In this document: positions 1 through 64,000 of the stretch, piece by piece
Position numbering within the stretch: position 1 is the stretch's first letter
How the letters are laid out: every line of letters starts with the position of its first letter
Source: a virus
Taxonomy: Duplodnaviria; Caudoviricetes
Length of the DNA stretch: 64,000 nt
IMG/VR virus record: IMGVR_UViG_3300010262_000138
Span: 48,217-112,216 of that record
Reading direction: 5' to 3' (one strand)
Translations under genes and position numbers: made by a program
Notes under the pieces: model-generated
The model's input: only the letters and a program-made list of their open reading frames with translations
Told to the model about the DNA's origin: nothing
Databases searched by the model: none

Positions 1-817
1 CGCTTTTTACGGTCAAACCATTATCGTTTGCCATTTTACTGATATTTGTAATCAGCCTGTCCTTAATTTTACTATACTTCTCTACCTCGGTATAATCGGT
101 TTGGGTTTTTCTCATTTCCCGGTTAACCGCTCTGTCAATCTGTTCCTGTTGAAGCATCGTCTTCACCATCATAATGGCGCTTTGCAGTTTATGAGGATCT
201 TCAATTACTTCATCAGTCAGATAGTCAGCAAGAGTATTGTATAGAAACTTACGGTTTTCAGTCGTATAGCTCTCATCATCAAAGCAGTCATATCCAACCG
301 TCTGAATGACGTATCCCTTATTTTTGCGGTCTGCCGCAGCCCACCTGGTTTCTTTCTCATCACGCAGGATGTTTTCGTCGGTTAAAACGCTGTTCCCCTT
401 CAAAAGTTCCACGAGAAAAGGGTAGAAGGTCTTGCTTTTTTCCTGCGTGAGATTCAATTGCCTGATATAAGCGCCGAGAGACACATCCCCTTTATCCCGG
501 CAATTTATATAAATCTTTTCAGAAAAGTAGAGGTCAAGTGCGCAGCACGTCAAGATCAGAGCCGTCTTTTCATCCTTAAATCGGAATTTCTGCTCCTCAA
601 AGAATTTGTTCGCGCAGTCGCTGCACATGTGTGTGTAACCCTCGTTGCCAATATACATATCTGAACGCTTTGACGAATAGAATACTCCCGTTGGATTATC
701 CACTATCCTTCCGCACTTCGTACATTTATACAGCGGCGGCAGAGTAGTCGCGTCAAACTTAGGCTCTTTCATCTTTGGCCTGTTTTTTGAACCCGGTGGT
801 CTTCCTCTTGATGCCAT
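1..817 (-). CDS. YonG-like phage protein with N-terminal Cys/Zn motifs (3' truncated by window edge)
   Basis: GGAGGT RBS then ATG at 817; open frame MASRGRPPGSKN...CTKCG...CSDC runs off the window; position downstream of the YonJ-like gene. Confidence 0.65.
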   Translation of the reverse strand, partial: MASRGRPPGSKNRPKMKEPKFDATTLPPLYKCTKCGRIVDNPTGVFYSSKRSDMYIGNEGYTHMCSDCANKFFEEQKFRFKDEKTALILTCCALDLYFSEKIYINCRDKGDVSLGAYIRQLNLTQEKSKTFYPFLVELLKGNSVLTDENILRDEKETRWAAADRKNKGYVIQTVGYDCFDDESYTTENRKFLYNTLADYLTDEVIEDPHKLQSAIMMVKTMLQQEQIDRAVNREMRKTQTDYTEVEKYSKIKDRLITNISKMANDNGLTVKS

Positions 818-891
818 ACTTAACACCTCCTTGCATTTTTTTCACACAAAAAAAATAAAAGCCCTCCTGTTGAGGAGGGCAAAATTGACAG

Positions 892-1476
892 CTATTTATG
901 ACCGAATTGTATAAGATTTACTATCTCTTCATTTGTCCAAATTTGATTATCAAATATTTCATAGGATTCGTTGCGCTTCTTAAATATCCTGACCGGAGTA
1001 TCTGTTGTATTGTCATAGATATTTAATCTGTCGCACACCTTCATTAAACGAGGTATCATAGAGATGGCTTTATAATAGCGAGAAACAATTTTATCATTAG
1101 GAACGTCATGACCACCGTTTGCAACACGATCTTTTACGCGCAAAATATTGATGGATGGATCATAGGTCAAAATGAATGCGCAACGAATAAAGTACCCGGA
1201 TTTTTTCGCACGTTCTAACAATAGCAGGTTTCTATCTGTAGAAAGCACTGTCTCAAACGTAAAAGATATTTTCTGATCAACCGCTAAATCTCTCATCGCC
1301 GTTGCAATCTGTGCTGCCTCAATATTTGAAATATTACGAGATTTTTGTATATCGTCCGCATTGATATAAGGGAGTATAATATCTTCGTCAGATGCAATTG
1401 TACTTTTTCCAGACCCATTTGGTCCGGCATAAACACGAATCTCAGGATTTTTACTTAACATACTCCACACGTCCAT
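892..1476 (-). CDS. Zeta-toxin-like / AAA P-loop kinase (putative toxin)
   Basis: AGPNGSGKST Walker A, INAD, FETV and RV..GGHDVP motifs; probable start MLSKNPE at 1461. Confidence 0.85.
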   Translation of the reverse strand: MDVWSMLSKNPEIRVYAGPNGSGKSTIASDEDIILPYINADDIQKSRNISNIEAAQIATAMRDLAVDQKISFTFETVLSTDRNLLLLERAKKSGYFIRCAFILTYDPSINILRVKDRVANGGHDVPNDKIVSRYYKAISMIPRLMKVCDRLNIYDNTTDTPVRIFKKRNESYEIFDNQIWTNEEIVNLIQFGHK

Positions 1477-1786
1477 CCGGATATTCCCAATAAGGCTGTT
1501 TGCGAACTAAGTCATATCTGGCAACAGGGAGACCTTTTTCAAATTTGTCTGCAATTGCATCGCTGACAGCTTTCTTTATAGCAACATCATCCCGCATATC
1601 GCGTATGGACGGCCTTCTTTTATGTGAAATGTTAATGATAGATCCATCTTCCATGGTAATTGATGTGCGATACTTTCTAATTTCTCTTTTTTTGATAATT
1701 GCCACAAACACACCCCCTGCTATTACGAGCAATGATATTAAAGACTTACTCAATTTCATTTTATCACCCATTACAGTATAATTCAA
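1451..1786 (-). CDS. Small partner (putative antitoxin) of the zeta-like kinase
   Basis: Overlaps the kinase gene; C-terminus ...GLPVARYD...YWEYPDGRVEY resembles such partners. Confidence 0.55.
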   Translation of the reverse strand: MNYTVMGDKMKLSKSLISLLVIAGGVFVAIIKKREIRKYRTSITMEDGSIINISHKRRPSIRDMRDDVAIKKAVSDAIADKFEKGLPVARYDLVRKQPYWEYPDGRVEYVK

Positions 1787-1846
1787 GTTTAGCAGGAGAT
1801 ATACACGAATTTAGACGACAGGCAAATTTAATACGTTACGTAGATG

Positions 1847-3013
1847 TTATTCTAATATAACATTATACGCGCAATCTACTCCGTTTTCATTCACCACAAG
1901 CACAGTCTGTTCCGGCTTATTGCGCAATCTATGATCCATGCAGTAGTCGTCAGGTCCGGATACGCACCCTGATTCATATACTCTTGTATCATAAACCGTC
2001 CGCATCCCATTGGTATGGCGGTGCCCTGCAAGAACGATATCAGGCTTCATATGCATAAACATAGTCAGCTTCTGGACAACGGTTTCCATATTATCCTTGT
2101 CCCCATGCACCCCGAAAACTTTCTGTCCCCGAACGCTGAACATTGCCACGCTTTCTTCGACGCCATGTTCGTGAACAAACACATTGCTATAATTCGCAAG
2201 CCTTGCCGTAAGAAAGAAGGGAACTAGAACGTCAAGATTTTCACCCTTTAGATTATCATCCTTTTTGGGGATAACCCGTCCGTGATTACCCGGAACCGAA
2301 TAAACATGAACGACGTTAAACATGCCGCTGATACACTCAACAAATTTGCTGACCGCCATTGAAACAGTCTTTACCTGTTGGGCAACATTCATGTTGTTTT
2401 CCAGCCGCGTCGCAGTGTGTATCAATCCGGAAACTAAGTCCCCGCCCAAAAGCAGATAACATCCCTCAGAACAGTGGCGCTGGCGGATTTCGTCAATTCT
2501 CTCAAGGTACTGATTCAGCCGGCGATACATTACTTCCTCGTTATACTCATTAAAAAAGTTTTTAGTGTCAAGACCGGCATGTAAATCAGTCAAATGCACA
2601 ATCAGGTCGTTGTCAGAAATCTCAGTATCTCTGGGCGTATATCCCACTGCAGGCTCTACATTCCACGCAATCACTTCTTTGATTGTATCAAGCAGAGTGT
2701 CCCTACGGGCAAGCTCACGCTGAATACGGGCAAGCTCGCTACGTTCATCGCGCATTCTGATTACGGCTTTCTGTGCCTCCAACTTCTGCACGTGATAGGT
2801 ATCCGCAGCGTCTTCTGCTTCCGGGCGTCGTACAAACCCGGCCTCGTCGAATTCATAGAGAAGGGGAGACGCCCTTCGTATTGTGTTTTTATCGCATGGT
2901 TCACCGGTTGCCTTCTCTACATAATCCGCAACGTCGCTCCATTCGATTTCGTCATCTGTTTTGCGCCGCCGCAGAAGGTCAAGCAGACCAGAATAATAAC
3001 TCGTATCTCTCAT
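1847..3013 (-). CDS. Calcineurin-like metallophosphoesterase (YonJ-like)
   Basis: DLH, GGD, GNH, HGD and GHRH motifs. Confidence 0.8.
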   Translation of the reverse strand: MRDTSYYSGLLDLLRRRKTDDEIEWSDVADYVEKATGEPCDKNTIRRASPLLYEFDEAGFVRRPEAEDAADTYHVQKLEAQKAVIRMRDERSELARIQRELARRDTLLDTIKEVIAWNVEPAVGYTPRDTEISDNDLIVHLTDLHAGLDTKNFFNEYNEEVMYRRLNQYLERIDEIRQRHCSEGCYLLLGGDLVSGLIHTATRLENNMNVAQQVKTVSMAVSKFVECISGMFNVVHVYSVPGNHGRVIPKKDDNLKGENLDVLVPFFLTARLANYSNVFVHEHGVEESVAMFSVRGQKVFGVHGDKDNMETVVQKLTMFMHMKPDIVLAGHRHTNGMRTVYDTRVYESGCVSGPDDYCMDHRLRNKPEQTVLVVNENGVDCAYNVILE

Positions 3014-3071
3014 ATTATCTCCGTAACAAAAAAAAGGACCGGATTTATCCGGTCCTTTATCCTATCCTACA

Positions 3072-3368
3072 TTACTTTTCCAAAAGATCCTTATTAGGCT
3101 TAAAAATGACCTGAACGTGAGCCGGCTTTACGGTCCTTTTACCATTCAGACCTGACACATAGGTACGCTCTTTGATTTTAGCAAGGGTGAACCGGCCAAA
3201 GCCGTACAGATTCACATCGTTACCGGTCTGAAGCTGTTCTTTCAGCAACTCGCAGAATGCTGCGATGGTTTCTTTGCTCTTCTTCTTAGTAATTCCAGTC
3301 TTCTCAGCAAAAAGCTCTGTCAGTTCTTCTTTGAAGATGGTAGGGTTATTGTAACTGATAATAATCAC
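3072..3368 (-). CDS. HU-family DNA-binding protein
   Basis: VNLYGFGRF...PAH...FKP signature. Confidence 0.9.
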   Translation of the reverse strand: MIIISYNNPTIFKEELTELFAEKTGITKKKSKETIAAFCELLKEQLQTGNDVNLYGFGRFTLAKIKERTYVSGLNGKRTVKPAHVQVIFKPNKDLLEK

Positions 3369-3370
3369 TC

Positions 3371-4078
3371 CTAAAATTCTAGTTCATCCGCGTGACTGGA
3401 AATCCAGCCGCGATGGTTTGTTGTTAAAGCACATATTGCGACTCTGTTATCGCCCTCAAAGTGGCGGACGTATCTTACAAAGCCGCTTGCCTCTTTGTTT
3501 TCAAGATCGCATTGCCCGTCATGACCAATGCAGATCAGCTTACAGGAATCTGAAATTCTGGTAATTGCCTTCTTAAGATTGGGACCTGTGAAGTTCTGAC
3601 ACTCATCAATGATTACAACCTTATTATGAAAGTTGGTGCCTCGTATAAAACTCTCGGTCAGCAGCTTAACGATGCCTTCTCCCGTTTTCTGGTTGACCAT
3701 AGAAGCGTCGCATACATCTCTCTGCGGATTCATTTTACACTCAATCATTGCCTGATAGAATGGCTCAAAGTATACTTCGCTTTTAGCGGTAATATCTCCG
3801 GGAAGAAACCCCTGTCTTCCTTCGTTGCAGGCGCTGACCAGTCCGATAATTCCATCATACAAGCCATGCCTGACCAGCAGGTTCGCCGCGCCCATTGCAA
3901 CGGTCGTTTTACCGGTGCCCGCACAAGAGTTCGCAAAAATAACCAGCTTCTGAGGATCAAGAATTGCTTCTGCAAAAACCTTTTGTTCAGGATCAAGCGT
4001 CATGCCATAAAAGGGATGACCGTCAAGAGAGGTGGGGCATGGCTCAGAGTAATCCTCGGCAATACGCCTCTTTGCCAT
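3371..4078 (-). CDS. phoH: PhoH-family ATPase
   Basis: AGTGKT, GFLPGD, RG, DECQN, TR and GHDGQCD motifs. Confidence 0.9.
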   Translation of the reverse strand: MAKRRIAEDYSEPCPTSLDGHPFYGMTLDPEQKVFAEAILDPQKLVIFANSCAGTGKTTVAMGAANLLVRHGLYDGIIGLVSACNEGRQGFLPGDITAKSEVYFEPFYQAMIECKMNPQRDVCDASMVNQKTGEGIVKLLTESFIRGTNFHNKVVIIDECQNFTGPNLKKAITRISDSCKLICIGHDGQCDLENKEASGFVRYVRHFEGDNRVAICALTTNHRGWISSHADELEF

Positions 4079-4707
4079 CAGCGCCCACCTCCAAAAATAT
4101 CCGCGATGCTGGTTATAATTCCGTCAATGAATCCATACTCAAGAGCTTCCTGAGCAGTAATGTACCAGTCCTTGTCCTTCTGGCGCCGGTAAGTCTTTAC
4201 ATCAACCTTCGTCTTTGCCATAAGGTAGTCATGTGAAAACCTTTCCAGAGCCTTAAAGTGACTGGCGGCACACTCTACCTGGCTCATCGTCCCCTCAATA
4301 CCTCCAGAACCTGAATGCCACATAAAGGTACTGTGTTCAAGAGCGTATCTCTTATGTCCGGCAAGCATAATCGCACATCCTGCGCTGGCCGCAAGCCCCA
4401 TATTATATGTATAGATCGGAGTTTCACTGGCTTGAATGATATCGATCAAGTGCCACATAGCGTATTCATCCCCGCCGGGACTAAAAATCATAAGGCGAAT
4501 GGGCTCTCGCTTTTCTTTCTCAATTCCACGATCCGCGTCCTCATAGTTCCACAAAAGAATTCGTTTCCCAATTTCAGTCAGGCTTGAACTCACCTCAAAA
4601 TCAAGCCATATGGTTCTACGGTCTGCCTGCTCATAATAGTTAAGAACTTCTGGCTCAGGCAGTTTCAGATTTCCAACACTCTCTGGGATATTAACGTCTA
4701 AAACCAT
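4078..4707 (-). CDS. clpP: ClpP-family protease
   Basis: SPGG, AASAG (catalytic Ser), MWH and A.EALEYGFID motifs. Confidence 0.88.
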   Translation of the reverse strand: MVLDVNIPESVGNLKLPEPEVLNYYEQADRRTIWLDFEVSSSLTEIGKRILLWNYEDADRGIEKEKREPIRLMIFSPGGDEYAMWHLIDIIQASETPIYTYNMGLAASAGCAIMLAGHKRYALEHSTFMWHSGSGGIEGTMSQVECAASHFKALERFSHDYLMAKTKVDVKTYRRQKDKDWYITAQEALEYGFIDGIITSIADIFGGGR

Positions 4708-4826
4708 ATTTTGTCCTCACAAAACTACTGTATTTAGAGGGGAAGTCCCTCATCATACGAAATATTTTGTGCAATTTATACAAAACATGTAGACATGCCC
4801 TGAAGATACAGAGATATTACCGACTA

Positions 4827-5600
4827 TCAACTTTTTTCTTTTGCAGTTGACCTTTTGCGTTCCTCGCGCTTCTTCATCTTAAAATATCTGCTCCTGCCAT
4901 CCCCTAAACATTCAGAGCAATAAATGCGGTTACGGTTCTTTGTCTGCGGCATCCAGCGTCCGCACTCACAGCAGCGTGAGAAATTTTCTCCCTTAAAAGC
5001 CCTGTAAGCATATCCAAGATCCTGAAAATCTTCGTTGTTCAAGTGAATCGCCACATTTCCATCTGGGGAGAATATCAAAGGGCGGGCGCTTAAATTCATG
5101 CATCCATCTCCATACTCTACCATACCCGCCTCGTAGAGCCTTCGCACCATGTCAGTACGTTTCTTTTTGCTTAGAGATAAATTGGCCCGTTCCGCTACCT
5201 CTTTCCAGCGGCTCCCGGCAATAAAACCTTTTGACTTTTCGCTTTTTACCATTTCAAATCTTGCAAGTGCCACACAGGTAAACAGAAAACATTCCAAGTC
5301 CCTGTCTTTCAGGTTGCCTATTATCTCAATTTCTGATGAATAGATTGGTATAGACAAAATCCTATTCAGTGGAAATTTATCTCCGTTTGATACATATGTA
5401 GGGACTTTTTGGAACAACGTAGATCCTTCTGGGAGAGATTTTTCATAAGGCTCTATCAGCTTTCTGACTCGCGCCTCCGCATCGCTTTTATCCATCCCGC
5501 TCTGTACCAGATACCTTGCAGCATACATCGATGCCTCGAATGGGTCTGCTAAAACAGCAGACCCCTCGGTAATATCCTTTGCATACTGATATTCATTCAA
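4827..5600 (-). CDS. Hypothetical protein with C-terminal Zn ribbon, coupled to the RNAP gene
   Basis: 257-aa ORF with CCECG...YCSEC, overlapping the RNAP stop. Confidence 0.7.
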   Translation of the reverse strand: MNEYQYAKDITEGSAVLADPFEASMYAARYLVQSGMDKSDAEARVRKLIEPYEKSLPEGSTLFQKVPTYVSNGDKFPLNRILSIPIYSSEIEIIGNLKDRDLECFLFTCVALARFEMVKSEKSKGFIAGSRWKEVAERANLSLSKKKRTDMVRRLYEAGMVEYGDGCMNLSARPLIFSPDGNVAIHLNNEDFQDLGYAYRAFKGENFSRCCECGRWMPQTKNRNRIYCSECLGDGRSRYFKMKKREERKRSTAKEKS

Positions 5601-6702
5601 AATTACCTTGTAAATTTACCTGACCTCCTACATCAATAGCGCATGGAGAGAATCTTTCACCGGCATACTCAACGGCGCCGTTTTGATCAATCTCCAAATA
5701 ACACAGCTTATTTCCGGATTCTTTCAAAAGATTGCGGCAAATTTGTTCAGAGCATACCAACCACGCAAACCGCTTTGACCTTTCTGATTTATAACACAGG
5801 TCAACGAGAATGTTACATAATTCCTCTGCGTTACTGACTGCCTGCCCGCACTCTGCCGTAAAATCTTCAATTATTACTGTCTTTGCCTTCTTGCTTTCTT
5901 CTTCAGATATGCGGTAAAGGCGAGCATTCTTTTCGAACTGGTCCATCTGGGAACAAAAGTCGTGATAGATTTTTTGAATCTTGGCAAAGGCCCTGCTGCT
6001 ATACTCTTTATCGCTTTTTAGTAGGGAAGAGTCAAACGGATCTGCCTTATGCTCCCGCGTTTTACGAGCCTCAAAATACGCTTCCACAATATGACATAAA
6101 CGGTTCATCGTACCGCCGCAGTCAATCACAGGGTTAAGACTCGCTACCTGGTCTAAGAACTCCCGCATACGCGGGGTAGGGGACTCTTTATTTCTCAACT
6201 CTTCTATGCTTACACCGAACTCCATTCTGCAACGAGTCTGCGTCCGGTCTATGTAGTTGCGATAACGGCTTAGTTCTTCAGGATACCGATATATCATAAA
6301 ATATGGTTTACGGTCCGCCACAATGCGTATGTTGATTGGATCGTCTGTCTCTGCGGCGGATTTACGTTTGTACCAATGTTTTGGCATCCCGTTGGAAATA
6401 ATTCCTTTAAGTTTGTCGATACAATTCTGTTGTATAAATTGCCCGGAAATAACACGATATTCCAACTCTTCGTATTCTCTTTCTCCTTTAGAGAATCCCG
6501 CCTGAATATCTGTCTGGGTTGTGATTCTATTTGTCACCGAGCCAATATCATCTCCGAACCCCGCGATATTAGCCGCAATGAAATCGCTCTCGCTCGGAAT
6601 CTTTTTAGGTGCCTTCTTCTGTTCGCATTGAATAGGAAGAGTTTCCTTGTGACAACCCACCAGAACGGGATTGTCGGTCAGGAAGATTAAATCTCCATCT
6701 TT
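5593..6702 (-). CDS. YonO-like two-barrel RNA polymerase, exon 2
   Basis: Frame extends upstream of the called ORF to KDGDLIFLTDN; contains IGSVTN and IDKLKG segments typical of RdRP-fold polymerases. Confidence 0.85.
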   Translation of the reverse strand, partial: KDGDLIFLTDNPVLVGCHKETLPIQCEQKKAPKKIPSESDFIAANIAGFGDDIGSVTNRITTQTDIQAGFSKGEREYEELEYRVISGQFIQQNCIDKLKGIISNGMPKHWYKRKSAAETDDPINIRIVADRKPYFMIYRYPEELSRYRNYIDRTQTRCRMEFGVSIEELRNKESPTPRMREFLDQVASLNPVIDCGGTMNRLCHIVEAYFEARKTREHKADPFDSSLLKSDKEYSSRAFAKIQKIYHDFCSQMDQFEKNARLYRISEEESKKAKTVIIEDFTAECGQAVSNAEELCNILVDLCYKSERSKRFAWLVCSEQICRNLLKESGNKLCYLEIDQNGAVEYAGERFSPCAIDVGGQVNLQGNFE

Positions 6703-6953
6703 CCTTTATACTCCATGTCACCATAGAGAGTAGACTATCTCTTCACCCCATAGGGTGCCCGGCGCTTCCACGCAGGAATTTCACCTGACATGTACTTCCT
6801 TTCGGAATAGTCGTTACACGTTCTCAAAAGAGCTTCGCACGGTATTGTCTCGGGAAGAGTTCTACCGTTAGCACAGCAAAGCTGCACACCCCGCAATTAC
6901 GGGTTCACCGGGTTTTCACCGCGCCGTTTCCGACGCGGGGGACTGCTTTATCA
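6703..6953 (-). ncRNA. Group I self-splicing intron (251 nt, no homing endonuclease) in the RNAP active-site codons
   Basis: Exon 1 ends in U; P1 GGAU^UG/CAGUCC with U.G wobble; Q AAUACCGUGCGAAGC; R GUAACGACUAU; S AAGAGAUAGUCU; terminal G; removal restores NGADKDGD in frame. Confidence 0.92.
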
Positions 6954-8600
6954 ATCCGCTCCATTCAATGCATGGCAGGTCATATCATGGCAGTTTAAAA
7001 GCGTAACTGTATTCATATACCGATACCAATAGTTTGCCTCATCAGACCTGTGTATCTTCATCTTCCTGATATTATTGTGATTGCTCATTGGGGCTCGGAA
7101 ACATACAACATCATCTGTCCCTTTATCGTGCCAATATCTGTTATATAGCTCCCCGGCTTTCAGCAGCCCTGTCACCGGTAATCCCCAAATGCTCTGGCAC
7201 AACGCAATTGGATCGCCGCATATTACAGAGAAGTTACCCTCTACCTTAACCTTCCCGAACTTCGACTCATTTACCCTCTTCTTAATCAGCGTCTTAATCT
7301 GATTGCGTACAAAGGGGTCTCCAAGCATCCTTCGGTCTGCCTGCAGAGCCGTAACCCAATCAAAATCTCCGCTGAATGCATTCTTCTCTGTAATACCAGT
7401 ACCCCGTAAAAAGAGAAGGGTACGGTAATAATCGTCACCCATTGCATCGCTGAGTTCGTGCAGGGTAGGGGAGACCAACTCATTTATCTCATCATCGCTA
7501 AGATCATAGCTCTGAATGAACTGATAATTAAGGCGCCGCTCTTTATCAAGCTCTCTCGAAGTCACTTTTGTAGCTGAAAAGGTATATCCATTTACACTGC
7601 AATTTTGCAGATAATCATCGATATTTGCGTAAGAATCCCATAATTTCAGCATAGAAGCAGTCAAAATCAGCTCAATTTCGTTGATTTTGTGCTTATTTCC
7701 CCAGATGTCTACCGCCGCATCCTTTTGTGCTATTGATGACGCAAATTCATGAAAATCAAATGTAAATGCCATACCTTTACAAAAACTATTGCGCAGACAA
7801 AGCCCAGACGGAAGATAGTCAAGCTGAAGCTCTTCCTGCCATCGCATAGCTAGGGCGGGGGACATCACTCCGTATCCATCGCTATCAATCAACTCTACGT
7901 CTCCGTTTTTGATAACTTCCATACTTGGTTCTCCGGTAGGTGAGTCCTTCAGAAGAATGTAATCCGAGTTGAAGTGAACAACGCAGTCGTCTACGACAAG
8001 AACCCCTTTTGGTATACTGAGAGGGGTTGATGCGGAACAAATCAAGGCGCGATATGCCTCTAGCTTCGCCGGCACAAACTCTTTATCCATGCGTCGCCCA
8101 TTGTCCGCTCGTCGCCGCAGTTCTTCTAAAAGTTCCGCTCCATTCCTTGTATACTCTGAAATAAATACAACGGTTGAGTTTTTTACGCCCCCGGTAGTCC
8201 CGACAAATCGTTGGTAGGTCATTCCATTGACCTTAAACCCTTTACACGCCCGGAGAAAATCCTTATTGGAATTACACACCAAGCAGATGTATTCCGGTAC
8301 GAATTGGATCTCATTCAATGCAGAATACAGCAATTTTATGCGGTTTTCCACCTCTTTTGAACGTTTTTCTCTCCGCAATTCACGTAATTCTGTGCGAATT
8401 TTCTCGAATTTATCCAGATTTTTATGAAGATCAATACCGGCTATCTGCTCGATCATACGGATACAGGTGCTTTCCGCGAGTGAAATCACAGCCCCGGACC
8501 TCTTGGCGTCGCGCAGCGAGATATTGTAATCCCAGTTGGACTTCCTCAATTCTTCGGTGGATAACTTCAAAACCTGCCTGAGATAAGAATACTGCTTTAT
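6954..8600 (-). CDS. YonO-like two-barrel RNA polymerase, exon 1
   Basis: SDGYG, R...KG and FRAP motifs; ends ...ALNGAD; probable ATA start at 8600 behind AAGGAGG (track start 8657). Confidence 0.88.
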
Positions 8601-8697
8601 GAAATCAGCCTCCTTTTTTGTGCATACAGTAATAGAAAATGAGAATAGACAACCCAAAACGATAATCTATTCGAAGTGGATTAAGAGTTCCCCAAAA

Positions 8698-9012
8698 TCA
8701 ATTACTGTGAATGGATTTATGCATCTGTTTCATGCGTTCTGCCGCCGCCGCTCTCAACGCATCAGGCGCTTTGCGTTTTGGGGCGGTCGTTGACCGAATC
8801 GTTATCATATTCTCCGGCGCCTCAAAGAGAGCGTAAACAGCCTCACCGCTTTCATCAAACTCCTCCCTTGTTATCTCCCATCCCATTTTCCTGAACTTAC
8901 GGATATAGCGGGGGATAGAAGCCTCTACCTTCCACTTACGGTCGGTATCGTCCAGCCACATATGTACTTCGCGTTCTTCTGTCGTCAAAGCCTTCATCGT
9001 CTCACCCCACAA
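8698..9012 (-). CDS. Hypothetical phage protein
   Basis: Co-directional ORF in the operon, probable start MKALTTEERE. Confidence 0.7.
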   Translation of the reverse strand: MWGETMKALTTEEREVHMWLDDTDRKWKVEASIPRYIRKFRKMGWEITREEFDESGEAVYALFEAPENMITIRSTTAPKRKAPDALRAAAAERMKQMHKSIHSN

Positions 9013-9499
9013 TCTTATTGATGTAATAGATCCCGTCGCTGCACCAGACCTCTACATCCGGCTCATAGCGAAGAAAATCTTTCAGATGGTCCCGGCAATA
9101 CAGATAAGCCGTTCTTCCGGCGCGGACTTCACGCAGGGCCTCGTTCATCATCTGGCGGTAATAACAGTAAAGCGGCGTAGTATTATCGTCAGACGACCAA
9201 CCCTCGTTCTTTCCCCTCGGGAGGAGCTTGCGGCCGGCAGGCGTAATCCCATTCTTCAGATTCGCCACCAGCTCACCGCAGTCAACTCCGCTTTCTTTAT
9301 TTCCGAAATAATCACACACCACTTCTTCTTCCTCTCCTTTTACTCCGCATTCCTTTACGTGCAGACAGCATTTGCACAGATTATTTAGCTTCACTCTATA
9401 AACTGGCTCCTTCCCATCAAGGGTTATTTGTATTTTGTACCAGCTCGGAAAGCCGGTCTGACAGCTCCGCAGAGATGCCGACCATAGCGCAGCACTCAT
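9002..9499 (-). CDS. Hypothetical protein with Cys cluster (true start probably ~9394)
   Basis: Co-directional ORF, CKCCLH..C motif. Confidence 0.55.
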   Translation of the reverse strand: MSAALWSASLRSCQTGFPSWYKIQITLDGKEPVYRVKLNNLCKCCLHVKECGVKGEEEEVVCDYFGNKESGVDCGELVANLKNGITPAGRKLLPRGKNEGWSSDDNTTPLYCYYRQMMNEALREVRAGRTAYLYCRDHLKDFLRYEPDVEVWCSDGIYYINKIVG

Positions 9500-9605
9500 T
9501 CCATTCGCACCACCATGCGCAGCTCTCTTTACTGCACGATCTGTTTCCAGCTACTTTGAGAGGACACATCTTATTTTCCAATCCTAATTTCCTCCTCCGG
9601 TTCAC
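9417..9605 (-). CDS. Small Cys-rich hypothetical protein
   Basis: CPL...CSKESCAWW...CC motif. Confidence 0.55.
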   Translation of the reverse strand: MNRRRKLGLENKMCPLKVAGNRSCSKESCAWWCEWNECCAMVGISAELSDRLSELVQNTNNP

Positions 9606-9759
9606 GAGGCCACTGAAATTCAGACTTAATGGCTTCCAACTTAGCGGCCATTATAGCCAGCCTCGCTTTCGCTTTCTTTTCTCTCAACTCGTAATCTAAA
9701 TTTTTGACTTTAACTTTCATGAGCCCTCCATTTGCGGGGCGGGTATCAACCCGCCGCAT
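9571..9759 (-). CDS. Small hypothetical protein (probable start MKVKVK at 9720)
   Basis: GGAGG RBS before ATG, co-directional. Confidence 0.5.
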   Translation of the reverse strand: MRRVDTRPANGGLMKVKVKNLDYELREKKAKARLAIMAAKLEAIKSEFQWPREPEEEIRIGK

Positions 9760-10606
9760 ACTCTTTTCTCAGCTTCTCGACGATATACATCTGGCCTTTA
9801 CCAGTTACCAGAGTAACAGGGAAGATCTTATGCCCATATGTAGTTTCCTTCGCAACCTCCTTTACATCGAATAATCCGGAGGAGACATACTGCTGGTAAG
9901 GCTCGTTGTTTTCCCGCAGGATCTTTTTGTCCCTAAGCCACCGGAGCAGCTTGTTGCGCCCGAGAGGAATATTCTCATCGTGGACCAGTTTTGCCATCTG
10001 GGACATCGTAATCAGGTCTTTCGAGTTGCCAACCTTCTCAGCAAACTCCACCATAGGCTTCTGAGACTCAATGACCTTCTCCTGCGCCGCAGTCTTTTCT
10101 TCCAGAAGCAACCGCTGTTCACGCTCCGCTTTGAGATCCGTAGCCAGACGAATGATGGTGTCGGGGTTAAGGAGAACTTTTTCAATTGTTTCAGGGGTCA
10201 TATAGGCGCCATGCTTGCGGATAGAGGGAATAACTTCGTCAGCAATCTTTGCCTGAAATGCTTCTGCGGCCTCGTTTTTAGCTTTCATAGCAAGGCGGTA
10301 GAAGATGTTTTCGGGGATGAAATCGGGGCAACCATTGCCATCCCCACTTGTGGGGACGCCGAGTTCTGTGAGATATTTTCGTACCCGCTCCCACCGTACA
10401 GCTTCGTTGCCGCTGGCTGCAATTTGGGTAAACCCCAAGCCTCGGGCCACCGTTTCGAGCTTCAGATAGGCCGTTCCATCCTTCTCATAACACTCGATTC
10501 CTTTGATAGTAATGATGTTGTTTTCCATTTGCAGCTTCCTTTCATAACTTGATATAAGATTGTTTTCTATAAGCTGCGCCCACAAGTGGGCACGATTTTC
10601 GACCAC
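9746..10606 (-). CDS. Phage antirepressor (Bro-like N-terminus plus KilAC/ANT C-terminus); probable start MENNI at 10528
   Basis: EVIPSIRKHGAYMT, GRNKL..WLR and VTGKGQ.YI motifs. Confidence 0.9.
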   Translation of the reverse strand: MVENRAHLWAQLIENNLISSYERKLQMENNIITIKGIECYEKDGTAYLKLETVARGLGFTQIAASGNEAVRWERVRKYLTELGVPTSGDGNGCPDFIPENIFYRLAMKAKNEAAEAFQAKIADEVIPSIRKHGAYMTPETIEKVLLNPDTIIRLATDLKAEREQRLLLEEKTAAQEKVIESQKPMVEFAEKVGNSKDLITMSQMAKLVHDENIPLGRNKLLRWLRDKKILRENNEPYQQYVSSGLFDVKEVAKETTYGHKIFPVTLVTGKGQMYIVEKLRKEYAAG

Positions 10607-10758
10607 TTGTGGTCGAAGCTCCTACCGGATAGGAGTCGGCGGATCACCGATTCCTTAATCCCGATCCCTCATGGGGGTGGTGTTTCACCACCCCGCGCGA
10701 CAATTTTTCCCACACTCCTCTCACAATTTGCGTTTAAATATAGTAATGCCCGGTACAG

Positions 10759-10770
10759 TGATGTGGATGG
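10759..10770 (-). promoter_or_regulatory. CCATCCACATCA leader motif, copy 1
   Basis: Exact 12-mer, followed by CCGGGCATT. Confidence 0.6.
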
Positions 10771-10961
10771 ATTTTCCCACCAGTGGCGCAGCCACGTCGA
10801 TGGATTTTATATCTCATCCGCTACCGGGGCCAACCGGTATCGGAATCCTTGAGCGCGAACGGCAGGGCCAACCACCGTCCGGGCATACTATTCAAATTTA
10901 GCTGGGATTACGCGAAACACCCCATCAGTGTTTTTATGTACGTTTGAACCTTCAACTGCCA

Positions 10962-11927
10962 TTAAAACCCTGCCGCCTCCTCCACTCGTTTATGATTTCC
11001 TCCGCCGTAATAGACAAGCGGATTGACGAATATAAACTTCTTATTAACGCCCCACCCGTCACCATCAACCTGTGCGGCAATGTGCTGCTGCCGGCCATTA
11101 AGAGGGAAGGTTAACCGAAACAGATCTTCAGACAGACGCCTGGCGTTTTTCCGAGAATACCCTACAATATCGCAGAAATCGCCTATAGAAAGCGGTTCAA
11201 TTCTCCTCAGTCGGTTTTCCAACGGATTTTTACAGAGGATGTTATATTCCAGATTAGCGTAGGGCATAGCCCTCAGCAGGTATCCAAGCCTGACAATATC
11301 CTGCGGCCGTGAATTAAGATAAAAACTTTTCAATGCAGCGGAATATATCCTCGTAATACGTTTCCCTTCATCAAAAATCTGATTACGGAAAGAGTCCCTT
11401 ATTGACCCCCGTCGAAAATACTTCTGATCCAATTTACAGCGTCCACTATCTTTGAAGAATATCTCGCATCGCTTTACCTCATCCGTAAAATCATAAAACT
11501 GACTGGCGCTCAAATTCAACAAGCCGACAATATCACAGGATTTTAATACCGCGCCGTTGCTGTCGGTAATAACCCCATCATAGTCCATCCAATTAGCGAG
11601 ATACATCAGTCTCGTCAAATGGGCTGGGCTGATATTAGGAAAGAGACAATGGGATGTCTCATGGATGCTCCAAACAAAATTACCATATTTGGCAAAGGCG
11701 CTGTTGATCCGATTCCTTACCGGCACGCCCGGCGTTTCATCAGGAGGATGGAGATCTTCCAAAGAGCTCACAACTCCCTCAGAGGCTTTCTTACGGCGGA
11801 CCACCTTAAGCCTCTCAAATCTTACATCGTCCACACCGGATACTCTGGCCCCCGGACTCAGCACATCAATAACTTCACCCGTAGTTTCGGAAACCAATAA
11901 CATCCGCTCATTGATTCTGGTTGACAA
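10962..11927 (-). CDS. Putative phage replication initiator (wHTH)
   Basis: ...ETTGEV N-terminus, HTH-like segments, IFVNP C-terminus; adjacent to direct repeats and a large non-coding region. Confidence 0.55.
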   Translation of the reverse strand: MSTRINERMLLVSETTGEVIDVLSPGARVSGVDDVRFERLKVVRRKKASEGVVSSLEDLHPPDETPGVPVRNRINSAFAKYGNFVWSIHETSHCLFPNISPAHLTRLMYLANWMDYDGVITDSNGAVLKSCDIVGLLNLSASQFYDFTDEVKRCEIFFKDSGRCKLDQKYFRRGSIRDSFRNQIFDEGKRITRIYSAALKSFYLNSRPQDIVRLGYLLRAMPYANLEYNILCKNPLENRLRRIEPLSIGDFCDIVGYSRKNARRLSEDLFRLTFPLNGRQQHIAAQVDGDGWGVNKKFIFVNPLVYYGGGNHKRVEEAAGF

Positions 11928-11967
11928 ATTATATCTCCAATCTTCGTGTTTTATGGCAATTCGTTAA

Positions 11968-12018
11968 AAAATCTCCTCAAATACCAATAGGAAATGGGGT
12001 AAAATGTCCTCAAATACC
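11968..12018. repeat. 18-bp direct repeat pair AAAATnTCCTCAAATACC (iteron-like)
   Basis: Copies at 11968-11985 and 12001-12018, 17/18 identical, just upstream of the initiator-like gene. Confidence 0.75.
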
Positions 12019-12029
12019 GGAGTAACAAA

Positions 12030-13800
12030 AATGCCACTTAATCCCTGAAAAATCAGGGCTTTACTCGCTAAAATCTTCGGGCCGCCCTTCTATATCTACG
12101 CACAAGTCCGAGGGGGAGCCGCAGGACGTAGCTGCGACAAGCGAACGAGTATTTTGTTTGGAGAAACTATATGTAAATACCCAACGCTGAATGGAAGCGG
12201 AAAACAAAATGCGAAGTGAGCGCCCGTTCTCTTTACCAATAAAACCAAAGTCTAAAGAAAGCCTGTAGTGTAAAAGTAACTCAAGTGTTGTTCCTCCTTT
12301 AGTCGGCACATAAATCCAAATTATTCCAATCAATTTATTAGTTACATTAAATACTAAATATTAGCTTTGTGCCTATTGTAACATAATATCCAAAAAAGTC
12401 AAGTAGTCATTTAAGATTTTGTTTATTACTTTACTGATGCCTATAATATAATACCTAAAGCTAAGTAGTACCTCTGGCTTAAGGCAGTGCTGACAGCTAC
12501 GTTCCGTATCTTTTAAAAAATAAAATAACGTATCTCTTACCTGAAATACAGCAGTGCCTCTATAGATACGCAGTGCTGAACGATAAGTAATAAGATACGT
12601 ATTGATAGGCAGTTCCTCTGCCCGAAGTCAGTGCCTATGGGTTCATCGTTTCCATCGTTCTCTTAAAAAAATAAAAAATATCGCGTCTTAACACCTACAA
12701 CCTTGCACTTCCTTCAGTTAGAGGAACTGCCTATGTATCCACACCTTTTTTCTTCTACTGGCATGGTGAGGCGACGGCCTCTCATCGCTTGGAAGCGACT
12801 GGACAAATAGGGGACGCTGACGCTCCCCCTACCCCCATTTGTAGCCAGTCCCATCCAAACGAACGCACTCTCAACCCAACACGAACGTACCGTTCGCGCC
12901 GGGACCCTGAGTGCTTTCGAGGTTGGCGACGTCTCCGCAACCCCACCATGCCTTATCAGTGCGTAAATAAAGAATAGCACTCTATTACCGGGCTGCCGCC
13001 CAGACCTGCTCCTCGCCGGAAGGCAGGGAAAAAAGCTTTGCTTTATTCCTGTGCAAGAGGATAATCCGAGAACCTTTTGTCAATAGGACTTTCGCGGCAT
13101 ATGCTCGCCCTGCCGGGCTCCTCTATTCCACGTTCCATTGACAACCGGTTCCGCTCCATTGGAAAACTTTAGAGTAATCCTAAGTATTAAGCCAATGATT
13201 TGTTACAGGCAAAAAATAAAGCGAGACGATTTTGATCGCCTCGTTATTTCTTTTATAGGCAGCTTGCGGTAAATACCCGTACTGCCTTTATTCAAATGTG
13301 GCTAATAGTTTTCTTCCCCTCTACAGGAGAATGAATGCCTCTACTTATCGGCGCGTATTGGCTGAATGATTTATTATTTGTTTTAATTTTATGTGCTCAA
13401 TTCGCATCTTTTTCCCTTTAATCAAATGGGTAAGCATAATTTTACGCAGTGGTTTTGTTAGCGCTGGGCGGAACAGTTTGCACTGCACTGTCTTTCTTTA
13501 TTGCTATTTTGTAATTGCTTTTATTACAAGTTATGTAACTGAAGATGGTTAATAAATATTAGATGTTTTAATTATTATCGAGTAAACAGGTTGGAGATAT
13601 CGAAGTAAAGTGCCAGAAGTATCAGAGAGAGGTAAAAGAATAGCAGAATGGTAAGATTAAATGAGAATTTGATAATAGATGATGGAAAAATAATGGAGAT
13701 GGATTGATATAAGAGGGGAGGATCGAAGAGAAATTGAGGATAAAAGGGGTGGGAATTGAGAAATTTTAGGATGAGTGAGAAATACGAACTTATCCAATTC
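12030..13800. other. Probable replication origin / divergent control region
   Basis: No credible ORFs; perfect 15-bp IR 12605-12619/12720-12734; repeated GCAGTGC and CGTATCT units; AT-rich tracts; close to the strand switch. Confidence 0.5.
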
Positions 13801-14042
13801 CCCTGAAAAAAAGTCGCTCAAAAAATGTAAAATATCCCCTTGCCGGGTCAGGCTGATTTTCCCGTTTGGCACTAAGTGAAAATCTACCGGATTAGTGCAC
13901 TTTAACGGCCTACGTCCGTCCTGCATCTGCCTTGCATCCGGTTGCGGCTCTTGCGTTGACGTGGGCGCCTGGATAATCGCGGCATATGTGTATATATACA
14001 TACATATGATGAATAATATACATTTTTATTAAAAACTGTTGC

Positions 14043-14246
14043 TTATTCCTCATCTATCCCATCATCAGACAACACAACCTTCAACAGCGTACTTGTTACA
14101 AAACCGTTGAAACTCAAATTTTTCGCATCACAATACGCTTTTATCAACTCTAACTCATTTATTTTGAATTTTACGCCTATTGTCTTGTATGTTTTTTTGT
14201 CATATTGCTTTATATATTCTAATTGTTTTTTACTTGTTTTAGGCAT
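14043..14246 (-). CDS. Small ribbon-helix-helix-like regulator
   Basis: KQYDKKTY..I.V...IKAYC...LSFNGFV pattern; low GC. Confidence 0.65.
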   Translation of the reverse strand: MPKTSKKQLEYIKQYDKKTYKTIGVKFKINELELIKAYCDAKNLSFNGFVTSTLLKVVLSDDGIDEE

Positions 14247-14744
14247 ATTGCCATATCCTTTCTTTTCGCTTTTGAAAATGAATGAAAATTAAAGAAAAAC
14301 GCAGAAAACAAGAGATATTGCAATAAAAATGCGGAACAATTACGGGTAATCTCCCTTAATCGTCTAAAATAAGGTTTTACAACATAATAGCGACTATGCT
14401 AAGATATGACCATCAAATCAAACAACGATTTGTCCGGCGGCGCGGTTACGCCGATGTTGTAACGATTGACGCGGAAACGAGTGACCCGCCCAAAAGCGGG
14501 AAGGAACGAACCTTGACAAGACAGGCGCAAGCCGTCAAAGAATGCCGATGCCGATACCATCATTGACGCATCACGCCGGGCCGGAACCGTCCACCATAGC
14601 GGCAAAGGACCATCCCGGCAAGCATCTTTGACGCACTTAAACCTTGACCATAGCATAACACATGCAAAGCGATTTTGCAACGTGTGAACGGTTAGCGGCG
14701 CGGGGAACCGCGCATTACATAGGGTAACTATACCCATTTACAAA

Positions 14745-15500
14745 TTGAGAGGAGAAAAAACCATGACCAACACTAATAATGCTATCGTTACCAATGCAAG
14801 CATCATCGCCGGGTTGACTGCCGAAAACGTCAAGATTGACGTTAAGGCCAACAACAAAGTTTCCGTCGCGTGTGAAGTGTCCTTGCTGGACGGCGCAACG
14901 GAGATCGAGACAAAAGCCTATAAAGGCGCGGTAAAAACCCTTGCAAAGAAGGCGCTGCGGGAATACCATGAAAAGCTTTATCATGGGCACCCAATGCAGG
15001 CAATCGCAAATCACACCTATGATCTTTTCTTTGAAAGCGATGTTTTCTCCGCGACTATTCCCGCTATTGGCACATTGGACGCGGAAAACAAGGCACTCTA
15101 CAAAGAAAAAGTGCTTTACCTGCAAAAGTTTGGTAAAGAGTGGATCAATTCAGAGGACAAAGAAAGCAGGCTGCGCACAAAGCTTTTCACCGACATCAAA
15201 AAGGCAATGCAGGACATTTTCAGAGCGTTTGACCCGGAAACGAACATCAACCCGAATGACAAAGATGTCCGTATGTTCCTGTCTATCCTAGGCAAGATTA
15301 AAGGCGACAAATTCACCACTTCAGGAGATAGGGCCGTTATGGTTGCGGTAGAATTTGCCATCTATCATAAAATTCTGGGCAAAGAATACTTTATGGACCT
15401 TTACACCTCTAATAAGGACTGGGACGGCATAAAGGGAAAACCCGCAAAGGAAGATCCCGCGCAAGAGGAACCCGCGAAAGAGGAAAAAGAGGCTGCATAG
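14745..15500 (+). CDS. Hypothetical early protein (start probably 14763)
   Basis: GAGGAG RBS; 251-aa ORF; first gene of the plus block. Confidence 0.8.
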   Translation: MRGEKTMTNTNNAIVTNASIIAGLTAENVKIDVKANNKVSVACEVSLLDGATEIETKAYKGAVKTLAKKALREYHEKLYHGHPMQAIANHTYDLFFESDVFSATIPAIGTLDAENKALYKEKVLYLQKFGKEWINSEDKESRLRTKLFTDIKKAMQDIFRAFDPETNINPNDKDVRMFLSILGKIKGDKFTTSGDRAVMVAVEFAIYHKILGKEYFMDLYTSNKDWDGIKGKPAKEDPAQEEPAKEEKEAA

Positions 15501-15678
15501 CCTCTTTTTTCTTTGCTCTTTTTTTGAGAAGCCGTCCGGGCTTTCTTTTTTTCTTTACGGGCCAGGCCGCCAGGCCGCAAAACCCAGGAACCCAGGCCGC
15601 CAGGCCGCAGCTCCCACAAGTTGAATCAGAAATCCGAAATACGCCATAAGTGCGCCCAAACGCAGGACAGGAGGAACT

Positions 15679-16182
15679 ATGAACGGAATTTGTTTTTGTG
15701 TAAACCTTTTCAAGTTTGACGGTTTCACCGTCCAGCAAGGCATGATCTATGGAACCTACAGAGGCCGGAAGTTTGTCACAAATGGGTTAAAGTGTGGTCA
15801 GCCGCAGGGAAAAGGCCGTTATTATCCGGTTTACTTCCAGCACATGAACGAAGCTCTTGAAACTTCATGGGAGAGGTGCGCCCTTTCTTTCTACGATGAT
15901 CCGATTCTGTTTGACAAAATTGAACGCATGGCGGAAAAGCGGGAGGCAAAAGGCATAGAGCTTCACTATCTGACCCCGGCGGAACTTGAACATAAGAGAT
16001 GGGAAAAAGACCCGTACCATCATCATTTTCAGGATCATGATCCGTTTGCAACGCCGAAGGTAAGGGGATGCGCGAGGCCGCAGCAGGCCGCAAAGTACAA
16101 CGCATCCAAAGAGCGGAAGTGCATGGCGCAGAGGGTAAATACGGTCATCTATATCAACGGGAACAACGTGACCGTCATCTGA
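15679..16182 (+). CDS. Hypothetical protein
   Basis: AGGAGG RBS, 167 aa. Confidence 0.75.
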   Translation: MNGICFCVNLFKFDGFTVQQGMIYGTYRGRKFVTNGLKCGQPQGKGRYYPVYFQHMNEALETSWERCALSFYDDPILFDKIERMAEKREAKGIELHYLTPAELEHKRWEKDPYHHHFQDHDPFATPKVRGCARPQQAAKYNASKERKCMAQRVNTVIYINGNNVTVI

Positions 16183-16512
16183 GGGAGGCCGGGCATTATT
16201 GTCTGATTTGGAGGCCCGAAATCACCAACCACTTATTCATTTTCAGAGATGATATGCTCTACCGGGGTAACTATCCCTTTGAGCATGTCATCTTTGTTTT
16301 TTGTAATAAGAATCAGCAGCAGAGGCCATAAGTGCGCAATGATGCAGGCGGTGCGAACCCAAAACCTGAACCGGAAACCGGAATTTCAAATTGGATATGG
16401 TTTCGGATTTTGAAATTTGATTCAGGATTGGAATTTCAAATCTCGATCTCATTTTCCGGCTTGAAAACCTTTTGATCATATGCTATTATTTCACCAGAGG
16501 GAGGCGAGGCCC

Positions 16513-16761
16513 ATGACAGATAAAGAGTTATTACAGGCAATGGCCGATCTGATGGACTTAAAATTGAAGCCGATCAATGAACGGCTGGATAAGGTTGAGC
16601 AAGGCCAGACGGCTTTGCGTTCTGAAATGAATGAACGATTTGACGTTATAGACAAGCGACTTGATGAAATTCAGTCCGATCTTGACGATGCATGGGAAGA
16701 TGTAGCAACGGCTGAAAAGCGCATTAAGAAGCACGAAAAAGAATTTCATAATGTAGGATAA
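16513..16761 (+). CDS. Small coiled-coil protein with its own sigmaA promoter and terminator
   Basis: TTGAAA-17-TATTAT upstream, GGGAGG RBS, MTDKELLQA heptads, GC hairpin plus T-run at ~16785-16813. Confidence 0.75.
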   Translation: MTDKELLQAMADLMDLKLKPINERLDKVEQGQTALRSEMNERFDVIDKRLDEIQSDLDDAWEDVATAEKRIKKHEKEFHNVG

Positions 16762-16879
16762 ACCATAGCTAAAACCGCTGATAGGCCGCTCGGGATTCCG
16801 GGCGGCTTTTGTTATGCCTGAAATGGGTTTGGATTAGGATCAGAAATCCTATATAGGCAAGGGCAGAAAGGAAAACAGC

Positions 16880-17092
16880 ATGAATGAAATGTATAATATG
16901 GACACATTTGAAGCAATGATTGACGATTGGCTGGCCGACCATGCAGAAGAGATGTGTGACCTAGAGATTGACGGTATCGATCAGGAGGAGGGTTGCTACT
17001 CAGCCACCGCGCACGACGACGGGGCAGCATATTTGCTAACCGACGGCGGGGATGGGAACATAGTTATTAATTATATATGTAGTAGACGATGA
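16880..17092 (+). CDS. Small acidic hypothetical protein
   Basis: AAAGGA RBS, co-directional. Confidence 0.65.
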   Translation: MNEMYNMDTFEAMIDDWLADHAEEMCDLEIDGIDQEEGCYSATAHDDGAAYLLTDGGDGNIVINYICSRR

Positions 17093-17111
17093 TTGCAGAA
17101 AGGACATAAAC

Positions 17112-17255
17112 ATGACTTATAAGACAAGATACGCAGCCAAAAAGGCGAGAGACACCCAGCCCGAATACAGCAGCGCGGATGTAATCGTCAAAGTAGAGGG
17201 CGGTTATACTATTATGACCGCGTGGGACTATAAGGTTTGGAGAAGACAAAAGTAA
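17112..17255 (+). CDS. Small hypothetical protein (47 aa, below ORF-track cutoff)
   Basis: AAAGGA RBS; MTYKTRYAAKKA...VIVKVEGGY...WRRQK. Confidence 0.6.
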   Translation: MTYKTRYAAKKARDTQPEYSSADVIVKVEGGYTIMTAWDYKVWRRQK

Positions 17256-17340
17256 GAAAAGGAGGCGATACATATCGATTCTAAGGCTCCAAAACGCGCA
17301 TTCTTAATTGGAATTGGCCTTTCAATTAGGAAACGGAAAA

Positions 17341-17352
17341 CCATCCACATCA
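17341..17352 (+). promoter_or_regulatory. CCATCCACATCA leader motif, copy 2
   Basis: Exact 12-mer after a TTGGCC-loop hairpin. Confidence 0.6.
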
Positions 17353-17404
17353 ATGATTTGAGATATAAAAAACAATAACCAAACATTGAAAAGGAGAACT
17401 GAAA

Positions 17405-18244
17405 ATGAATAACGCTATTACTTTGTCCACTATTGACCGCGACCGCATCATCAAGGAGACCATCTATAAGAACGCATACGATTCCGGAGCCGGAGTCAAG
17501 TATACCCGAATTCCTCTCTACCTGCTTGAAGTCCCCAGTTTCCAGAGGCCGGAGCAGAGAAACGTCAAGCGGATTGCTGAGAACTGGGATGAAAGCAAGT
17601 GCGGAGCCATTACTGTTTCATACATAGAGGGCCGTTTTTACGTAACGGACGGACAGAACCGCCTTGCAGCGGCAAGACTGGTTGGCAAAGAAGATATCTA
17701 CTGCATGATCGTTCAGGAAAGCTACGAGGAAAGCGCGAGACGGTTTGCGGCACAGGATGAGAATAAGGTTAAGGTTTCCCGATACAGTAAGTTCCTCGCC
17801 TTGAAGGAAGCGAACGACAAAGTTGCAATGGGAATTTATGATGTATGCCAGAGGATGCAGATCAGGCTTGATCCCGACGTTCAGTCCGCGCAGGACAGGC
17901 TGAGATGTATGTCAGAGGTGGAGAAAATCTACCTCATTGGAGGCCCTGAAGGTCTTATGTGGGTATTTGAGACCATTGATAAGCTGAAATGGAGATATTC
18001 CATTGGAGCCTACAAGTCCCCAATCATTAGCGGGCTCGGCAGCGTTTATGAAAAGTTTTCACCATGCGCGGGAGCGGCGCAGAACATCATTGTCAGCGAT
18101 ATGAAGCAGTATAATCCGGAGGGATTCATGCGCAAATTTAATGCGTTTAATGACAACGCTTTCAAACGTCAGGTTAAAAACTACCTGTATGATTTGGTTA
18201 TGAAGAATCTGTGTGACTATAACGGAGCTGAGGAGGTTGGCTGA
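17405..18244 (+). CDS. ParB/Srx-fold protein (DUF6551-like)
   Basis: FQR...IAENWD...ITVS...YVTDGQNRL.A motif. Confidence 0.75.
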   Translation: MNNAITLSTIDRDRIIKETIYKNAYDSGAGVKYTRIPLYLLEVPSFQRPEQRNVKRIAENWDESKCGAITVSYIEGRFYVTDGQNRLAAARLVGKEDIYCMIVQESYEESARRFAAQDENKVKVSRYSKFLALKEANDKVAMGIYDVCQRMQIRLDPDVQSAQDRLRCMSEVEKIYLIGGPEGLMWVFETIDKLKWRYSIGAYKSPIISGLGSVYEKFSPCAGAAQNIIVSDMKQYNPEGFMRKFNAFNDNAFKRQVKNYLYDLVMKNLCDYNGAEEVG

Positions 18245-18500
18245 AATGCAGAAAACGGTCATCAATGGAGCCCTGCTGATTCTGGCGGGGCTCTTCTTTT
18301 CTCTCCTGACTGCATTGATGGGAGAGAGCGATATCACCGGAGGAATCTTTGTGATTCTGCTGGGGACCTGCGCCATAATTAGTGGATTTTGCAGAAAATC
18401 AAAAATGTGCTTGACAAAGCGGGGGAAAACCGCTAAGATTTGTCACAACACATATTTTTATTCTAACAAAAAGAAGAATAGAGAAAGGAAGCCGGCATGA
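18245..18500 (+). CDS. Small membrane protein
   Basis: GGAGG RBS before MQKTV; two hydrophobic helices. Confidence 0.6.
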
Positions 18501-18690
18501 ACAACTTTATTCAAAAGCTGAAACTGCTTTCACAGTTCATGATCTTCCCAAGCACGAGCGAGCTTGTTCGCATGTATGAATGCAAAAACGAAATTGCGCT
18601 TGACAATTGTGTGCGGTCCATCATCGTCCATCATCTCGACGGGACATATTAAGCGGCGCCGGGTTGGCCCCGGTGTTGACTTTTAGAAAA

Positions 18691-18741
18691 CCATCCACAT
18701 CACAGCCGGGCATTTTTGCGCCATTTTTCAGGAGGTAAGAA
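18691..18741 (+). promoter_or_regulatory. CCATCCACATCA leader motif, copy 3
   Basis: 12-mer plus a 36-nt block identical to copy 6. Confidence 0.65.
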
Positions 18742-18827
18742 TTTGGAAGGCTTCTATACCGGGTACGGATACAGTTTAGACGGCGTAGAGTACGCCACTA
18801 TTGACGAAGCGTGGGAGGCGCAAAGCG

Positions 18828-19097
18828 ATGCAGGAAATTAAAAACAAAACACTAATGCAGCGGCTTCTGGAGGCCGGATACCCGAGAGATCAGATGTTCA
18901 ATCACGAATCAGACCTTTATATTTTTGTTACGCCTCTCACAAAAAGAGTGGTTGAGGAATGGTGTAAGGAAAATAAGTTTGACCGCCATTGGATGTGCCC
19001 AATTTTTACAGACCAAATCACCGGACGGCCCATGTATGATTGTGCTTTTCAATACGACGATTGGTGGGATGAAAGAGCCCAGAAGAGGTGTCAGTAA
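18828..19097 (+). CDS. Hypothetical protein
   Basis: GGGAGG RBS; NHESDLY...F.DQI...YD..F motif. Confidence 0.7.
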   Translation: MQEIKNKTLMQRLLEAGYPRDQMFNHESDLYIFVTPLTKRVVEEWCKENKFDRHWMCPIFTDQITGRPMYDCAFQYDDWWDERAQKRCQ

Positions 19098-19426
19098 TGT
19101 CAAAACCGAACGATTTACTTTTTGAGAAGGCCGAAGATCTTGGATGGCGTGTCCACTTTTATGATGACAATTCCATTGAATTTGAAACCTATAGTCCGGC
19201 CGGAGAGGATTTTATCTTTTCAATTGAAGGCAGGGATATCGTCAGAGAGGTTGCAGAATACGCCTATGATTTTGATGCGGATGAACATGCCTCCATGTGG
19301 ATAAATGCCAGAGAAAGAGTGCCCGGAGTCCCCAAAAGTGTCCGTACTCTGATTGACGATGCGGATGAAATTCAAAAGATGCTGGACGAATTAGCATATG
19401 CGCTGCGAGAAATGGGGGAGAATTGA
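19088..19426 (+). CDS. Hypothetical protein
   Basis: Coupled ORF with YSPAGEDF motif. Confidence 0.7.
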   Translation: MSVMSKPNDLLFEKAEDLGWRVHFYDDNSIEFETYSPAGEDFIFSIEGRDIVREVAEYAYDFDADEHASMWINARERVPGVPKSVRTLIDDADEIQKMLDELAYALREMGEN

Positions 19427-19917
19427 ATATGCCTACACCGAAACAGAGGGAGCGCGAGGCTCTTGAGAGTATCAGAAACATCGTTAAGTCCCTTGGTGAT
19501 GATAGCTATATTGCCATTGCTCTTGAAGGATGCCTGGAGGACGCGGAGCGGAACATCGATGATGATGCCGCATACAGTATGAAGAACCGCCTTGAGAGCG
19601 CCGAAGACAAAATCCGTCAGGGTGAAGCGGAGTGGCAATTAATACGAAACAGTCTTGAGAGGGAACATCATATGGCTGAGGCTTTAAGATATGAATTGGC
19701 CGATGCTCAGGACGTGTGCAAACGGAAAGATGCGGAGATTTCCAAACTTAAATCCAGAATCAGCGAGCTGTTGGAAGATTCGAGACTAGGTTCGGATTAC
19801 ATTTTGGATCAGAGTAATCGTATCTGTGAGCTTCAAAGCAGAGCAGAGTACGCAGAAGCCGAAGTAATCCGGCTCAAGGCAAAGCTGTATGATGCGCTGA
19901 TTAAGGATAAGGAGTGA
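19423..19917 (+). CDS. Coiled-coil hypothetical protein
   Basis: Coupled ORF ending LKAKLYD. Confidence 0.7.
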   Translation: MNMPTPKQREREALESIRNIVKSLGDDSYIAIALEGCLEDAERNIDDDAAYSMKNRLESAEDKIRQGEAEWQLIRNSLEREHHMAEALRYELADAQDVCKRKDAEISKLKSRISELLEDSRLGSDYILDQSNRICELQSRAEYAEAEVIRLKAKLYDALIKDKE

Positions 19918-19922
19918 TTATA

Positions 19923-20339
19923 ATGAGTGGCGCGGAAAGCCTTCTTTGTGAAATCCTGTCCTGCGGGGTAGACGATTTGGAAATGCTTGACGGTTTCAGT
20001 CTTGACTGGGGCGAGGTATTGGACCAGATTGATTAGCCGCAGTACGGTCTTGGTTTTAACGATATTATGCGCGGCGTTTTCGCCTGTGGAATTATCAGAA
20101 TCGAAAACGAAATTGACTGCCGCATTTGCGATTTAGAAAGGAGTTGTTCCGGCGAAGAGGAAGAGGAGGAGCTGGCCGCCTTAAAGCTTTTGAATCCGAA
20201 TGAGGATATTACAGCATACTTCAACTGTTTGGACACCTATGTATACTTCCGGCAAAACGGGGAGATTTATCGCAGATATTTGGAGTATGAGCTTAATAAT
20301 TTCTATGACAACACCGGCTTTGAGATAGAAGGAGAATGA
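19923..20339 (+). pseudogene. Hypothetical gene interrupted by in-frame TAG at 20034
   Basis: AAGGAG RBS plus ATG at 19923 is in frame with ORF 20067-20339 across a single TAG. Confidence 0.6.
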
Positions 20340-20950
20340 ATATGGAAAACGAATTTGATGTTCACGAAACGATCTTATACCCGCTTACATATGACGATCT
20401 GGTGTTGATGGCGCAGAATACCAATCCGGCTCGCGGTTGTGTCGCAGAGGTTCTGCGGCGAGACCTGAAGGAGCTCCTGAAAAGCAAAGTAGAGGAATGC
20501 CTTGAGCTTTATGATGACCACATCGATGATATCTTTGCCGCTGCGTTTCCGGATGAAGGACTCAAAAACCATCCTGATTTCCCGGAAGAAAGGGCAGAGC
20601 AGCTTGCGCAGGAGATTTACAATTTCCTTCTGGCTCATGAGATGTGGATTGATACAAACATTTATTACAACGGAAAGTGTATGGCTACCAGCAATGCTGA
20701 TATGACCAAGTTCCGGTATAACGGCGAGCCATTCATTTTAGAGGATAAAGATCCTCGTAAGTGCTTTGAGTATGTGGCGAAGGAACACATTTTGAGCATG
20801 AGCTTTGAGGGGCCGTTCTACGAAGTTCTGAACGGATATGCCGGAGATTACGGTTGGGTTGTAGAGGATGAATTTTCAGATCTGCTAAAGAAATATGGAG
20901 TTTATTACGAATTGGGCAACGCATGGAATCTATCCTTATATCCGATTTAA
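20336..20950 (+). CDS. Hypothetical protein
   Basis: 204-aa coupled ORF. Confidence 0.75.
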   Translation: MNMENEFDVHETILYPLTYDDLVLMAQNTNPARGCVAEVLRRDLKELLKSKVEECLELYDDHIDDIFAAAFPDEGLKNHPDFPEERAEQLAQEIYNFLLAHEMWIDTNIYYNGKCMATSNADMTKFRYNGEPFILEDKDPRKCFEYVAKEHILSMSFEGPFYEVLNGYAGDYGWVVEDEFSDLLKKYGVYYELGNAWNLSLYPI

Positions 20951-20965
20951 GAGGGGAGAAGTAAG

Positions 20966-21877
20966 ATGTACGATAAAGAATCGCTGGCAAAAATCAATGC
21001 GGAATATCTAGGCTCTCATTACAGAATTTCCGATCAGGATGTAAAAATTGCAAATGATTGGGTTGCCCTAATTGAAGCAAGCCGGGACCCTCACCGCCCT
21101 GTGGTGGGGGATATAATCCGTTTTACGAATAAGTACAGCGAATATTATCCTCATGCTCATATTGAAAAAGTCACAGAAGACGGCGCGGAGGTCTGTGAAA
21201 GTCCTTATGTTCCATTTGTAGGGCGTTTGTCCAACAATGATCTCTATTGTTCCACCAGCGGGGGAGCATGGACAACACTGGAAATTGAGAAAATCCGGTA
21301 TGCCGGCAAAGAGCTGAAAACCTTCTGCGATTGGGGAAGCTGCGGCGCCTGTGCTCATGGTGCGATTGACTTTGAAGCCGAGGTCAACGTGTGGGAATAT
21401 ACCGCAGAGCACCTTCGCTTTGGAGAATTTACGACAAGGAATTGGAGACGGGATTTTATTTCCTATTGCGAAAAAGACAGAGACGGCATCCCATATCACT
21501 ATTTTGGTAATTATCATGCGTATAAGACGGAGAAAGAGTATATGGCATGGCTCCTGACCTATAAAGGAGTGGAATTTGAAGGAAACTGGCCGAATCAAAC
21601 GGTGGTTTTCTTTTACCGGAAGGCAGAGTACTTAATTTCTCGGGAAGAATGGGACAAACTCAGTTATCCCACAGATACTCGCATGATGAACGGTTCCATT
21701 ATGCTGATCAAATATTGGTATGACGACGAGCAGCACGTCATTCATGAATACCGGTATGACAATAAGGGAGATTTGGATTGGCGCACTTGCTATCCCTACC
21801 GCGCTGCGATGGAAAGAATCGAAAGAGGAGAATTCAAGAGGAAAATCAGTCCGCAGACAAGATTTGGGGAGGAGTAA
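20966..21877 (+). CDS. DUF4121-like protein
   Basis: P.VGD...CESPYVPF...STSGG.W...F.DWG..GACA.GA..F.A.V.VWEY motif. Confidence 0.7.
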   Translation: MYDKESLAKINAEYLGSHYRISDQDVKIANDWVALIEASRDPHRPVVGDIIRFTNKYSEYYPHAHIEKVTEDGAEVCESPYVPFVGRLSNNDLYCSTSGGAWTTLEIEKIRYAGKELKTFCDWGSCGACAHGAIDFEAEVNVWEYTAEHLRFGEFTTRNWRRDFISYCEKDRDGIPYHYFGNYHAYKTEKEYMAWLLTYKGVEFEGNWPNQTVVFFYRKAEYLISREEWDKLSYPTDTRMMNGSIMLIKYWYDDEQHVIHEYRYDNKGDLDWRTCYPYRAAMERIERGEFKRKISPQTRFGEE

Positions 21878-21879
21878 AA

Positions 21880-22263
21880 ATGCAATACGATGTGAGCTAT
21901 TTAGCTGAGGTTGTCAATGACGCACTCAATGAAGAAGAGTGGTTTCATATGTGCACAAAAAACTTGCCGCGTGGATATATTCCCGATATGGATCCGAGCT
22001 CGGCTCATCGATGGGGCGAGCTAACAGAGCGAAGGTCTGGTGCGTGGAATGCTGTGTCGGTAGCCTGTAAACTGCTTGAAGTAGATCAGGCTCGTCTGAT
22101 TGCGGTGGTAAAGAGCATAAACCGCAATGAAAGACGAAACAAGTATCGGTTTGCAGTACATATCAAATACGAAGATGCCTTTAGAGAGTATGTTTCTTCT
22201 GCATGGGATCGGATTTGGTCAGAGGAATATTATCAAAGTACGGGCAGGAAGATAAAAAGATAG
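21880..22263 (+). CDS. Hypothetical protein
   Basis: GGAGGAG RBS before MQYDV. Confidence 0.7.
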
Positions 22264-22266
22264 GAG

Positions 22267-22709
22267 TGATTCAGGTGGCGAAAACAGAATTAAACAAGAC
22301 TTTAGAACTCCATAAAATGTGGATAGATGGTAAGGAAGGCGGGATAAAAGCAGACCTGAGAGGGGCAGACCTGAGAGGGGCAGACCTGAGAGGGGCAGAC
22401 CTGAGAGGGGCAGACCTGAGAGGGGCAGACCTGAGAGGGGCAAACCTGAGATATGCAGACCTGAGAGGTGCAGACCTGAGAGATGCAAGCCTGAGAGGGG
22501 CAGACCTTGACTTTTCCTGCTTTCCGATATGGTGCGGTGGTTTACATATTAAGACTGACCGCAGAATTATGGCACAACTCGCTTATCATTTCTGTGCTCA
22601 GGACTGTGACGATCCTGATTACTTGAAGGCACGTAATGCCATTCTGGATTTTGCAAATACATTCCACCGCGTTGAAGAATGCGGAAAATTGGAGGTGATT
22701 GGAGAATGA
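22267..22709 (+). CDS. Pentapeptide-repeat protein
   Basis: (ADLRG)n repeats; C-terminal [12 protein letters not shown]. Confidence 0.9.
22350..22508 (+). repeat. 15-bp tandem repeat GCAGACCTGAGAGGG encoding the pentapeptides
   Basis: About 10 units, the first six identical. Confidence 0.95.
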
Positions 22710-22739
22710 GCGATCTAATTAGCCAAGGAGGGACAAACA

Positions 22740-23078
22740 ATGGCTGACTGTTGTAACTGCGTACATAAGAAATTATGTTATGAAATTTGTGAATTGGAAT
22801 ATGACTACGATGATTCAACGTGTAGTTGGTGTATGTCTCCAACCTGTCCAGAGAAAACAGAGTGCAAATACTTTACCCCCGTCATCGATGCCGCGACTAT
22901 GGGGCATGGGCGGTGGATGTCGGTTGATATATTCGGTGAAGACCCGTATTCCTGTTCAGAGTGCGGAAACGGTGTGAATGTTTACGGGTATGATTTTTGC
23001 CCCAGCTGCGGTATGCCGATGACCGATAGAGCTATTGAGATTCTGAAGAAGAGAATGGACGGGGCTGATAATGAGTAA
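22740..23078 (+). CDS. Zn-ribbon hypothetical protein
   Basis: HGRW...CSECG...FCPSCG motifs. Confidence 0.75.
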   Translation: MADCCNCVHKKLCYEICELEYDYDDSTCSWCMSPTCPEKTECKYFTPVIDAATMGHGRWMSVDIFGEDPYSCSECGNGVNVYGYDFCPSCGMPMTDRAIEILKKRMDGADNE

Positions 23079-23105
23079 ATGGATTTCGGTTGAAAGGAGC
23101 GCAGG

Positions 23106-23291
23106 ATGAACGATAGGTTCCCGAAAGATTGCTGGGATAAGAAGTGCCAGTATTTCCATGCATGGGACATGAGCGTTGATGACTTGTGTTGTGCTTGTGA
23201 TTTGCTGAAAACACAATGCGACGCTTGCGACGAAGATTATTCGCTTTTGAGGTGCCCACTGAAAACGGATATGCCGGGGGAGAAAGTATGA
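23106..23291 (+). CDS. Small Cys-rich protein
   Basis: Coupled ORF with RBS. Confidence 0.55.
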   Translation: MNDRFPKDCWDKKCQYFHAWDMSVDDLCCACDLLKTQCDACDEDYSLLRCPLKTDMPGEKV

Positions 23292-23590
23292 TTTGTGGAA
23301 GATGTGGTAAAGAGTTTAGACAATACCCACTCGCTCGTGCATCTTGGTATTGCGACGATTGTAGGAACGTATTGTTTAAGCCGAAGAAAAAGGTCATGAC
23401 CAACGCCGACCGCATCCGGGCCATGACCGACGAGGAATTAGCAGAACTATTCTACGCGATAGCTGATAAAAGAGAGTCGTGTTTAAAAATCTGCAACAAT
23501 CTTGACTGGTGCAGAAGAAATAATGCTCCGGAACCTATATGCCAGAATCACTATTTAGACTGGCTCCGCCAGCCAGCGAAGGAGGTTTGA
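23288..23590 (+). CDS. Zn-finger plus TNADRIRAM-type hypothetical protein (paralog of 35607-35900)
   Basis: 5' half nearly identical to the 35607 ORF. Confidence 0.75.
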   Translation: MICGRCGKEFRQYPLARASWYCDDCRNVLFKPKKKVMTNADRIRAMTDEELAELFYAIADKRESCLKICNNLDWCRRNNAPEPICQNHYLDWLRQPAKEV

Positions 23591-23824
23591 CCATGAGCGA
23601 CATACTCAAAATTGTGTTGGTAGCTCTTGCCTGCCCGCTTTATTTACCGTTGATATTGGAGGAGGATTGACCATCCATTTCGTTGAAAAGAATATTCATG
23701 GAGCATGGGTCATTTATGGAGATTTGAGAATCCAACATTATTATTACTTCACAAAACGAGAGGCGATGAGGCAATACCGAGAAGAATGGTATCGGAGGCA
23801 GGGGCAGTTTATTAACAGAAGGGT

Positions 23825-24133
23825 TTGATAATTATGATATCCATGAAAAATCGCGGTCCCGATGAAGATCTCGCACTTTCAAAAATGCCGTTTTACTTCC
23901 GATATCGAAACGCAGCATGGAATACATATGTGAGACTTGGAGAGGTTATCAGGTCTACAAACCCGTATTTTGGGACTGAGGAAAAGCAATGCTCCGGGCA
24001 TATCTGCCGGGTTTTGTGCCCCAATAAAACCTATGACGAGGCTCTTGTTATCCGGGACGACGGCACTGTATGGAAGATTTGGCTTTCCAATTTTCAAAAT
24101 TGGAATCTAATTGCGGTACAAATTGATATATGA
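23825..24133 (+). CDS. Hypothetical protein
   Basis: Co-directional ORF. Confidence 0.55.
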   Translation: MIIMISMKNRGPDEDLALSKMPFYFRYRNAAWNTYVRLGEVIRSTNPYFGTEEKQCSGHICRVLCPNKTYDEALVIRDDGTVWKIWLSNFQNWNLIAVQIDI

Positions 24134-24146
24134 AGGGGTAAATGAA

Positions 24147-24359
24147 ATGGGTAATTATCCTGTAAAGGAGTACGTGGTTTACCGAAATCCACATGGGCAG
24201 ATTCTTATTGATTGGAATGAAACCCTGTGGGAATTCGGATATCCCTCATCTCCAAAGAGCGCCTGTGTAGAATTGGAGCGAGGGATGTGTGAGGGCGGTC
24301 CTAATTTAATCATGGTAGCTGGTATGATGAGAAAAAAGTACGGGGAGGGACAGGGATGA
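24147..24359 (+). CDS. Hypothetical protein
   Basis: AAGGGG RBS before MGNYP. Confidence 0.6.
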   Translation: MGNYPVKEYVVYRNPHGQILIDWNETLWEFGYPSSPKSACVELERGMCEGGPNLIMVAGMMRKKYGEGQG

Positions 24360-24634
24360 ATATTACGCACGAAGATGGTCTCTGGGTTATTGAATCAACG
24401 TCGGGAAGAACATTTCTCACCGAGCGTGAGGCTTATGAACTTACCGGAGAAGTATTACGGAAAGTGCTCTGGGGAGAGGTAGAAATGCGATGGGATGAAG
24501 ATTCACATTGGTCTGACATTCTCGCTGCAAAAGGCGAGATTGTTGAAGCTTTAACGGATTATATTGATAACTGTGTAGATGGAGATACAGTGTTTGAAGC
24601 CGTGGAGCGGTTCGTAAATTTTGATAATGAATAG
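24356..24634 (+). CDS. Hypothetical protein
   Basis: Coupled ORF. Confidence 0.65.
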   Translation: MNITHEDGLWVIESTSGRTFLTEREAYELTGEVLRKVLWGEVEMRWDEDSHWSDILAAKGEIVEALTDYIDNCVDGDTVFEAVERFVNFDNE

Positions 24635-24646
24635 TAAATCAAATGG

Positions 24647-24737
24647 TTCCGGCCTTGTGCCGGGTAGGGACTGGTCATCCTTATCCGCTCCTTTCGGCGG
24701 GTACAGCAGCAATGCTGTGCCCGGCAGAGGGCCGGAG
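24647..24737 (+). ncRNA. Candidate intergenic multibranch RNA structure
   Basis: Closing helices 24648-56/24728-36 and 24658-66/24718-26 enclose three small hairpins. Confidence 0.4.
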
Positions 24738-24763
24738 CGTAGAATGGCATATGGAGGACGAAA

Positions 24764-25144
24764 ATGCTAAAAGGTTATACGCCATCTGAATATCGGGTTG
24801 AGACAACCTACGAACTGACTTTCGATGACGGTTGCGGAAATGGATTTGGATTTCCCTGCGATAAAGACGGTAACATTTTGGAAGGGGAGGAACAGAATCC
24901 AGCAGCCTATGAGAATTATTACTATTGTATGGAGCACCCAGAGCGGTTTGTTAGGATCAATAAGGTAGTCCCACAAAAGTTTAGGGTGCGTAACAATGCT
25001 CATGGGATATGTTCATGCGGAGCAGAAGTTGAGCTTTATAATCAATACCTTGGTGCATGTGAATGCCCGAAATGTGGACAGTGGTATAACCTGTTCGGCC
25101 AAGAAATTACGAATCCGGAATATTGGGAGGACGAGCCGTTATAA
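24764..25144 (+). CDS. Zn-ribbon hypothetical protein
   Basis: GFPCD...C.CG...C.KCGQWYNLFGQ motifs. Confidence 0.75.
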   Translation: MLKGYTPSEYRVETTYELTFDDGCGNGFGFPCDKDGNILEGEEQNPAAYENYYYCMEHPERFVRINKVVPQKFRVRNNAHGICSCGAEVELYNQYLGACECPKCGQWYNLFGQEITNPEYWEDEPL

Positions 25145-25159
25145 GGGAGGTTTTGACAG

Positions 25160-25351
25160 ATGGAATTATATGAACTAACTCTGGATCAGCTTGAAGAGCT
25201 GCGCGATACCCTTTACTGGCAATGGCTTGATGAAAGCAAAATCTATGCGGACTATGAGGTAACAGATCAAGAAGTATATGATGAGTTCAGCGGCGTTTCA
25301 TTTGTAAATGATGATTTCTTCTGCACTGCGGGGAAGGAGGAAGATTGTTGA
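25160..25351 (+). CDS. Small acidic hypothetical protein
   Basis: GGGAGG RBS; F.NDDFFC motif. Confidence 0.65.
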   Translation: MELYELTLDQLEELRDTLYWQWLDESKIYADYEVTDQEVYDEFSGVSFVNDDFFCTAGKEEDC

Positions 25352-25608
25352 TTTCATATATGAAAAGCTATGATGCGTGGGAAAGCGATCCATACGGGGT
25401 TTGTTATATCCCTGAAAACAACGAGGGAGATCCGGATGACTGCTATACCAAAAATGACTTTATCAATCTGTGTGACGGCGATGAAATCAAGGCCAAAATC
25501 GTTTTTGATCTGTGTTCGTGGGAGCATCCGGAATGTATTTTAGATCAGTGGGACGAAGAAGATGAAGAGGCTTTACTTAAATTGAAGGGGAAGCATGATG
25601 ATTGTTAG
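25345..25608 (+). CDS. Hypothetical protein
   Basis: VCYIPE...YT..DF...W.HP motif. Confidence 0.65.
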   Translation: MLISYMKSYDAWESDPYGVCYIPENNEGDPDDCYTKNDFINLCDGDEIKAKIVFDLCSWEHPECILDQWDEEDEEALLKLKGKHDDC

Positions 25609-25789
25609 AGATTTGCGTGTCCTTAAAGCTATTGGACGCAGATATGGAATGGAGTTTGATCCCACCTTTAAGTACTGCGTAAAGCATGACTACAATTCGT
25701 TTTTACATATTTCATATCGTGGGGAGGAGTACCGGTTATTATACTTTCCGGGTTGTTTTTGCCCATTTTTGGTTCAGTGTGGCCAGTAA
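25595..25789 (+). CDS. Small hypothetical protein
   Basis: Y..GCF.PF motif, coupled ORF. Confidence 0.55.
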   Translation: MMIVRDLRVLKAIGRRYGMEFDPTFKYCVKHDYNSFLHISYRGEEYRLLYFPGCFCPFLVQCGQ

Positions 25790-25815
25790 ACACAAATGAA
25801 AAAGGAGTGAATTTT

Positions 25816-26808
25816 ATGGACACCAATAAAAGTAAAATGCAAATTGCCGTAGAAGATTTTCTGGAACAAAGGATGTATTCGTTCCAGAAGCAGCCGGACG
25901 GTACATATATTGAGGAAATCTGTGCGGACTACCGAGATGAGATGTCAGTGAAGAGCGCCGGAGAAATCCTGAGAGACGCAGATACTGAAGCCGCCTTTTA
26001 TGATTACATTGACGAATGCTATCTTTATACGATTTCTGACATGGAAGGAGAGCTGGAATCTGATGCGAGAAAGGCACTGACCGATGACGACGGACCGTTC
26101 CCGGAAGGGTTCACAGATGAAGAAGATGAGGAGTTTATTGATCTTCTGCGTGAGTATGTAGTGTTTCAGCCTCCGTATGATCATTATCTGAAGCAGGAAT
26201 TCTGCGTTAATATCATGATTGATACGGGAGACGGAAACTATGATTTTACCCTGAACGCTCACTATCCCTGCTATTATGGCGGAGATGCGGGAGATCAGAT
26301 TGATGAAAAGGCCGGGATTGTATGGCTCGCAAAGACGCAGGGATATACGGAGGAGCAACTCCGTAAAGCTCTTGATGAAGGCGATATGGCAAATCCAAAA
26401 GGCTTTTTGCAGAGTATGCGGGTAGAGATGGCAAATATGGCGTCTCATATGCAGGTGGTGACTTTCCTTGTCAAAATGGATTTTGAAACGCTGATGCGCC
26501 TGAACCGGCTGATTAAGCTTCAGGACCGCAACGGTCGCAATTATGACGCCAGTAAGAATCCAGAATGTGGAGATATTATTCTGGGAAAAGAAACGATGTG
26601 CGGTTTATACGATTATTGTAACGGCGGCGGCAGCGTTCTTGAAGTGGAACTTGAAAAGGACGTGAGGGTTCCGATCAAGTATATTTATTCCGCGTTGCCG
26701 GACGGCGCCGGCCCCGGATACAGCATTGAGAATGTTTACGGCATGTGCGAAAGTGCATGGAGGGATACGGTAAAGGAAATTTGTGAACTGAAAGAGGAGG
26801 CGGCATAG
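25816..26808 (+). CDS. Acidic hypothetical protein
   Basis: AAGGAG RBS before MDTNK; ~330 aa. Confidence 0.8.
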   Translation: MDTNKSKMQIAVEDFLEQRMYSFQKQPDGTYIEEICADYRDEMSVKSAGEILRDADTEAAFYDYIDECYLYTISDMEGELESDARKALTDDDGPFPEGFTDEEDEEFIDLLREYVVFQPPYDHYLKQEFCVNIMIDTGDGNYDFTLNAHYPCYYGGDAGDQIDEKAGIVWLAKTQGYTEEQLRKALDEGDMANPKGFLQSMRVEMANMASHMQVVTFLVKMDFETLMRLNRLIKLQDRNGRNYDASKNPECGDIILGKETMCGLYDYCNGGGSVLEVELEKDVRVPIKYIYSALPDGAGPGYSIENVYGMCESAWRDTVKEICELKEEAA

Positions 26809-27123
26809 ATGCCGTATCAAACGGTAACGAGCCCTTGTTATTCCTGCAGGGAAGAGAGCTGCAAAGACTGCATCCACAGGGTTTATGCTTCAGGCAGGAC
26901 TTTCAGCGATGCGGAGGTCGAAAATTTGTGGCGTGAAAATTTCGATATTGCATGGGATGAAGACGAAGATGGAGATCTGGTCTTGGGTCAGCTCTGGCGG
27001 GGTTTTCCCGTTGGGGGATTTACAAATGACGACTGGTTTTATTGGATTGATGACCGGCATTCCAAAGGGGTTGGCTGGGTATATGAAAATATCAGTCCTT
27101 ATGATTTTGAAATTGGAGGATAA
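26809..27123 (+). CDS. Hypothetical protein
   Basis: W.GFP.G...W.W.D.RHSKGV motif. Confidence 0.7.
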   Translation: MPYQTVTSPCYSCREESCKDCIHRVYASGRTFSDAEVENLWRENFDIAWDEDEDGDLVLGQLWRGFPVGGFTNDDWFYWIDDRHSKGVGWVYENISPYDFEIGG

Positions 27124-27125
27124 CA

Positions 27126-27329
27126 ATGGTTAAAACAAATGACAGAGCCGAATTTATCGGACAGATTATTGATATTTTTGAGGATTTTCTGGCGGAAAAG
27201 GGGATTGAAATCCCCAACGACGACAGGGAAGACGAGAACGATGCCATTATTTACGGATTGGATTACGGAGAACTGCAGACAAATCTGGAATCCATGATGA
27301 CTGCGTGGGGCGTATTGGAGGAGATGTGA
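27126..27329 (+). CDS. Small acidic hypothetical protein
   Basis: GGAGG RBS. Confidence 0.65.
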   Translation: MVKTNDRAEFIGQIIDIFEDFLAEKGIEIPNDDREDENDAIIYGLDYGELQTNLESMMTAWGVLEEM

Positions 27330-27330
27330 G

Positions 27331-27606
27331 ATGGAAAGCTCTAAGGATTATAGATTCTTCAAACGTAAGGCATATTTGATCCGGGAAGAGGATTTTACCG
27401 AAGTAATGCAGGAGCTTCTGGATGATTCCACTCTTGAAATTGAGCGCGGTTATCCCGTTTTGTCGATGTATAGCAGCGGTTCAGATACCGGTTATGATGA
27501 GGAAGAAATCATAGACCGGATCGGTTGGTATCTCAAGGAAAAGATTATAAACTGCTGCTATTTGAAGGATTTAGGACAGATTTACTTTGTCTGTGAAGGA
27601 GCGTAA
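27331..27606 (+). CDS. Hypothetical protein
   Basis: Coupled ORF. Confidence 0.65.
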   Translation: MESSKDYRFFKRKAYLIREEDFTEVMQELLDDSTLEIERGYPVLSMYSSGSDTGYDEEEIIDRIGWYLKEKIINCCYLKDLGQIYFVCEGA

Positions 27607-27610
27607 CGAC

Positions 27611-28000
27611 ATGAGCAAGCAGAAAGTCTTTACAGTTCGGGCAGAGATCGCAGCAAATCTGACCATTGAAAATATCGATGATATCATGGCTTCTGCTCTC
27701 GAAGGGGGAATTAACTATTGGTGCTCTGAAGCAGAGGTAGTCGAAGAAAAGCGATGCGCCGATTGGGGTCATGAGCAAATCGCCAGAGGAGGCGCCCTTA
27801 TTCTCCATGATGCGGAAAGCGATGATAAATGGGAACTGAATCTGGAGAAATTCCTGAACGGTTTCAAGCTCTGGCTGGAAAACGGAGGCGATCAGTACAG
27901 TGCGGTGGAGAATGGAGAGGTGGACTGCTGCAAAATCGACGGCGGATGTGCAGATGAGATCGTCCAGTACGCAATTTTTGGAGAGGTGGTGTACGGATAA
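27611..28000 (+). CDS. Hypothetical protein
   Basis: ALEGGINYW...D...AD.IVQ.AIFGEVVYG phage motif. Confidence 0.75.
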   Translation: MSKQKVFTVRAEIAANLTIENIDDIMASALEGGINYWCSEAEVVEEKRCADWGHEQIARGGALILHDAESDDKWELNLEKFLNGFKLWLENGGDQYSAVENGEVDCCKIDGGCADEIVQYAIFGEVVYG

Positions 28001-28191
28001 TGGGCTCAGAAACTATCACAGGTATTCTTCTGGATGAAGCCTGCCGCCAGTGGTGCGACGGGATTGAAGATGCGCCAGAACGGCTTTCAGGGAAAGGATT
28101 TTCTGATTTCTTCCGGCAGATTGTTGCGGATAAGCGGGAGGAATACGATAAAGAAATTGCATCCCAGCTTAAAAATCAGAGTAAGTCATGA
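28000..28191 (+). CDS. Small hypothetical protein
   Basis: Coupled ORF. Confidence 0.55.
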   Translation: MGSETITGILLDEACRQWCDGIEDAPERLSGKGFSDFFRQIVADKREEYDKEIASQLKNQSKS

Positions 28192-28222
28192 TTTGGTGTT
28201 GGCCCGCTGAATCAGATGAAAT

Positions 28223-28264
28223 CCATCCACATCAAAATGTGCGGGTATTTTTGCGCCATTTTTC
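28223..28264 (+). promoter_or_regulatory. CCATCCACATCA leader motif, copy 4
   Basis: 12-mer plus CGGGTATTTTTGCGCCATTTTTCA. Confidence 0.65.
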
Positions 28265-28287
28265 AAAAAGAAACGGGGAGGAGTTAA

Positions 28288-28719
28288 ATGCTTAATACAC
28301 ACGGGTACAAAATGCTGGGACTCAAAAGAGCTGCGGAAGAAACGAAATCGCTTCAGGGATATTATTTTGGCCAGTATATTCAGATTAGCTATAATTACAG
28401 TACTGGGGAGGTGTTTACAGATTACCACGTCAGCTTAGGACTTAATTCATGGACACAGTATTTTGATCCTGCCGTCATTATGGTTTGCTTTACCAGCAAG
28501 CCGATGACGATGCAGGAAATTGCGGATAATATTGCAGATAAGGTTGGCATGTATTGTACTGATCGTCAAGATCAAACATCAAAAGAAGAAACTTATATAG
28601 ACCTGTTAGATAGGTTAAGGGAATCGTTGGAGACTGACCGGATCCCCTCTGCAGACAGAGAAAAGATTGATTCTTTGCTTGATAATTTATGTATTATTTT
28701 GGAAAAATACAGCGGATGA
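28288..28719 (+). CDS. Hypothetical protein
   Basis: GGAGGAG RBS. Confidence 0.7.
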   Translation: MLNTHGYKMLGLKRAAEETKSLQGYYFGQYIQISYNYSTGEVFTDYHVSLGLNSWTQYFDPAVIMVCFTSKPMTMQEIADNIADKVGMYCTDRQDQTSKEETYIDLLDRLRESLETDRIPSADREKIDSLLDNLCIILEKYSG

Positions 28720-28742
28720 ATGTCGAAAAAAGGAGATAATAG

Positions 28743-29099
28743 ATGACAAACCAGGAAATTATTGATGTTCTTTATCGTGATGGATATCATGCCGCCGCCC
28801 GACTTTTAGAGCAGTATGTCTCAGATAAGGTTTACGTGATTCTTCACCGCTGGGAAGATGAAGACGCCGGTGGATATGAGCTGTCCTACGCTTACCAGAA
28901 CAAAGAAGACGCCATTAGAAAAATGCACGAACTGGCGGAAACGGAAAGGCGACAGGTAAAAGCGGAATACGATATGGAATTTAATCCCGACTTTTGCGAT
29001 GAATGCGACGAACTGGTTACATTTGGCTGGTACGGGCCTCCGTTTTGCTGTGACTGTACATGGTCGTGGAGCGTTGAAGAGTTGGAGGTAAATGGATGA
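28743..29099 (+). CDS. Hypothetical protein
   Basis: AAGGAG RBS. Confidence 0.7.
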   Translation: MTNQEIIDVLYRDGYHAAARLLEQYVSDKVYVILHRWEDEDAGGYELSYAYQNKEDAIRKMHELAETERRQVKAEYDMEFNPDFCDECDELVTFGWYGPPFCCDCTWSWSVEELEVNG

Positions 29100-29362
29100 T
29101 GGAATCGATTGTTGCAACTCCGATGGGAGATCTTGTTATCAAATCATCGCTTGACACAGAACACCCCGGCGTCTATATCGATCTGCGCCGGAGAGATTTA
29201 GACGATGATGCGCCTCTTGCGCTGATCGAATACTGCGGTGACGAAGGGGACTGTCCGGGTCCGCAGATTATCACAAGGGTGTGGGGAAATGTCAGTTTTG
29301 AGGATTACACAGACCGGATTGTGCATTGTGGCTTTGATGAGTTCTTTCAAAATGAGGTTTGA
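29096..29362 (+). CDS. Hypothetical protein
   Basis: Coupled ORF. Confidence 0.65.
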   Translation: MMESIVATPMGDLVIKSSLDTEHPGVYIDLRRRDLDDDAPLALIEYCGDEGDCPGPQIITRVWGNVSFEDYTDRIVHCGFDEFFQNEV

Positions 29363-29601
29363 TTTTATGTCAAAACTGTATTTGAGCATGATAAAGTCCA
29401 ATTGTTAGGTAAAACGGAGGCTGATGTAGTATGAAATTGGAAGAGAAACAGGAGATTGCGGCAACTGCGCGAAAATTAATTTATCTGTTGATGTCTTGTG
29501 ACGACGACGACTTTGTTGATCTTGTCATGTGCTGTGTTCAGGATGCCGATACGACGTTAATAAAGCCGGAACATCTATAGAGCTTTTAGGAGGGGATATT
29601 C

Positions 29602-30450
29602 ATGCAAAGCACCGCTTTGGCTTTGCCGATAACGGAAAGTCCGCCGGAAATCCGGAGAAAAAAGCTCGTATATCCTTGGGAAGACGCCTTTGAAGCCGCT
29701 GAAGCGATGAAGGAAATCCAAAAAGGAGTAATGGCCTTCCGAAGCCTTTCGGATATTGATAAGGTGGTCTCCTATCTGCTGTCCACAGGCAATATGCGCA
29801 ACGTCTGCCTCTTTGTAATGGGCTGCAACTTCGGATTCCGTATCTCAGATCTGATGGAATTTACATGGCAGCGCGTATTGAACCACGATGGAAGCGTAAA
29901 GAAATCCACCTATAAAATTGAGAGAAAGAATCAGCACTCCCGTACCGTACATATCAATGATGCGGCAGGAACGGCGATTGGTCTTTACTATCAGAGCTTT
30001 TCAGAGCCTCCTGATCCGGAATGCGCCATGTTTTCCAGTCAGGGGAAGCGGAAGCGAAATTGCGTCCGCTCCGCAGAGGATGACGATGGAGTAATTCATA
30101 TGTGGACTGAGACGCAGCTAACGAAACAGATGGCTGCCAAGATCATCCGGGAGGCCGCAGACGCGGCGGGAGTTGTGCAGGAAGGGGACCGCTATTCTAC
30201 TCACAGCCTGCGTAAAACCTGCTTTACAGCGGCGGCGGGTTTGTATGAGGGGATCGAATTTCCCCATGATCCAACGAGCAACGCCCTGCGCTTTGCATTT
30301 GTCCAGAGCCTTGCGGGGCACAAAAATATGTCCACAACCATGAGATATTTGAACTTTGATGCGATTTTTACCGAAGAAACCTATATGGCGCTCAATCTGG
30401 GATTAACGCCGCTCCGAAAGTACGAGAAGCGCAATTCAAATATGGCATAA
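29602..30450 (+). CDS. Tyrosine recombinase family protein
   Basis: GFRISD (R), K, THSLRK, GH and Y catalytic residues all present. Confidence 0.9.
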   Translation: MQSTALALPITESPPEIRRKKLVYPWEDAFEAAEAMKEIQKGVMAFRSLSDIDKVVSYLLSTGNMRNVCLFVMGCNFGFRISDLMEFTWQRVLNHDGSVKKSTYKIERKNQHSRTVHINDAAGTAIGLYYQSFSEPPDPECAMFSSQGKRKRNCVRSAEDDDGVIHMWTETQLTKQMAAKIIREAADAAGVVQEGDRYSTHSLRKTCFTAAAGLYEGIEFPHDPTSNALRFAFVQSLAGHKNMSTTMRYLNFDAIFTEETYMALNLGLTPLRKYEKRNSNMA

Positions 30451-30526
30451 CAGGAAGGAGGGCCGGAACTTTCAGAATCCTCTGATAAAGCCGGCTGTAT
30501 CAACTAATACCGGCTGAGGAGGTTCA

Positions 30527-30868
30527 GTGAAAAAAGGAGATATTTACTACGCGGATCTCAGCCCCGTTGTCGGATCGGAGCAGGGCGGAAACCGCCCGGT
30601 TCTGATCGTTCAAAACGACGTGGGCAACCGCTACAGCCCTACGGTGATCGTAGCGGCCATTACAAGTCAAATGGGAAAGGCGAGTCTGCCTACCCATATC
30701 GGAATTTCCATGCAGGAATCCGGTTTGCCTAAAAGCTCTGTCGCTCTTCTTGAACAGATCCGCACCATCGATAAGAGCAGATTGAAGCAGTATGTGGGCA
30801 GGATCAGCAAGAGTGAAATGGCAATGGTGGACAAAGCGATTCAGGTCAGCTTTGGAATTCGAATTTAG
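30527..30868 (+). CDS. mazF: MazF/PemK-family endoribonuclease toxin
   Basis: GDIYYADLSPVVGSEQGG.RPVL.VQND.GN.YSPTVIVAAITS...LLEQIRTIDK.RL. Confidence 0.95.
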   Translation: MKKGDIYYADLSPVVGSEQGGNRPVLIVQNDVGNRYSPTVIVAAITSQMGKASLPTHIGISMQESGLPKSSVALLEQIRTIDKSRLKQYVGRISKSEMAMVDKAIQVSFGIRI

Positions 30869-30882
30869 AAGGGAGTTTATCT

Positions 30883-31089
30883 ATGGCATTATTGGTAGCA
30901 CTGGGAGTGATCGGGATCTTTGCGATGGCGCTCTACATCGGAGCGGCGGGGCTATTTGGCCAGATTGGAGGGCTTCTCATCGTAATACTGGTCATCGTGG
31001 AAGCCTGTAAAGAAACGCCGGAGCAGAAGATGGTCCGGGAAGCAATTGAGCGGAGCAACGAGAAGCTTTATGGGAGGAAGCACCTGTAA
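30883..31089 (+). CDS. Small membrane protein
   Basis: Two hydrophobic segments, RBS. Confidence 0.6.
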   Translation: MALLVALGVIGIFAMALYIGAAGLFGQIGGLLIVILVIVEACKETPEQKMVREAIERSNEKLYGRKHL

Positions 31090-31398
31090 ATGACAAGCAA
31101 AGACGTGCTGGGTTTTATTTCGAGATTTACAAGGTGCGGAGAGTATCCGCAGGTAATTGAAGCTTTTACCTGCGGGTGCTGCTACTGGTTTGCAAAGATT
31201 CTGCATCTGCGGTTCCCGGTATCCGAGATTGTATATGAGCCGGTGGCGAACCACTTTGCGGCAAAAATTAACGGCCGCGTTTACGATATCACCGGAGACG
31301 TCACAGATCAGGGGCAGTGGGAGCTGTGGAGCGAGTACGAATTGGGATCCAGCTTTCGTGAAGGGATTGTAAAAGAGTGTATTATGTTTTGCAGATAG
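31090..31398 (+). CDS. Hypothetical protein
   Basis: G.CYWFA.IL...HF...YDITG motif. Confidence 0.7.
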   Translation: MTSKDVLGFISRFTRCGEYPQVIEAFTCGCCYWFAKILHLRFPVSEIVYEPVANHFAAKINGRVYDITGDVTDQGQWELWSEYELGSSFREGIVKECIMFCR

Positions 31399-31409
31399 GG
31401 GGGATTAGA

Positions 31410-31778
31410 ATAGATCAGGTCAATCTGTATAATGCAAACCGGCGTCCGGGAATGGCAAAGCAGTTTATTATCTCTGAGGTAAACCGTCCGTACTACGAGA
31501 TGTTCCTGAAAAGGTTTCCGGAGGCGAGCAGGCGTACCTATAAGGTGAATGTGGGACAGTTTCTGGAGGCGTTGGGCCCTTCGGACTTTGCTAAAATCCC
31601 GCCGTCTAAAATCAAAATGTACGTTCGGGGAAAGATCCCCGGCCAGAGGCGCTGTGCGGAATCGCATCTTAGGTCAATGATGATGTTCATCGTGCAGAAC
31701 GACATCGGCGGCGCCGCAAATAAAGTGAAGAAAGAAACGCTGATCTGGCTGCTGGAAAAGCGGACGGGCGGGGAATAG
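31410..31778 (+). CDS. Hypothetical protein, possibly integrase SAM-like N-terminal domain
   Basis: SRRTY...V.QFL pattern; probable ATA start. Confidence 0.5.
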   Translation: MDQVNLYNANRRPGMAKQFIISEVNRPYYEMFLKRFPEASRRTYKVNVGQFLEALGPSDFAKIPPSKIKMYVRGKIPGQRRCAESHLRSMMMFIVQNDIGGAANKVKKETLIWLLEKRTGGE

Positions 31779-31791
31779 GAGAGAAAAGAGT

Positions 31792-32052
31792 ATGACAAAT
31801 GCCAGGAGAAAGATGCTATCAGACTGCATTGGCCGGTTGGAGGATACGAAAGAACGAATTGAATCCATCCTTGAGGCGGAGACCGATGTGCTGGAAAATA
31901 CTCCTGAGAATCTTCGGGGGACAGATCGCTATGAAATTGGTGAGAATTCCTGCGCCAGTATGGAAGAGGCAATCGGCTCAATCGATGAGGCAATAGAGTC
32001 CCTGCAAAATATTGACGGGTTGGATAATATTTCTTATGCACTCAAAGAGTAA
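31792..32052 (+). CDS. Helical hypothetical protein
   Basis: MTNARRK...N.PENL pattern. Confidence 0.7.
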   Translation: MTNARRKMLSDCIGRLEDTKERIESILEAETDVLENTPENLRGTDRYEIGENSCASMEEAIGSIDEAIESLQNIDGLDNISYALKE

Positions 32053-32113
32053 CATGTTACTTAAAACACAACAAATGCTAAAAACGGGGAGAGATTTTTG
32101 GCACATTATAATA

Positions 32114-32162
32114 TTGTTTTTTGAGAGCAAATAGCGTATAATCCAAAAAGAACAAATGTTCT
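32114..32162 (+). promoter_or_regulatory. sigmaA promoter with downstream LexA (SOS) box
   Basis: TTGTTT-17-TATAAT (32114-32142); AGAAC-AAAT-GTTCT at 32149-32162 matches the Bacillota GAAC-N4-GTTC consensus. Confidence 0.75.
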
Positions 32163-32456
32163 ATGGAGGGTGCGATGAGAACAGAATATGGAAATTTTCA
32201 GCTAACCAACCAAAATGTTATCTTTGATGGGGGAGATGATGAAGGATGTAGTGTCTATCTGTTGAAGTGCCGAGAGCTGGAGAAGGCAGCCAGGGACAGG
32301 GCACTCTCTGATTATGTATCCGTCTATTTAACCTGTATCGCAGAAGAATTTGAGATTGACTATTGTATGGAAGGAGATGAAATTTTACATACGATGGGGT
32401 ATCCTGAGTTGGGGCGCCAGGAAATTCTTTTTCTACAACAGTGCAAAGATTTTTAG
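32163..32456 (+). CDS. Putative SOS-regulated small acidic protein (start possibly 32175)
   Basis: Directly downstream of the LexA box. Confidence 0.65.
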   Translation: MEGAMRTEYGNFQLTNQNVIFDGGDDEGCSVYLLKCRELEKAARDRALSDYVSVYLTCIAEEFEIDYCMEGDEILHTMGYPELGRQEILFLQQCKDF

Positions 32457-32482
32457 AAAATATAAAAATCAAAAAATATGTA

Positions 32483-32511
32483 TTGACTTTTTTATGAGGG
32501 CATGCTATAAT
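32483..32511 (+). promoter_or_regulatory. Consensus sigmaA promoter
   Basis: TTGACT-17-TATAAT with extended TG. Confidence 0.75.
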
Positions 32512-32530
32512 TAGCCCAAATAATGATAGG

Positions 32531-33745
32531 GTGATTAGAATGGATAGGGAATCAGTCAAACAGATTTTGCGGACTTGCATGATTACCGCCCCTAATTTCT
32601 ATTGTAATAGCATTGACCTTTACACAAAAGTAAGGTACAATTTTCAGACGCCGTCGGTGAGCGCTTTTCAGTTTGCTGATTGGATTGAAAATTTGAGCGA
32701 CCGGGATCTTGCAGCGCTTTTGTTCTTTTTCTCCGGGAATCAGATTACCCGTCCGGTTTGCCATGCGCGGCTGAGGTTGATGGAAGATGAGCCGGTAATC
32801 AAAGAATGCTATCAGTGTTTCTTTGAGAAAAGCGGCGCTCTGCTTGAGTATTTTCTCAAAGGAATCAGCAGAATCAAATATAACGTATATAACAAGAATT
32901 TTCGGGCTCTGTATGGGGATTGCGAAAAGCGATTCTCGCGGACACTGCTCGATATCAATGAGGATGAACTGCGGGAACTGCTGCACAACTACTGGTATTA
33001 TGATACCATCTCCGATCTTATTTTCATTTCGAAAGAGATGGTGGATGTCTACAGTCAATGGGGAATCGTGAACCCTCTGACTGACATCTCCAAGGTAAAG
33101 TACAATCAGATTTCGATCCGGGATACGGTTGCCAGAAAGATCATTCGCGGCCCGGAGGCCCTGTACCAGCTCCTCCAGCTCGATCAGAAAGATGAGCGGG
33201 TACAGATCATAGTAGGGAAACAGCGCCTTGCCCTTGCATGGATTGGATATTCTGTTAAAGAAATGCTTGAAGTTGAAGACGATGAGGTTGATCTGAAAAA
33301 ACGGACGGTACGCGGTATCAAAATCCCAAATGCGGTCAATCAGATCCTGCTTGACTGCAAACAGATTCCCTATGTGGTCCGTCCCGGCGGCGTATGCGAT
33401 TTCATCTACCATCAGGAAGCGGCGGGGACAAAGTTTGTCCGCCTGATGACAAAAGATCCGGCGGGTCCGAAAACAAAGCTTTCAGCGATGTATGTCAATA
33501 CGGCCGGCAAGTATCTCAGAAAGGCAATCGCGGAGATTAAGGAAATCGATGAGGATATCCTGATCCCGGAGAACGTAAAGCGGTCCGGAATCCTGTATCG
33601 GATGAGCGAACGGGAAAAGGAACGAGGCGGTTTATCCAGTGACGATATCTATGAACTGGCTGGGGTCAGCCGCTCGATTAGTGCTGGAAACCAAAAGCTT
33701 GACCATTGGCGTATGCTCTATCAGGATTACAAGGCGATACAGTGA
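32531..33745 (+). CDS. MrpR (YopR)-like degenerate tyrosine-recombinase-fold repressor
   Basis: LAWIG..V.E.L, V..K.R.V, I.P.NV.RSG.LY.M and terminal Y..YK pattern resemble SPbeta YopR; own promoter and terminator. Confidence 0.55.
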   Translation: MIRMDRESVKQILRTCMITAPNFYCNSIDLYTKVRYNFQTPSVSAFQFADWIENLSDRDLAALLFFFSGNQITRPVCHARLRLMEDEPVIKECYQCFFEKSGALLEYFLKGISRIKYNVYNKNFRALYGDCEKRFSRTLLDINEDELRELLHNYWYYDTISDLIFISKEMVDVYSQWGIVNPLTDISKVKYNQISIRDTVARKIIRGPEALYQLLQLDQKDERVQIIVGKQRLALAWIGYSVKEMLEVEDDEVDLKKRTVRGIKIPNAVNQILLDCKQIPYVVRPGGVCDFIYHQEAAGTKFVRLMTKDPAGPKTKLSAMYVNTAGKYLRKAIAEIKEIDEDILIPENVKRSGILYRMSEREKERGGLSSDDIYELAGVSRSISAGNQKLDHWRMLYQDYKAIQ

Positions 33746-33790
33746 GCGGTTTTAATAGAAGCAGGAAAGCCTGCTTTTATTAACCGCTCA
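33743..33790. terminator. Long hairpin terminator
   Basis: TGAGCGGTT..TAATAGAAGCAGG-AAAG-CCTGCTTTTATTAACCGCTCA. Confidence 0.7.
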
Positions 33791-33869
33791 GTACACATAT
33801 TTAGATAAAAGAAAATAAAAAGAAACCGCATGGATGTTGGCCCATCCATGCGGCAAAACAGTAAGAACA

Positions 33870-33908
33870 CCATCCACATCACTGTCCGGGCCTTACTGCG
33901 TCCATTTT
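33870..33908 (+). promoter_or_regulatory. CCATCCACATCA leader motif, copy 5
   Basis: 12-mer plus CCGGGC..TGCGTCCATTTT. Confidence 0.65.
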
Positions 33909-34010
33909 ACCATAGTGAGATTTTGAAAGCAAGATGTTGAGTGAATAAAATGATTTGCGCATACAGCGGAAATTTAATTGACGATTTAGACTTTGAGGAG
34001 AATGCTTACA

Positions 34011-34280
34011 ATGAGCGATTTAATCAGCCGGAAGGCAGTGATTGACTGGTTTAGATGTTATGGACACATGGACGAGCCAATCCCGTTTGAAACTCTTGTA
34101 TCTGATTTAAGGGACGCGATTCCTTCCGTCGATGCCGCGCCTGTGGTGCATGGGCGGTGGATAAATAATAGTGCGTTAAATAAGTGCAGCAAATGCAGAA
34201 CGTATTGGGATACCAAGACTAATTTTTGCCCCAACTGCGGCGCTCGAATGGACGGGAAGGACGGTGCTGACAATGAGTGA
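34011..34280 (+). CDS. Zn-ribbon hypothetical protein
   Basis: MSDLISRKA...VVHGRW...CSKC...FCPNCGARMD. Confidence 0.75.
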   Translation: MSDLISRKAVIDWFRCYGHMDEPIPFETLVSDLRDAIPSVDAAPVVHGRWINNSALNKCSKCRTYWDTKTNFCPNCGARMDGKDGADNE

Positions 34281-34412
34281 ATGGATTGAATCCGTTATGA
34301 ATATATCATTTACTGCATTTGCAGTGTATGGAACTTTCGTACTTTACAAATGGCGTCAAGTTGCTAAAAAAGTGGAAGATGCGGTTGAAGAGTTGCGAAA
34401 TGAGGATGCGGA

Positions 34413-34733
34413 ATGAAAGCCTATTGCGTTTACGATAGCGCAAGCGATGACAATTGCTCCACTATCGTGTTTGCAGAGAACCCCACACAAGCAAAGTTAA
34501 TTGCTCAAAGAACAGACACCTGCGAGGATGCCAGATACATAGACATCCGGGCGAAGAGAATGCCGGAAGCGGATGGATTGTATAAAGGCAATTCGGAGGT
34601 TGACTGGTACGATGATGAAACGAGAATTACTCTTGTGCGTGATTTCAAGTGGGCTTGCTGGGAACCTAGTTTTGAGTGTGACAACTGCCCTGCAAAGCAA
34701 TATTGCCATTGGCATGAGGGGGATGCGGAATGA
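34413..34733 (+). CDS. Hypothetical protein
   Basis: IVFAE...AK motif, coupled ORF. Confidence 0.7.
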   Translation: MKAYCVYDSASDDNCSTIVFAENPTQAKLIAQRTDTCEDARYIDIRAKRMPEADGLYKGNSEVDWYDDETRITLVRDFKWACWEPSFECDNCPAKQYCHWHEGDAE

Positions 34734-35074
34734 CTGACAGAAATCTTCTTGCTATAAGCATAAAGCATACAGAATATAAGTGGGCGTTTGGAAAACCTTG
34801 TGTTTTGTGGGGACACAGGACAAAGGACGAAGAAAAGCGTTCTTTTGGAGGGTACACAAATTTCCCCCAAAAAGCTGAATTGTATTCGTTGGAAGAATGG
34901 CAAAGCAAATATAATTCGTGCGAGTGGATGAAAACTGACGAGCCTGTAACGATGGAATTAAAATTCTGCAAAAAGTGGAAGAACTACGACACCGTACTTG
35001 TTCGGTATGAGGACTATATCAGATACTGCAAGGCGGCAAGCCTATCTCTTGACGGGGGTGGATACGATGACTGA
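34730..35074 (+). CDS. Hypothetical protein
   Basis: Coupled ORF. Confidence 0.7.
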   Translation: MTDRNLLAISIKHTEYKWAFGKPCVLWGHRTKDEEKRSFGGYTNFPQKAELYSLEEWQSKYNSCEWMKTDEPVTMELKFCKKWKNYDTVLVRYEDYIRYCKAASLSLDGGGYDD

Positions 35075-35465
35075 CAGAGAAGCTGTTGCAATACTCGAAA
35101 GGCTTTTTAACAAAAGTTGTGGGGACTATCGGTATCAAAACAAACAAAAACTTGATACAGAAGATGCTATGTATCACGCAATTACCATGCTCCAAGAGCG
35201 CATTGACCGGGAGAAGGGGTGCCGTTGCTGTTTTGACGCAAGTGTAGACCCAGAACTGGAAGGATGCGATCTGTCGTATCACGATGTTGGCGATGCTCAA
35301 CGTTATAAGAGAATTATGGTTCGTTCGGGCGGTGGAAAGCCGATGATCCTTATGTTTGAAGAGTGGAGCGGACAGCAGTGGAATACCGTAGGCATCTACG
35401 AACCAAAGTTCTGCCCAGAGTGCGGACGACCGCTGAAAGGAGCACAGGATGAAGCGAAGATTTGA
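35067..35465 (+). CDS. Zn-ribbon hypothetical protein
   Basis: MTDREAV...FCPECGRPL. Confidence 0.7.
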   Translation: MTDREAVAILERLFNKSCGDYRYQNKQKLDTEDAMYHAITMLQERIDREKGCRCCFDASVDPELEGCDLSYHDVGDAQRYKRIMVRSGGGKPMILMFEEWSGQQWNTVGIYEPKFCPECGRPLKGAQDEAKI

Positions 35466-35606
35466 TGAACGCTCCATAATTGACAGTTGGAACGAAAAAG
35501 AGCAGAAACGTGAAAAAGCAAAAGAAGATAGGTATATTAAACAGCTTGAAAAATATAAAGCCGAAATAGAAAGACCGCTGAAAACGGCTATTCCGGGGGA
35601 GGAAGT

Positions 35607-35900
35607 ATGATTTGTGGAAGATGTGGTAAAGAGTTTAGACAAGACCCACTCGCTCGTGCATCTTGGTATTGCGACGATTGTATGAGCGAATTGTTTAAGC
35701 CAAAGAAAAAGATTATCACCAACGCCGACCGTATCCGGGCCATGAGCGACGAAGATCTAGCACGATTTCTCATTTGGAATGTTCCGAGTTGCGTTAATTT
35801 TTGCGACGATGCCCGTTGCGGATGCAAGTGGAATTGCAAGCATTGTGACGGCCTAACTGTTATTGCCGACTGGCTCCGTCAGACAGCGAAGGAGGTTTGA
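35607..35900 (+). CDS. Paralog of 23288-23590
   Basis: First ~80 bp nearly identical to the 23288 gene. Confidence 0.75.
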   Translation: MICGRCGKEFRQDPLARASWYCDDCMSELFKPKKKIITNADRIRAMSDEDLARFLIWNVPSCVNFCDDARCGCKWNCKHCDGLTVIADWLRQTAKEV

Positions 35901-36136
35901 CCATGATACCTTATAAGTGCCCTATCTGTGGAGGAAAAGGAATTGTCCCCGGAGGATTTTATATATCAGTTGGTTATACATGGTCAAGCAACTGTACTAC
36001 AGAGAAATGCAGACAATGCAACGGACAAGGCATTATTTGGTCGAATACTGCCGATATGGATAAGATCTCAGGATTAAATGTTGGATCAAATACATTGATC
36101 GCAGGAACCTATAATAATTCACATGAGGAGGTTTGA
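35897..36136 (+). CDS. DnaJ-type Zn-finger small protein
   Basis: CPICGGKG and CRQCNGQG motifs. Confidence 0.7.
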   Translation: MTMIPYKCPICGGKGIVPGGFYISVGYTWSSNCTTEKCRQCNGQGIIWSNTADMDKISGLNVGSNTLIAGTYNNSHEEV

Positions 36137-36732
36137 CCATGTACGAAGGTCTGATAGACAGCCTGCGCACTCATGTAGAGTGGGCACGTGCGAACGAATG
36201 GGAATCTCCGATTACGCTCGGGGATGATCTGGAAGAGGCAATCAATGCTATTGAAGCACTTACAAAAGACTTTGAATTTGTAGACGATATCAATCTGGGC
36301 AATGGTGTAACAATAGAAGAGCTTCAGGCAGAGGTTGATGCTCTACGCAAAATGCAGCCCGTCAATCTGGAGGAAGATGAAGCCAGATCGTTTGTGTTAG
36401 CCGCAGAACTATCAGAGGCAAGAACTAGGTTGGCAAAATCGGAGACCGAAAGAGATAGATTTGAGCAAATGTATCTGCAGTCTGAGGCCGATGCAATCAA
36501 TCTAACCGGAGAGTTGACCGAGGTTAGCGCCGAAAACGCCCGGCTCCGGCGGGAGAGAGATGCGGCGGTGCGCGATTTGAAAGAATGCGATATGAGAGAG
36601 CCGGGCGGCAGGTTTTGCAAGGATAAAGAAGAGTGTTATCAATATGTTCGTGAGCATGGTGGATTTTACCCTGAATGCGACGGATGCCCATTGTGGCAAT
36701 GGCGCGGACCGGCGGGAGATAGCAAATACTGA
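36133..36732 (+). CDS. Coiled-coil hypothetical protein
   Basis: ERDAAV.DL...WQWRGP phage motif. Confidence 0.75.
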   Translation: MTMYEGLIDSLRTHVEWARANEWESPITLGDDLEEAINAIEALTKDFEFVDDINLGNGVTIEELQAEVDALRKMQPVNLEEDEARSFVLAAELSEARTRLAKSETERDRFEQMYLQSEADAINLTGELTEVSAENARLRRERDAAVRDLKECDMREPGGRFCKDKEECYQYVREHGGFYPECDGCPLWQWRGPAGDSKY

Positions 36733-36738
36733 GCACGT

Positions 36739-36948
36739 CTAATATTTAACCATATCAGACTGAATCTTTCTGCTATGAGTAATAACTTCTACTTCTTTAT
36801 CGCTTTTACGAAACCATACGTGATATCCTTCTTGATGCTCTGCGTAATATTGAGATCCGCAGTAAAGATAGTTCTTTTGTCTTAGAAATTCTTTTAGAAG
36901 TAACCACTGATTATAATCTTCAACCGTTCGGGTTTTTGAGAAAACCAA
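36739..36948 (-). CDS. Small antisense-oriented hypothetical protein (moron-like)
   Basis: GAAGGTG RBS and TTG start (MVFSKTRTVEDY...); 3' part of track ORF 36739-37086. Confidence 0.6.
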   Translation of the reverse strand: MVFSKTRTVEDYNQWLLLKEFLRQKNYLYCGSQYYAEHQEGYHVWFRKSDKEVEVITHSRKIQSDMVKY

Positions 36949-37076
36949 TACATCACCTTCACAAATTGGTGCCGGCTTTTCATGTCCGGTTAAATGTCCA
37001 GTAAGGTCAAAGCGCTCAGAGTTTGCTGCGCTGCAGTGTAATGAGAAACGCCGAAAGAGGAAACAGCCAATCAACG

Positions 37077-37382
37077 GATAAAGCATGGCGTATTGAAAAT
37101 TAGGAGCGATGCCTTCACACCGCCCCTATTGCGACTAGCTCCCCAAAGAGAGCCAGATGGCCTTAATGACCTCGCAAATTATCCCGGCGATTACGCCGCA
37201 AATAATCTCCTTGGCTTCAGGACGCATCCGATACCTCCTAACGAGACCAAAAGTTTAGCCTCGAGCGGCCTTTCGCTCTCGTTTCTTCGATTAGGAGATA
37301 ACAATCGCAGTTACAGAATAGCATATCCAGAAAAGGTTTGCAATCTGTAGACGGGAAATAGTTCAATACGCCACGCTTTGTC
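37077..37382. other. Inverted-repeat-bounded antisense peptide cassette 1
   Basis: 21-bp IRs 37077-37097/37362-37382 (19/21) enclose a minus-strand promoter, leader, sORF and terminator. Confidence 0.75.
37135..37227 (-). CDS. 30-aa hydrophobic peptide, type I toxin-like (MRPEAKEIICGVIAGIICEVIKAIWLSLGS)
   Basis: AGGAGGT RBS; promoter TTGCAA-17-TATTCT (37343-37315); terminator hairpin 37101-37128. Confidence 0.75.
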   Translation of the reverse strand: MRPEAKEIICGVIAGIICEVIKAIWLSLGS

Positions 37383-37401
37383 TTAAATATTAGGAGGTAT
37401 T

Positions 37402-37701
37402 TTGATGGATGTAAAAATGCGTTTAGTATTAAATTATCTTGAAAGTCTTCAATATGATATTTGCGAGTCTATGATTGGACCGCAAAATTACAATAGAATT
37501 AACGGCGTGTCTCCTAAAGAGTTTGTGCAAAATCTTCTCTTCTTAAAGGAAGATGGATATATAGGGATAAATTTTTTGGGAAACCCGTCAGAAAATACAC
37601 ATTGCATAATCACAATGACCAAAAAGATGGCAGACGACAAATACTGTAGAGAACGTAATATTTTATACCTATTAAATAAATGGTTTAAGAAAGCCAAGTA
37701 A
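37402..37701 (+). CDS. Small wHTH-like protein, convergent paralog A
   Basis: AGGAGG RBS; aligns with 37672-37989. Confidence 0.7.
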   Translation: MMDVKMRLVLNYLESLQYDICESMIGPQNYNRINGVSPKEFVQNLLFLKEDGYIGINFLGNPSENTHCIITMTKKMADDKYCRERNILYLLNKWFKKAK

Positions 37702-37989
37702 CGATTTTGCCTTACTCCACAAGTCGTCTTGAAAATATGATTTAGCCCTAGGCTTTATTCTTACATAGCACGCATGTTCCGGAGATGGAACTCCTAAGAA
37801 TTGTACGGAAATATACCCCTCACTTTGAATATCAAGTAACTGCCTAATAAACTCGTCAGGAGAAATCCCGTCTATCGCGGAATAGCTTTTAGTGTTAAGC
37901 AACGTGTCATTCTGACTATCGTAATTAAGAGATAATAAGTATTTAAGCACACGTTTAAACTCTTTCTTATTCATTTTAACCACCATCAT
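37672..37989 (-). CDS. Small wHTH-like protein, convergent paralog B
   Basis: Aligns with 37402-37701. Confidence 0.7.
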   Translation of the reverse strand: MMVVKMNKKEFKRVLKYLLSLNYDSQNDTLLNTKSYSAIDGISPDEFIRQLLDIQSEGYISVQFLGVPSPEHACYVRIKPRAKSYFQDDLWSKAKSLLGFLKPFI

Positions 37990-38018
37990 CTATCATGTCA
38001 TAAAGGAGAGAAAATTCA

Positions 38019-38516
38019 ATGACTTACACATCAGCAAGTGCCCACAAACAAATCAAGCTATGGACAGAAGAGCGCGACGCTTTAATTCAAAAGGAGCGGG
38101 AAATCTGCTCGTATACCTATCAGGCGGGAGAGGAACCGGTAATTGAAAAATACGATTTTGTTAATACGCAATGCCGAATCGCGGAATATAACAACAAGAT
38201 TGCCGATCTAAGACACGCTGTTAATCTTTTCAATACAACAACGGTATTGCCCGGACTTGGCTTCACAATTGACGAAGCGCTTGTAAGAATGTCAATGCTT
38301 AACGATCAGAAAAACCGTCTCTCTCGTATGAAAGATATCAGAGAGAAAACGAGACAAACCAACTATAAAGGAATATCAGAATTTACAGAACGCAATTTTA
38401 ATATAGACGATTGTGAAGCTCTGTATCAGAAGGTTTGTAATGAGCTAATTCAAATTCAGCTTTCCATTGATAAGACAAATCTTACAGAACAGTTTGATGT
38501 TCCTGACGAAGATTAA
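38019..38516 (+). CDS. DIP1984/DUF6847-like helical protein
   Basis: I..L.HA.N.FN.TT...TIDEAL....L and ID..N motifs. Confidence 0.7.
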   Translation: MTYTSASAHKQIKLWTEERDALIQKEREICSYTYQAGEEPVIEKYDFVNTQCRIAEYNNKIADLRHAVNLFNTTTVLPGLGFTIDEALVRMSMLNDQKNRLSRMKDIREKTRQTNYKGISEFTERNFNIDDCEALYQKVCNELIQIQLSIDKTNLTEQFDVPDED

Positions 38517-39010
38517 CCATTGCCATTTGTGAAAATTGAAAAGGGTACGTCGCCGCACCCTTTCAGTCATCAATACCGCAGATGACGGAGCGTTTCCCTT
38601 ACGAACATATAGATCGTAAGTACATCAGCAAGTGCGCCGATCATGCGGAGCACATATAGCATCAGTTCGCCCACTGCATCACTGCCTTTCATATATATGC
38701 TGAAAGTACGGGACCCTCACTCTGAGCAAGTGAGTGTAGTCATATGAGCGGGTTGATGACGCCAAAATTATAATACAGTTTACACAAAACGGCAAGCCCT
38801 AATATCCGTCCATCCAGTCCACAACTAAACAAAAGAAAATTCTATCAAGTATCTGTAGACGTATCGTTGATGTTATAAGATTATTTTGTTATTTATTGTC
38901 TGTATGTGCATAAGATGAAGAAGTCTATAGAAGAAATTCTATTTTTAATATCATAATTGGATTGGTAAAAACTTAGGAAAGAGGTCTTTCCCCGGCAAAA
39001 GTAGATGGTT
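38515..39010 (+). ncRNA. Candidate ~500-nt structured ncRNA coupled to the DIP1984-like gene
   Basis: No ORF; ends pair (AACCAT/ATGGTT); tandem hairpin domain 38537-38760; long nested helix 38798-38977 enclosing a U-rich quasi-repeat loop. Confidence 0.6.
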
Positions 39011-39025
39011 ATATGCCGGATATCC

Positions 39026-39369
39026 TGTGCCGCAGCCGAATGATAGGCAGTCAGTTAGTTTGTAAAAGCAGAGTTAAAAAGAGGGCGTGATATTCACGCC
39101 CTGACGGTTAACGACCCCTCATAAGCACTCAGTTTAACAAGGCGCTATAGGTAGCGATCGTTATATTAACGCAGATATCCATGAGATCCATGCCAACACC
39201 TCCTGTATGTAAACTAAAATGAGAGGTTCTTCCCTTAATAACCTTAACACCTCAATTTAGTAACAAAAGGACCGCTACTTTATTATAGCAAATTATTCAA
39301 TTTATACAATAACAAAACTCTTACAAATTCAACTGATGTATGCTGGTTCGAGTCCAGCCGGCACAACCA
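39026..39369 (+). tRNA. Split tRNA gene with ~270-bp insert in the anticodon loop (anticodon ambiguous; TTC if 39057-39327 is removed)
   Basis: 5' half TGTGCCG-CA-GCC..GGC-A-GTCAG-TT (39026-39056); 3' half AA-CTGAT-GTAT-GCTGG-TTCGAGT-CCAGC-CGGCACA-ACCA; all stems pair. Confidence 0.8.
39129..39191 (-). CDS. 20-aa hydrophobic peptide MDLMDICVNITIATYSALLN (27 aa to 39108 if TGA is read through), type I toxin-like
   Basis: AGGAGGT RBS; promoter TTGTAT-16-TATAAT (39309-39282); terminator 39076-39102. Confidence 0.6.
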   Translation of the reverse strand: MDLMDICVNITIATYSALLN

Positions 39370-39449
39370 ACGGAGAATAGGTTGTCAGTTAGTCATCTCC
39401 GGACAAAAACGATTAAGACTGTCTGGCAGGCCGGAAAGACGGCCGATAT

Positions 39450-39524
39450 ACGCCCTTAGCTCAACGGAAGAGCACACTCCTTATAAGGGTGAGGTTGTGG
39501 GGTCAGAACCCACAAGGCGTACCA
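39450..39524 (+). tRNA. tRNA-Ile (anticodon UAU), atypical T-loop
   Basis: Cloverleaf with CT-TAT-AA loop and encoded CCA; T-loop GTCAGAA; one C.A acceptor mismatch. Confidence 0.8.
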
Positions 39525-39578
39525 GATCATTTTCGTAAATCTACGAAAACTGATAATTAAAAAGAAAGAAGGTAAGTT

Positions 39579-39845
39579 ATGACAGAACCCCAGAAGTATC
39601 AATGTCCCTATTGTAAAACCTGGTATGAAACACCCAGAGAGATGGCCCTTTGTACGATTCGCTGCGATGAAGCGAGAGAGGAGATGGAAAAGAGAAAACG
39701 AGAATTAGAATTCAAAGAGAAAAAGGCTCAGAGATCTAGTGAACTTAAGCAAAAATATGTAGAATTACAGAATTTGTGTAAGTCATATGCACATGATTAC
39801 GGGACAGATCTTCCTATCACGTTCCCGTTGAAAATTTTTTTCTAA
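39579..39845 (+). CDS. Zn-finger/coiled-coil hypothetical protein
   Basis: YQCPYC motif, RBS. Confidence 0.7.
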   Translation: MTEPQKYQCPYCKTWYETPREMALCTIRCDEAREEMEKRKRELEFKEKKAQRSSELKQKYVELQNLCKSYAHDYGTDLPITFPLKIFF

Positions 39846-39863
39846 TTAAGATGAGGTAACTAA

Positions 39864-40171
39864 ATGAATATTATTTTTGTTAATCATTACACAGAAAAAG
39901 ACTATTGTTTCGAGGTCCCTGAACTGCTTTTGCCGTACTTAAAAAAGGCATGACAGTCCTTGTTGAAACCAAAAGAGGAGTCACTACAGGTATTACGACA
40001 ACGGATATTATCAGCGGAGATGGCGCCAGAGACATTGCCGTAAAAGCAGGAGCATATTTCCCTCTTGCTAAAGTAATTTCATTTCTTGATGGCATTCTTA
40101 TGCAGGTTGCAAAAAATCAGATTGTCAATGTAATAAATAAGGAATTTGAAATCCCCTATATTCCATTTTAA
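39864..40171 (+). pseudogene. Hypothetical gene with -1 frameshift at A-run 39941-39946
   Basis: MNIIFV...PYLKK joins GMTVLVET in the -1 frame. Confidence 0.6.
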
Positions 40172-40182
40172 AAAGGAGATTT

Positions 40183-41004
40183 ATGGACAAAATCAAAGTA
40201 TTTGAAACAGAACTAAAGTGGATTCAGAACCCTGAAATCCGCAATTTTGCTGAGAAAGCTGTTTCACTTTTGCCAGACTATTTCTTTGAGGTTGCCGCGT
40301 CGAGCACAGGAAAATATCATCCTACATACGCTATTGGCCCAGGCGGATTGGTGCGGCATACAAAAGCTGCAGCTTCAATTGCTCACGAACTGCTTTCACT
40401 TGAAATGTATGATAAATATACTTCAGATGAAAGAGATCTGATGCTAATCGCCCTGATTTTGCACGATGGGTGGAAGCATGGTAAATCTGAAAAGGCAGGC
40501 GCCTATACGGTGGCAGAACATCCTACCGTATGTTCAGAATGGATTCAGGAAACAGAAGATCTGTCTTCTTTATTGCCCGAGGAGCAGATTGAATTTCTCT
40601 GCGGGTGTATTGCGTCTCATATGGGGCAGTGGAATACCGATTACCGTACAAAGAAGGAAATCCTCCCTAAACCTAAGACCGCCGCGCAGAAGTTTGTGCA
40701 TCAGGCCGATTATCTTGCAAGCCGTAAATATCTTATCTACGACTTTGGAGACAGTTATTATCGCCCCGGAAATAGTCCGGATGAATCTAAAAAGGAAGAC
40801 CAGCTTAATACAGTTAAATCAAAAATCGTCGCTCTTTGCAAAGAAAAGATCTCATCCGGGGTCAATAGTTCTGAGCTCTATGCGCTTATTGCAGAAAAAA
40901 CCGGAGGTTCTAAAAACCCTAATTCCATTACCGATGTAGGCATTGCAAACGAAGTGCTGTCTGCAATTTCAAATCTAAATAAGGGGGATTCAAGTGGAAA
41001 ATAA
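40183..41004 (+). CDS. HD-domain phosphohydrolase with extra C-terminal domain
   Basis: ASSTGKYHP, GGLVRHTK, LHD, H.P, HMG and H.ADYLASR motifs. Confidence 0.88.
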   Translation: MDKIKVFETELKWIQNPEIRNFAEKAVSLLPDYFFEVAASSTGKYHPTYAIGPGGLVRHTKAAASIAHELLSLEMYDKYTSDERDLMLIALILHDGWKHGKSEKAGAYTVAEHPTVCSEWIQETEDLSSLLPEEQIEFLCGCIASHMGQWNTDYRTKKEILPKPKTAAQKFVHQADYLASRKYLIYDFGDSYYRPGNSPDESKKEDQLNTVKSKIVALCKEKISSGVNSSELYALIAEKTGGSKNPNSITDVGIANEVLSAISNLNKGDSSGK

Positions 41005-41698
41005 CATCAGCGTGTTCGAACGACTGAACGCAGTAGACGTTCAGGACCAACTTGACGAGAAGAAATCTGGCAACACAGACCTGCTATATCTTAAGTGGGC
41101 TTATGCGTGGTCGGAGACAAAGAAGGTATTCCCGGAGGCTACATACAGAATACTTCGCTTTGGGGAAAACAACCTGCCTTATGTTTACGATCCCAACACC
41201 GGATACATGGTATTTACCGAGGTAACGATTGAGGGTTTGACTCACTCCATGTGGCTGTGTGTATTGGACGGGGCGAATAAAGCCATGAAGGCGGAGCCCT
41301 ACGAATATACGGTAGGCAGTGGTGACAAAAAGAGAACTAAGATAGCAGAGGCCGCGACAATGTATGACATCAATCGTACTTTGATGCGGTGCCTCGTGAA
41401 GAATCTGGCGATGCATGGTCTTGGACTTTCAATTTATTACGGCGAGGTTATTTCTCCGGAGGCTAAACAAAAGGCCGAAGAGGAAGAGGCTGCTCGCAAG
41501 AAGCAGCAGGAGATTTTGACTGCGGAACGCAATAAAATTATTAGTCTTGCTACCGAAAAAACAGAATCCGGGATTGATAAGGATACGATTTATTCCGTCA
41601 TCCAGAAGTATACCGGAGGAAAGAAAAATCCGAATGCAATTCAGACTATTGAAGATGCCAAGGCGTGTTTCAAAGAAATCGAGGCTATGAAGCCTTAA
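40994..41698 (+). CDS. Sak3/DUF1071-type single-strand annealing protein
   Basis: YL.WAYAW, MWL.V.D..NK and IN.T.MRCLVKNLAMHGLGL.IY.GE motifs. Confidence 0.88.
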   Translation: MENNISVFERLNAVDVQDQLDEKKSGNTDLLYLKWAYAWSETKKVFPEATYRILRFGENNLPYVYDPNTGYMVFTEVTIEGLTHSMWLCVLDGANKAMKAEPYEYTVGSGDKKRTKIAEAATMYDINRTLMRCLVKNLAMHGLGLSIYYGEVISPEAKQKAEEEEAARKKQQEILTAERNKIISLATEKTESGIDKDTIYSVIQKYTGGKKNPNAIQTIEDAKACFKEIEAMKP

Positions 41699-41744
41699 AG
41701 TACACATATTTCAACTCAATTAATAGAAAGAAATGAGGTAACAA

Positions 41745-42170
41745 ATGCTGAATCAAGTTTCCATCGCAGGGCGTATTGTAAGAAATATTGAGGTAAGAAA
41801 GACACAAGCCGGGATATCGTCTGCTTCATTCGCAATTGCAACTGACAGAGACTATAAGGATAAAGACGGCAATAAAGTAACAGACTTTATCAATATCGTT
41901 GCATGGAGATCAACTGCGGACTATGTATCAAAATACGCGGGAAAGGGATCTCTGATTATTGTGGACGGCAAGCTTCAGGTCAGAAGCTGGAAGGATGACA
42001 AGGGAGCAAATCATAACGCTACAGAAGTAATTGCGGATAATATTTACATTTGCGATTCAAAGCGCAGCAATGACGGGGCGGCTAACAAAACAACGTCCGC
42101 AAAGAGAAGTAAGCCGGCGGATGTAGAACCTAACTCTGCTATCGACAGCGATGAGGATCTTCCGTTTTGA
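41745..42170 (+). CDS. ssb: Single-stranded DNA-binding protein
   Basis: OB-fold motifs, acidic DLPF tail. Confidence 0.95.
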   Translation: MLNQVSIAGRIVRNIEVRKTQAGISSASFAIATDRDYKDKDGNKVTDFINIVAWRSTADYVSKYAGKGSLIIVDGKLQVRSWKDDKGANHNATEVIADNIYICDSKRSNDGAANKTTSAKRSKPADVEPNSAIDSDEDLPF

Positions 42171-42934
42171 GCGGAGGAAAATATGATCTGATTCTTGACG
42201 GTATCCGGTGGAGCTATTCTAGTGTGAATAGCTACCACCAGTGCCCCAAGGCGTTTAAGCTCGGATATATCGATGCAGCGCCGCGCGTAGACAATGCTTT
42301 CAGCCAATGGGGATCTCTGATCCACTCGCTGCTCGAACGCTATTTCAAGGGTAAAATCGAATTTTTCGAACTTAGCCAGCTTTACCGCCAGGAATATGAT
42401 GACAAAGTAAAATGCAGCTTTCCGTTCGCGAAAATGGACGCTTCCTACCGCTCCCGAGGAGAAGAGTTCTGCGATAATTTTGAGGGTGACTTTGAGGGTT
42501 ATGAAGTAGTTGCGGTAGAAAAAAAAGTAAAACTAGATATTGATGGGCGCCCTTTTGTTGGGGTAATCGATCTTGTCATAAAAAGTGAAGACGGATATAT
42601 CATTGTAGACCATAAATCAAAAGCTTCCTTTAAGAGTAAGTCAGAAAAGGAAGATTATCTGAAACAGTTATACCTCTATTCCATCTACATACAGCAGGAA
42701 TACGGCGAGCCTCCAAAGAGACTTTGTTTCAATATGTTCCGCGCTGGTTCAAAAGAATGGGAGGACTTCGATCCTGAAAAGCAATTAAGGGCGAGAGAGT
42801 GGTTTGTAAATACCATTGACCAAATCTATAGCGACAATTCCTTTGAAGCACATGTTGATTCCTTTTTCTGTAATAACCTTTGCGGGGTACGCCATCAGTG
42901 TAATTGTTCTGAGTCGTATGCGAGAGAGGAGTGA
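42167..42934 (+). CDS. PD-(D/E)XK RecB/Cas4-like nuclease
   Basis: SYS...CP, G.ID, DHK and QL.LY motifs; C-terminal C..C..C. Confidence 0.88.
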   Translation: MSGGKYDLILDGIRWSYSSVNSYHQCPKAFKLGYIDAAPRVDNAFSQWGSLIHSLLERYFKGKIEFFELSQLYRQEYDDKVKCSFPFAKMDASYRSRGEEFCDNFEGDFEGYEVVAVEKKVKLDIDGRPFVGVIDLVIKSEDGYIIVDHKSKASFKSKSEKEDYLKQLYLYSIYIQQEYGEPPKRLCFNMFRAGSKEWEDFDPEKQLRAREWFVNTIDQIYSDNSFEAHVDSFFCNNLCGVRHQCNCSESYAREE

Positions 42935-44889
42935 GATTTATCCTCGTAGACGCTAAAAGAATTGAAGAAGCAAAAGAGAAATTAGGCGATGAAAACTTTA
43001 CCTATATGATGCAGTTCCTCGGGATAGAAGATTACGACGCAACAAGAATGAAATGCTGTTGCCCGTTTCATAAAGAAGATACGGCATCTTTTATCTACAA
43101 TCCAAAAACGTATAAGGCTCATTGCTTTGGATGCAGCGTCAACGTTGATATCTTGGACGCATATATGAAAGGTAAGAATGGCACGTTCGGTGAGGCGGTC
43201 CAAAAGCTGTTTGAATTGGCGGATATCCCTTACAGTTTTGGAGAATACGGTGTAAAAACGAAACGGCAATATCGATATCCCAAAGTCGTGGAATGCTCTG
43301 ACAAAACACAGATTTACGATTACCTATTGAAACGTAAAATCAGCCCGTCTACCGCAGATTATCTTGATATTCGGCAGGACGAATACGGGAATTTAGCATT
43401 TCATTATTACGATCTCAACGATGTCTTGACGATGGTAAAGTACCGCCCGTCCCGAAAAATAGAAAAGGGAGAGAACAAAAACTGGTGTCAACAGGGTTCT
43501 GATACCACGCCGCTGCTTTTTAATATGAACAGAATTAACCCTTCTCAACCTTTGATTATTACCTGCGGGGAGCTGGATTGCGCATCTGTAATCGAGTCAG
43601 GTCTGACAAATTGCGTAAGCATTCCGCTCGGAGACGGGAATACGAAGTGGATAGAGGAATGCTGGGACTTTCTTGAACAGTTCAAAGAGATTATTGTCTG
43701 CCATGACAATGACAGTTCTGGGGTTAAATTTGTAAAAGAAGTAATCCCAAGACTCGGTTCTTGGCGTTGTAAGGTGGCGAATTGCCCTGACTTTGTTCTT
43801 ACAAAATCAGGCGAGAAGAGAGCGATTAAGGACATAAATGAGGTTTTATACTTTTATGGAAAAGAAAAAGTAGTCGATATCATTTTAAATTCCACCGACA
43901 GCCCGGTGCCATCTGTGCAGGATTTTTCAAATATCCCTGATAAGGAATTTTCCGATATGGAAGGGATTCGGACGGGGATAGAATCTTTGGATAAAGAAAT
44001 CATGTGCCTGCCATTCGGGAGCTTGACGATTGTTTCCGGAGCTCCGGGAGCCGGTAAAACCTCTCTCCTTTATGGATTGGTATGCCAAGCGCTGGAACAG
44101 GGTTCTAATGCATGGGTATTCTCTCGTGAGCTTCCCGACTACACTACAAAGGGCTGGATTAACTACATGCTGGCTGGGCCGCGCAATGTAAGCGAATACC
44201 ACAATTCTCAGGGCGCCAAATATTATAAGGTAAATCCCGAAGCAAAGAAAGCGATTTCTGCTTATTACAAAGGCCGTCTCTATGTGTACCGGGATGATTT
44301 CGGATGTAAAGCTCAAGAGATTTTTTCTTCCATGACTGATTCGGTGCGCAAATACGGCACGAGGTTTTTGTTGATCGACTCGCTGATGATGGTAGATCTG
44401 GAATCAAACGAGAATAACAAGTTTGAAAAGCAGACCGAGTTTATCAACCAGTTAATCCAGTTCGCGCTGAGATATAATGTGGCAATCGTATTGGTTTGCC
44501 ATCCCAGAAAGCTGCAGTTTGGGCAAAGTGAAGTTGGAATGTACGATATTGCCGGCAGCTCTAACCTCAGCAACCTGAGCCATCGGGCAATCGGCTTGCG
44601 AAGGGTTGGCAAAAAGGAGCGAATGGGGGAGAGAAACGCCAGGGATACGGGCTGGATTATTCCGCCCTGCCAATACCATTGTATGCTGAATATTATCAAA
44701 GATCGTTTCCGGGGAAGAGCTGGTGCGGAATTCGGCTTATATTACGATGAGGCCAGCCGAAGGTTCTTTTCCAATCCTTCAGAGTATGACTTCAAATATT
44801 CTTGGGATCAAAACATTTATCAGGACGAGCTTACATACCCGATTGTAGATATGGAAGAAGAGGTTTTAGGGACAATCAGGGAGGGATGA
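42931..44889 (+). CDS. Primase-helicase fusion (CHC2 Zn finger, TOPRIM, DnaB-like)
   Basis: CCPFH..HCFGC, GELD, DND, GAPGAGKT and IDSLM motifs. Confidence 0.92.
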   Translation: MRFILVDAKRIEEAKEKLGDENFTYMMQFLGIEDYDATRMKCCCPFHKEDTASFIYNPKTYKAHCFGCSVNVDILDAYMKGKNGTFGEAVQKLFELADIPYSFGEYGVKTKRQYRYPKVVECSDKTQIYDYLLKRKISPSTADYLDIRQDEYGNLAFHYYDLNDVLTMVKYRPSRKIEKGENKNWCQQGSDTTPLLFNMNRINPSQPLIITCGELDCASVIESGLTNCVSIPLGDGNTKWIEECWDFLEQFKEIIVCHDNDSSGVKFVKEVIPRLGSWRCKVANCPDFVLTKSGEKRAIKDINEVLYFYGKEKVVDIILNSTDSPVPSVQDFSNIPDKEFSDMEGIRTGIESLDKEIMCLPFGSLTIVSGAPGAGKTSLLYGLVCQALEQGSNAWVFSRELPDYTTKGWINYMLAGPRNVSEYHNSQGAKYYKVNPEAKKAISAYYKGRLYVYRDDFGCKAQEIFSSMTDSVRKYGTRFLLIDSLMMVDLESNENNKFEKQTEFINQLIQFALRYNVAIVLVCHPRKLQFGQSEVGMYDIAGSSNLSNLSHRAIGLRRVGKKERMGERNARDTGWIIPPCQYHCMLNIIKDRFRGRAGAEFGLYYDEASRRFFSNPSEYDFKYSWDQNIYQDELTYPIVDMEEEVLGTIREG

Positions 44890-47067
44890 ACATTCCAAAT
44901 TATGTCGCATATCACGTCCATACAGATCATTCTCTGCTCGACAGCGCGACCAAATATCAGCAGTACATTGAAGAAGCCGTAAAGAACGAGCAGAGCGCAA
45001 TTGCTTTTACGGAACATGGCAATCTCTACAATTGGATTGCAAAAAAGAAGGCTTGCGAAGCATCCGGGTTAAAATATATCCATGGAGTCGAGTGTTACCT
45101 GACTGAAAAACTCTTCCCAAAGGAGAGGGATAACTACCATACAATTCTTCTGGCAAAGGACGCCAACGGGGTTGAAGAAATTAACTCACTCGTCAGCCGC
45201 TCCGAGACGGAAGATCACAAATACTATAAGCCGCGCATTTCGTTTGATGAGTTTCTTGGGATTAGCGACCATGTTATTAAAATCAGCGCCTGCCTTGCGT
45301 CTCCGTTGAATCGGCTTGACATCAGCAATCCGTATTATGAAAAACTGGCGCAGCACTACGATTATTTTGAAATACAGCCACATAATCACCCCGATCAAAT
45401 CAGGTTCAACATTCACCTCGCAGAGCTGTCCCGTAAACATCACAAACCTTTGATTGCGGGAACCGATACGCACAGCTTGAATCAGTATAAAGCAGAATGC
45501 CGAAGTATCCTTCAGTCCGCAAAGCATATTGAGTTCAGCGACGAAGACGCATTTGACTTAACCTATAAATCCTACGATGAGTTATGTGAGATGTTCCGTA
45601 TTCAAAATGCGATTCCGGAAAATATCTGGAAAGAAGCGATTGAGAATACAAACCGTATGGCCGACAGCGTAGAGAAGTTTGAGCTTGATGAAACCTTTAA
45701 ATATCCGCATCTATATGGAGAACGGGACTCTGAAATTTACGACAGTAACCTGTGGAACAGTTTTCAGAAAAAGATTGACGAAAATATCATTCCGCAGGGA
45801 GAAGCAGAGCGGTACAGAGAGCAGCTTGAAGAAGAAACCAGAGTATTCGACAAGCTCGGAATGAAGGGCTTCATGCTGTCCATGTCCGAGTTTGTGAGGT
45901 GGTGTAAGGGAAATAATATCCCGGTTGGTCCGGGAAGAGGCTCTGTTGCTGGAAGCCGGGTTGCATACGTCACCGATATTACCGACGTTGATCCCGCCCG
46001 ATGGGGAACGGTATTTTCCCGGTTCTGCAACGAAGACAGGCGAGAAATTGGCGATATTGATATTGACCTTGCGCCGGATGATCGGGAGCTTCTTTATAAC
46101 TATATCATCGGCCGATTTGGAGAACAGTACACAGCCTACATTTTGGCGCTAGGCACAATCAGCTCTAAGGGGACTATAGATGAAATTGGACGGGCTTTAG
46201 ACCTGAGATGGAAAAAACAGCATAAGGACGATGAAAGGTCGCCCTACACTCTTGATGCTGTAGCGGGAATAAAGAAAGTATTTGAGGCGGGTCCTGATAA
46301 AGCCAGAACTTTATTCCCAGATTTATTTTACTACTATGACGGTCTGATTGACACAATCATTTCACAATCGATGCATCCGGCGGGCATTGTGGTAAGTCCC
46401 GTAACCCTTCCTGACCATTATGGAACGTTTGTCAGAGAAGGAAAGACGATACTGCAAATTGATATGGACTGCGTACATGAGGTCAGCCTTGTCAAGTATG
46501 ACATTCTGGGGTTGAAAAACATCCAGATACTCAAAGATGCCTATGAGCTGGCTGGAATTCCATATCCAAGGATGCACGAGATTGACTGGAATGACGAGGC
46601 GGTTTGGGAAGATATCAAAAGGTCGCCGGTAGGCATATTCCAATTTGAGTCAGATTATTCGCATTCCATGCTCAGACAGTATAATCCCAAATCCATTTAT
46701 GATATGTCGTTGGTGACGGCGGCAATCCGCCCCTCCGGGTCTTCATACCGCGATGAGCTGATGAAGCACATACCGCATAAGAACCCGTCCCCAATTATTG
46801 ATAATCTACTCGCCGATAATAACGGATATTTGATTTATCAAGAGGATACAATTAAGTTTCTTCAGCAGATATGCGGATTGTCAGGAAGCGCCGCCGATAA
46901 TGTCAGAAGGGCCATCGGCCGGAAACAAGAAGACAGAATTAACGCCGCGTTGCCGCTAATCTTAGAAGGTTATTGCAGTAAATCCCCTAAGCCGCGAGAA
47001 GAGGCAGAAGCGGAAGCAAAAGAATTTCTTCAGATTATAGAAGATTCAAGCAACTACCAATTTGGGT
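44886..47067 (+). CDS. dnaE: DNA polymerase III alpha, exon 1
   Basis: HVHTDHSLLD PHP domain, GPGRGSVAGS, DIDID, HPAG and KYDILGL motifs. Confidence 0.93.
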
Positions 47068-47339
47068 GAATGGTTTGCCCATCCTTGTGAATACGGTCAA
47101 CTAAACCGAGAGGTTAAGGTGGTAAGAGAGCCTAAGTCCTTATATTGGATATGGTAATACCGTGCCAAGCCCTAAACAGGGAAGGTGTAACGACTATCGA
47201 AAGCACACGAGCCTCAGAAATGATACACGTGGAAGCAAGTAGAGTAGGCCGCAAGGCCGAAGCGCAAGGGGAGAATTGTGCGGTCACAGCGCTGTTCTCC
47301 AAGATATAGTCTGTACCATTCGAAAGAATGGATTTAGCG
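47068..47339 (+). ncRNA. Group I self-splicing intron (272 nt, no homing endonuclease) in dnaE
   Basis: Exon ends in U; P1 UGGGU/GCCCA with U.G wobble; R GUGUAACGACUAU 47185-97; S AAGAUAUAGUCU 47301-12; terminal G; removal gives YQFGYNHSIAY. Confidence 0.92.
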
Positions 47340-48289
47340 ATAATCATTCCATTGCCTACTGCATGATCGGATATCAATGCGCCTTCTTACGCTATTATCA
47401 TCCCTATGAATTCGTCACAGCATATCTCAACAACGCCGCAAACTACGACGATATCAGAAACGGCAGTGATTTGGCGCAGGAATATGGGATTCGAATCAGC
47501 GCTCCCAAGTTTGGTCTTTCAAAAGATACCTACATATTTGACCGGGAGCAAAACGTAATTGCAAAAGGCGTCGCGTCTATCAAGTACCTGAACACCACAG
47601 TCGCAAATGAGCTGTATGAGTTAAGCAAAGAAGTTGACTATACCTATTTTACCGACCTGTTGCTTGACCTGATGCAGAAAACCAGCATTGACTCACGGCA
47701 GCTTGATCTTTTGATTAAAATAGACTTCTTTGACCGGTTCGGAAATGTACCAACGCTGAGTAAAATCAGGGGCGTTTTTGATTTCTTAAAACAGGGGAGC
47801 GCTAAAACAATCAAAAAGGAAAAGCTGGAAAATCATCCGCTTAAAGAGTTGATACCGGCGTTTGCAACAGACAGAAACGCAAAGGGCGCGGAGTTAAAGT
47901 CCTATACAATCCAGGATATGACCGGATTGCTCCACGCAGCCGAGGAAGAAATCAAGTCCTGTCAATTTCCCGATCTTGATTTGAAGGTAAGGCTGTCCAA
48001 TCAGCTTGACATCTTGGGTTATGCAGATCTTACAACGAACCAGATAGAAGATCGCCGCAAACTGCTGATTACCGATATTGTACCATTAAAGAATAAACAG
48101 GGAACGAAACCATGGGCGTATGCGGTTTTTACCCGCTCTGTTGGTACTGGCAAAACCGCGAGGTTAACATTACGTTCGAGAATCTATGATCGCCGTCCGA
48201 TTAAAAAGCTGGATGTAATCTACGCACATGCCCTTAAAAAAGAAGAAAGCGGATATTGGTATCTCTACGATTATGATCTGGTGATTTGA
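47340..48289 (+). CDS. dnaE: DNA polymerase III alpha, exon 2
   Basis: NHSIAY...AFLRYYHPYEF and G..SIK motifs. Confidence 0.9.
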
Positions 48290-48317
48290 AAATCTTATTA
48301 CGACGGGAGGAATTTGT

Positions 48318-48704
48318 ATCGTCAGTGAAGGAATTGAACTTTTTCTAAAGTATTTAAGAGAAACCGCAGAGATGAATCGTATCGGAGAAGCAAACGAAAA
48401 CGAAGAAAATAATGTGACACAAGATCTTTTACACTCCATTGAGATTGAGCCTCATACATATAACGAATATGCACGGCTCAGTAAAAAGCTCAAGGTTTCG
48501 CGTCAGAACCGACGTAACGCCATGAATTTGAAAGAACAAACGGCGCCGGTTAAAGAGTGGGCAGAGCAGAACCGCCCAGCCATTCGTTCGTTAGAGCAAC
48601 TTCTGAATACGGTTAGAAAGCTTGAGCGCAAATCAGAAAATCGCGTTTATACCCCTAGGACAAAGATTTTGGAGGAAGATAATGTTAAGTCTGCAGGAAT
48701 TTAA
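48318..48704 (+). CDS. Hypothetical coiled-coil protein (probable ATC start)
   Basis: QDLLH.IE...RR..K...YTPR phage motif. Confidence 0.7.
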   Translation: MVSEGIELFLKYLRETAEMNRIGEANENEENNVTQDLLHSIEIEPHTYNEYARLSKKLKVSRQNRRNAMNLKEQTAPVKEWAEQNRPAIRSLEQLLNTVRKLERKSENRVYTPRTKILEEDNVKSAGI

Positions 48705-49341
48705 GAACGTAATTCAGAAAATAAGGGAAAATAACAGTAGGGTAAGCTCCATTGTAGATGCGACTGACTGGCATGAGCTATATAACTTGATCAACGACGA
48801 TACACTTCTCTATCTTTTAGAAAAAATAATGGACGATCAGGATGGTTGGATTGGATATTGGATTTACGAACAAAATTTCGGGGAAGACTGGGACGATCAT
48901 ACGGCCAGAGAAGCAGACGGCACACCAATTATCCTGAAAACTCCTGAACAGCTTTATCACTACTTGGTGCGTGAGAAAATAAACAAGACAGAACGCAAGA
49001 TCATTTTTTATATCCCCTCAAAAGATATTGAAGGTCTTAACGATTTTGAAGTTACATATTGCCCCGAGAGCGGTAAATATTCATTCTTTCTGGAAACAAT
49101 TTACCAGTTTGACAATCCGGAGAAATACAATTCAAAGGATTATCTGTTGGATATTTGCCGTAAATTCCGAGAGTGGATGATAGAGTCCGGATATAATACG
49201 AAAAAGAATATCTCCTTTAGCACTCTATTTTCTGAAAACGGGGTGTCCAATGAATTCAAAAGTATTGAATCCCTGTTCTCCGCGTTTAAGGTTTTTGTGA
49301 AGGGAATCTGGAAATCTGAAATAGAGGAGAATAACTTTTGA
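48682..49341 (+). CDS. Hypothetical protein
   Basis: GGAGG RBS before MLSLQEF; WI.YWIYE..FG motif. Confidence 0.7.
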   Translation: MLSLQEFKNVIQKIRENNSRVSSIVDATDWHELYNLINDDTLLYLLEKIMDDQDGWIGYWIYEQNFGEDWDDHTAREADGTPIILKTPEQLYHYLVREKINKTERKIIFYIPSKDIEGLNDFEVTYCPESGKYSFFLETIYQFDNPEKYNSKDYLLDICRKFREWMIESGYNTKKNISFSTLFSENGVSNEFKSIESLFSAFKVFVKGIWKSEIEENNF

Positions 49342-49592
49342 GCCTGTATTACTGCCTCGACTGCAACAGCTTTTTTGAAGAGCCCAAGAGGTATGTTGAA
49401 AAACATAATCTTGACACTCCCCCATACGAAGAATATGACGGATGCCCATACTGTGCGGGAGATTATATCACCCCTAGAAGATGCTATTACTGCGGAGAAT
49501 ATCTTACAGACGACTACTTTTTAGTGCCTGATGGCAGGCTGATATGCCCGGAATGCTGCCATCCGCGCAACGTGGATGAATGGAGGGGTTAG
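49338..49592 (+). CDS. Cys-rich Zn-finger protein
   Basis: Four CxxC pairs. Confidence 0.7.
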   Translation: MSLYYCLDCNSFFEEPKRYVEKHNLDTPPYEEYDGCPYCAGDYITPRRCYYCGEYLTDDYFLVPDGRLICPECCHPRNVDEWRG

Positions 49593-49663
49593 GATGTTTT
49601 TCAAAAAGTTTTTTTCACGCATATTACCGCATTCATGCCTGACAAAAACGGTATGGAAACGAA

Positions 49664-49975
49664 ATGCACTGTATTGTTCCCGTTGCGGAGAGCTTTTGGG
49701 GTTCTATTATCTTAGTGAGGAGGGTCCCGGCGCACATGTCTGTGTCCAATATGAACGACACGCAGAAGAAATCAAAAAAACGATCCTCGGCTACGCCAGA
49801 GAAAGAATTCCTGTGGCAAACAATAGTGACAAAGAATTCAGAGATTTTCTTGATCACTTCAAAGAGCAAACCAGATCGGAGTGTCTACAATCTATGGATG
49901 AAGACGGAGACATCATGGAAGAAGATTGCATCGGGGAAGAACCCGCTGGATCTTGAAGATAAGTATGTCAAATAA
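49664..49975 (+). CDS. Small hypothetical protein (true start uncertain; overlapped by alternative ORF 49576-49956)
   Basis: FLITSK...Y.LW...KKIA.GKNPLDLE pattern. Confidence 0.4.
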   Translation: MHCIVPVAESFWGSIILVRRVPAHMSVSNMNDTQKKSKKRSSATPEKEFLWQTIVTKNSEIFLITSKSKPDRSVYNLWMKTETSWKKIASGKNPLDLEDKYVK

Positions 49976-50024
49976 ACTGACGCGAATAATGTAATAGTAA
50001 AATCCGCGCCACCCCTAAAACACA

Positions 50025-50075
50025 CCATCCACATCACATCCGGGCATTTTTGCGCCATTTTTCAGGAGGTAAGAA
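50025..50075 (+). promoter_or_regulatory. CCATCCACATCA leader motif, copy 6
   Basis: 12-mer plus a 36-nt block identical to copy 3. Confidence 0.65.
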
Positions 50076-50614
50076 ATGAGACAGATCAGGCAAGATGTTT
50101 TTGAAACCAACAGCAGCTCAACTCACAGCATCTGCATTAGCAAAGAACCGGTAAACGTTATCCCTAAAAAAAAGTATATTTTCACTTTGATGAATTTGGA
50201 TGGGAGTCCATGCGTGTTGATGACACAGCGAGTTATTTGTATACAGCTATGAAAAATCTGGAAATGGACGATAATATTTCTCAGATGGAGGAAATTCTGA
50301 ATCGGCATGGAGCGGAATGCGAATTTGAAAATCCTGAAAAGGGGAGAGGGTATTGGGAATGTGGATATGTAGATCATGCATCAGAACTTGTTGAGTTCAT
50401 ATCAGATCTTCTGAGCGATGAGGATAAGCTGATACGATATTTGTTTGGTGATAGCTGTATTTATACCGGAAATGATAACGATATGGACTCAAATTCCATG
50501 TGCTATTGTGCTGAAGAAACAATTTTTGAAGAAGGGCCTGATGGGAGATGGTGTGAAGTCCTTAACCCAAACCATGATTCAGAACACTATGAATACTACT
50601 TTAAAGGAAATTAA
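50076..50614 (+). pseudogene. FETNSSSTH-motif protein 1, frameshifted at A8 run 50166-50173
   Basis: MRQIRQDVFETNSSSTHSI joins VYFHFDEFGWE and ORF 50210 in the -1 frame. Confidence 0.65.
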
Positions 50615-50624
50615 GGAGGAAACT

Positions 50625-51008
50625 ATGAGACAGGTTCGCAGAGGAGTTTTTGAAACCAACAGCAGCTCAACTCACAGCATTACAATGTGCGCCAAATCAG
50701 ATTATGAACGCTGGAAAAAGGGCGAATTATTCTTAAATGAAAGGGGGAATTGGGGCTCGTACTCACCATATAAGACAAAGAAATTCGTTACGCGCGAAGA
50801 AGCAATCGACATAGTGACCAATAACAGGTATCGTCCGGACGAACCCTTGGAGTCTCTTGATGAAGATGATTTTCTGGAGGCTCTTCGAGAAAGAGATATC
50901 TATACATACGATGATTACGGCACAGATTTTGAATGGTTTGACGCCTCTTATACCACCCCTTCCGGAGAAGAAGTTATAGCTTTTGGATATTATGGGTACG
51001 ACGGATGA
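50625..51008 (+). CDS. FETNSSSTH-motif protein 2
   Basis: MRQVRRGVFETNSSSTHSI...TPSGE.V.AFGYYGYDG. Confidence 0.8.
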   Translation: MRQVRRGVFETNSSSTHSITMCAKSDYERWKKGELFLNERGNWGSYSPYKTKKFVTREEAIDIVTNNRYRPDEPLESLDEDDFLEALRERDIYTYDDYGTDFEWFDASYTTPSGEEVIAFGYYGYDG

Positions 51009-51901
51009 AAGAGGTTAAAATGAAGAAATTAGGCTGCTATCAAAACGGAAATTATCAGGTTACGATCTTTGATGATGGGACTAAAATCCGGGAGAACGAT
51101 TTTGATTGGTTTACTCCGGAATATCCTGAATCAATGGATATTAAGATTACAAATTTCTGCGACAGAGGATGCCCTTGGTGCCATGAAAACTCTGCGCCGG
51201 ACGGGACACATGGCGACATTCTAAATTCCAAATTTATTGACACTCTGCACCCCTATACAGAGCTTGCAATCGGAGGAGGAAATCCGCTTTCGCACCCAGA
51301 TCTCGTCCCGTTTCTTCTCAAGTGTAAAACCCTTAAGCTGATTCCCAGCATGACCGTAAACCAAGAGCATTTTGTAAAAGAATTTGATCTAATTCAGAAG
51401 CTTGCTGAACAAAAGCTGATTTACGGGATCGGTGTGTCGCTGACCGGAGTGAACGACGATCTGATCCAAAAACTGCGAGCGCTTCCTAACTCTGTGTTGC
51501 ATGTCATCGCCGGGGTTGTTTCAGTAGACGACCTGAGACGCCTTTACGACTATGATCTTAAACTTTTGATCCTTGGATATAAGGTATTTCGCAGGGGGAA
51601 AGATTACTATTCAGACTCTGTTGCGAAGAGAAAAAAGAATTTGTACGCCCTGTTGCTGGAGCTGATAAAGCATTTTCAGGTTGTAAGCTTCGACAACCTT
51701 GCGGTTTGCCAGCTTGACGTGAAGCGGCTGATGACCGATAAGGAGTGGAAGGAGTTCTATATGGGGAACGATGGGCAGTTCACAATGTATATTGATCTGG
51801 TAAAGCGCGAGTTTGCAAAGAGCTCTACCGCAACCGAACGCTATCCGTTGCTTGAAGATATTAAGCCAATGTTTAAGAAGGTGAGGAGAGAAGCCGTATG
51901 A
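51005..51901 (+). CDS. Radical SAM protein
   Basis: CDRGCPWC (CxxxCxxC) and GGGNP motifs. Confidence 0.88.
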   Translation: MKEVKMKKLGCYQNGNYQVTIFDDGTKIRENDFDWFTPEYPESMDIKITNFCDRGCPWCHENSAPDGTHGDILNSKFIDTLHPYTELAIGGGNPLSHPDLVPFLLKCKTLKLIPSMTVNQEHFVKEFDLIQKLAEQKLIYGIGVSLTGVNDDLIQKLRALPNSVLHVIAGVVSVDDLRRLYDYDLKLLILGYKVFRRGKDYYSDSVAKRKKNLYALLLELIKHFQVVSFDNLAVCQLDVKRLMTDKEWKEFYMGNDGQFTMYIDLVKREFAKSSTATERYPLLEDIKPMFKKVRREAV

Positions 51902-52161
51902 CAGTTGCGTTATTGAAGGAGTTTTTAGAAAGCTATGAGGTGCCTGATGATGCTGTGATCTTTGTCGAAGCGGATCATGGGCAGAATAAAGAAAGGGCCG
52001 GCGGTATCTTAATATCTCGTTCTGTTTTGAAGGATGGGGAGTATACAGACCCAGACAGTCTTATTTTTGAGTGGGATGGATATGAGGAATATTACGATGA
52101 ATGGGCTCTGGAAGAATATGATCCTGACGGCCCTATCACAGCGGTTTTGATTAGCTACTAA
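51898..52161 (+). CDS. Acidic hypothetical protein
   Basis: Coupled ORF. Confidence 0.6.
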   Translation: MTVALLKEFLESYEVPDDAVIFVEADHGQNKERAGGILISRSVLKDGEYTDPDSLIFEWDGYEEYYDEWALEEYDPDGPITAVLISY

Positions 52162-52241
52162 CCGATAACCTATTTAGTATAAATCAATAAGAGGTTGCGC
52201 ATCAAAGGACGTCCGCCTCCCAGACGTGGGAGGATTCAAAT

Positions 52242-53429
52242 ATCATCAAATTACTTATTGGTGGAAGCCCCTGTACTCATTGGAGTATCGCTCAGTCTAA
52301 AAATCGTGAAACAAAAGCTGAGGGAATGGGATGGGAGCTGTTTCTGAATTATAAAATCACCAGGGATAAATGCCGGCCGGATTTCTTCCTGTACGAAAAT
52401 AATAAGAGCATGTCTCCCGCAATTAAACAACAGATTACCGACGAACTTGGAGTAGAACCTATCTTGATTAACTCCGCATTGGTATCAGCTCAGAGCCGGC
52501 AGAGATTATATTGGGTTGGCAAAAAGAATTCTGACGGTAGTTACAGCACCGTAAAGATCGATCAACCGACTGATAAAGGAATTGTGCTGCGCGACATTTT
52601 TGATGACGCTTTCTCTCAAAATGAAAAAGGGTATGCGTTCAGTGCCGATTACTATAAGCATTTGTCTGAAAAAGAAATGGAATATATGCTGCGTAATGTG
52701 AAAGACGGCAGAAACCATTTTGATTTCGAGTATTTTCAGGATGGCACTCGTGATAAGGCTAGATGTATTACTGCAAATATACATAAGGGCGTTCCGTACA
52801 ACGTCTTGGCAGAGCCGGTCAGAATTGGGACGATTGAATCGAAAGCTCAGAATAAAGACTTTGACAGTCAGCAATACAGGGTTTATTCGCCGGATGCAAA
52901 AAGCGTAACGCTCTGCGGACAGGGAGGTGGGGTAGGCGCTAAGACTGGACTATATGCAGCTCCTACGGCCGATAATAATACTACATATCCAATCTATAAG
53001 GTCAAAGACAGTCTCATCACAATCAAAGGGGAGAAGTATCCCATCAAGCTTGCAGACGGATCTTACATTATCCGTAAACTAACTGTTTCTGAATGCAAAC
53101 GCCTGCAGACTATACCTGACAGCTATGTATTCCCAGTCAGCAATAGTCAGGCATATAAAATGATAGGTAACGGTTGGACTTGCGACGTTATCTCCCATAT
53201 TATGAGTCATTTTGATGGCATTTCTACAGAGCCTGTTGAGGTACTGTCTATGTATGATGGGATGAGTTGTGGAAGAATTGCGTTGCAAAATTTAGGTGCG
53301 AACGTGGAGCGATACTTCGCATACGAGATAGATAAGTATGCTATCAAAACGACCCAGTATAACTACCCGGACACAATTCAATGCGGGGATGCATTTCAGG
53401 TCAGAGAAGATGGTTGGAAAATAAAATGA
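52242..53429 (+). CDS. Circularly permuted C5-cytosine DNA methyltransferase
   Basis: Begins with motif IV (GGSPC), then EN, QSRQRLYW, TRD, RLQT and IGNGW; motifs I-III (LSMYDG, YEID, GD) lie at the C-terminus. Confidence 0.88.
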   Translation: MIKLLIGGSPCTHWSIAQSKNRETKAEGMGWELFLNYKITRDKCRPDFFLYENNKSMSPAIKQQITDELGVEPILINSALVSAQSRQRLYWVGKKNSDGSYSTVKIDQPTDKGIVLRDIFDDAFSQNEKGYAFSADYYKHLSEKEMEYMLRNVKDGRNHFDFEYFQDGTRDKARCITANIHKGVPYNVLAEPVRIGTIESKAQNKDFDSQQYRVYSPDAKSVTLCGQGGGVGAKTGLYAAPTADNNTTYPIYKVKDSLITIKGEKYPIKLADGSYIIRKLTVSECKRLQTIPDSYVFPVSNSQAYKMIGNGWTCDVISHIMSHFDGISTEPVEVLSMYDGMSCGRIALQNLGANVERYFAYEIDKYAIKTTQYNYPDTIQCGDAFQVREDGWKIK

Positions 53430-53459
53430 GGCCCGCCACAGCGGGCGGGCCTAACCATT

Positions 53460-53663
53460 TTACATTTCCAGACCAAGCTTTTGTGCGATTTCTTCGGCGC
53501 TGAGTCCGGCTTCCTTCGCCTTAGCAATTACCGTTTTCATATTGATTGGATGCTGAAGCTTATACTTCTGAGCCTCTAAAGATTCAATCTCGGCCTTCTT
53601 TTTCTCAATCTTGCTGTCAATTTCAGCAACTTTTTCTTCTACGGTTTTAGCTACACGCGGCAT
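53460..53663 (-). CDS. Small coiled-coil/HTH-like protein (moron with own promoter and terminator)
   Basis: TTGACA-17-TATGCT (53721-53693), GAAAGGA RBS, terminator 53429-53452. Confidence 0.75.
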   Translation of the reverse strand: MPRVAKTVEEKVAEIDSKIEKKKAEIESLEAQKYKLQHPINMKTVIAKAKEAGLSAEEIAQKLGLEM

Positions 53664-53714
53664 TAAAAACAGTCCTTTCATACATTTTTATCAGCATATA
53701 TCTATACGTCTCAT

Positions 53715-53927
53715 ATGTCAATAAATATTTTAGAAGGAATAAAGTTTTATGGAAATTTTATATTTGAAGACGGTACAGCAGTGCCGATGTTAACCGATCA
53801 TAGCTTTGCAGATTTGATTGAAGAAACTTTAGGACGCGACGCACATGAGTATCTTAAAGCTTTGATTGAAGATTATGAGGTAGAAATCAAATCTCTCGGT
53901 GATTTGGTTGATGAATTAGAACAGTAA
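53715..53927 (+). CDS. Small acidic protein (probably frameshifted; likely start 53749)
   Basis: MEILYLK joins DGTAVPML in the -1 frame. Confidence 0.45.
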   Translation: MSINILEGIKFYGNFIFEDGTAVPMLTDHSFADLIEETLGRDAHEYLKALIEDYEVEIKSLGDLVDELEQ

Positions 53928-54023
53928 TAGCACTAAACAATCGGTGATATTCAGCTCTGATCAAGCTGAAGTAATATGGTGAGCTCTTAAAGGTATACCG
54001 CCTCTATAATAGGAGGTAATCAT

Positions 54024-54982
54024 ATTTCTGCATATACCATTGAAGACCTTCGTGAGATGCAAAGCTGGTCTTTAGAAAGAAAGATTCAAGTAACTCAAAC
54101 GAGAATTATTGACTGGTATCAAACATGGGACGGCGCGGTGTATGTTTCATTTAGCGGAGGAAAAGACAGCACGGTTTTACTTGATTTGGTACGAAGAATA
54201 TATCCTGACGTCCCCGCTGTTTTCTGCGACACCGGACTAGAATACCCTGAGATTAGGGACTTTGTAAAAACAAAAGACAACGTAGAATGGATTAAGCCTA
54301 TTCGATATACTGTAAGAAAAGAGCATATATGCCAATCAACTTCCGACAGGTCATTATGGAATACGGATATCCTCTAATCAGTAAAGAGCAGTCTCAATTT
54401 ATTAGAGAATTTCGTACAACAAAGTCAGACAAACTCAAAACATTGCGTATTGAAGGAAATCTAAAAGGTAGAGGAAAAATTTCAAAAATATGGATGCCTT
54501 TAGCATATTCAGATATACCTGTCAGCGAAAAGTGTTGCAATGTTATGAAGAAAACCCCTGCGAAAGTTTATGAAAAAATGACAGGAAGACATCCGTATAT
54601 TGGCACTATGGCCGAAGAAAGCAAATTGCGCGAATCTAACTGGATTAGGTACGGGTGCAACGCTTTTGACAAAGATAGACCAACCTCTCAACCATTATCA
54701 TTTTGGACCAACCAAGATGTGCTTTCTTATCTTCGCCAGTTTAAAATCCCATATGCAAGCATATATGGTGAAATTCGAGAGAGAGAGGTTTTGTATACTA
54801 CCGGAGTAGATCGCACCGGATGTATCTTTTGTGGGTTTGGGTGTCATCTCGACAAACATCCGAATCGATTTGAGAAGCTTAAAATCACCCATCCTCAGTT
54901 ATATGAATACTGCATGAAATCAATAGAAGATGGAGGACTGGGTATGGATTCGGTTTTATCATTCATAGGGGTCAATCACTAA
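54024..54982 (+). pseudogene. PAPS-reductase family protein split by -1 frameshift near 54305-54320
   Basis: SFSGGKDS and DTGLE in the first ORF; CC..MKK.P and RTGC.FCGFG in the second. Confidence 0.75.
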
Positions 54983-54994
54983 TAAGGGGTATTT

Positions 54995-55408
54995 ATGAAT
55001 CACCAAAACGAAGTTCCAAAGTATCGCAAAAAGTCTTCAAAAAACTCCCCAAAAAAGCATCATCACAAGCATATATATCGTGATTGTATTCTGGAATGGG
55101 ACGACCCTCAAGGAAGATATACCACCGAAAAAGGATTTATTCCGCAACATAAAGTAACGGGCAGCTCATACTGTATCATCTGCGGTAAACTTCATCCGGA
55201 TTTTGCGATGAGTTTTGAGTGGGGCGGAATGTGTCAACAGCTAGGTGGATACATTTGGGAGTATCAACTGTCTGACAGAGCAGTACAGGAGAGAGATCCG
55301 TCCACCAGAACGATTCCTACGTTTTATACCCAAAGCCGTTGGGACAAATATGTTCCAAAGGATCAGTTTGAAAAAGAAAGGAATTCACATGAAGAAAAGA
55401 ACGATTGA
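54995..55408 (+). CDS. Hypothetical protein
   Basis: HKH.Y..C...YCIICGK motif. Confidence 0.7.
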   Translation: MNHQNEVPKYRKKSSKNSPKKHHHKHIYRDCILEWDDPQGRYTTEKGFIPQHKVTGSSYCIICGKLHPDFAMSFEWGGMCQQLGGYIWEYQLSDRAVQERDPSTRTIPTFYTQSRWDKYVPKDQFEKERNSHEEKND

Positions 55409-55630
55409 AACAATTGAAGAGTTTAATGATCAAGGTCGGCTAATTTGGAAAAGCGTTACAGAGACGACAGAATGTGACGATAAGATGACTGACGTTCCCC
55501 AAGAAAATACCGTGTGCAGTTGTTTTCATCCAGAGGAAATCGGAGACAGATGTTAGGGAACCAAAGAGAGAGAGTTTTGTTCCTGTGGCGGTGACAAGTC
55601 GTGTTGTGATTTTTATGATTTTAAAAAGGA

Positions 55631-56053
55631 GTGAGTAGTTTGATTAGAGAATTAGCGCCGCAGTATAGCCAAACATGTGAATCATGTAATACATGCCTTA
55701 CGTTTGAAACTGAAGATGTTTCAATCGGGGAAGGAAGACTCTCGTATATTGTTTGCCCTAAGTGCGGAGATCGAGTTTACTTAGACGATAAGGCGTTTGA
55801 CTTTCGACTGACACCGGATAGCATTCAGTACCCTCAGCACTTTTCCAACTACACAGGCGGGATAGATATCACAGATAAAGAGGTAAATAACTGGGTGCAT
55901 GAAATCATAGGCACCCTCAAAACGGCATCAAATGATACTTTTGAATACGGCGTCGTGTCAAGCGGAAACACCTGTGCTTTGGGTATCAAAGACGATGGGA
56001 AATACATGGTGTTTGTTATGAAAGATTACGAGCGTGTTGACTTTGACGCATAA
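55631..56053 (+). CDS. Zn-ribbon hypothetical protein
   Basis: CESC and CPKC motifs. Confidence 0.7.
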   Translation: MSSLIRELAPQYSQTCESCNTCLTFETEDVSIGEGRLSYIVCPKCGDRVYLDDKAFDFRLTPDSIQYPQHFSNYTGGIDITDKEVNNWVHEIIGTLKTASNDTFEYGVVSSGNTCALGIKDDGKYMVFVMKDYERVDFDA

Positions 56054-56108
56054 ATCGTCTCTTATTTTAGTATCAAAGTCAACTATCATCCTGTAATAAA
56101 AATAAGGT

Positions 56109-56702
56109 ATGCTTCTGAAAAGACTGTTGTTCGTTTTAACATTCATTATTCTGATTGCCGCTTTTACATATAGAAATGTAGAGGATAATTGCGTTCAAGT
56201 TATCTATGAAAGCCCCCCGTCAGAACCTGTGCAGATAGGAGAAATGGTAACTTATACGTCTTGCGGAGTTCCAAATCAGATTGATACAAGCCGTAAGGTT
56301 TGGATGGACTACCGAACCATAACCGACCGCACATCAGATCAGTGGCGTTTACAGCGGCACGCCACCACTGATGAAAACGGACTGAGAAGAATTGACGAGT
56401 TTTACATGGTGGCGGTGGGTACATATTACGCCGAGAGATGCGGCGAATATATTACCATCGTTTTTGAAGATGGCGCATGGATTGACGCAATTGTTGCGGA
56501 CATAAAGCAGGACGCCCACACAGATCCGCTAAACCAATATACTCCGATTGGACAGAACGCGGGCAACGTTGTGGAGTTTATCGTCGATACCGATGTGCTT
56601 CATCCGCTGGCGGCGATCACAGGCGATGTATCCCCGATTGGAATGCCCGGAAACGTAATTGAAATTTTGAAGGAGGCTGAAACATACGTCGTTAAAGGTT
56701 AA
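56109..56702 (+). CDS. Exported protein, putative cell-wall-modifying (3D/DPBB-like) domain
   Basis: N-terminal signal/TM segment; YMVAVGTYY...D.KQD.HTD...VEFIVD motif. Confidence 0.5.
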   Translation: MLLKRLLFVLTFIILIAAFTYRNVEDNCVQVIYESPPSEPVQIGEMVTYTSCGVPNQIDTSRKVWMDYRTITDRTSDQWRLQRHATTDENGLRRIDEFYMVAVGTYYAERCGEYITIVFEDGAWIDAIVADIKQDAHTDPLNQYTPIGQNAGNVVEFIVDTDVLHPLAAITGDVSPIGMPGNVIEILKEAETYVVKG

Positions 56703-57414
56703 TATTATTGCCCACACCCCAGACCCCGAAAGGGTTGTGGCCGCAGCCGCCAAACTTTGTTACAGCAAGTGCGGCGCCACAGAGCTGATGGATAATTTAA
56801 CCCCGGAGAAAACCGAAGCGTTTCTCAAACGCCTTACTGATCTGTCGCATGACTCCCCTCTGGAGCACATCAGCTTTACCTTTGCCATCGAGGGAATTTC
56901 CCGCTCGCTGCTCGCGCAGATTACCCGGCATCGTATGGCGTCGTACTCTGTAAAAAGCCAGCGATATGTAAGGGAATCAGAACTCTGCTTTATCACCCCG
57001 GAGGCAATCCGTCTTGAAGATGGGTTGAACGACCTCTATCAAAGCACAATGGAAAAACTCTGGGGGGTTTATGGATATCTCTCCCGAACGCTGATGGGTA
57101 AATACCTTGAGGCAGGGATGGATTATAAATCTGCTGAAAAGAAAGCGATTGAAGACGCCAGATATGTCCTCCCAAACGCCTGTGAGACTAAGATGGTGGT
57201 CACTATGAACGCCCGCAGTTTGCTTCACTTCTTTGAGTTGCGCTGTTGTAACCGGGCTCAGGCGGAAATTCGTGAACTGGCCGATGAAATGCTTCGGCTC
57301 GTGAGAGAAATTTGTCCTCATATCTTTGCAAAGGCCGGCGCCCCATGCACGCATGGCCCATGCCCGGAGGGTAAAATGAGCTGCGGGCATCCGAGGAAGG
57401 GGGAGAATCAGTGA
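56686..57414 (+). CDS. thyX: FAD-dependent thymidylate synthase
   Basis: H.SPLEH, RHRMASYS.KSQRY, ARYVLP and N.R.L motifs; frame extends upstream to LKVNIIAHTP. Confidence 0.95.
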   Translation, partial: TSLKVNIIAHTPDPERVVAAAAKLCYSKCGATELMDNLTPEKTEAFLKRLTDLSHDSPLEHISFTFAIEGISRSLLAQITRHRMASYSVKSQRYVRESELCFITPEAIRLEDGLNDLYQSTMEKLWGVYGYLSRTLMGKYLEAGMDYKSAEKKAIEDARYVLPNACETKMVVTMNARSLLHFFELRCCNRAQAEIRELADEMLRLVREICPHIFAKAGAPCTHGPCPEGKMSCGHPRKGENQ

Positions 57415-57653
57415 GTAACATCGATCATCCTAAACATTACAATATTGGAAGTATTGAGCCGATAGACGTAATTTACGATTGGAATTTGGACTTTAATCTT
57501 GGCAATGCCATTAAGTATATCGCCAGGGCGGGGCATAAGAACCCCAATACATATCTGGAGGATTTGGAAAAAGCAGCGTGGTATCTCAACGATAAGATAA
57601 CCCGCGCAAAGAGAGAATGCGCCCCTCCCATGAAAGGAGGCGGGACACATTAG
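57411..57653 (+). CDS. DUF3310 family protein
   Basis: HPKHY, GNAIKYI.RA and EDLEKA.WYL motifs. Confidence 0.9.
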   Translation: MSNIDHPKHYNIGSIEPIDVIYDWNLDFNLGNAIKYIARAGHKNPNTYLEDLEKAAWYLNDKITRAKRECAPPMKGGGTH

Positions 57654-57978
57654 TAAGCCAGAATTCAGGAACATCGTATATGTAGCTCATCCCTACGGAG
57701 GGAATCAGGAAAACTGCCACAGGGTCGAATACATTATGAACCAACTAGCTAAGGCTTACCCAGATTATCTTTTTGTCAGCGGCGTTACATCATTTGGCTA
57801 CTGCTATTTTGATCTTGATTATCAGGACGGGTTAGAACGTTGCCTGTGGCTCTTAGACCACTGCGACGAAGCGTGGGTATTCGGGAACTATACAGACAGC
57901 AAGGGCTGTATGGCAGAGATTGAATTTTGTCAGCAACATCGCATTCCTTACTATTTCAAGTCGTTGGAGGGTGAATAG
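57649..57978 (+). CDS. Nucleoside deoxyribosyltransferase-like (DUF4406-type) protein, probable ATT start
   Basis: YVAHPYGG, CD..WVFG and SKGC..E motifs. Confidence 0.75.
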   Translation: MSKPEFRNIVYVAHPYGGNQENCHRVEYIMNQLAKAYPDYLFVSGVTSFGYCYFDLDYQDGLERCLWLLDHCDEAWVFGNYTDSKGCMAEIEFCQQHRIPYYFKSLEGE

Positions 57979-58182
57979 ATGTCACAGGCTGTCCTTTATT
58001 CTACCGGATGTCCCCGCTGTGCAATCCTTAAAAAGAAATTAGATGAAAAAGAGATTCAGTATGCTTTAGAGGAATCTGTCGATAAAATGCTTTCTCTTGG
58101 AATGACGGCTGTGCCGGTGCTTCAGGTAGATGGAAAATATATGGGATTTTCAGAAGCTGTTAAATGGGTTAATGGCCAATAA
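57979..58182 (+). CDS. Glutaredoxin/NrdH-like protein
   Basis: CPRC and VPVL.VDG motifs. Confidence 0.85.
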   Translation: MSQAVLYSTGCPRCAILKKKLDEKEIQYALEESVDKMLSLGMTAVPVLQVDGKYMGFSEAVKWVNGQ

Positions 58183-58227
58183 GATTTGCAAACAGGTGGT
58201 CTATTGTTTGATTGGGAGGACGTTATA

Positions 58228-60159
58228 TTGAATATAAACGTAAAGCTGTATCAGCCCTTTGTGGTGGCGCTGAATAAGCTAAAACAGGAATACGGAGAGG
58301 AGTTTGAAAAGATCAATGGATTGCACAACGACAATCTGAGCTTCACCGACTTTATCGATCACTTCGTTGATTCTGATAATACCGCGAATTCTACTATTGA
58401 CGCGAATGCAAATATCCAGTCAAAAGATATGGTGAACCTTCTTAGTGAGATGTCCAAGCCTCATATGAAACTTCTCGGATACAACAAGCTCTTTTATGAG
58501 ATTGTCAAGAAATATGGCATGGCAAAAGCCCAAGAGGTATTGGAAAGCGAGTGGAGAGGCGACATCTTCATTCACAACTCTTCGGATATCAGCTTCCGTC
58601 CATACTGTTTTAACTACGATCTGGAAAAACTTGCAACAAGGGGCATGTTTTTTGTATCTAACCTGAAGACCGGACCCGCAAAACATTTGACAACCTTCTG
58701 CGACCATCTCCTCGAGATGGTATCCTGGGTTTCCAACCGGCAATCCGGCGCCTCCGGAATCGCAAACGCCCTTATGTGGATGTACTGGTTTTGGAAAAAT
58801 GATGTTGCCGATCATCACTACATCAAATCTCCTGAGTATTACAGAGACCAGTGTTTCCAAAAGTTTATCTTCGATCTTAATATGCCCTATTTGAGAATTT
58901 CCCAGTGTGCTTATACAAATATCTCAACGTATGACCGCGTTTACTGCGAAGAAATGTTCGGGAACTTTGTATATCCTGACGGTACATACTTCATTGATTG
59001 CGTTGATGAGTTTATTGAATTTCAAAAGCGATTTTTGGAGCTGTTCAGCGAAATGCGGGAGACAAATCTGTATACATATCCGGTACTGACGTGCTGCTTG
59101 GTGTATCGGGACGGAGAATTTAAGGACCCTGAGTTCGCCCGGTGGATGTCAGACCATAATATGCGATGGGCCGATTCCAATTTCTTAATCTCTCCGGACA
59201 CAACTTCTGCCGCCTCATGTTGCCGGCTCTTATCTTCAATTACAGATCTGAAGGTAGAAAAGAAAGAGAAGTTGTCAGGGGTTCTGAATTCTATCGGAGG
59301 ATCTTCATTAGACATCGGAAGTGTTGTTGTCACTACGCTGAATATGGCCGGGCTTGCCTACCAATCCAAAGACGTTGACGGATTCTTTGATGTCCTTGAA
59401 CGTAAAACAAGGCTCATTATTGAAGCAAATGATGTGGTGCGCAGCATTATTAAAAGAAATGTTGAAAAGGGCCTGCTCCCTAACTACAGCTATGATCTTA
59501 TGAAGTTTGAGCGCCAGATGAACACCATTGGGATTAACGGAGTTTGGGAGGCTGCCAAACATTTTGGTTTTACCTGTCAAGATGAATTTGGATACTGGGA
59601 TTACACAGAGGAAGGGCTTAACTTTGCAAGCTCTATTTTGGATAAAATCAATCAGATTAAAGGCAGCTACGACTTTGACTATTCCATCAATATTGAGCAA
59701 ACCCCAATGGAAAACGGGGCAATTAAAATTGCAAGAAAGAATCAAATTCTTTATGGGTCTGATGACTATATTACCGGGAACCAGTGGATCAGCCTGAAGG
59801 ATAAGGCGACAATTCAGGCCAGAGCAAGAGCTGCGGGTATTTTGGACTCCAAATGCGGGGGAGGATGCATCACACACGTTCAGATTGACGCTCCGTTTAA
59901 TAATTCAGAACAGGCATGGCGCACTTTGAATTATATGGCGGAACAGGGCGTAATCTATTTTGCATATAACCTGAAAATCAATCTGGATGACCGGCAGCAT
60001 AGTTTTACAACCTCTACCTGCCCCTATTGTGGTGATCTCCCATCTGAAACCTACCAAAGAATCGTAGGATATCTTGTCCCTACAAAGTCGTGGAGCGAAG
60101 GACGCAGGGAGGAGCTTGCGGAGAGAGACTGGATGAACCTGAACGACGTGATTTTGTGA
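58228..60159 (+). CDS. nrdD: Anaerobic (class III) ribonucleoside-triphosphate reductase
   Basis: PYC, SCCRL and C-terminal RIVGYL glycyl-radical loop; TTG start behind GGGAGG. Confidence 0.92.
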   Translation: MNINVKLYQPFVVALNKLKQEYGEEFEKINGLHNDNLSFTDFIDHFVDSDNTANSTIDANANIQSKDMVNLLSEMSKPHMKLLGYNKLFYEIVKKYGMAKAQEVLESEWRGDIFIHNSSDISFRPYCFNYDLEKLATRGMFFVSNLKTGPAKHLTTFCDHLLEMVSWVSNRQSGASGIANALMWMYWFWKNDVADHHYIKSPEYYRDQCFQKFIFDLNMPYLRISQCAYTNISTYDRVYCEEMFGNFVYPDGTYFIDCVDEFIEFQKRFLELFSEMRETNLYTYPVLTCCLVYRDGEFKDPEFARWMSDHNMRWADSNFLISPDTTSAASCCRLLSSITDLKVEKKEKLSGVLNSIGGSSLDIGSVVVTTLNMAGLAYQSKDVDGFFDVLERKTRLIIEANDVVRSIIKRNVEKGLLPNYSYDLMKFERQMNTIGINGVWEAAKHFGFTCQDEFGYWDYTEEGLNFASSILDKINQIKGSYDFDYSINIEQTPMENGAIKIARKNQILYGSDDYITGNQWISLKDKATIQARARAAGILDSKCGGGCITHVQIDAPFNNSEQAWRTLNYMAEQGVIYFAYNLKINLDDRQHSFTTSTCPYCGDLPSETYQRIVGYLVPTKSWSEGRREELAERDWMNLNDVIL

Positions 60160-60641
60160 TGAAGCTGAAGAATATTTCACACGAAGATTTCGTTAATTAC
60201 CGTTTACCCTCTATGATGCTCGCTTCCTGTTCCTGCACATGGAAGTGCCCAATTGAACAGGGGTTGCCCGTATCAGTCTGTCAAAATTCTGAAGTTGCCA
60301 ACCAACCGACTATGGATATCCCATTAGATAGAATCGTCGCGGAATATAAGGCTAACCCTATCACCCAGGCGATTGTGATCGGAGGACTGGAGCCAATGCT
60401 TCAGTTCTCCGAACTGATTGACCTTATCCAGTGCCTACGCAGCTCCGGGATTAACGACGATGTTGTTATTTATACCGGATACCGGGAGGACGAGCTTACA
60501 AGCGAAATCGCCGCCTTAAAACGATATCCAAATATCGTTGTAAAATTTGGACGCTACATACCGGGGCATACCCCTCATTACGACCCTGTGCTCGGAGTAG
60601 AGCTTGCATCTGATGATCAGTACGCGGTCAGGATATCATAA
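60159..60641 (+). CDS. nrdG: NrdG-like radical SAM activase
   Basis: C.WKC...CQN, GGLEP, IYTGY and KFGRY motifs; follows nrdD. Confidence 0.82.
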   Translation: MKLKNISHEDFVNYRLPSMMLASCSCTWKCPIEQGLPVSVCQNSEVANQPTMDIPLDRIVAEYKANPITQAIVIGGLEPMLQFSELIDLIQCLRSSGINDDVVIYTGYREDELTSEIAALKRYPNIVVKFGRYIPGHTPHYDPVLGVELASDDQYAVRIS

Positions 60642-60650
60642 GGAGATTTT

Positions 60651-60839
60651 ATGGAAATTCATGTCGTAAACAACCTGAAGCACGTAACTGAAGTAAGAAA
60701 CGCACTCAAAGAATCAGGGGGATACTGCCCCTGCAAATTGGAAAAGACAGAGGATACGAAGTGTATCTGCAAAGAATTCAGAGAAAGTCCCGCTGGTACG
60801 ACCTGCCACTGCGGGCTGTATGTAAAAACAGAGGAATGA
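60651..60839 (+). CDS. Ferredoxin-thioredoxin reductase catalytic-subunit-like protein
   Basis: YCPC, C.C and CHCGLY motifs. Confidence 0.8.
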   Translation: MEIHVVNNLKHVTEVRNALKESGGYCPCKLEKTEDTKCICKEFRESPAGTTCHCGLYVKTEE

Positions 60840-60842
60840 GTT

Positions 60843-61637
60843 ATGAATTCATTACATAAATACGGCGCACTTCGCCCAAAGATAGACATCCGGGATTACC
60901 GCTATAAACCTGCCACGACGATGGTGCTTCCCGAGGAATACGAGCTGGAAAAACCATGCGTAAAGAATCAGGGCGCGATATGCTCTTGTGTGGCTCACGC
61001 CCTCAGCTCAATTATTGAGTACCATAATAAGAGGCAGCAGGGGACGGAAGACGGGTTTTCTGTCGGATTCCTTTACGGATGCCGACCTTATGAGTATCAG
61101 GGAGCCGGACTTTATCTGCGCGACGCTCTTTCAGTCGCTTGTAAATACGGAGACGTAAAAGAAGGGGACTTCCCCTATAACGAAGAAATCCCCGGAATTA
61201 TTGACAGAGTAGAGCAATGTCTGTCTAATCTGAAGAAAAAGGCTGAACCAAATCGAATAAGCTGTTATGCAAGGGTAGAAACCGATTCAGAAATCAAATC
61301 CGCCCTGATAAATAACGGACCAGTGTTAATCAATATCCCCGTATATCATGACCTTACACAGAATTCAAAGGGAGAAATCCTCCCTTACGGAAAGGTACAA
61401 GGCTATCATGGTGTTTTAATCTATGGATGGACCTCATCTGGTTGGAAAATTCTAAATTCGTGGGGATCTCGGTGGGGAAATAACGGCTCCGCTATACTGA
61501 AATATGAATATCCGATTGAAGAAGCGTGGAGCGTTACGGATGATATTATCAACGTCAGAAAAATGCCTTTCTCAGAAGCCTTTAACATTTTCTATAAGAT
61601 TATCAATAAAGTATTAAATTGGAGAAGTTGTAAATGA
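60843..61637 (+). CDS. Papain-like C1 peptidase
   Basis: NQG...SCVAHA, YHGV and LNSWG motifs. Confidence 0.88.
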   Translation: MNSLHKYGALRPKIDIRDYRYKPATTMVLPEEYELEKPCVKNQGAICSCVAHALSSIIEYHNKRQQGTEDGFSVGFLYGCRPYEYQGAGLYLRDALSVACKYGDVKEGDFPYNEEIPGIIDRVEQCLSNLKKKAEPNRISCYARVETDSEIKSALINNGPVLINIPVYHDLTQNSKGEILPYGKVQGYHGVLIYGWTSSGWKILNSWGSRWGNNGSAILKYEYPIEEAWSVTDDIINVRKMPFSEAFNIFYKIINKVLNWRSCK

Positions 61638-62065
61638 ACGTAACTCTCAAGAAGCTCAGTGATAATGCAATTACCCCCGCTCAGGGCAGTCCGTATGCGG
61701 CGGGGTACGACCTGTATGCCTGTCTGGACGCTCCTGTAACCATCCAGCCGTTCCACACTGTAAAGATTCCAACAGGGCTGTCCATGTCTCTTCCGGACGG
61801 CTTTGCAGGACTGATTTACGCCCGCAGCGGACTAGCTACCAAAAATGGGGTTAGACCTGCTAATTGCGTAGGCTTGTGCGACGCCGACTATAGAGGAGAG
61901 TATATCGTTGCGCTCCATAATGACAGTACAGAGCTTTATACTGTGAATCATGGGGACCGTATCGCACAGCTCGTAATCGCGCCGGTTGCACATGTGAACT
62001 TCGTCGAAGGAGATTTGGAGGCAACTGAACGCGGTAACGGAGGATTCGGCAGCACCGGAAGATAA
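61634..62065 (+). CDS. dut: Trimeric dUTPase
   Basis: AGYDL, RSG, D.DYRGE and RGNGGFGSTG motifs. Confidence 0.96.
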   Translation: MNVTLKKLSDNAITPAQGSPYAAGYDLYACLDAPVTIQPFHTVKIPTGLSMSLPDGFAGLIYARSGLATKNGVRPANCVGLCDADYRGEYIVALHNDSTELYTVNHGDRIAQLVIAPVAHVNFVEGDLEATERGNGGFGSTGR

Positions 62066-62119
62066 GCGGAATAGTTCAGCCTAAGTCTACATATACATCA
62101 TCAAAAAGGGAGGATGAAT

Positions 62120-62233
62120 ATGGAAAATATTATTGTAAAGCCAAACACCATTACATACAGCAAGGAAGAGATGGAGCGCATTATAAACGGGAAAATCTCA
62201 AATCTGATTAGAAATGAACTGCATGATCTGTGA
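62120..62233 (+). CDS. 37-aa ORF upstream of the integrase, candidate recombination directionality factor
   Basis: GGGAGG RBS; the function is inferred from position only. Confidence 0.35.
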   Translation: MENIIVKPNTITYSKEEMERIINGKISNLIRNELHDL

Positions 62234-62314
62234 TATGGTTGGAGTTTGTGGTATAATGAGAGCTACAGATTTCGCGCCGTTGCAAAGGCCGTACCAGATA
62301 GGGAGGTGCGCCTA

Positions 62315-63904
62315 ATGCCAATGGTAGATTGCTATGTCCGCCTGTCCGATGAAGACAGAGATAAGAGCAATGTCTTTGATGCCAGCGAGAGCATAAAGAA
62401 TCAGAAGTCGATGCTGATCAGTTACTGCATGGAAAGGGGATGGCAGATCCACAAAGTATATTGTGATGAAGATTATTCCGGGGCGGATAAAAACCGCCCC
62501 GGTTGGCTTCAAATGATTGAAGACTGCGAGAACGGCGTTGTTGATACGGTGGTCTGTAAAGCGCAGTCAAGATTCAGCCGGGATATGGAAATGGTCGAAA
62601 AGTACATTAACGGGAAGTTTGTCGAGTGGGGAGTCAGATTTATTGCGATTCTGGATAACATTGATACCAATGTCGCCGGAAACAAAAAGGCGAGACAGAT
62701 CAATGGCCTTATCAATGAATGGTATCTTGATGACCTTTCAGAGAATATCAAATATGTACTGACCCATAAAAAGAAAAACGGGAAGTGGACGGGTTCTTTT
62801 GTCCCATATGGTTATATTACCGATCCAAAGGATAAAAACCATATGCTGATAGACCCCGTAGCAAGCCAGATTGTCAAAGAAATCTTCCAGATGTTTGCAG
62901 ACGGTAAGGGATACGTGGCGATTGCCAAAGAGCTGAATGAGCGCAGCGTCCCAAACCCCACCCGATACAAAAGAATGAATGGGAGCAATTTCAAAACAAA
63001 AGAGAATCGTGTGACTTCCTCAATCTGGACAGAATCGACCATCTACTATATCATTCGCCAAGAAATCTATTTGGGCAGACTTGTTCAAGGAAAAACGCAA
63101 AATATCAGCTATAAAACCAAAAAGCGCCGCTTCGTCCCAAAGAAAGACTGGATACGATGTGAAAATACACATGAGGCAATTATCTCGCAGGATCTTTGGA
63201 ACCGAGTACATTCAAGGCTAAGGGTGAAATCCCGATCTACCTTTGCAGACATTGATTCTTGTGGAGAGCGTCATATCTTCAGCGGCAAAGTATTCTGTGC
63301 GGAGTGCGGCAATCGCATGTATAAGCTGAGTTCAAAGGGAGGGAGAGGAACACATCGTTATAAGTATTTGAGATGTGCCACCCGTAAAAACTCAGAGAGC
63401 GAATGCACGAACAGTAAGTTTATCCGATTTGACTTCCTTGAGCAAAAAGTTTTAAGTGAGATTAACGCCTTGATAGACAGGTATTATAATCCCGATCTCA
63501 TCACAATTCCTGAAAGAGAAAGTAAAACCGAGAAAAGAATAAAATCGTTAACGACCGAAAAGACAAAACTTACAAATGAAATTGCGTCTGTCAAAAACGC
63601 ATCTGCCAACCTTTACCGGGATCGCATAAAAGGGTTGATTGATGATGACCAGTTTGCGATGCTCAACGATGAGTTCTGGACTCAGGTTAAATCTCTGCAA
63701 GGTCGCCTAGACTCCATCGCAGTAGAGATAGAAGACTTAGACATTTCAAGCAATCTCGCTGTATCCAAAGATGAAATTATATCGAAATATGAGCACATTT
63801 CTTGCCTCACCCATGCCATTGTTGATGAGTTTATCTCGGCAATATATATTGGAAATGTTACCGAAAATGGGCAGAGGGAGATCGAAATTGAGTGGAATTT
63901 TTAG
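62315..63904 (+). CDS. Large serine recombinase (phage integrase)
   Basis: YVRLS catalytic motif, SRFSR, recombinase domain, Zn ribbon CAECG and coiled coil; GGGAGG RBS before ATG at 62315. Confidence 0.95.
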   Translation: MPMVDCYVRLSDEDRDKSNVFDASESIKNQKSMLISYCMERGWQIHKVYCDEDYSGADKNRPGWLQMIEDCENGVVDTVVCKAQSRFSRDMEMVEKYINGKFVEWGVRFIAILDNIDTNVAGNKKARQINGLINEWYLDDLSENIKYVLTHKKKNGKWTGSFVPYGYITDPKDKNHMLIDPVASQIVKEIFQMFADGKGYVAIAKELNERSVPNPTRYKRMNGSNFKTKENRVTSSIWTESTIYYIIRQEIYLGRLVQGKTQNISYKTKKRRFVPKKDWIRCENTHEAIISQDLWNRVHSRLRVKSRSTFADIDSCGERHIFSGKVFCAECGNRMYKLSSKGGRGTHRYKYLRCATRKNSESECTNSKFIRFDFLEQKVLSEINALIDRYYNPDLITIPERESKTEKRIKSLTTEKTKLTNEIASVKNASANLYRDRIKGLIDDDQFAMLNDEFWTQVKSLQGRLDSIAVEIEDLDISSNLAVSKDEIISKYEHISCLTHAIVDEFISAIYIGNVTENGQREIEIEWNF

Positions 63905-64000
63905 TTTAGTAAACTCATAATGTGAGAGTGAGTAGTATCAAAAAATGGCTTAAACATGCGGTTTGTGAAGCCGATTTTTGTATAAAACTATTCACCACAC

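Follow-up and report, generated by a model that had tools for sequence, protein, structure and literature searches.

A minus-strand cassette in a large SPbeta-like gut phage as a candidate moron for a translationally locked, type I toxin-like peptide

The 306-bp segment considered here, at 37077-37382 of the DNA that we analyzed, faces against the operon of its phage, is bounded by inverted repeats (IRs) and seems to hold a complete transcription unit for a peptide of 30 residues. The analyzed stretch, hereinafter the window, is 64 kb in length and corresponds to bases 48217-112216 of a 112-kb IMG/VR virus record, which is estimated to be 67% complete. Its source is a large SPbeta-like gut phage. 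Searches with Pfam recovered a eukaryote-type RdRP hit at 6951-8657 (E=2.2e-10), which is consistent with a YonO-type phage RNA polymerase, and further hits in the window to Sak, SSB, a primase-helicase, Pol III alpha, ThyX, NrdD and a cytosine methylase. Pfam also identified a tyrosine recombinase (29602-30450) and a large serine recombinase (62246-63904), which lie 7 kb and 25 kb from the cassette, respectively. From ~13.6 kb onward nearly all genes are oriented rightward, and the genes flanking the cassette lie on the strand opposite to it. Gut metagenomes of pigs and cattle contain near-identical DNA, in runs that come from 9 studies. The sole tRNA recovered by a tRNA search, with or without the intron search, is Ile(TAT). 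We also observed, inside the leftward gene block of the window, a 194-aa ORF of the Zeta-toxin family (892-1476; Pfam E=2.6e-09). Pol III alpha appears as two ORFs, of which 44802-47069 (755 aa) has the PHP, NTPase and finger domains and 47276-48289 (337 aa) has HHH_6; these are separated by ~200 nt and could reflect an intron, an intein remnant or a true split.

The original prediction placed a minus-strand promoter, TTGCAA-17-TATTCT, inside the IRs, and we recovered it there along with a preceding TG that makes it an extended -10 promoter (Table 1). It matches the consensus at 8/12 positions and is therefore not listed by a stricter scan (>=9/12). The terminator that had been proposed for the same transcript is likewise present, its 12-bp stem being followed by AUUUUC, and the proposed occlusion of the ribosome-binding site (RBS) by the leader is borne out as a predicted structure, in which an anti-Shine-Dalgarno (anti-SD) stretch at 37291-37300 pairs with the Shine-Dalgarno (SD) region at 37232-37241.

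Table 1. Positions in the window of the features of the cassette and of its immediate surroundings
Feature	Position	Strand	Remarks
Right IR arm	37362..37382	none	outer end is the exact homology breakpoint versus short-form sister phages (37382->38017)
-35-like hexamer TTGCAA	37343-37338	minus	CTGCAA in sister contig L004
Extended -10 TGcTATTCT	37315..37323	minus	TATTCT at 37320-37315; TGn and TATTCT kept in L004 despite changed flanking bases
Predicted RNA 5' end	37302..37309	minus	8-bp closing helix with 37130-37137, including the UAG stop; start inferred from sequence
Anti-SD UAUCUCCUA	37292..37300	minus	paired with 37232-37240
Leader hairpin between anti-SD and SD	37241..37282	minus	predicted fold
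Shine-Dalgarno GGAGG	37234..37238	minus	spaced 6 nt from the ATG; unchanged in every variant seen
30-aa ORF	37135..37227 (stop included)	minus	residues 7-14 and 15-22 form a tandem 8-residue repeat
Intrinsic terminator	37093..37128	minus	12-bp stem 37128-37101, including 3 G-U pairs, then AUUUUCAAU; -19.4 kcal/mol
Left IR arm	37077..37097	none	shares bases with the terminator tail and with the start codon (ATG, 37086-37084) of the 115-aa ORF
115-aa ORF	36739..37086	minus	downstream of the peptide ORF; without SD; same frame as the peptide, with two TAG codons between (37137-37135, 37128-37126)
634-bp block	37383..38016	none	two convergent paralogous ORFs; abuts the right IR arm; 32-nt filler in sister phages

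Folding of the minus-strand RNA from 37310 to 37090 (221 nt) yielded -97.8 kcal/mol (z=-6.7), and none of 200 shuffled sequences folded as well. The plus-strand RNA of the same segment reached -54.7 kcal/mol (z=-1.19), while the minus-strand segments adjoining the cassette gave z-scores of +0.58 and -2.31. The asymmetry between the strands arises because 15 of the 80 predicted pairs are G-U; being strand-specific, the fold is thus a property of the minus-strand RNA rather than of a DNA palindrome. In this predicted fold the helix between 37309-37302 and 37137-37130 is followed by that between 37300-37292 and 37240-37232, by the pairing of CGGAUG with 37159-37154 and then by the terminator. The AUG, as part of the CGGAUG, has codons 23-25 as its partner, and paired regions are predicted to hide the stop codon as well as the GGAGG and the AUG; the same fold is predicted for two diverged versions of the cassette described below (the sister contig L004 and a variant from run X14). 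A contig from an RNA library (run X15) spans 36609-36918, a stretch outside the cassette.

The small hydrophobic minus-strand ORF at the center of the cassette is present as described in the original prediction. The encoded peptide has a charged N-terminus followed by a hydrophobic stretch at residues 8-28, with a mean Kyte-Doolittle value of 2.2, and in its small size and hydrophobicity resembles type I toxins, which are hydrophobic or membrane-helix ORFs of less than ~60 aa. Its codon-usage score of 0.251 (versus 0.243 +/- 0.109 for real genes) is the highest among the six frames. Short minus-strand ORFs with a GGAGG-ATG start are rare to the right of 13.6 kb, where there are three, at 37227, 39191 and 46725. 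Profile searches of Pfam and NCBIfam with the peptide recovered nothing at E up to 0.01 and, at E up to 10, only transmembrane segments of Syndecan and Sec61beta (E >0.1); none of the known type I toxin families in these databases (Fst, TxpA/BsrG, Hok, Ldr, Ibs and others) gave a significant match. Likewise, PHROGs and PADLOC yielded either no family or transmembrane-like noise at E ~0.1 or more, and the leads from the Atlas, namely DUF6408 (0.84), Fst (0.79) and Ldr (0.79), are weak, all falling under the lead level of 0.9. Of the proposal that this is a type I toxin-like peptide, its hydrophobic nature, its predicted RBS sequestration and its own terminator are retained, but neither a toxin family match nor an antitoxin promoter was found.

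On the antitoxin side, a scan of 36000-38261 found no plus-strand promoter with a match of at least 9/12, and a relaxed scan of the plus strand between 36600 and 37450 recovered only weak 8/12 sites, at 36889 (TTCTTT-17-TATAAT) and at 37402; therefore no antitoxin gene was identified. A weak plus-strand terminator-like site at 37263-37278 coincides with the inner part of the leader hairpin, and its tail loses a T in the sister contig L004. Read-through of the operon could be a source of antisense RNA, and a fold prediction for such a plus-strand transcript has the two IR arms pairing into a stem that encloses the cassette in full.

To place the cassette in an evolutionary context we collected its relatives, which proved to be close ones only, from pig and cattle gut phage DNA. 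An exhaustive protein search with the 30-aa peptide gave a single match (P0001), and searches of GenBank phages with DNA and peptide queries gave none. Degenerate back-translated patterns recovered from the viral contigs only the sister contig L004 and from the genome contigs nothing, while a scan of metagenome contigs with a degenerate pattern recovered L067, which is the same DNA as L004. A search with the 165-aa neighbor as query again led to the sister contig only. Neither the cassette, nor the peptide, nor the small ORFs that neighbor it were found at 59 loci with the N-terminal domain of the 199-aa neighbor or at 79 further loci with the HD-domain neighbor.

The sister contig L004 is identical to the window over 35593-37261, whereas 11 of its 14 substitutions fall within 37262-37377, pointing to a recombination step inside the cassette at ~37262; its homology to the window stops exactly at 37382, with the filler in place of the block that follows. 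The same short-form joint, with two slightly different fillers, is also seen in a 53.8-kb contig of run X13 (depth 153) and in two contigs of run X14, while a 16-kb contig of run X3 has the form found in the window. Within the cassette, L004 preserves the SD and the ORF, along with the extended -10; its anti-SD acquires a central C>A mismatch, and two of three changes at paired sites maintain the pair through G-U or A-U. The second version, a 397-nt contig from run X14 (depth 8.2), corresponds to 37055-37374, from which it differs by 15 substitutions and the loss of 1 nt, and beyond its left breakpoint at 37055, which lies 22 nt outside the IR arm, it has a different flank. Its promoter and leader are unchanged, and its terminator is weakened from -19.4 to -12.0 kcal/mol. 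All four listed coding changes are nonsynonymous (codons 2, 3, 5 and 6), and the last codon is frameshifted; when the listed differences are applied to the window, the resulting translation equals the first 50 residues of P0002. This 57-aa protein, known from 16 contigs, shifts frame at codon 30, and P0001 (51 aa, 2 contigs) does so at codon 23; both read through the terminator, and their mRNAs would thus be devoid of a stop codon if the terminator works. When L004 and the X14 variant are considered together, 4/9 changes at paired sites keep the pair, with 0 double compensatory changes. The window, L004, P0001, P0002 and P0007, a longer protein discussed below, share the SD, the ATG and residues 7-22 without any change. 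Separately, a 188-bp stretch of the window (23256-23443) is 91% identical to a place in L004 whose counterpart in the window is at 34-36 kb, and is either a dispersed repeat or a shared gene fragment.

The 21-nt IR arms, 19/21 complementary, are where the original prediction had placed them. No other IR of at least 19/21 with a gap of 50-600 nt occurs in the whole window, and 0 were obtained in 40 first-order Markov simulations. It also holds that the arms lie outside the predicted promoter and terminator and therefore cannot pair inside the predicted RNA. In L004 the outer part of the IR has decayed, the complementarity falling to 17/21 through changes in the right arm, with no compensating change in the left one. 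The additional 11-bp IR (36739-36749 with 37383-37393) that had been said to bracket the cassette together with the neighboring gene does exist, but it is not above chance expectation: perfect 11-bp IRs whose arms are 50-1000 nt apart occur 41 times in the window (versus 18.8 +/- 6.3 in simulations), and the right arm of this additional IR is inside the 634-bp block that is absent from the sister phages. We set aside as a signal a 17-nt direct repeat, D2, which is at chance level and whose right copy is likewise inside this variable block. In sum, the 21-bp IR is a real feature, whose right arm ends at a module boundary used in inter-phage recombination. The relatives break from the window at 37055, ~37262 and 37382; the unit defined by the IR is therefore not in every case exchanged as a whole.

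The reading that we prefer, with a probability of roughly 0.45, is that the cassette is a phage moron encoding a translationally locked type I toxin-like peptide. As is typical of morons, an accessory ORF within a phage gene block is surrounded by a promoter and a terminator of its own, both recognized as sequence motifs, and its presence and context are variable: the left flank differs from 37055 in X14, the right flank varies at 37382, and the cassette is absent from the 59 and 79 more distant related loci. It would thereby be a self-contained minus-strand unit facing against the rightward operon of the phage, whose extended -10 promoter TTGCAA-17-TGcTATTCT would give rise to a ~220-nt RNA ending at the strong intrinsic terminator and encoding a 30-residue, single-helix membrane peptide. 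In this RNA the GGAGG would be held by the upstream anti-SD, the AUG by codons 23-25 and the 5' end by the region of the stop codon; with the start signals and the ends paired, translation of the full-length mRNA is therefore expected to be blocked unless refolding or processing intervenes. Transcription of the phage in the rightward direction would generate an RNA perfectly complementary to the cassette mRNA. Type I toxin mRNAs, among them bsrG and yonT of SPbeta, have this kind of design. We infer from these signals that the cassette is transcribed and the peptide translated, and that the peptide may be toxic and the cassette subject to antisense control. A more elaborate version, which we regard as very improbable, is a toxin module that dispenses with an antitoxin gene: the IR arms would pair in the operon transcript, and an RNase III-type duplex would release a full-length antisense RNA, coupling silencing to lytic transcription, such that the toxin would act only when the operon is silent; in a variant of this scheme, IR-driven inversion would switch the peptide gene between sense and antisense relative to the operon.

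Downstream of the peptide on the same strand is the 115-aa ORF, which has no family match and belongs to one 90%-identity cluster of 7 near-identical members with no other relatives. One additional observation is an AGGTGAT-like SD located 7 nt before an in-frame TTG at codon 47 of this ORF, from which a shorter product of 69 aa could be made. One member of the cluster, P0007 (162 aa, from a single 1.6-kb contig), consists of the peptide, a 17-residue linker and the 115-aa ORF in frame, and its protein record has Q at both positions that are TAG in the window; the peptide and the 115-aa ORF thus share a frame, as this continuous fusion entails. The AlphaFold model of P0007 has a mean pLDDT of 44.9, too poor for a fold search, and the Atlas yielded no usable match with P0007 as query. 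We considered and rejected recoding of TAG to Q as the cause of the fusion, the code being the standard one: TAG is the stop of 13/78 long ORFs, which argues against its recoding; coverage by open stretches (>=100 codons) is 0.874 under code 11, and reading TAG as Q raises it no more than do other changes of stop codons; and no suppressor tRNA was found in the tRNA search with and without introns. P0007 could represent a continuous gene that is now broken in the window, or else a read-through or alternative-code gene call.

These observations bear on an alternative that we deem unlikely, though it is a serious rival and carries more weight than the other alternatives, namely that the peptide forms the N-terminus, as a membrane anchor or signal segment, of a gene of ~162 codons, broken by two TAGs in the window and by frameshifts or truncation elsewhere, with the cassette being the 5' part of a decaying gene. 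It would account for the uninterrupted P0007 and for the common frame, and also for the lack of an SD before the 115-aa ORF, which is separated by the terminator from any promoter. Moreover, 7/7 cluster members show next to no variation over residues 20-85 of the 115-aa ORF, as expected of a real domain, and the codon score of this ORF (0.126) exceeds the 95th percentile of wrong frames (0.093). However, the fused form is confined to one of the seven members, on one contig, and no further fused representative emerged when residues 1-47 of P0007 served as the query; its Qs could be TAGs read as Q by an alternative-code gene caller on a 1.6-kb contig, and the linker scores as non-coding (-0.136, albeit over only 16 codons). 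Nor would one expect inside an ordinary gene a terminator with a 12-bp stem together with an RNA domain that closes precisely at the stop codon with a z of -6.7, and neutral decay does not predict that all three independent disruptions should fall in codons 23-34 of 162. Finally, the P0002 lineage (16 contigs) lacks the 115-aa part and yet has a promoter, leader and SD identical to those of the window. Less probable than the decaying gene is an ordinary small phage membrane protein gene (e.g. one that acts in exclusion, lysis timing or host modulation) whose leader is structured, and which is neither a toxin nor antisense-controlled. The evidence for a small hydrophobic ORF serves it as well as it does the toxin-like moron, and the missing antitoxin promoter and toxin family match are in its favor; nevertheless, locking the SD, the AUG and both ends into one domain, in full antisense overlap with an operon, would seem, judged by resemblance, more elaborate than most small-protein genes need.

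The exceptional and strand-specific structure might alternatively be that of a non-coding structured phage small RNA in which the 30-codon ORF is incidental, a reading that would fit both the unconserved end of the ORF, with two frameshift variants reading through the terminator, and the purely nonsynonymous changes in codons 2-6. We consider it more doubtful than an ordinary membrane protein gene, given that the consensus GGAGG with its 6-nt spacing to the ATG is fully conserved, the codon usage is gene-like in the ORF's own frame and the ORF specifies a clean hydrophobic helix, while Rfam has no family matching the cassette at its gathering thresholds or at E up to 10. The most improbable of all the readings is that the 306-bp IR-bounded segment is a DNA-level element, i.e. 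an inverton or a MITE-like mobile cassette. The highly non-random IR, the promoter enclosed by it, the two recombinases of the phage, the exact breakpoint at the outer end of the right arm and the other left flank in X14 are all features that such an element might display. Against it, a strand-changing joint, as would be produced by inversion, was seen in none of 4 runs (at the level of contigs, which drop rare forms), no target-site duplication is visible at the IR ends, and no empty hairpin site (arm cores within 30 nt of each other) was found among the viral contigs. The 112-kb record has no second copy of the cassette, and outside it the two degenerate scans of viral contigs and the one of metagenome contigs turned up one other contig only, and the scan of genome contigs none; thus, of the hallmarks of MITEs, the terminal IRs are present, whereas the duplication is absent and the copies amount to one in the record and one on another contig in the collections. 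Further, the left breakpoint in X14 is beyond the arm, the recombination step of L004 is within the cassette, and the IR itself decays in L004. The 13-nt core motif of the arms, which we also tried as a repeated operator, is not supported in that role, having 3 other hits with 2 mismatches compared to 1-6 in shuffled sequences.

The moron with a locked, toxin-like peptide may be compared with several known systems. Toxin mRNAs of the par/Fst and hok/sok types are compact, have upstream sequences that occlude the SD and pair their 5' end with the 3' region, the full-length mRNA being inert. The predicted cassette mRNA shares this compact, SD-occluded and 5'-3' paired organization, but the peptide has no Pfam match to Fst or Hok, its Atlas scores for Fst and Ldr (0.79) are below 0.9, and a partner resembling Sok or RNA II did not turn up. 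Phage morons and the mobile promoter-stem-loop cassettes of the T4 type bring their own promoter and terminator into a phage operon region. The present cassette also has its own promoter and terminator, with flanks that differ between related phages, and is set apart from them by its antisense orientation relative to the operon, its translationally locked leader (as predicted) and its 21-bp IR bracket. Correia-type or MITE-like elements and fimS-type invertons are short promoter-bearing segments between terminal IRs, and upon read-through their arms would form an RNase III-type duplex. The cassette shares with them a ~300-bp promoter-bearing segment between terminal IRs; unlike them, it is single-copy and without a target duplication, and its inverted or empty form was not seen.

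The prophages of B. subtilis are reported to carry type I systems, in which the SD is sequestered in the bsrG mRNA and RNase III cleaves the toxin-antitoxin RNA duplexes (PMC6562991). The Bacillus prophage modules (bsrG/SR4 and yonT-yoyJ/SR6 on SPbeta, and txpA/RatA on skin) resemble the cassette in that they feature an SPbeta-like phage, a short hydrophobic ORF, a sequestered SD and an arrangement convergent to another RNA, and yonT, like the cassette, has a downstream ORF on the same strand (PMC6562991, PMC5848175). The Bacillus modules are not known to be IR-bounded, in contrast to the cassette. It further differs from them in that the scans recovered no promoter-bearing gene for an antitoxin RNA, and the peptide shows no sequence similarity to their toxins.

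As a candidate the cassette is well formed but unsurprising: type I toxins are familiar components of prophages, and the evidence points to no new principle. If the peptide is toxic, it would define a new and so far orphan toxin family of large SPbeta-like phages of livestock gut Firmicutes, and its mRNA would be a compact example of one in which a single closed fold conceals the stop codon along with the SD and the AUG. The IR, with its base-exact breakpoint at the outer end, further illustrates how small regulatory cassettes mark the seams of module exchange between phages.

Several further units are found in the immediate vicinity. The two ORFs of the adjacent 634-bp block overlap each other (a plus-strand one of 99 aa and a minus-strand one of 105 aa), are 34% identical (E=4e-19) and have no family match; this block is replaced at the same base-exact joint in three assemblies. 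Farther to the right, a 189-bp block (38578-38766) that is absent from L004 carries a minus-strand ORF for a hydrophobic protein of 40 aa (38570-38692). At 39026-39372 there is a tRNA-like gene that is apparently interrupted by ~270 nt; of the 1,575 combinations of cuts by which this insert was removed in silico, 44 gave an ARAGORN tRNA that begins at 39026 and whose anticodon varies with the cut. The insert, which could be a plus-strand intron or an inserted cassette, has a minus-strand ORF of 20 aa with a GGAGG-ATG start, and a terminator. The original prediction held that the cassette has the same architecture as the one in this split tRNA; the two do have in common a short minus-strand GGAGG-ATG ORF and a terminator, but the bounding IR in the tRNA-like gene is only 10 nt in length, with 90% identity. 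Three antisense mini-units are thus located within 2.6 kb, namely the cassette studied here, the block with the 40-aa ORF and the unit at 39060-39300.

What the first reader, a model, noticed from the sequence alone, without database searches (positions are those of the whole stretch)
38019..39010. DIP1984/DUF6847-like protein followed by a ~500-nt ornate non-coding RNA: candidate protein-RNA system
Seen: about 500 nt with no ORF begins at the stop codon of the 165-aa gene. Its ends pair (AACCAT 38515-20 / ATGGTT 39005-10). The 3' half forms nested long-range helices: CCTAA/TTAGG, TCCAGT/ATTGGA, TGTAGAC 38854-60 / GTCTATA 38923-29. These enclose a single-stranded U-rich loop of about six 6-8-nt quasi-repeats (ATCGTT GATGTT ATAAGATT ATTTTGTT ATTTATT GTCTGTAT, 38863-38905). 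A GGAAAG-AGGT-CTTTCC hairpin follows. Established: DIP1984-like proteins are helical proteins of unknown function. Inference: an oligomer binds the periodic loop one repeat per subunit (TRAP- or ToxIN-like logic), forming an uncharacterised ribonucleoprotein co-transcribed with the phage tRNAs.
Basis: partly seen in the sequence, partly recalled or inferred. Interest (0 to 1): 0.85.

Follow-up and report, generated by a model that had tools for sequence, protein, structure and literature searches.

The report
Partner RNA behind a DIP1984-like gene
Behind a small phage gene of unknown function lies a real, conserved, knotted RNA of about 220 bases; the same gene-plus-RNA pair occurs in gut bacteria and their phages, is in no RNA catalogue, and probably forms an undescribed protein-RNA particle.

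Summary
The core of the finding holds, but the boundaries and several details are wrong. The conserved RNA is about 220 nt (window 38802-39019), not 500 nt.

Its parts are:
- a 5' UAUCCG motif;
- a 3' H-type pseudoknot with a conserved loop.

A model of the 3' module hits once, on the gene's strand, 150-290 nt after the stop codon, in 33 of 36 loci that encode a homolog of the 165-aa protein. It hits nowhere in 751 kb of related phage DNA without that gene. All three helices covary. The RNA matches no Rfam 15 family, and no paper in the library mentions the protein family.

The first ~280 nt of the flagged stretch (38517-38795) are a variable insertion. It carries a minus-strand mini-gene and is partly absent from the closest relative. 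The proposed end pairing, AACCAT/ATGGTT, is not conserved.

The protein has the DIP1984 fold (PDB 3KDQ), is predicted to form a dimer, and is acidic. RNA binding is inferred, not shown. One phage lineage carries only the 60-nt pseudoknot core, with no rail and no protein.

This scan has already found the same gene-RNA pair on other DNA.

The parts
38019..38516 (+). Gene for a 165-aa DIP1984-fold protein, the constant partner of the RNA.
   Evidence: ORF. Pfam DUF6847 E=0.002, 18.6 bits, below the cut-off of 27. AF2 model pLDDT 94.5. Best structural match 3KDQ: Foldseek E=6e-5, TM 0.6; VIA Z=12.2 over 151 residues, next rows 8.6 or lower. 1233 cluster representatives at E<=1e-3. Homodimer model 0.69 against best control 0.39.
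38517..38795 (.). Variable spacer between gene and RNA; not part of the conserved RNA.
   Evidence: 38581-38766 is absent from L002, which is otherwise 99% identical. A third variant (L126) has a 24-nt in-frame duplication inside it. In most relatives the RNA starts 0-45 nt after the stop codon.
38540..38563 (-). Hairpin followed by a T-run on the minus strand. It is probably the terminator of the minus-strand mini-gene.
   Evidence: Inverted repeat I9. One compensatory change in L002, GGGT/ACCC to AGGT/ACCT. The tail is TTTTCAATTTTC on the minus strand and is not U-rich on the plus strand.
38573..38692 (-). Hypothetical 40-aa hydrophobic mini-ORF. The minus-strand promoter-like site TTGCCG-17-TATAAT lies at 38795-38767.
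   Evidence: ORF; promoter scan, 10 of 12 matches. There is no clear Shine-Dalgarno sequence. The only database relative is the same phage. Coding status is unproven.
38802..38808 (+). 5' motif AUAUCCG (family consensus UUCCG; CCG is invariant in the alignment).
   Evidence: Alignment A4 has C, C and G invariant. The motif lies 120-200 nt upstream of the 3' loop in nearly all loci. Candidate partners are the CGG/UGG of the 3' loop (compensatory variants in L112, L108, L101 and L099) or CGGAUAU at 39017-23. The choice is unresolved.
38810..38818 (+). P1, 5' strand (CCAUCCAGU).
   Evidence: Pairs with 38956-65 at -12.0 kcal/mol. Across 20 loci the cognate strands average -14.4 kcal/mol and non-cognate strands -7.1 (sd 3.7); most cognate pairs rank 1-2.
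38863..38908 (+). Rail of GU-rich units (GUUAU/UUAUU type) spaced 6-8 nt apart.
   Evidence: TTATT occurs in 18 of 19 loci and GTTAT in 17 of 19. GTT autocorrelation: z=15.3 at lag 7 and z=11.9 at lag 13. The 16-nt core TTATTTTGTTATTTAT recurs downstream of homologs.
38956..38965 (+). P1, 3' strand (AUUGGAUUGG).
   Evidence: It also appears in the minimum-free-energy folds.
38967..39019 (+). 3' pseudoknot core. Its elements are AAAAAC (38967-72), S1 ACUU 38971-74 with AAGU 38999-39002, an optional hairpin (38976-81 with 38986-91), S2 CCGGCA 38992-97 with UGCCGG 39014-19, and the loop GAUGGUUAUA 39004-13 (consensus CGGUUAYA).
   Evidence: CM R1 hit at 38966-39022, 32.2 bits. Covariation on A7: 79.9% paired against 60.3% in shuffles, score 0.532 against 0.194, slid controls 0.184 or lower. 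All 8 S2 pairs and 2 S1 pairs show compensatory changes, and G-U pairs fix the strand.
39026..39369 (+). Adjoining tRNA-like gene. Its 5' processing would set the 3' end of the RNA.
   Evidence: Acceptor stem TGTGCCG/CGGCACA plus ACCA, a canonical T arm, and a ~278-nt insert in the anticodon loop. Fold z=-5.08. It is the only such candidate in the window. tRNA genes start 4-12 nt after the RNA in L084 and L114 as well.

Best explanation
Window 38802-39019 encodes a ~220-nt structured RNA of an uncatalogued family. It is the dedicated companion of the DIP1984-fold protein gene at 38019-38516.

Shown:
- The RNA has a conserved architecture: a UUCCG motif, a long-range helix P1 that closes a ~130-nt domain holding a rail of GUUAU-type units about 7 nt apart, and a 3' H-type pseudoknot with a conserved loop that holds one more GGUUAY unit.
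- It lies on the gene's strand, once, directly downstream of the gene, in gut Firmicutes, a Coriobacteriia species and many phages.

Inferred:
- The protein, as a symmetric dimer and perhaps in higher order, binds the rail unit by unit to form a ribonucleoprotein. The pseudoknot core serves as a fixed, nuclease-resistant end or a nucleation site.
- In this phage the RNA is made as part of a precursor with the following tRNA-like gene and tRNA-Ile, and tRNA 5' processing frees it.

The first ~280 nt of the flagged region are not part of the RNA. They are a variable insertion with a minus-strand promoter, a 40-codon ORF and a terminator. What the particle does is unknown.
For: Gene-to-RNA association:
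- The model of the 3' module hits once, on the plus strand, 150-290 nt after the stop codon, in 33 of 36 homolog loci. It gives 0 hits in 751 kb from 79 related phage loci without the gene.
- Two whole genomes each hold a single copy, at the gene.
- All four independently drawn family representatives carry it: two by the model, and two by eye, one of those cut off by the contig end.

Structure:
- S2 and S1 covary.
- P1 cognate strands pair far better than non-cognate ones.
- G-U pairs place the RNA on the gene's strand.

Rail:
- Heptad periodicity, z=15.
- In the one phage lineage that lacks the protein in records judged complete, the RNA is reduced to the ~60-nt core without rail or P1. Rail and protein therefore go together.

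Protein:
- Confident model with the DIP1984 fold.
- Homodimer score 0.69 against a best control of 0.39. In the tool's calibration, 20 of 30 proteins solved as pairs and 1 of 23 solved as single chains reached the mark. The three runs share at least 97% of contacts and the partner pLDDT is 90. The solved multi-chain relative 3KDQ may contribute from memory.

Separate unit:
- Spacers with hairpins, or with an inserted cassette, lie between gene and RNA in the window, L102/L103 and L127. The RNA is therefore not merely the tail of the coding region.

Processing:
- tRNA-type genes start 4-12 nt after the RNA in the window, L084 and L114.
Against: - No binding data and no transcript data exist. 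No RNA run holds the stretch.
- The proteins are acidic (median pI 5.1), which is unusual for a protein that coats RNA.
- The rail is only loosely periodic, with chains of 2-6 units at 6-8 nt spacing.
- The pseudoknot core can exist without the protein gene, so at least that part has a role that does not need a protein encoded beside it.
- The window's copy is among the weaker matches: 32 bits, loop UGG instead of CGG, and S1 of only 4 pairs. In L002 the invariant CCG reads CUG, so some decay in this lineage cannot be excluded.
- Folding energy is not exceptional.
Confidence: 0.55

Rival explanations
1. The element is a cis-acting 3' untranslated region of the DIP1984-like mRNA. It would be a stabilising end structure or a site for feedback control of that gene, with no separate life as an RNA or particle.
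For: In most loci the element starts 0-45 nt after the stop codon, on the same strand, with no obvious promoter of its own. In Faecalibacterium a strong intrinsic terminator follows it, so it would end the gene's transcript.
Against: The window, L102/L103 and L127 have 100-280-nt spacers with hairpins, or a convergent cassette, between gene and RNA. A ~25-nt set of near-invariant unpaired bases and a pseudoknot are more than a stabiliser needs. The core also occurs behind an unrelated AAA+ gene.
Confidence: 0.2
2. The RNA acts on its own or with a host factor. The conserved core would be a small ribozyme, a ligand-binding aptamer or a decoy. The protein works in the same pathway without binding the RNA.
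For: A 60-nt core alone is kept, with covarying S2, in a phage lineage without the protein. The core has many invariant unpaired bases. The proteins are acidic.
Against: The rail and P1 are lost exactly where the protein is absent. The pair is strictly adjacent and single-copy across distant taxa. There is no match to any ribozyme or riboswitch family.
Confidence: 0.15
3. The pair is a toxin-antitoxin or abortive-infection module of the type III (ToxIN-like) kind. The repeated RNA would neutralise a toxic protein.
For: A protein gene is tightly linked to an RNA that carries repeats, and the pair occurs on phages.
Against: The RNA lies downstream of the gene, not upstream. The units are loose 7-nt motifs, not exact tandem repeats of ~36 nt. 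The protein is a helical DIP1984 fold, not an endoribonuclease fold. PADLOC gives only weak coiled-coil noise. In Faecalibacterium the pair sits at a fixed chromosomal place between housekeeping-type genes.
Confidence: 0.05
4. One reading: one ~500-nt RNA spans 38517-39010 and is closed by AACCAT/ATGGTT.
For: The minimum-free-energy fold of 38510-39015 uses that pairing, with z=-2.48.
Against: 186 nt of the 5' part are dispensable in a near-identical phage. The 5' part has the signals of a minus-strand gene. ATGGTT belongs to the conserved pseudoknot loop. No relative has such a closing helix.
Confidence: 0.03

Closest known systems
DIP1984 family / Pfam DUF6847 (PF20935; NCBIfam NF038048; crystal structure 3KDQ, Corynebacterium diphtheriae)
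   Same: Same fold over nearly the whole length (VIA Z=12.2, 151 residues; Foldseek E=6e-5). Weak profile matches. Function unknown in both.
   Different: Sequence scores lie below both curated cut-offs, so this is a distant sister group. It has its own invariant residues (E26, Y45, H66, N72, D85, R112, Q147, D151, N154). No RNA partner is recorded for the family in Pfam, NCBIfam or the papers searched.
TRAP with the trp leader, and HutP with the hut terminator RNA (Bacillus)
   Same: In both, an oligomeric protein reads evenly spaced short units on a single-stranded RNA. That is the logic proposed here.
   Different: Those units are triplets (GAG/UAG) in 5' leaders that control attenuation, and the proteins are beta-rich rings. 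Here the units are GUUAU-type at ~7 nt, the RNA lies after the gene and ends in a pseudoknot, and the protein is a helical dimer. There is no homology.
CsrA/RsmA with the CsrB/RsmZ sponge RNAs
   Same: A dimeric protein and an RNA that displays many copies of one short motif.
   Different: The Csr motifs are GGA in hairpin loops, the RNA genes are unlinked to csrA, and CsrA is a small beta-rich protein.
Phage T4 gene 32 autoregulatory leader
   Same: A pseudoknot beside an unstructured U/A-rich repeated stretch on which a protein binds cooperatively, encoded with the protein's own gene.
   Different: The T4 element is a 5' leader that controls translation of gene 32, and gp32 is an ssDNA-binding protein. 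Here the element follows the gene and is closed by P1.
RAGATH-18 RNAs and IS607 TnpB (PMC11061315)
   Same: A precedent: an orphan structured RNA always found next to one protein gene proved to be that protein's RNA partner.
   Different: That pair is a transposon-borne RNA-guided nuclease. Nothing here suggests a guide or a nuclease.
RAGATH-27 (Rfam RF03100), named as closest known in earlier notes of this scan
   Same: An orphan candidate small RNA of phage-rich DNA.
   Different: No match at E<=5-10 in the window or in nine representative loci.

Membership tests
DIP1984 / DUF6847 protein family | Score at or above the curated cut-off of the Pfam model PF20935 (27 bits) | tested here: not met
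   18.6 bits, E=0.002
DIP1984 / DUF6847 protein family | Score at or above the NCBIfam NF038048 cut-off (70 bits) | tested here: not met
   No hit for the window protein. Homologs P0003 and P0007 reach 21 and 17 bits.
DIP1984 / DUF6847 protein family | Fold of the solved member 3KDQ | tested here: met
   VIA Z=12.2, rmsd 4.6, 151 aligned; next hit 8.6. Foldseek TM 0.60/0.63.
Any Rfam 15 family (ROOL, GOLLD, OLE, raiA, RAGATH-27, group I intron and the rest) | Covariance-model match at the family's gathering score | tested here: not met
   Nothing but tRNA at E<=10 in window 38500-39460. Nothing over the element at gathering score in 8 loci or at E<=5 in 9 loci. Nothing for the mini-core.
Type III toxin-antitoxin (ToxIN, CptIN, TenpIN) | Tandem near-exact RNA repeats upstream of the toxin gene, separated from it by a terminator | tested here: not met
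   The RNA is downstream, and its units are loose 6-8-nt motifs.
Type III toxin-antitoxin (ToxIN, CptIN, TenpIN) | Toxin with an endoribonuclease fold | tested here: inconclusive
   Only 3KDQ stands out among the fold matches. Absence from a hit list does not exclude a fold.
TRAP-type or HutP-type periodic RNA recognition | Triplet units (G/U)AG spaced 2-4 nt apart in a 5' leader that controls a terminator | tested here: not met
   The units are GUUAU-type at ~7 nt, located after the gene.
DIP1984-associated pseudoknotted rail RNA (family defined here and in earlier notes of this scan) | Lies on the gene's strand directly downstream of a DIP1984-fold gene | tested here: met
   Window hit at 38966-39022, plus strand. 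The spacer is longer than usual.
DIP1984-associated pseudoknotted rail RNA (family defined here and in earlier notes of this scan) | 5' UUCCG motif followed by the P1 helix, whose 3' strand abuts AAAAAC | tested here: met
   AUAUCCG 38802-08; P1 38810-18 with 38956-65 at -12 kcal/mol; AAAAAC 38967-72.
DIP1984-associated pseudoknotted rail RNA (family defined here and in earlier notes of this scan) | Rail of GUUAU-type units about 7 nt apart inside P1 | tested here: met
   38863-38908, with a chain of 4 units at 6-8 nt spacing.
DIP1984-associated pseudoknotted rail RNA (family defined here and in earlier notes of this scan) | 3' H-type pseudoknot (S1 ACUUC/GAAGU, covarying S2, loop CGGUUAYA) | tested here: met
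   R1 32.2 bits. S2 is 6 perfect pairs. S1 has 4 pairs. The loop reads AUGGUUAUA, with one change from the consensus.

The most novel reading that the evidence does not exclude
The DIP1984-fold protein and its rail RNA form a previously unknown, widespread class of ribonucleoprotein in gut Firmicutes, Coriobacteriia and their large phages. Protein dimers would line up on a heptad rail, and the double-pseudoknot core would be a separate functional module (catalytic, ligand-binding or host-factor-binding) that some phages carry alone. Its place at the head of phage tRNA arrays would point to a role in tRNA or translation biology during infection.
Probability: 0.35. Interest if true: 0.85.

Novelty: categorically new. 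Interest (0 to 1): 0.8.

Why it matters
A protein family of unknown function has at least 1233 sequence clusters at 50% identity and a crystal structure deposited in 2009. It turns out to come with its own conserved, pseudoknotted RNA. Orphan RNA-protein pairs of this kind have repeatedly opened new biology; RAGATH-18 with TnpB is the example cited above.

The pair occurs in abundant human and animal gut bacteria such as Faecalibacterium and in large phages, where it heads tRNA clusters. Cultivable carriers make it testable. The natural variants found here give ready-made dissection constructs:
- the full RNA;
- the RNA separated from its gene by an insertion;
- the 60-nt core alone, without the protein.

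Tried and rejected
- Expression data: no RNA holder is listed for window 37900-39700. The one run offered held a single 201-nt contig inside the protein gene. Nothing can be said about transcripts.
- Known RNA families: four Rfam scans gave only tRNA and chance-level rows.
- Phage T5, named in earlier notes as a carrier: no match with the protein profile A5, with PF20935 or with RNA model R1. The claim is not reproduced with this subfamily's models and is not excluded.
- Named phages: tblastn of a family member found only two unannotated gut phage fragments.
- Inner helix around the rail (TGTAGAC/GTCTATA): the cognate versus non-cognate duplex test did not discriminate.
- Split tRNA at 39026-39369 as an intron-bearing tRNA: ARAGORN with introns allowed finds nothing. 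There is no group I match, and no G lies near the would-be 3' splice site.
- Defence annotation: PADLOC gave only weak coiled-coil hits.
- Sequence search of the PDB with the profile: no significant hit.
- The 40-aa minus-strand ORF: the only database relative is the same phage, so conservation cannot be judged.
- Synteny route: relatives found through the neighbouring HD-domain gene do not carry the 165-aa gene or the RNA near that gene.

Full report
**Context.** The window is the last 64 kb of a 112-kb IMG/VR phage contig. The 165-aa ORF at 38019-38516 is followed by 1062 nt without a long ORF, up to 39578. That stretch holds tRNA-Ile(UAU) at 39450-39524. No Rfam family other than tRNA matches the region, even at E<=10.

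**The flagged 500 nt are not one unit.** The closest relative (L002, another IMG/VR contig) is 99-100% identical on both sides. It lacks 38581-38766 and 37383-38016, and its 165-aa gene is only 89% identical in DNA.

The missing 186 nt and their flanks carry minus-strand gene signals:
- a promoter-like site, TTGCCG-17-TATAAT, at 38795-38767;
- a 40-codon hydrophobic ORF at 38692-38573;
- a hairpin with a T-run at 38563-38540.

A third variant of the same phage has a 24-nt in-frame duplication in that ORF.

**What is conserved.** I collected homologs of the protein and read their downstream DNA.

- The same three blocks appear behind almost every homolog. They are a UUCCG motif, a GU-rich stretch with GUUAU/UUAUU units that includes the window's 16-mer TTATTTTGTTATTTAT, and a 3' block of the form AAAACUU...GAAGUWCGGUUAYA.
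- The carriers are Faecalibacterium, Lachnospiraceae, Erysipelotrichaceae, Dorea, Saccharofermentans, Slackia and a dozen phage contigs.
- In the window these blocks lie at 38802-39019. In most relatives they begin 0-45 nt after the stop codon. The window's extra ~280 nt are therefore an insertion between the gene and its RNA.

**Structure.**
- *P1.* The bases just after UUCCG pair with the bases just before AAAAAC. The sequences differ between loci but the position is the same. Cognate strands give -14.4 kcal/mol on average and non-cognate strands -7.1 (sd 3.7); the cognate partner ranks first or second in most loci.
- *3' block.* It is an H-type pseudoknot. S1 is ACUUC/GAAGU. S2 flanks the conserved loop.
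- *Covariation.* I built a covariance model of this block (R1) and counted pairs on its alignment of 33 hits, 28 of them distinct. 79.9% of cells pair, against 60.3% in shuffles. The covariation score is 0.532, against 0.194 in shuffles and 0.184 or lower with slid partners. All eight S2 pairs and two S1 pairs change on both sides. Frequent G-U pairs fix the strand as that of the gene.
- *A possible third contact.* The invariant CCG may pair with the loop CGG. Four loci vary in a compensatory way: CCC:GGG in L112, L108 and L101, and CCUU:AAGG in L099. The window has the wobble form CCG:UGG. This is suggestive only. In the window, AUAUCCG could instead pair with CGGAUAU (39017-23).
- *Rail.* It is quantitatively periodic. 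GTT recurs at lag 7 (z=15.3) and lag 13 (z=11.9). Runs are short, 2-6 units.

**Association.**
- R1 hits once, on the plus strand, 150-290 nt after the stop codon, in 33 of 36 loci with the gene. The three loci without a hit are a garbled contig (L093), a doubtful Nocardioides match (L107) and L113, which has the rail.
- R1 gives no hit in 751 kb from 79 related phage loci without the gene.
- Two whole genomes each hold one copy, at the gene.
- Four family representatives drawn independently from a 1233-cluster profile search all carry the RNA.
- The reverse test was an exact pattern scan of IMG/VR, which found 28 contigs. Five have the gene and the full RNA. About 21 belong to a single phage lineage. 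One looks like a chance match in coding DNA.
- That lineage has a ~60-nt mini-form behind an AAA+ ATPase-like gene: UUCCG, six bases, then the pseudoknot, with no P1 and no rail. S2 covaries within the lineage. No DIP1984-like gene is found anywhere in five of its records, two of them judged complete.
- So the core is a separable module. P1 and the rail go with the protein. That is the best indirect argument that the rail is the protein's site.

**The protein.**
- Pfam and NCBIfam matches to DUF6847/DIP1984 fall below their cut-offs.
- A confident model (pLDDT 94.5) matches only 3KDQ clearly: Foldseek E=6e-5 and VIA Z=12.2 against 8.6 or lower for the next rows.
- A symmetric homodimer passes the controls, 0.69 against 0.39. 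Several invariant residues lie at the interface.
- The family is acidic (median pI 5.1). This counts against a simple RNA-coating role.
- No paper in the library mentions DUF6847 or DIP1984.

**Link to tRNAs.** The RNA ends 6 nt before a 344-nt tRNA-like gene (39026-39369, fold z=-5.08). In L084 and L114 ordinary tRNAs start 4-12 nt after the RNA, and other phage carriers have tRNA arrays nearby. RNase P cleavage of the downstream tRNA would give the RNA a defined 3' end. This step is inferred.

**Verdict.**
- The gene-RNA pair is genuine, conserved and uncatalogued.
- Physical binding and function remain to be shown.
- Earlier follow-ups of this scan reached the same general reading on other genomes. 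I reproduced the pair independently here. I added the insertion variant and the protein-less mini-core. I could not reproduce the T5 and RAGATH-27 links with this subfamily's models.

Noticed in passing
window 39026-39369 (+), insert 39055-39332: A tRNA-like gene: 7-bp acceptor stem, ACCA, canonical T arm and a degenerate D arm. Its anticodon stem (GTCAG/CTGAT) is split by a ~278-nt insert whose ends pair (TTTGTAAAAG/CTCTTACAAA). Fold z=-5.08. On the minus strand the insert holds TTGTAT-16-TATAAT, AGGAGG, a 20-codon ORF (39191-39129) and a terminator (39102-39082). ARAGORN and Rfam find no intron-bearing tRNA and no group I intron.
   Followed up: partly
window 38530-38795 (-): A minus-strand mini-gene cassette lies between the DIP1984-like gene and its RNA: a promoter-like site, a 40-aa hydrophobic ORF without a clear SD, and a terminator. 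186 nt of it are deleted in L002, and 24 nt are duplicated in frame in L126. It looks like a type I toxin, but coding is unproven.
   Followed up: partly
window 37077-37382 (-): A third small minus-strand cassette of similar build: TTGCAA-16-TATTCT, TAGGAGGT, a 30-aa ORF (37227-37135) and a hairpin with the tail AATTTTCAAT. Three such units lie within 2.3 kb of an otherwise plus-strand region.
   Followed up: no
window 37383-38580 compared with L002: A mosaic hot spot. Two small ORFs (37402-37701 on plus, 37672-37989 on minus) are absent from L002. The 165-aa gene is 89% identical in DNA (91% in protein), while the flanks are 99-100% identical. The RNA (38767 onward) belongs to the conserved block.
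   Followed up: partly
L147:3155-3225, and about 20 related IMG/VR contigs (L133, L153, L157, L159 and others): A 60-nt mini-form of the RNA core: UUCCG, six bases, AAAAACUUU, S2, GAAGUUCGGUUAUAA, S2'. It lies 25 nt after the stop codon of a 372-aa AAA+ ATPase-like gene, in a lineage of 100-250-kb gut phages without any DIP1984-like gene. S2 covaries within the lineage. No Rfam match.
   Followed up: partly
window 39371-39413 and L007:983-1030: Directly after the CCA end of the tRNA-like gene lies a hairpin whose stem differs completely between the two phages (CGGAGA/TCTCCG against AGTGAGT/ACTCACT). The 19-nt loop (AUAGNUUGNCAGUU..UCA) and the following ACAAAAACGAU are kept. The loop repeats 17 nt of the tRNA-like gene's own D and anticodon region (39043-59 against 39377-93).
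   Followed up: no
L007:1104-1219, L007:3774-3876, L007:940-990: A related phage has further tRNA-like genes with canonical acceptor, D and T arms but with odd or replaced anticodon arms. It also has an acceptor/T-arm minihelix. Phage carriers of the RNA (L116, L123, L114) show weak YrlA (Y RNA-like) matches below the gathering score.
   Followed up: no

Follow-up and report, generated by a model that had tools for sequence, protein, structure and literature searches.

A conserved opposite-strand peptide cassette within a split tRNA-like gene of an uncultured phage

The window analyzed here is a stretch of 64,000 nucleotides at the right-hand end of an IMG/VR virus record, which spans 112 kb and is estimated to be 67% complete. 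Because the DNA polymerase is closest to those of a human-fecal phage and of large Clostridioides and Bacillus siphophages, the latter being the nearest cultured phages in a DNA polymerase comparison, the host is most likely a Firmicute and its habitat is probably the gut. At positions 39026 to 39369, a tRNA-like gene on the plus strand is interrupted in its anticodon loop by an insert that carries a gene for a small peptide on the minus strand. The features of the locus are as follows.

39026 to 39056, plus strand: tRNA-like 5' half, with the acceptor 5' strand (39026-32), the D arm (39035-48), the anticodon-stem 5' strand (39050-54), and then TT; from the sequence, ARAGORN after deletion of the insert, and a custom finder
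39057 to 39075, plus strand: left arm of a closing helix, made up of AGTTTGTA (39057-64), the internal loop AAAGC, and AGAGTT (39070-75); from minimum free energy (MFE) and consensus folds
39074 to 39102, minus strand: intrinsic terminator, with a stem at 39102-39082 followed by a T run; from a terminator scan
39108 to 39191, minus strand: small peptide gene; from translations across variants
39192 to 39281, minus strand: 5' leader of the peptide mRNA, in which the anti-Shine-Dalgarno (anti-SD) sequence CCTTTTGT (39270-39263) pairs with ACAGGAGG (39206-39199) and GCGGU (39275-71) pairs with ACCGU (39108-04), immediately before the terminator; from a single-sequence fold and a consensus fold of 7 variants
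39282 to 39309, minus strand: sigma-A-type promoter, TTGTAT (39309-04), a 16-nt spacer, and TGcTATAAT (an extended -10, with the -10 at 39287-82); the top-scoring promoter-like site on either strand within 38450-39460
39316 to 39330, plus strand: right arm of the closing helix, made up of AACTCT (39316-21), TACAAATT (39322-29), and a bulged C (39330); from folds and the variant alignment
39331 to 39369, plus strand: tRNA-like 3' half, starting with AA, the anticodon-stem 3' strand (39333-37), and the variable loop GTAT, and ending with the T arm (39342-58; loop TTCGAGT), the acceptor 3' strand (39359-65), and ACCA (39366-69); same evidence as for the 5' half
39370 to 39449, plus strand: conserved spacer, with 3 changes in 80 nt in variant L103 and a motif common to the distant phage L007; it contains a hairpin, GGAGA...TCTCC, with the loop TTGTCAGTTAGTCA, followed by ACAAAAACGAT
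39450 to 39524, plus strand: functional tRNA-Ile(UAU) gene, the sole canonical tRNA gene of the 112-kb record; from ARAGORN and Rfam

Both tRNA halves lie where a preliminary description of this DNA, made from the sequence alone, had placed them. The acceptor stem (TGTGCCG/CGGCACA) forms 7 of 7 pairs, the D stem has 3 bp (GCC/GGC), the anticodon stem (GTCAG/CTGAT) pairs with one G.U, the T arm reads GCTGG-TTCGAGT-CCAGC, and the 3' end consists of a discriminator A and an encoded CCA. The halves match the earlier description in their stems, T arm, and ACCA end, but the tRNA is not fully canonical: the D loop (AATGAT) has a single G and lacks G18G19, and position 8 is C. In its genomic form, the split tRNA was not called by ARAGORN, even with introns allowed, and did not match Rfam RF00005. 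With the insert (~271 nt) deleted, ARAGORN called a 73-nt tRNA in which all cloverleaf stems pair. Joining 39056 to 39328 yielded Glu-TTC, the product anticipated for removal of 39057-39327, and alternative joins, noted beforehand as possible, yielded different anticodons.

A purpose-built split-tRNA finder was run on the window, on ~0.9 Mb of related phage loci, and on 12 Mb of Markov-random sequence. The element studied here was its sole match in the window and the related loci, except for one locus in L007. The random sequence gave 8 matches, equivalent to ~0.09 expected per window before an ACCA end or a place 80 nt upstream of a true tRNA gene on the same strand is demanded. At this rate, and with both the ACCA end and the tRNA-Ile(UAU) gene 80 nt downstream on the same strand, a chance origin of the match is excluded. 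We also considered whether the halves derive from a host tRNA retained as a phage attachment site. When species-representative bacterial genomes were scanned with the T-arm/acceptor sequence, only five matches were found, all due to chance, all inside coding regions, and none in a tRNA gene, indicating that the halves are not a host tRNA copy of this kind.

The only IMG/VR relative of the split-tRNA region is a near-identical sibling, and since the local divergence between the two is ~0.1%, their comparison is uninformative about constraint. Further variants were obtained by querying a large protein collection with the 88-aa and 273-aa proteins encoded downstream and retrieving the corresponding contigs, whose sources include ERZ27241761, ERZ27241758, SRR31508364, and ERR13737556. 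Nine distinct versions of the region were recovered from JGI, ENA, and Logan assemblies, with a divergence of up to ~10% and an alignment of 348 columns. All nine carry the insert at the identical place and in the identical orientation. Uninterrupted alleles, which the preliminary description had proposed to seek with the tRNA halves, were found neither in the variant contigs nor in pattern scans of viral contigs: IMG/VR scans with the exact 3' half or with a pattern of both halves plus a 7-nt loop returned the near-identical sibling or nothing. In a scan of metagenomes for the conserved downstream motif, only the sibling, a twin of L007, and one chance match emerged, and a BLAST search of the halves against cultured phages showed generic tRNA similarity only. 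The top BLAST match, a "tRNA-TERM" of Salmonella phage 7t3, is odd and was judged to be due to chance.

The tRNA ends and their flanks are the best-conserved stretch of the intergenic region. Compared with the most distant variant, 6 of 176 nt (3.4%) are changed in the halves and their immediate flanks, 25 of 274 nt (9.1%) in the insert, and 37 of 233 nt (15.9%) in the upstream spacer. All stems of the split tRNA are intact in eight of the nine variants. The exceptions to conservation are a G4>A change in L103, which leaves an uncompensated A.C mismatch in the acceptor stem, a C39343T change in the same variant, which produces a G.U pair in the T arm, a CCA>CTA change in L112, and a D loop that varies among variants. 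A one-off recent insertion between decaying halves, the outcome named beforehand as speaking for a simple pseudogene, is not what these data show; they point to an insertion already old in this clade, with halves that have stayed largely intact.

The complementarity of the insert ends reported earlier was confirmed in both the MFE and consensus folds, in which these ends lengthen the anticodon stem into a helix of ~21 bp. In the MFE fold of the 344 nt (dG of -96 kcal/mol; z = -6.4 for the plus strand), the cloverleaf arms are kept and the anticodon stem runs on through 7 bp, a bulged C, 8 bp, a 5-nt internal loop, and 6 bp. The pairing partners, AGTTTGTA...AGAGTT and AACTCT-TACAAATT, form terminal inverted repeats that are imperfect at the DNA level. 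This topology, in which a long helix encloses a large internal region and closes the acceptor/T-arm domain, is that of tmRNA, and the size of 344 nt and the encoded ACCA would also suit a molecule that combines a tRNA-like domain with an internal message. The likeness in topology stands, as does the earlier remark that the G.U at pair 3:70 is lacking, since this pair is U-A. With the ARAGORN tmRNA search (-m) negative, a sole Rfam match that, at 8 bits where the gathering score is 84, is noise, and a conserved reading frame on the opposite strand, identity as a tmRNA is effectively refuted.

The changes among variants leave the closing helix paired, with a single C.A mismatch caused by T39061>C. 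G39058>A in L103 turns a G.U pair into A-U, T39328C turns G.U into G-C, and A39326G and A39327G turn two A-U pairs into U.G. The bulged C39330 is deleted or altered among variants. These changes fit a plus-strand RNA slightly better than a minus-strand RNA. Selection, if any, would act on the helix rather than on a decoding loop. Because the bases of the would-be anticodon loop vary while the helix stays paired, the split tRNA apparently is neither a decoding nor a spliced tRNA.

This variation bears directly on the proposal that the insert is an excisable intervening sequence, the ~271 nt being removed and the halves ligated into a working tRNA, such as tRNA-Glu(UUC). The acceptance of the shortened sequence by ARAGORN as tRNA-Glu(TTC) favors it, as does the precedent of bacterial tRNA genes whose anticodon loop contains a group I intron (PMC3984707). 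However, T39328C together with C39330T in L112 would turn TTC into CTT, and L103, without C39330, would be left with a 6-nt loop. A search of 38900-39600 with 4,227 Rfam families at E<=10 gave no group I match (RF00028), and although a U precedes the insert, its 3' end, ...TACAAATT, lacks a terminal G, in agreement with the first reading of the sequence on both counts. There is no bulge-helix-bulge motif, which would need two 3-nt bulges with a 4-bp helix between them; the helix consists instead of 7 bp, a 1-nt bulge, and 8 bp. No RtcB, Rnl-type ligase, or EndA splicing endonuclease is encoded in the phage record, and the insert harbors a conserved gene on the opposite strand. Excision, one of the three readings offered in the preliminary description, is therefore very improbable.

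The signals of the minus-strand gene are conserved among the variants. Over 34 nt, the promoter of the most distant variant shows 1 change, AGGAGG lies 7 nt ahead of the ATG at 39191, and the terminator is present throughout, its variation being limited to a single G.U pair and the loss of one basal pair. In the predicted mRNA fold (z = -3.4), the SD sequence is masked and the 5' end is paired with the 3' end; in the consensus fold of 7 variants, the SD/anti-SD pairs are invariant and the 5'-3' helix is retained. The promoter scan, the mRNA fold, and the terminator scan thus recovered the promoter, the SD-pairing leader, and the terminator that had been noticed from the sequence alone, and SD, anti-SD, promoter, and terminator are all maintained.

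The hydrophobic small open reading frame (ORF) that had been described is present and conserved, but the 20-aa frame of the window is an allele cut short, the full gene encoding 28 aa. The ORF has 28 codons in five variants, which provide four distinct full-length peptides, including MDLMEICVNIAIATYSALLNWVLMRRGR, MGLMEICVNIAIATYSALLNWVLTRRGR, and MGLMEICINIAIATYSALLNWVLSGRGH. The window and its closest kin share a TGG>TGA change at 39131-39129 (codon 21, W21), by which the Trp and the basic tail are lost; the old stop codon, TAA, lies at 39110-39108. Across variants, the frame withstands a 3-nt in-frame indel with the stop position unchanged. A rival GTG ORF in the leader is disrupted in several variants. 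These comparisons show the peptide ORF to be real. The 28-aa form has a hydrophobic core, with a mean Kyte-Doolittle hydropathy of 1.56 over residues 3 to 23, and ends in MRRGR, TRRGR, or SGRGH. The peptides matched no Pfam or NCBIfam family at E<=10, toxin families included, and peptide-based degenerate DNA patterns found no homologs elsewhere in IMG/VR.

Expression of an opposing RNA would depend on transcription from outside the cassette. No sigma-A-type promoter for a dedicated antitoxin was found on the plus strand within 38450-39460, and the terminator scan found no plus-strand terminator within 38600-39700. Because the tRNA-Ile gene needs transcription through this site and no plus-strand terminator intervenes, the rightward transcript would read through the cassette and would be antisense to it.

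One reading of this arrangement, also offered in the preliminary description, is that the tRNA serves as a scaffold for an antisense RNA. RNase P and the 3'-end enzymes would release from the operon transcript a stable antitoxin or regulator of ~344 nt, the halves being kept for their acceptor/T-arm fold and the body being the exact antisense of the peptide mRNA, with no promoter of its own. Such an RNA would account for the low divergence of the halves and flanks relative to that of the insert and the upstream spacer, for the intact stems in eight of nine variants, and for a helix that keeps its pairing through changes and suits the plus strand slightly better. The plus-strand z score of -6.4 and a peptide gene that is real and toxin-like point the same way, and the absence of a separate antitoxin promoter is as this reading predicts. 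L007 retains an acceptor/T-arm minihelix with ACCA whose acceptor stem is different yet paired. However, this minihelix is also readable as a relic, a tRNA from which positions 8-38 have been deleted. The A.C mismatch in the acceptor stem of L103, the loss of CCA in L112, and the variable D loop without G18G19 also stand against a maintained tRNA fold. In contrast, all six differences in the adjoining tRNA-Ile gene of L103 preserve its structure, including a double compensatory G-C>A-U change.

The conservation of the flanks could likewise have another cause. The downstream spacer contains a TTGNCA box that is kept in L007, and it may be a promoter or a processing signal for tRNA-Ile and the replication genes. 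An apparent covariation between the loop of the downstream hairpin (GTCAG) and the 3' strand of the anticodon stem, seen between the window and L007, was rejected, as L103 has a G with no matching change. In addition, a second cassette with the same layout is found outside any tRNA gene. With evidence on both sides, we regard a scaffolded antisense RNA as a real possibility but less likely than the account favored below. The features of the second cassette, checked here, are the following.

37077 to 37382, minus strand: second cassette, with 21-nt inverted repeats (19/21), the promoter TTGCAA-17-TGcTATTCT, an anti-SD/SD leader, and a terminator-like hairpin
37227 to 37135, minus strand: ORF of the second cassette, MRPEAKEIICGVIAGIICEVIKAIWLSLGS, 30 aa, conserved in relatives

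Both peptide cassettes are flanked by inverted repeats just outside the promoter and terminator, and in alignments to relatives the similarity stops exactly at 37382, where the repeat of the second cassette has its outer end. Near the tRNA cluster there is also a conserved gene that resembles tyrosine recombinases through a weak match to the MrpR N-terminal domain. These observations would fit a mobile or invertible cassette, in which the repeats are the working ends of a MITE-like element or of one flipped by a recombinase and the RNA helix is a by-product, a reading that is compatible with the others. Against it, the insert is single copy in the genome, its site and orientation are constant in all nine variants, and no empty site was found in the variants or in the IMG/VR pattern scans. 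The repeat pairs of the two cassettes are unrelated in sequence, the DNA-level repeat around the insert is poor (8 + 6 bp with a 5-nt gap), and there is no transposase or nuclease nearby. The mobility suggested for a mini cassette targeting anticodon loops is thus unsupported, and we consider it unlikely.

The surroundings of the split tRNA indicate what the locus once was. Two syntenic relatives, L122 and L005, have 11-12 tRNA genes here, between an MrpR-like gene and the replication module. The distant phage L007 has three normal tRNA genes and several aberrant tRNA-like sequences, one of which has a T arm/3' half, ACCA, and a downstream hairpin homologous to those of the element but no insert. 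Among the tRNA genes that syntenic relatives carry in their clusters, none is a clear ortholog. Because relatives carry 11-12 tRNA genes and L007 carries aberrant remnants, the locus is taken to be a reduced tRNA cluster.

We favor the following account, to which we assign a probability of roughly 55%: in a shrinking tRNA cluster, a type I-toxin-like cassette became fixed in the anticodon arm of what remains of one tRNA gene, and it would be under antisense control through read-through of the rightward operon. The ancestral state would have been 11-12 tRNA genes just upstream of the replication genes, reduced in this clade to one working tRNA-Ile(UAU) and one tRNA-derived gene. At an earlier point, a self-contained minus-strand cassette of ~271 bp would have entered the anticodon loop of a tRNA gene, and such an old insertion event is the simplest origin of the arrangement. 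In this account the interrupted tRNA no longer decodes, the long helix rather than a 7-nt anticodon loop being kept, and in the sublineage of the window the peptide has been shortened by the nonsense mutation at W21. The rightward operon would be transcribed across the element to reach tRNA-Ile, and the read-through RNA, as the full antisense of the peptide mRNA, would silence the peptide gene whenever the operon is on, probably via duplex cleavage.

Several observations weigh against the favored account. The peptides belong to no toxin family known to Pfam or NCBIfam, and with 28 aa they are rather short for toxins of this kind. Neither an empty site nor a second copy was found that would indicate past movement of the cassette. 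The greater conservation of the halves and flanks than of the insert or the upstream spacer is something that a plain relic fails to explain. The lack of a separate antitoxin promoter also counts against it, as described type I systems are defined in part by such a promoter.

Type I modules in Firmicutes prophages include CD0956.2/RCd10 of Clostridioides difficile phiCD630-1 and phiCD630-2 and bsrG/SR4 and txpA/RatA of Bacillus subtilis. The present locus resembles them in belonging to a Firmicutes-type phage, in encoding a small peptide that combines a hydrophobic helix with a charged C terminus, and in having its own sigma-A promoter, its own terminator, and a leader predicted to mask the ribosome-binding site. 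The opposite strand of the cassette would yield a fully complementary RNA, and a nonsense allele occurs in one sublineage. It differs from them in being enclosed entirely by a tRNA-derived gene, with no separate antitoxin promoter found, and in that the peptide has no sequence similarity to any described toxin family. Type I toxins of phages and prophages in these hosts have 30-56 aa, a hydrophobic N terminus, and a charged C terminus (PMC6563280), and by analogy with those of Clostridioides and Bacillus prophages, the peptide is toxin-like in shape. Its tail is short and Arg rich, whereas the tails of described C. difficile toxins are Lys rich.

Comparable interruptions of tRNA genes have other contents. 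Free-standing homing-endonuclease cassettes split phage tRNA genes, as with SegB of T4/T6 and the F-Tfl enzymes in the tRNA regions of T5. As in those cases, a cassette that faces backward interrupts the anticodon arm of a clustered tRNA gene, and a working tRNA gene adjoins the broken one. However, the insert studied here has neither a nuclease nor a replacement tRNA; it is ~271 bp long, encodes a membrane-type peptide, and has ends that pair in a long helix. Group I introns occupy the anticodon loops of cyanobacterial tRNA-Leu and Azoarcus tRNA-Ile. The insert shares this location and a size of roughly 200-300 nt with them, but it has no core or terminal G, its ends pair directly, its junction bases are unconserved, and it contains an opposite-strand gene. 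Engineered tRNA scaffolds for recombinant RNA, reportedly introduced by Ponchon and Dardel, are, like tmRNA, a further parallel, in that a foreign body replaces the anticodon loop and is closed by an extended anticodon stem, with acceptor and T arms intact, so that tRNA-processing enzymes could trim the ends. The element differs from these in the absence of the tmRNA hallmarks and in an imperfect acceptor stem or CCA in two variants. A full-text literature search found no comparable layout.

If the conservative reading is right, the locus would represent a previously undescribed family of genes for very small toxin-like peptides in uncultured gut-type Firmicutes phages and would indicate that phage tRNA clusters can decay by the uptake of peptide cassettes in addition to nuclease genes. 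If the scaffold reading were true, tRNA-processing signals would have been reused to make a defined antisense regulator, to our knowledge the first natural case, and a type I antitoxin would be made through tRNA processing rather than from its own promoter. It would then be a natural counterpart of the trick by which biotechnologists stabilize recombinant RNA. As a separate observation on the neighborhood, the 165-aa protein encoded upstream has distant homologs in unrelated chromosomal contexts.

The peptide gene on the minus strand of the split-tRNA insert is present in the window as a nonsense allele, with codon 21 changed from TGG to TGA (39129-39131). The 28-amino-acid ORF was retained in five variants that are more distant from the window. 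The truncation looks recent, because the window allele still has an intact frame past the TGA as well as the old stop.

The 3' flank of the split tRNA contains a hairpin and the motif ACAAAAACGAT (39370-39413), both of which are conserved at 1990-2030 in the distant relative phage L007. The proteins of L007 are only about 50% identical to those of the window phage, yet the hairpin and ACAAAAACGAT were kept. The hairpin loop includes a TTGNCA box with T, G, or C as the fourth base, and this variability is as would be expected of a -35 element. The hairpin/ACAAAAACGAT region is a possible promoter from which tRNA-Ile and the replication genes could be transcribed. We also detected a direct repeat, with one copy crossing the 5' junction of the insert (39043-39059, ATAGGCAGTCAGTTAGT) and the other within the downstream hairpin loop (39377-39393, ATAGGTTGTCAGTTAGT). 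The copies match at 15 of 17 positions, which is of borderline significance, as approximately 0.2 such repeats are expected by chance in the 2.6 kb compared.

The approximately 500 nt that precede the split tRNA (38517-39025) are without an ORF and include the following features:
38795-38767, minus strand, good promoter
38992-38975, minus strand, terminator
The presence of a minus-strand promoter and terminator suggests that another small minus-strand RNA is encoded there. Of all parts of the region, this one evolves fastest, with a 15.9% difference from L103, the most distant of the insert-carrying variants.

A second peptide cassette and an adjoining segment were found further upstream:
37077-37382, minus strand, second peptide cassette with 21-nt inverted repeats (19/21 matching) on both sides
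37383-38016, 634 nt, segment with a tail-to-tail gene pair (99 and 105 amino acids)
The leader of the second cassette masks the Shine-Dalgarno sequence, and its hydrophobic 30-amino-acid ORF is conserved among relatives. The L103 ORF is longer because of a 1-nt deletion and gains a basic tail. The 634-nt segment and another at 38581-38766 are present in the window and missing from several relatives. The former begins precisely where the cassette's inverted repeat has its outer end, and the latter ends at the -10 box of the minus-strand promoter at 38795-38767. The stretch with both segments is an indel hot spot.

The acceptor stem of tRNA-Ile(UAU) in the window (39450-39524) has a C6.A67 mismatch; position 39515 is G in all other variants, which restores the pair. 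The T stem of the L103 tRNA-Ile shows a double compensatory change (39497 and 39513). In the syntenic relatives L005 (3008-3098) and L122 (2876-2968), tRNA-Ile(UAU) is unusually long (91 to 93 nt), with an extended variable arm. L005 additionally has an endonuclease-like ORF between tRNA genes (3110-3715).

At 1600-2320 and 4190-4880, L007 (IMGVR_UViG_3300045988_159868) contains many GC-clamped hairpins with loops beginning ACAGCAA, two tRNA-like genes with anticodon-arm inserts of approximately 45 nt ending CAGCAA(A/T)(A/T)TCTCTCA, and a 50-nt acceptor/T-arm minihelix bearing ACCA. Its tRNA cluster may be undergoing invasion by a small repeat element.
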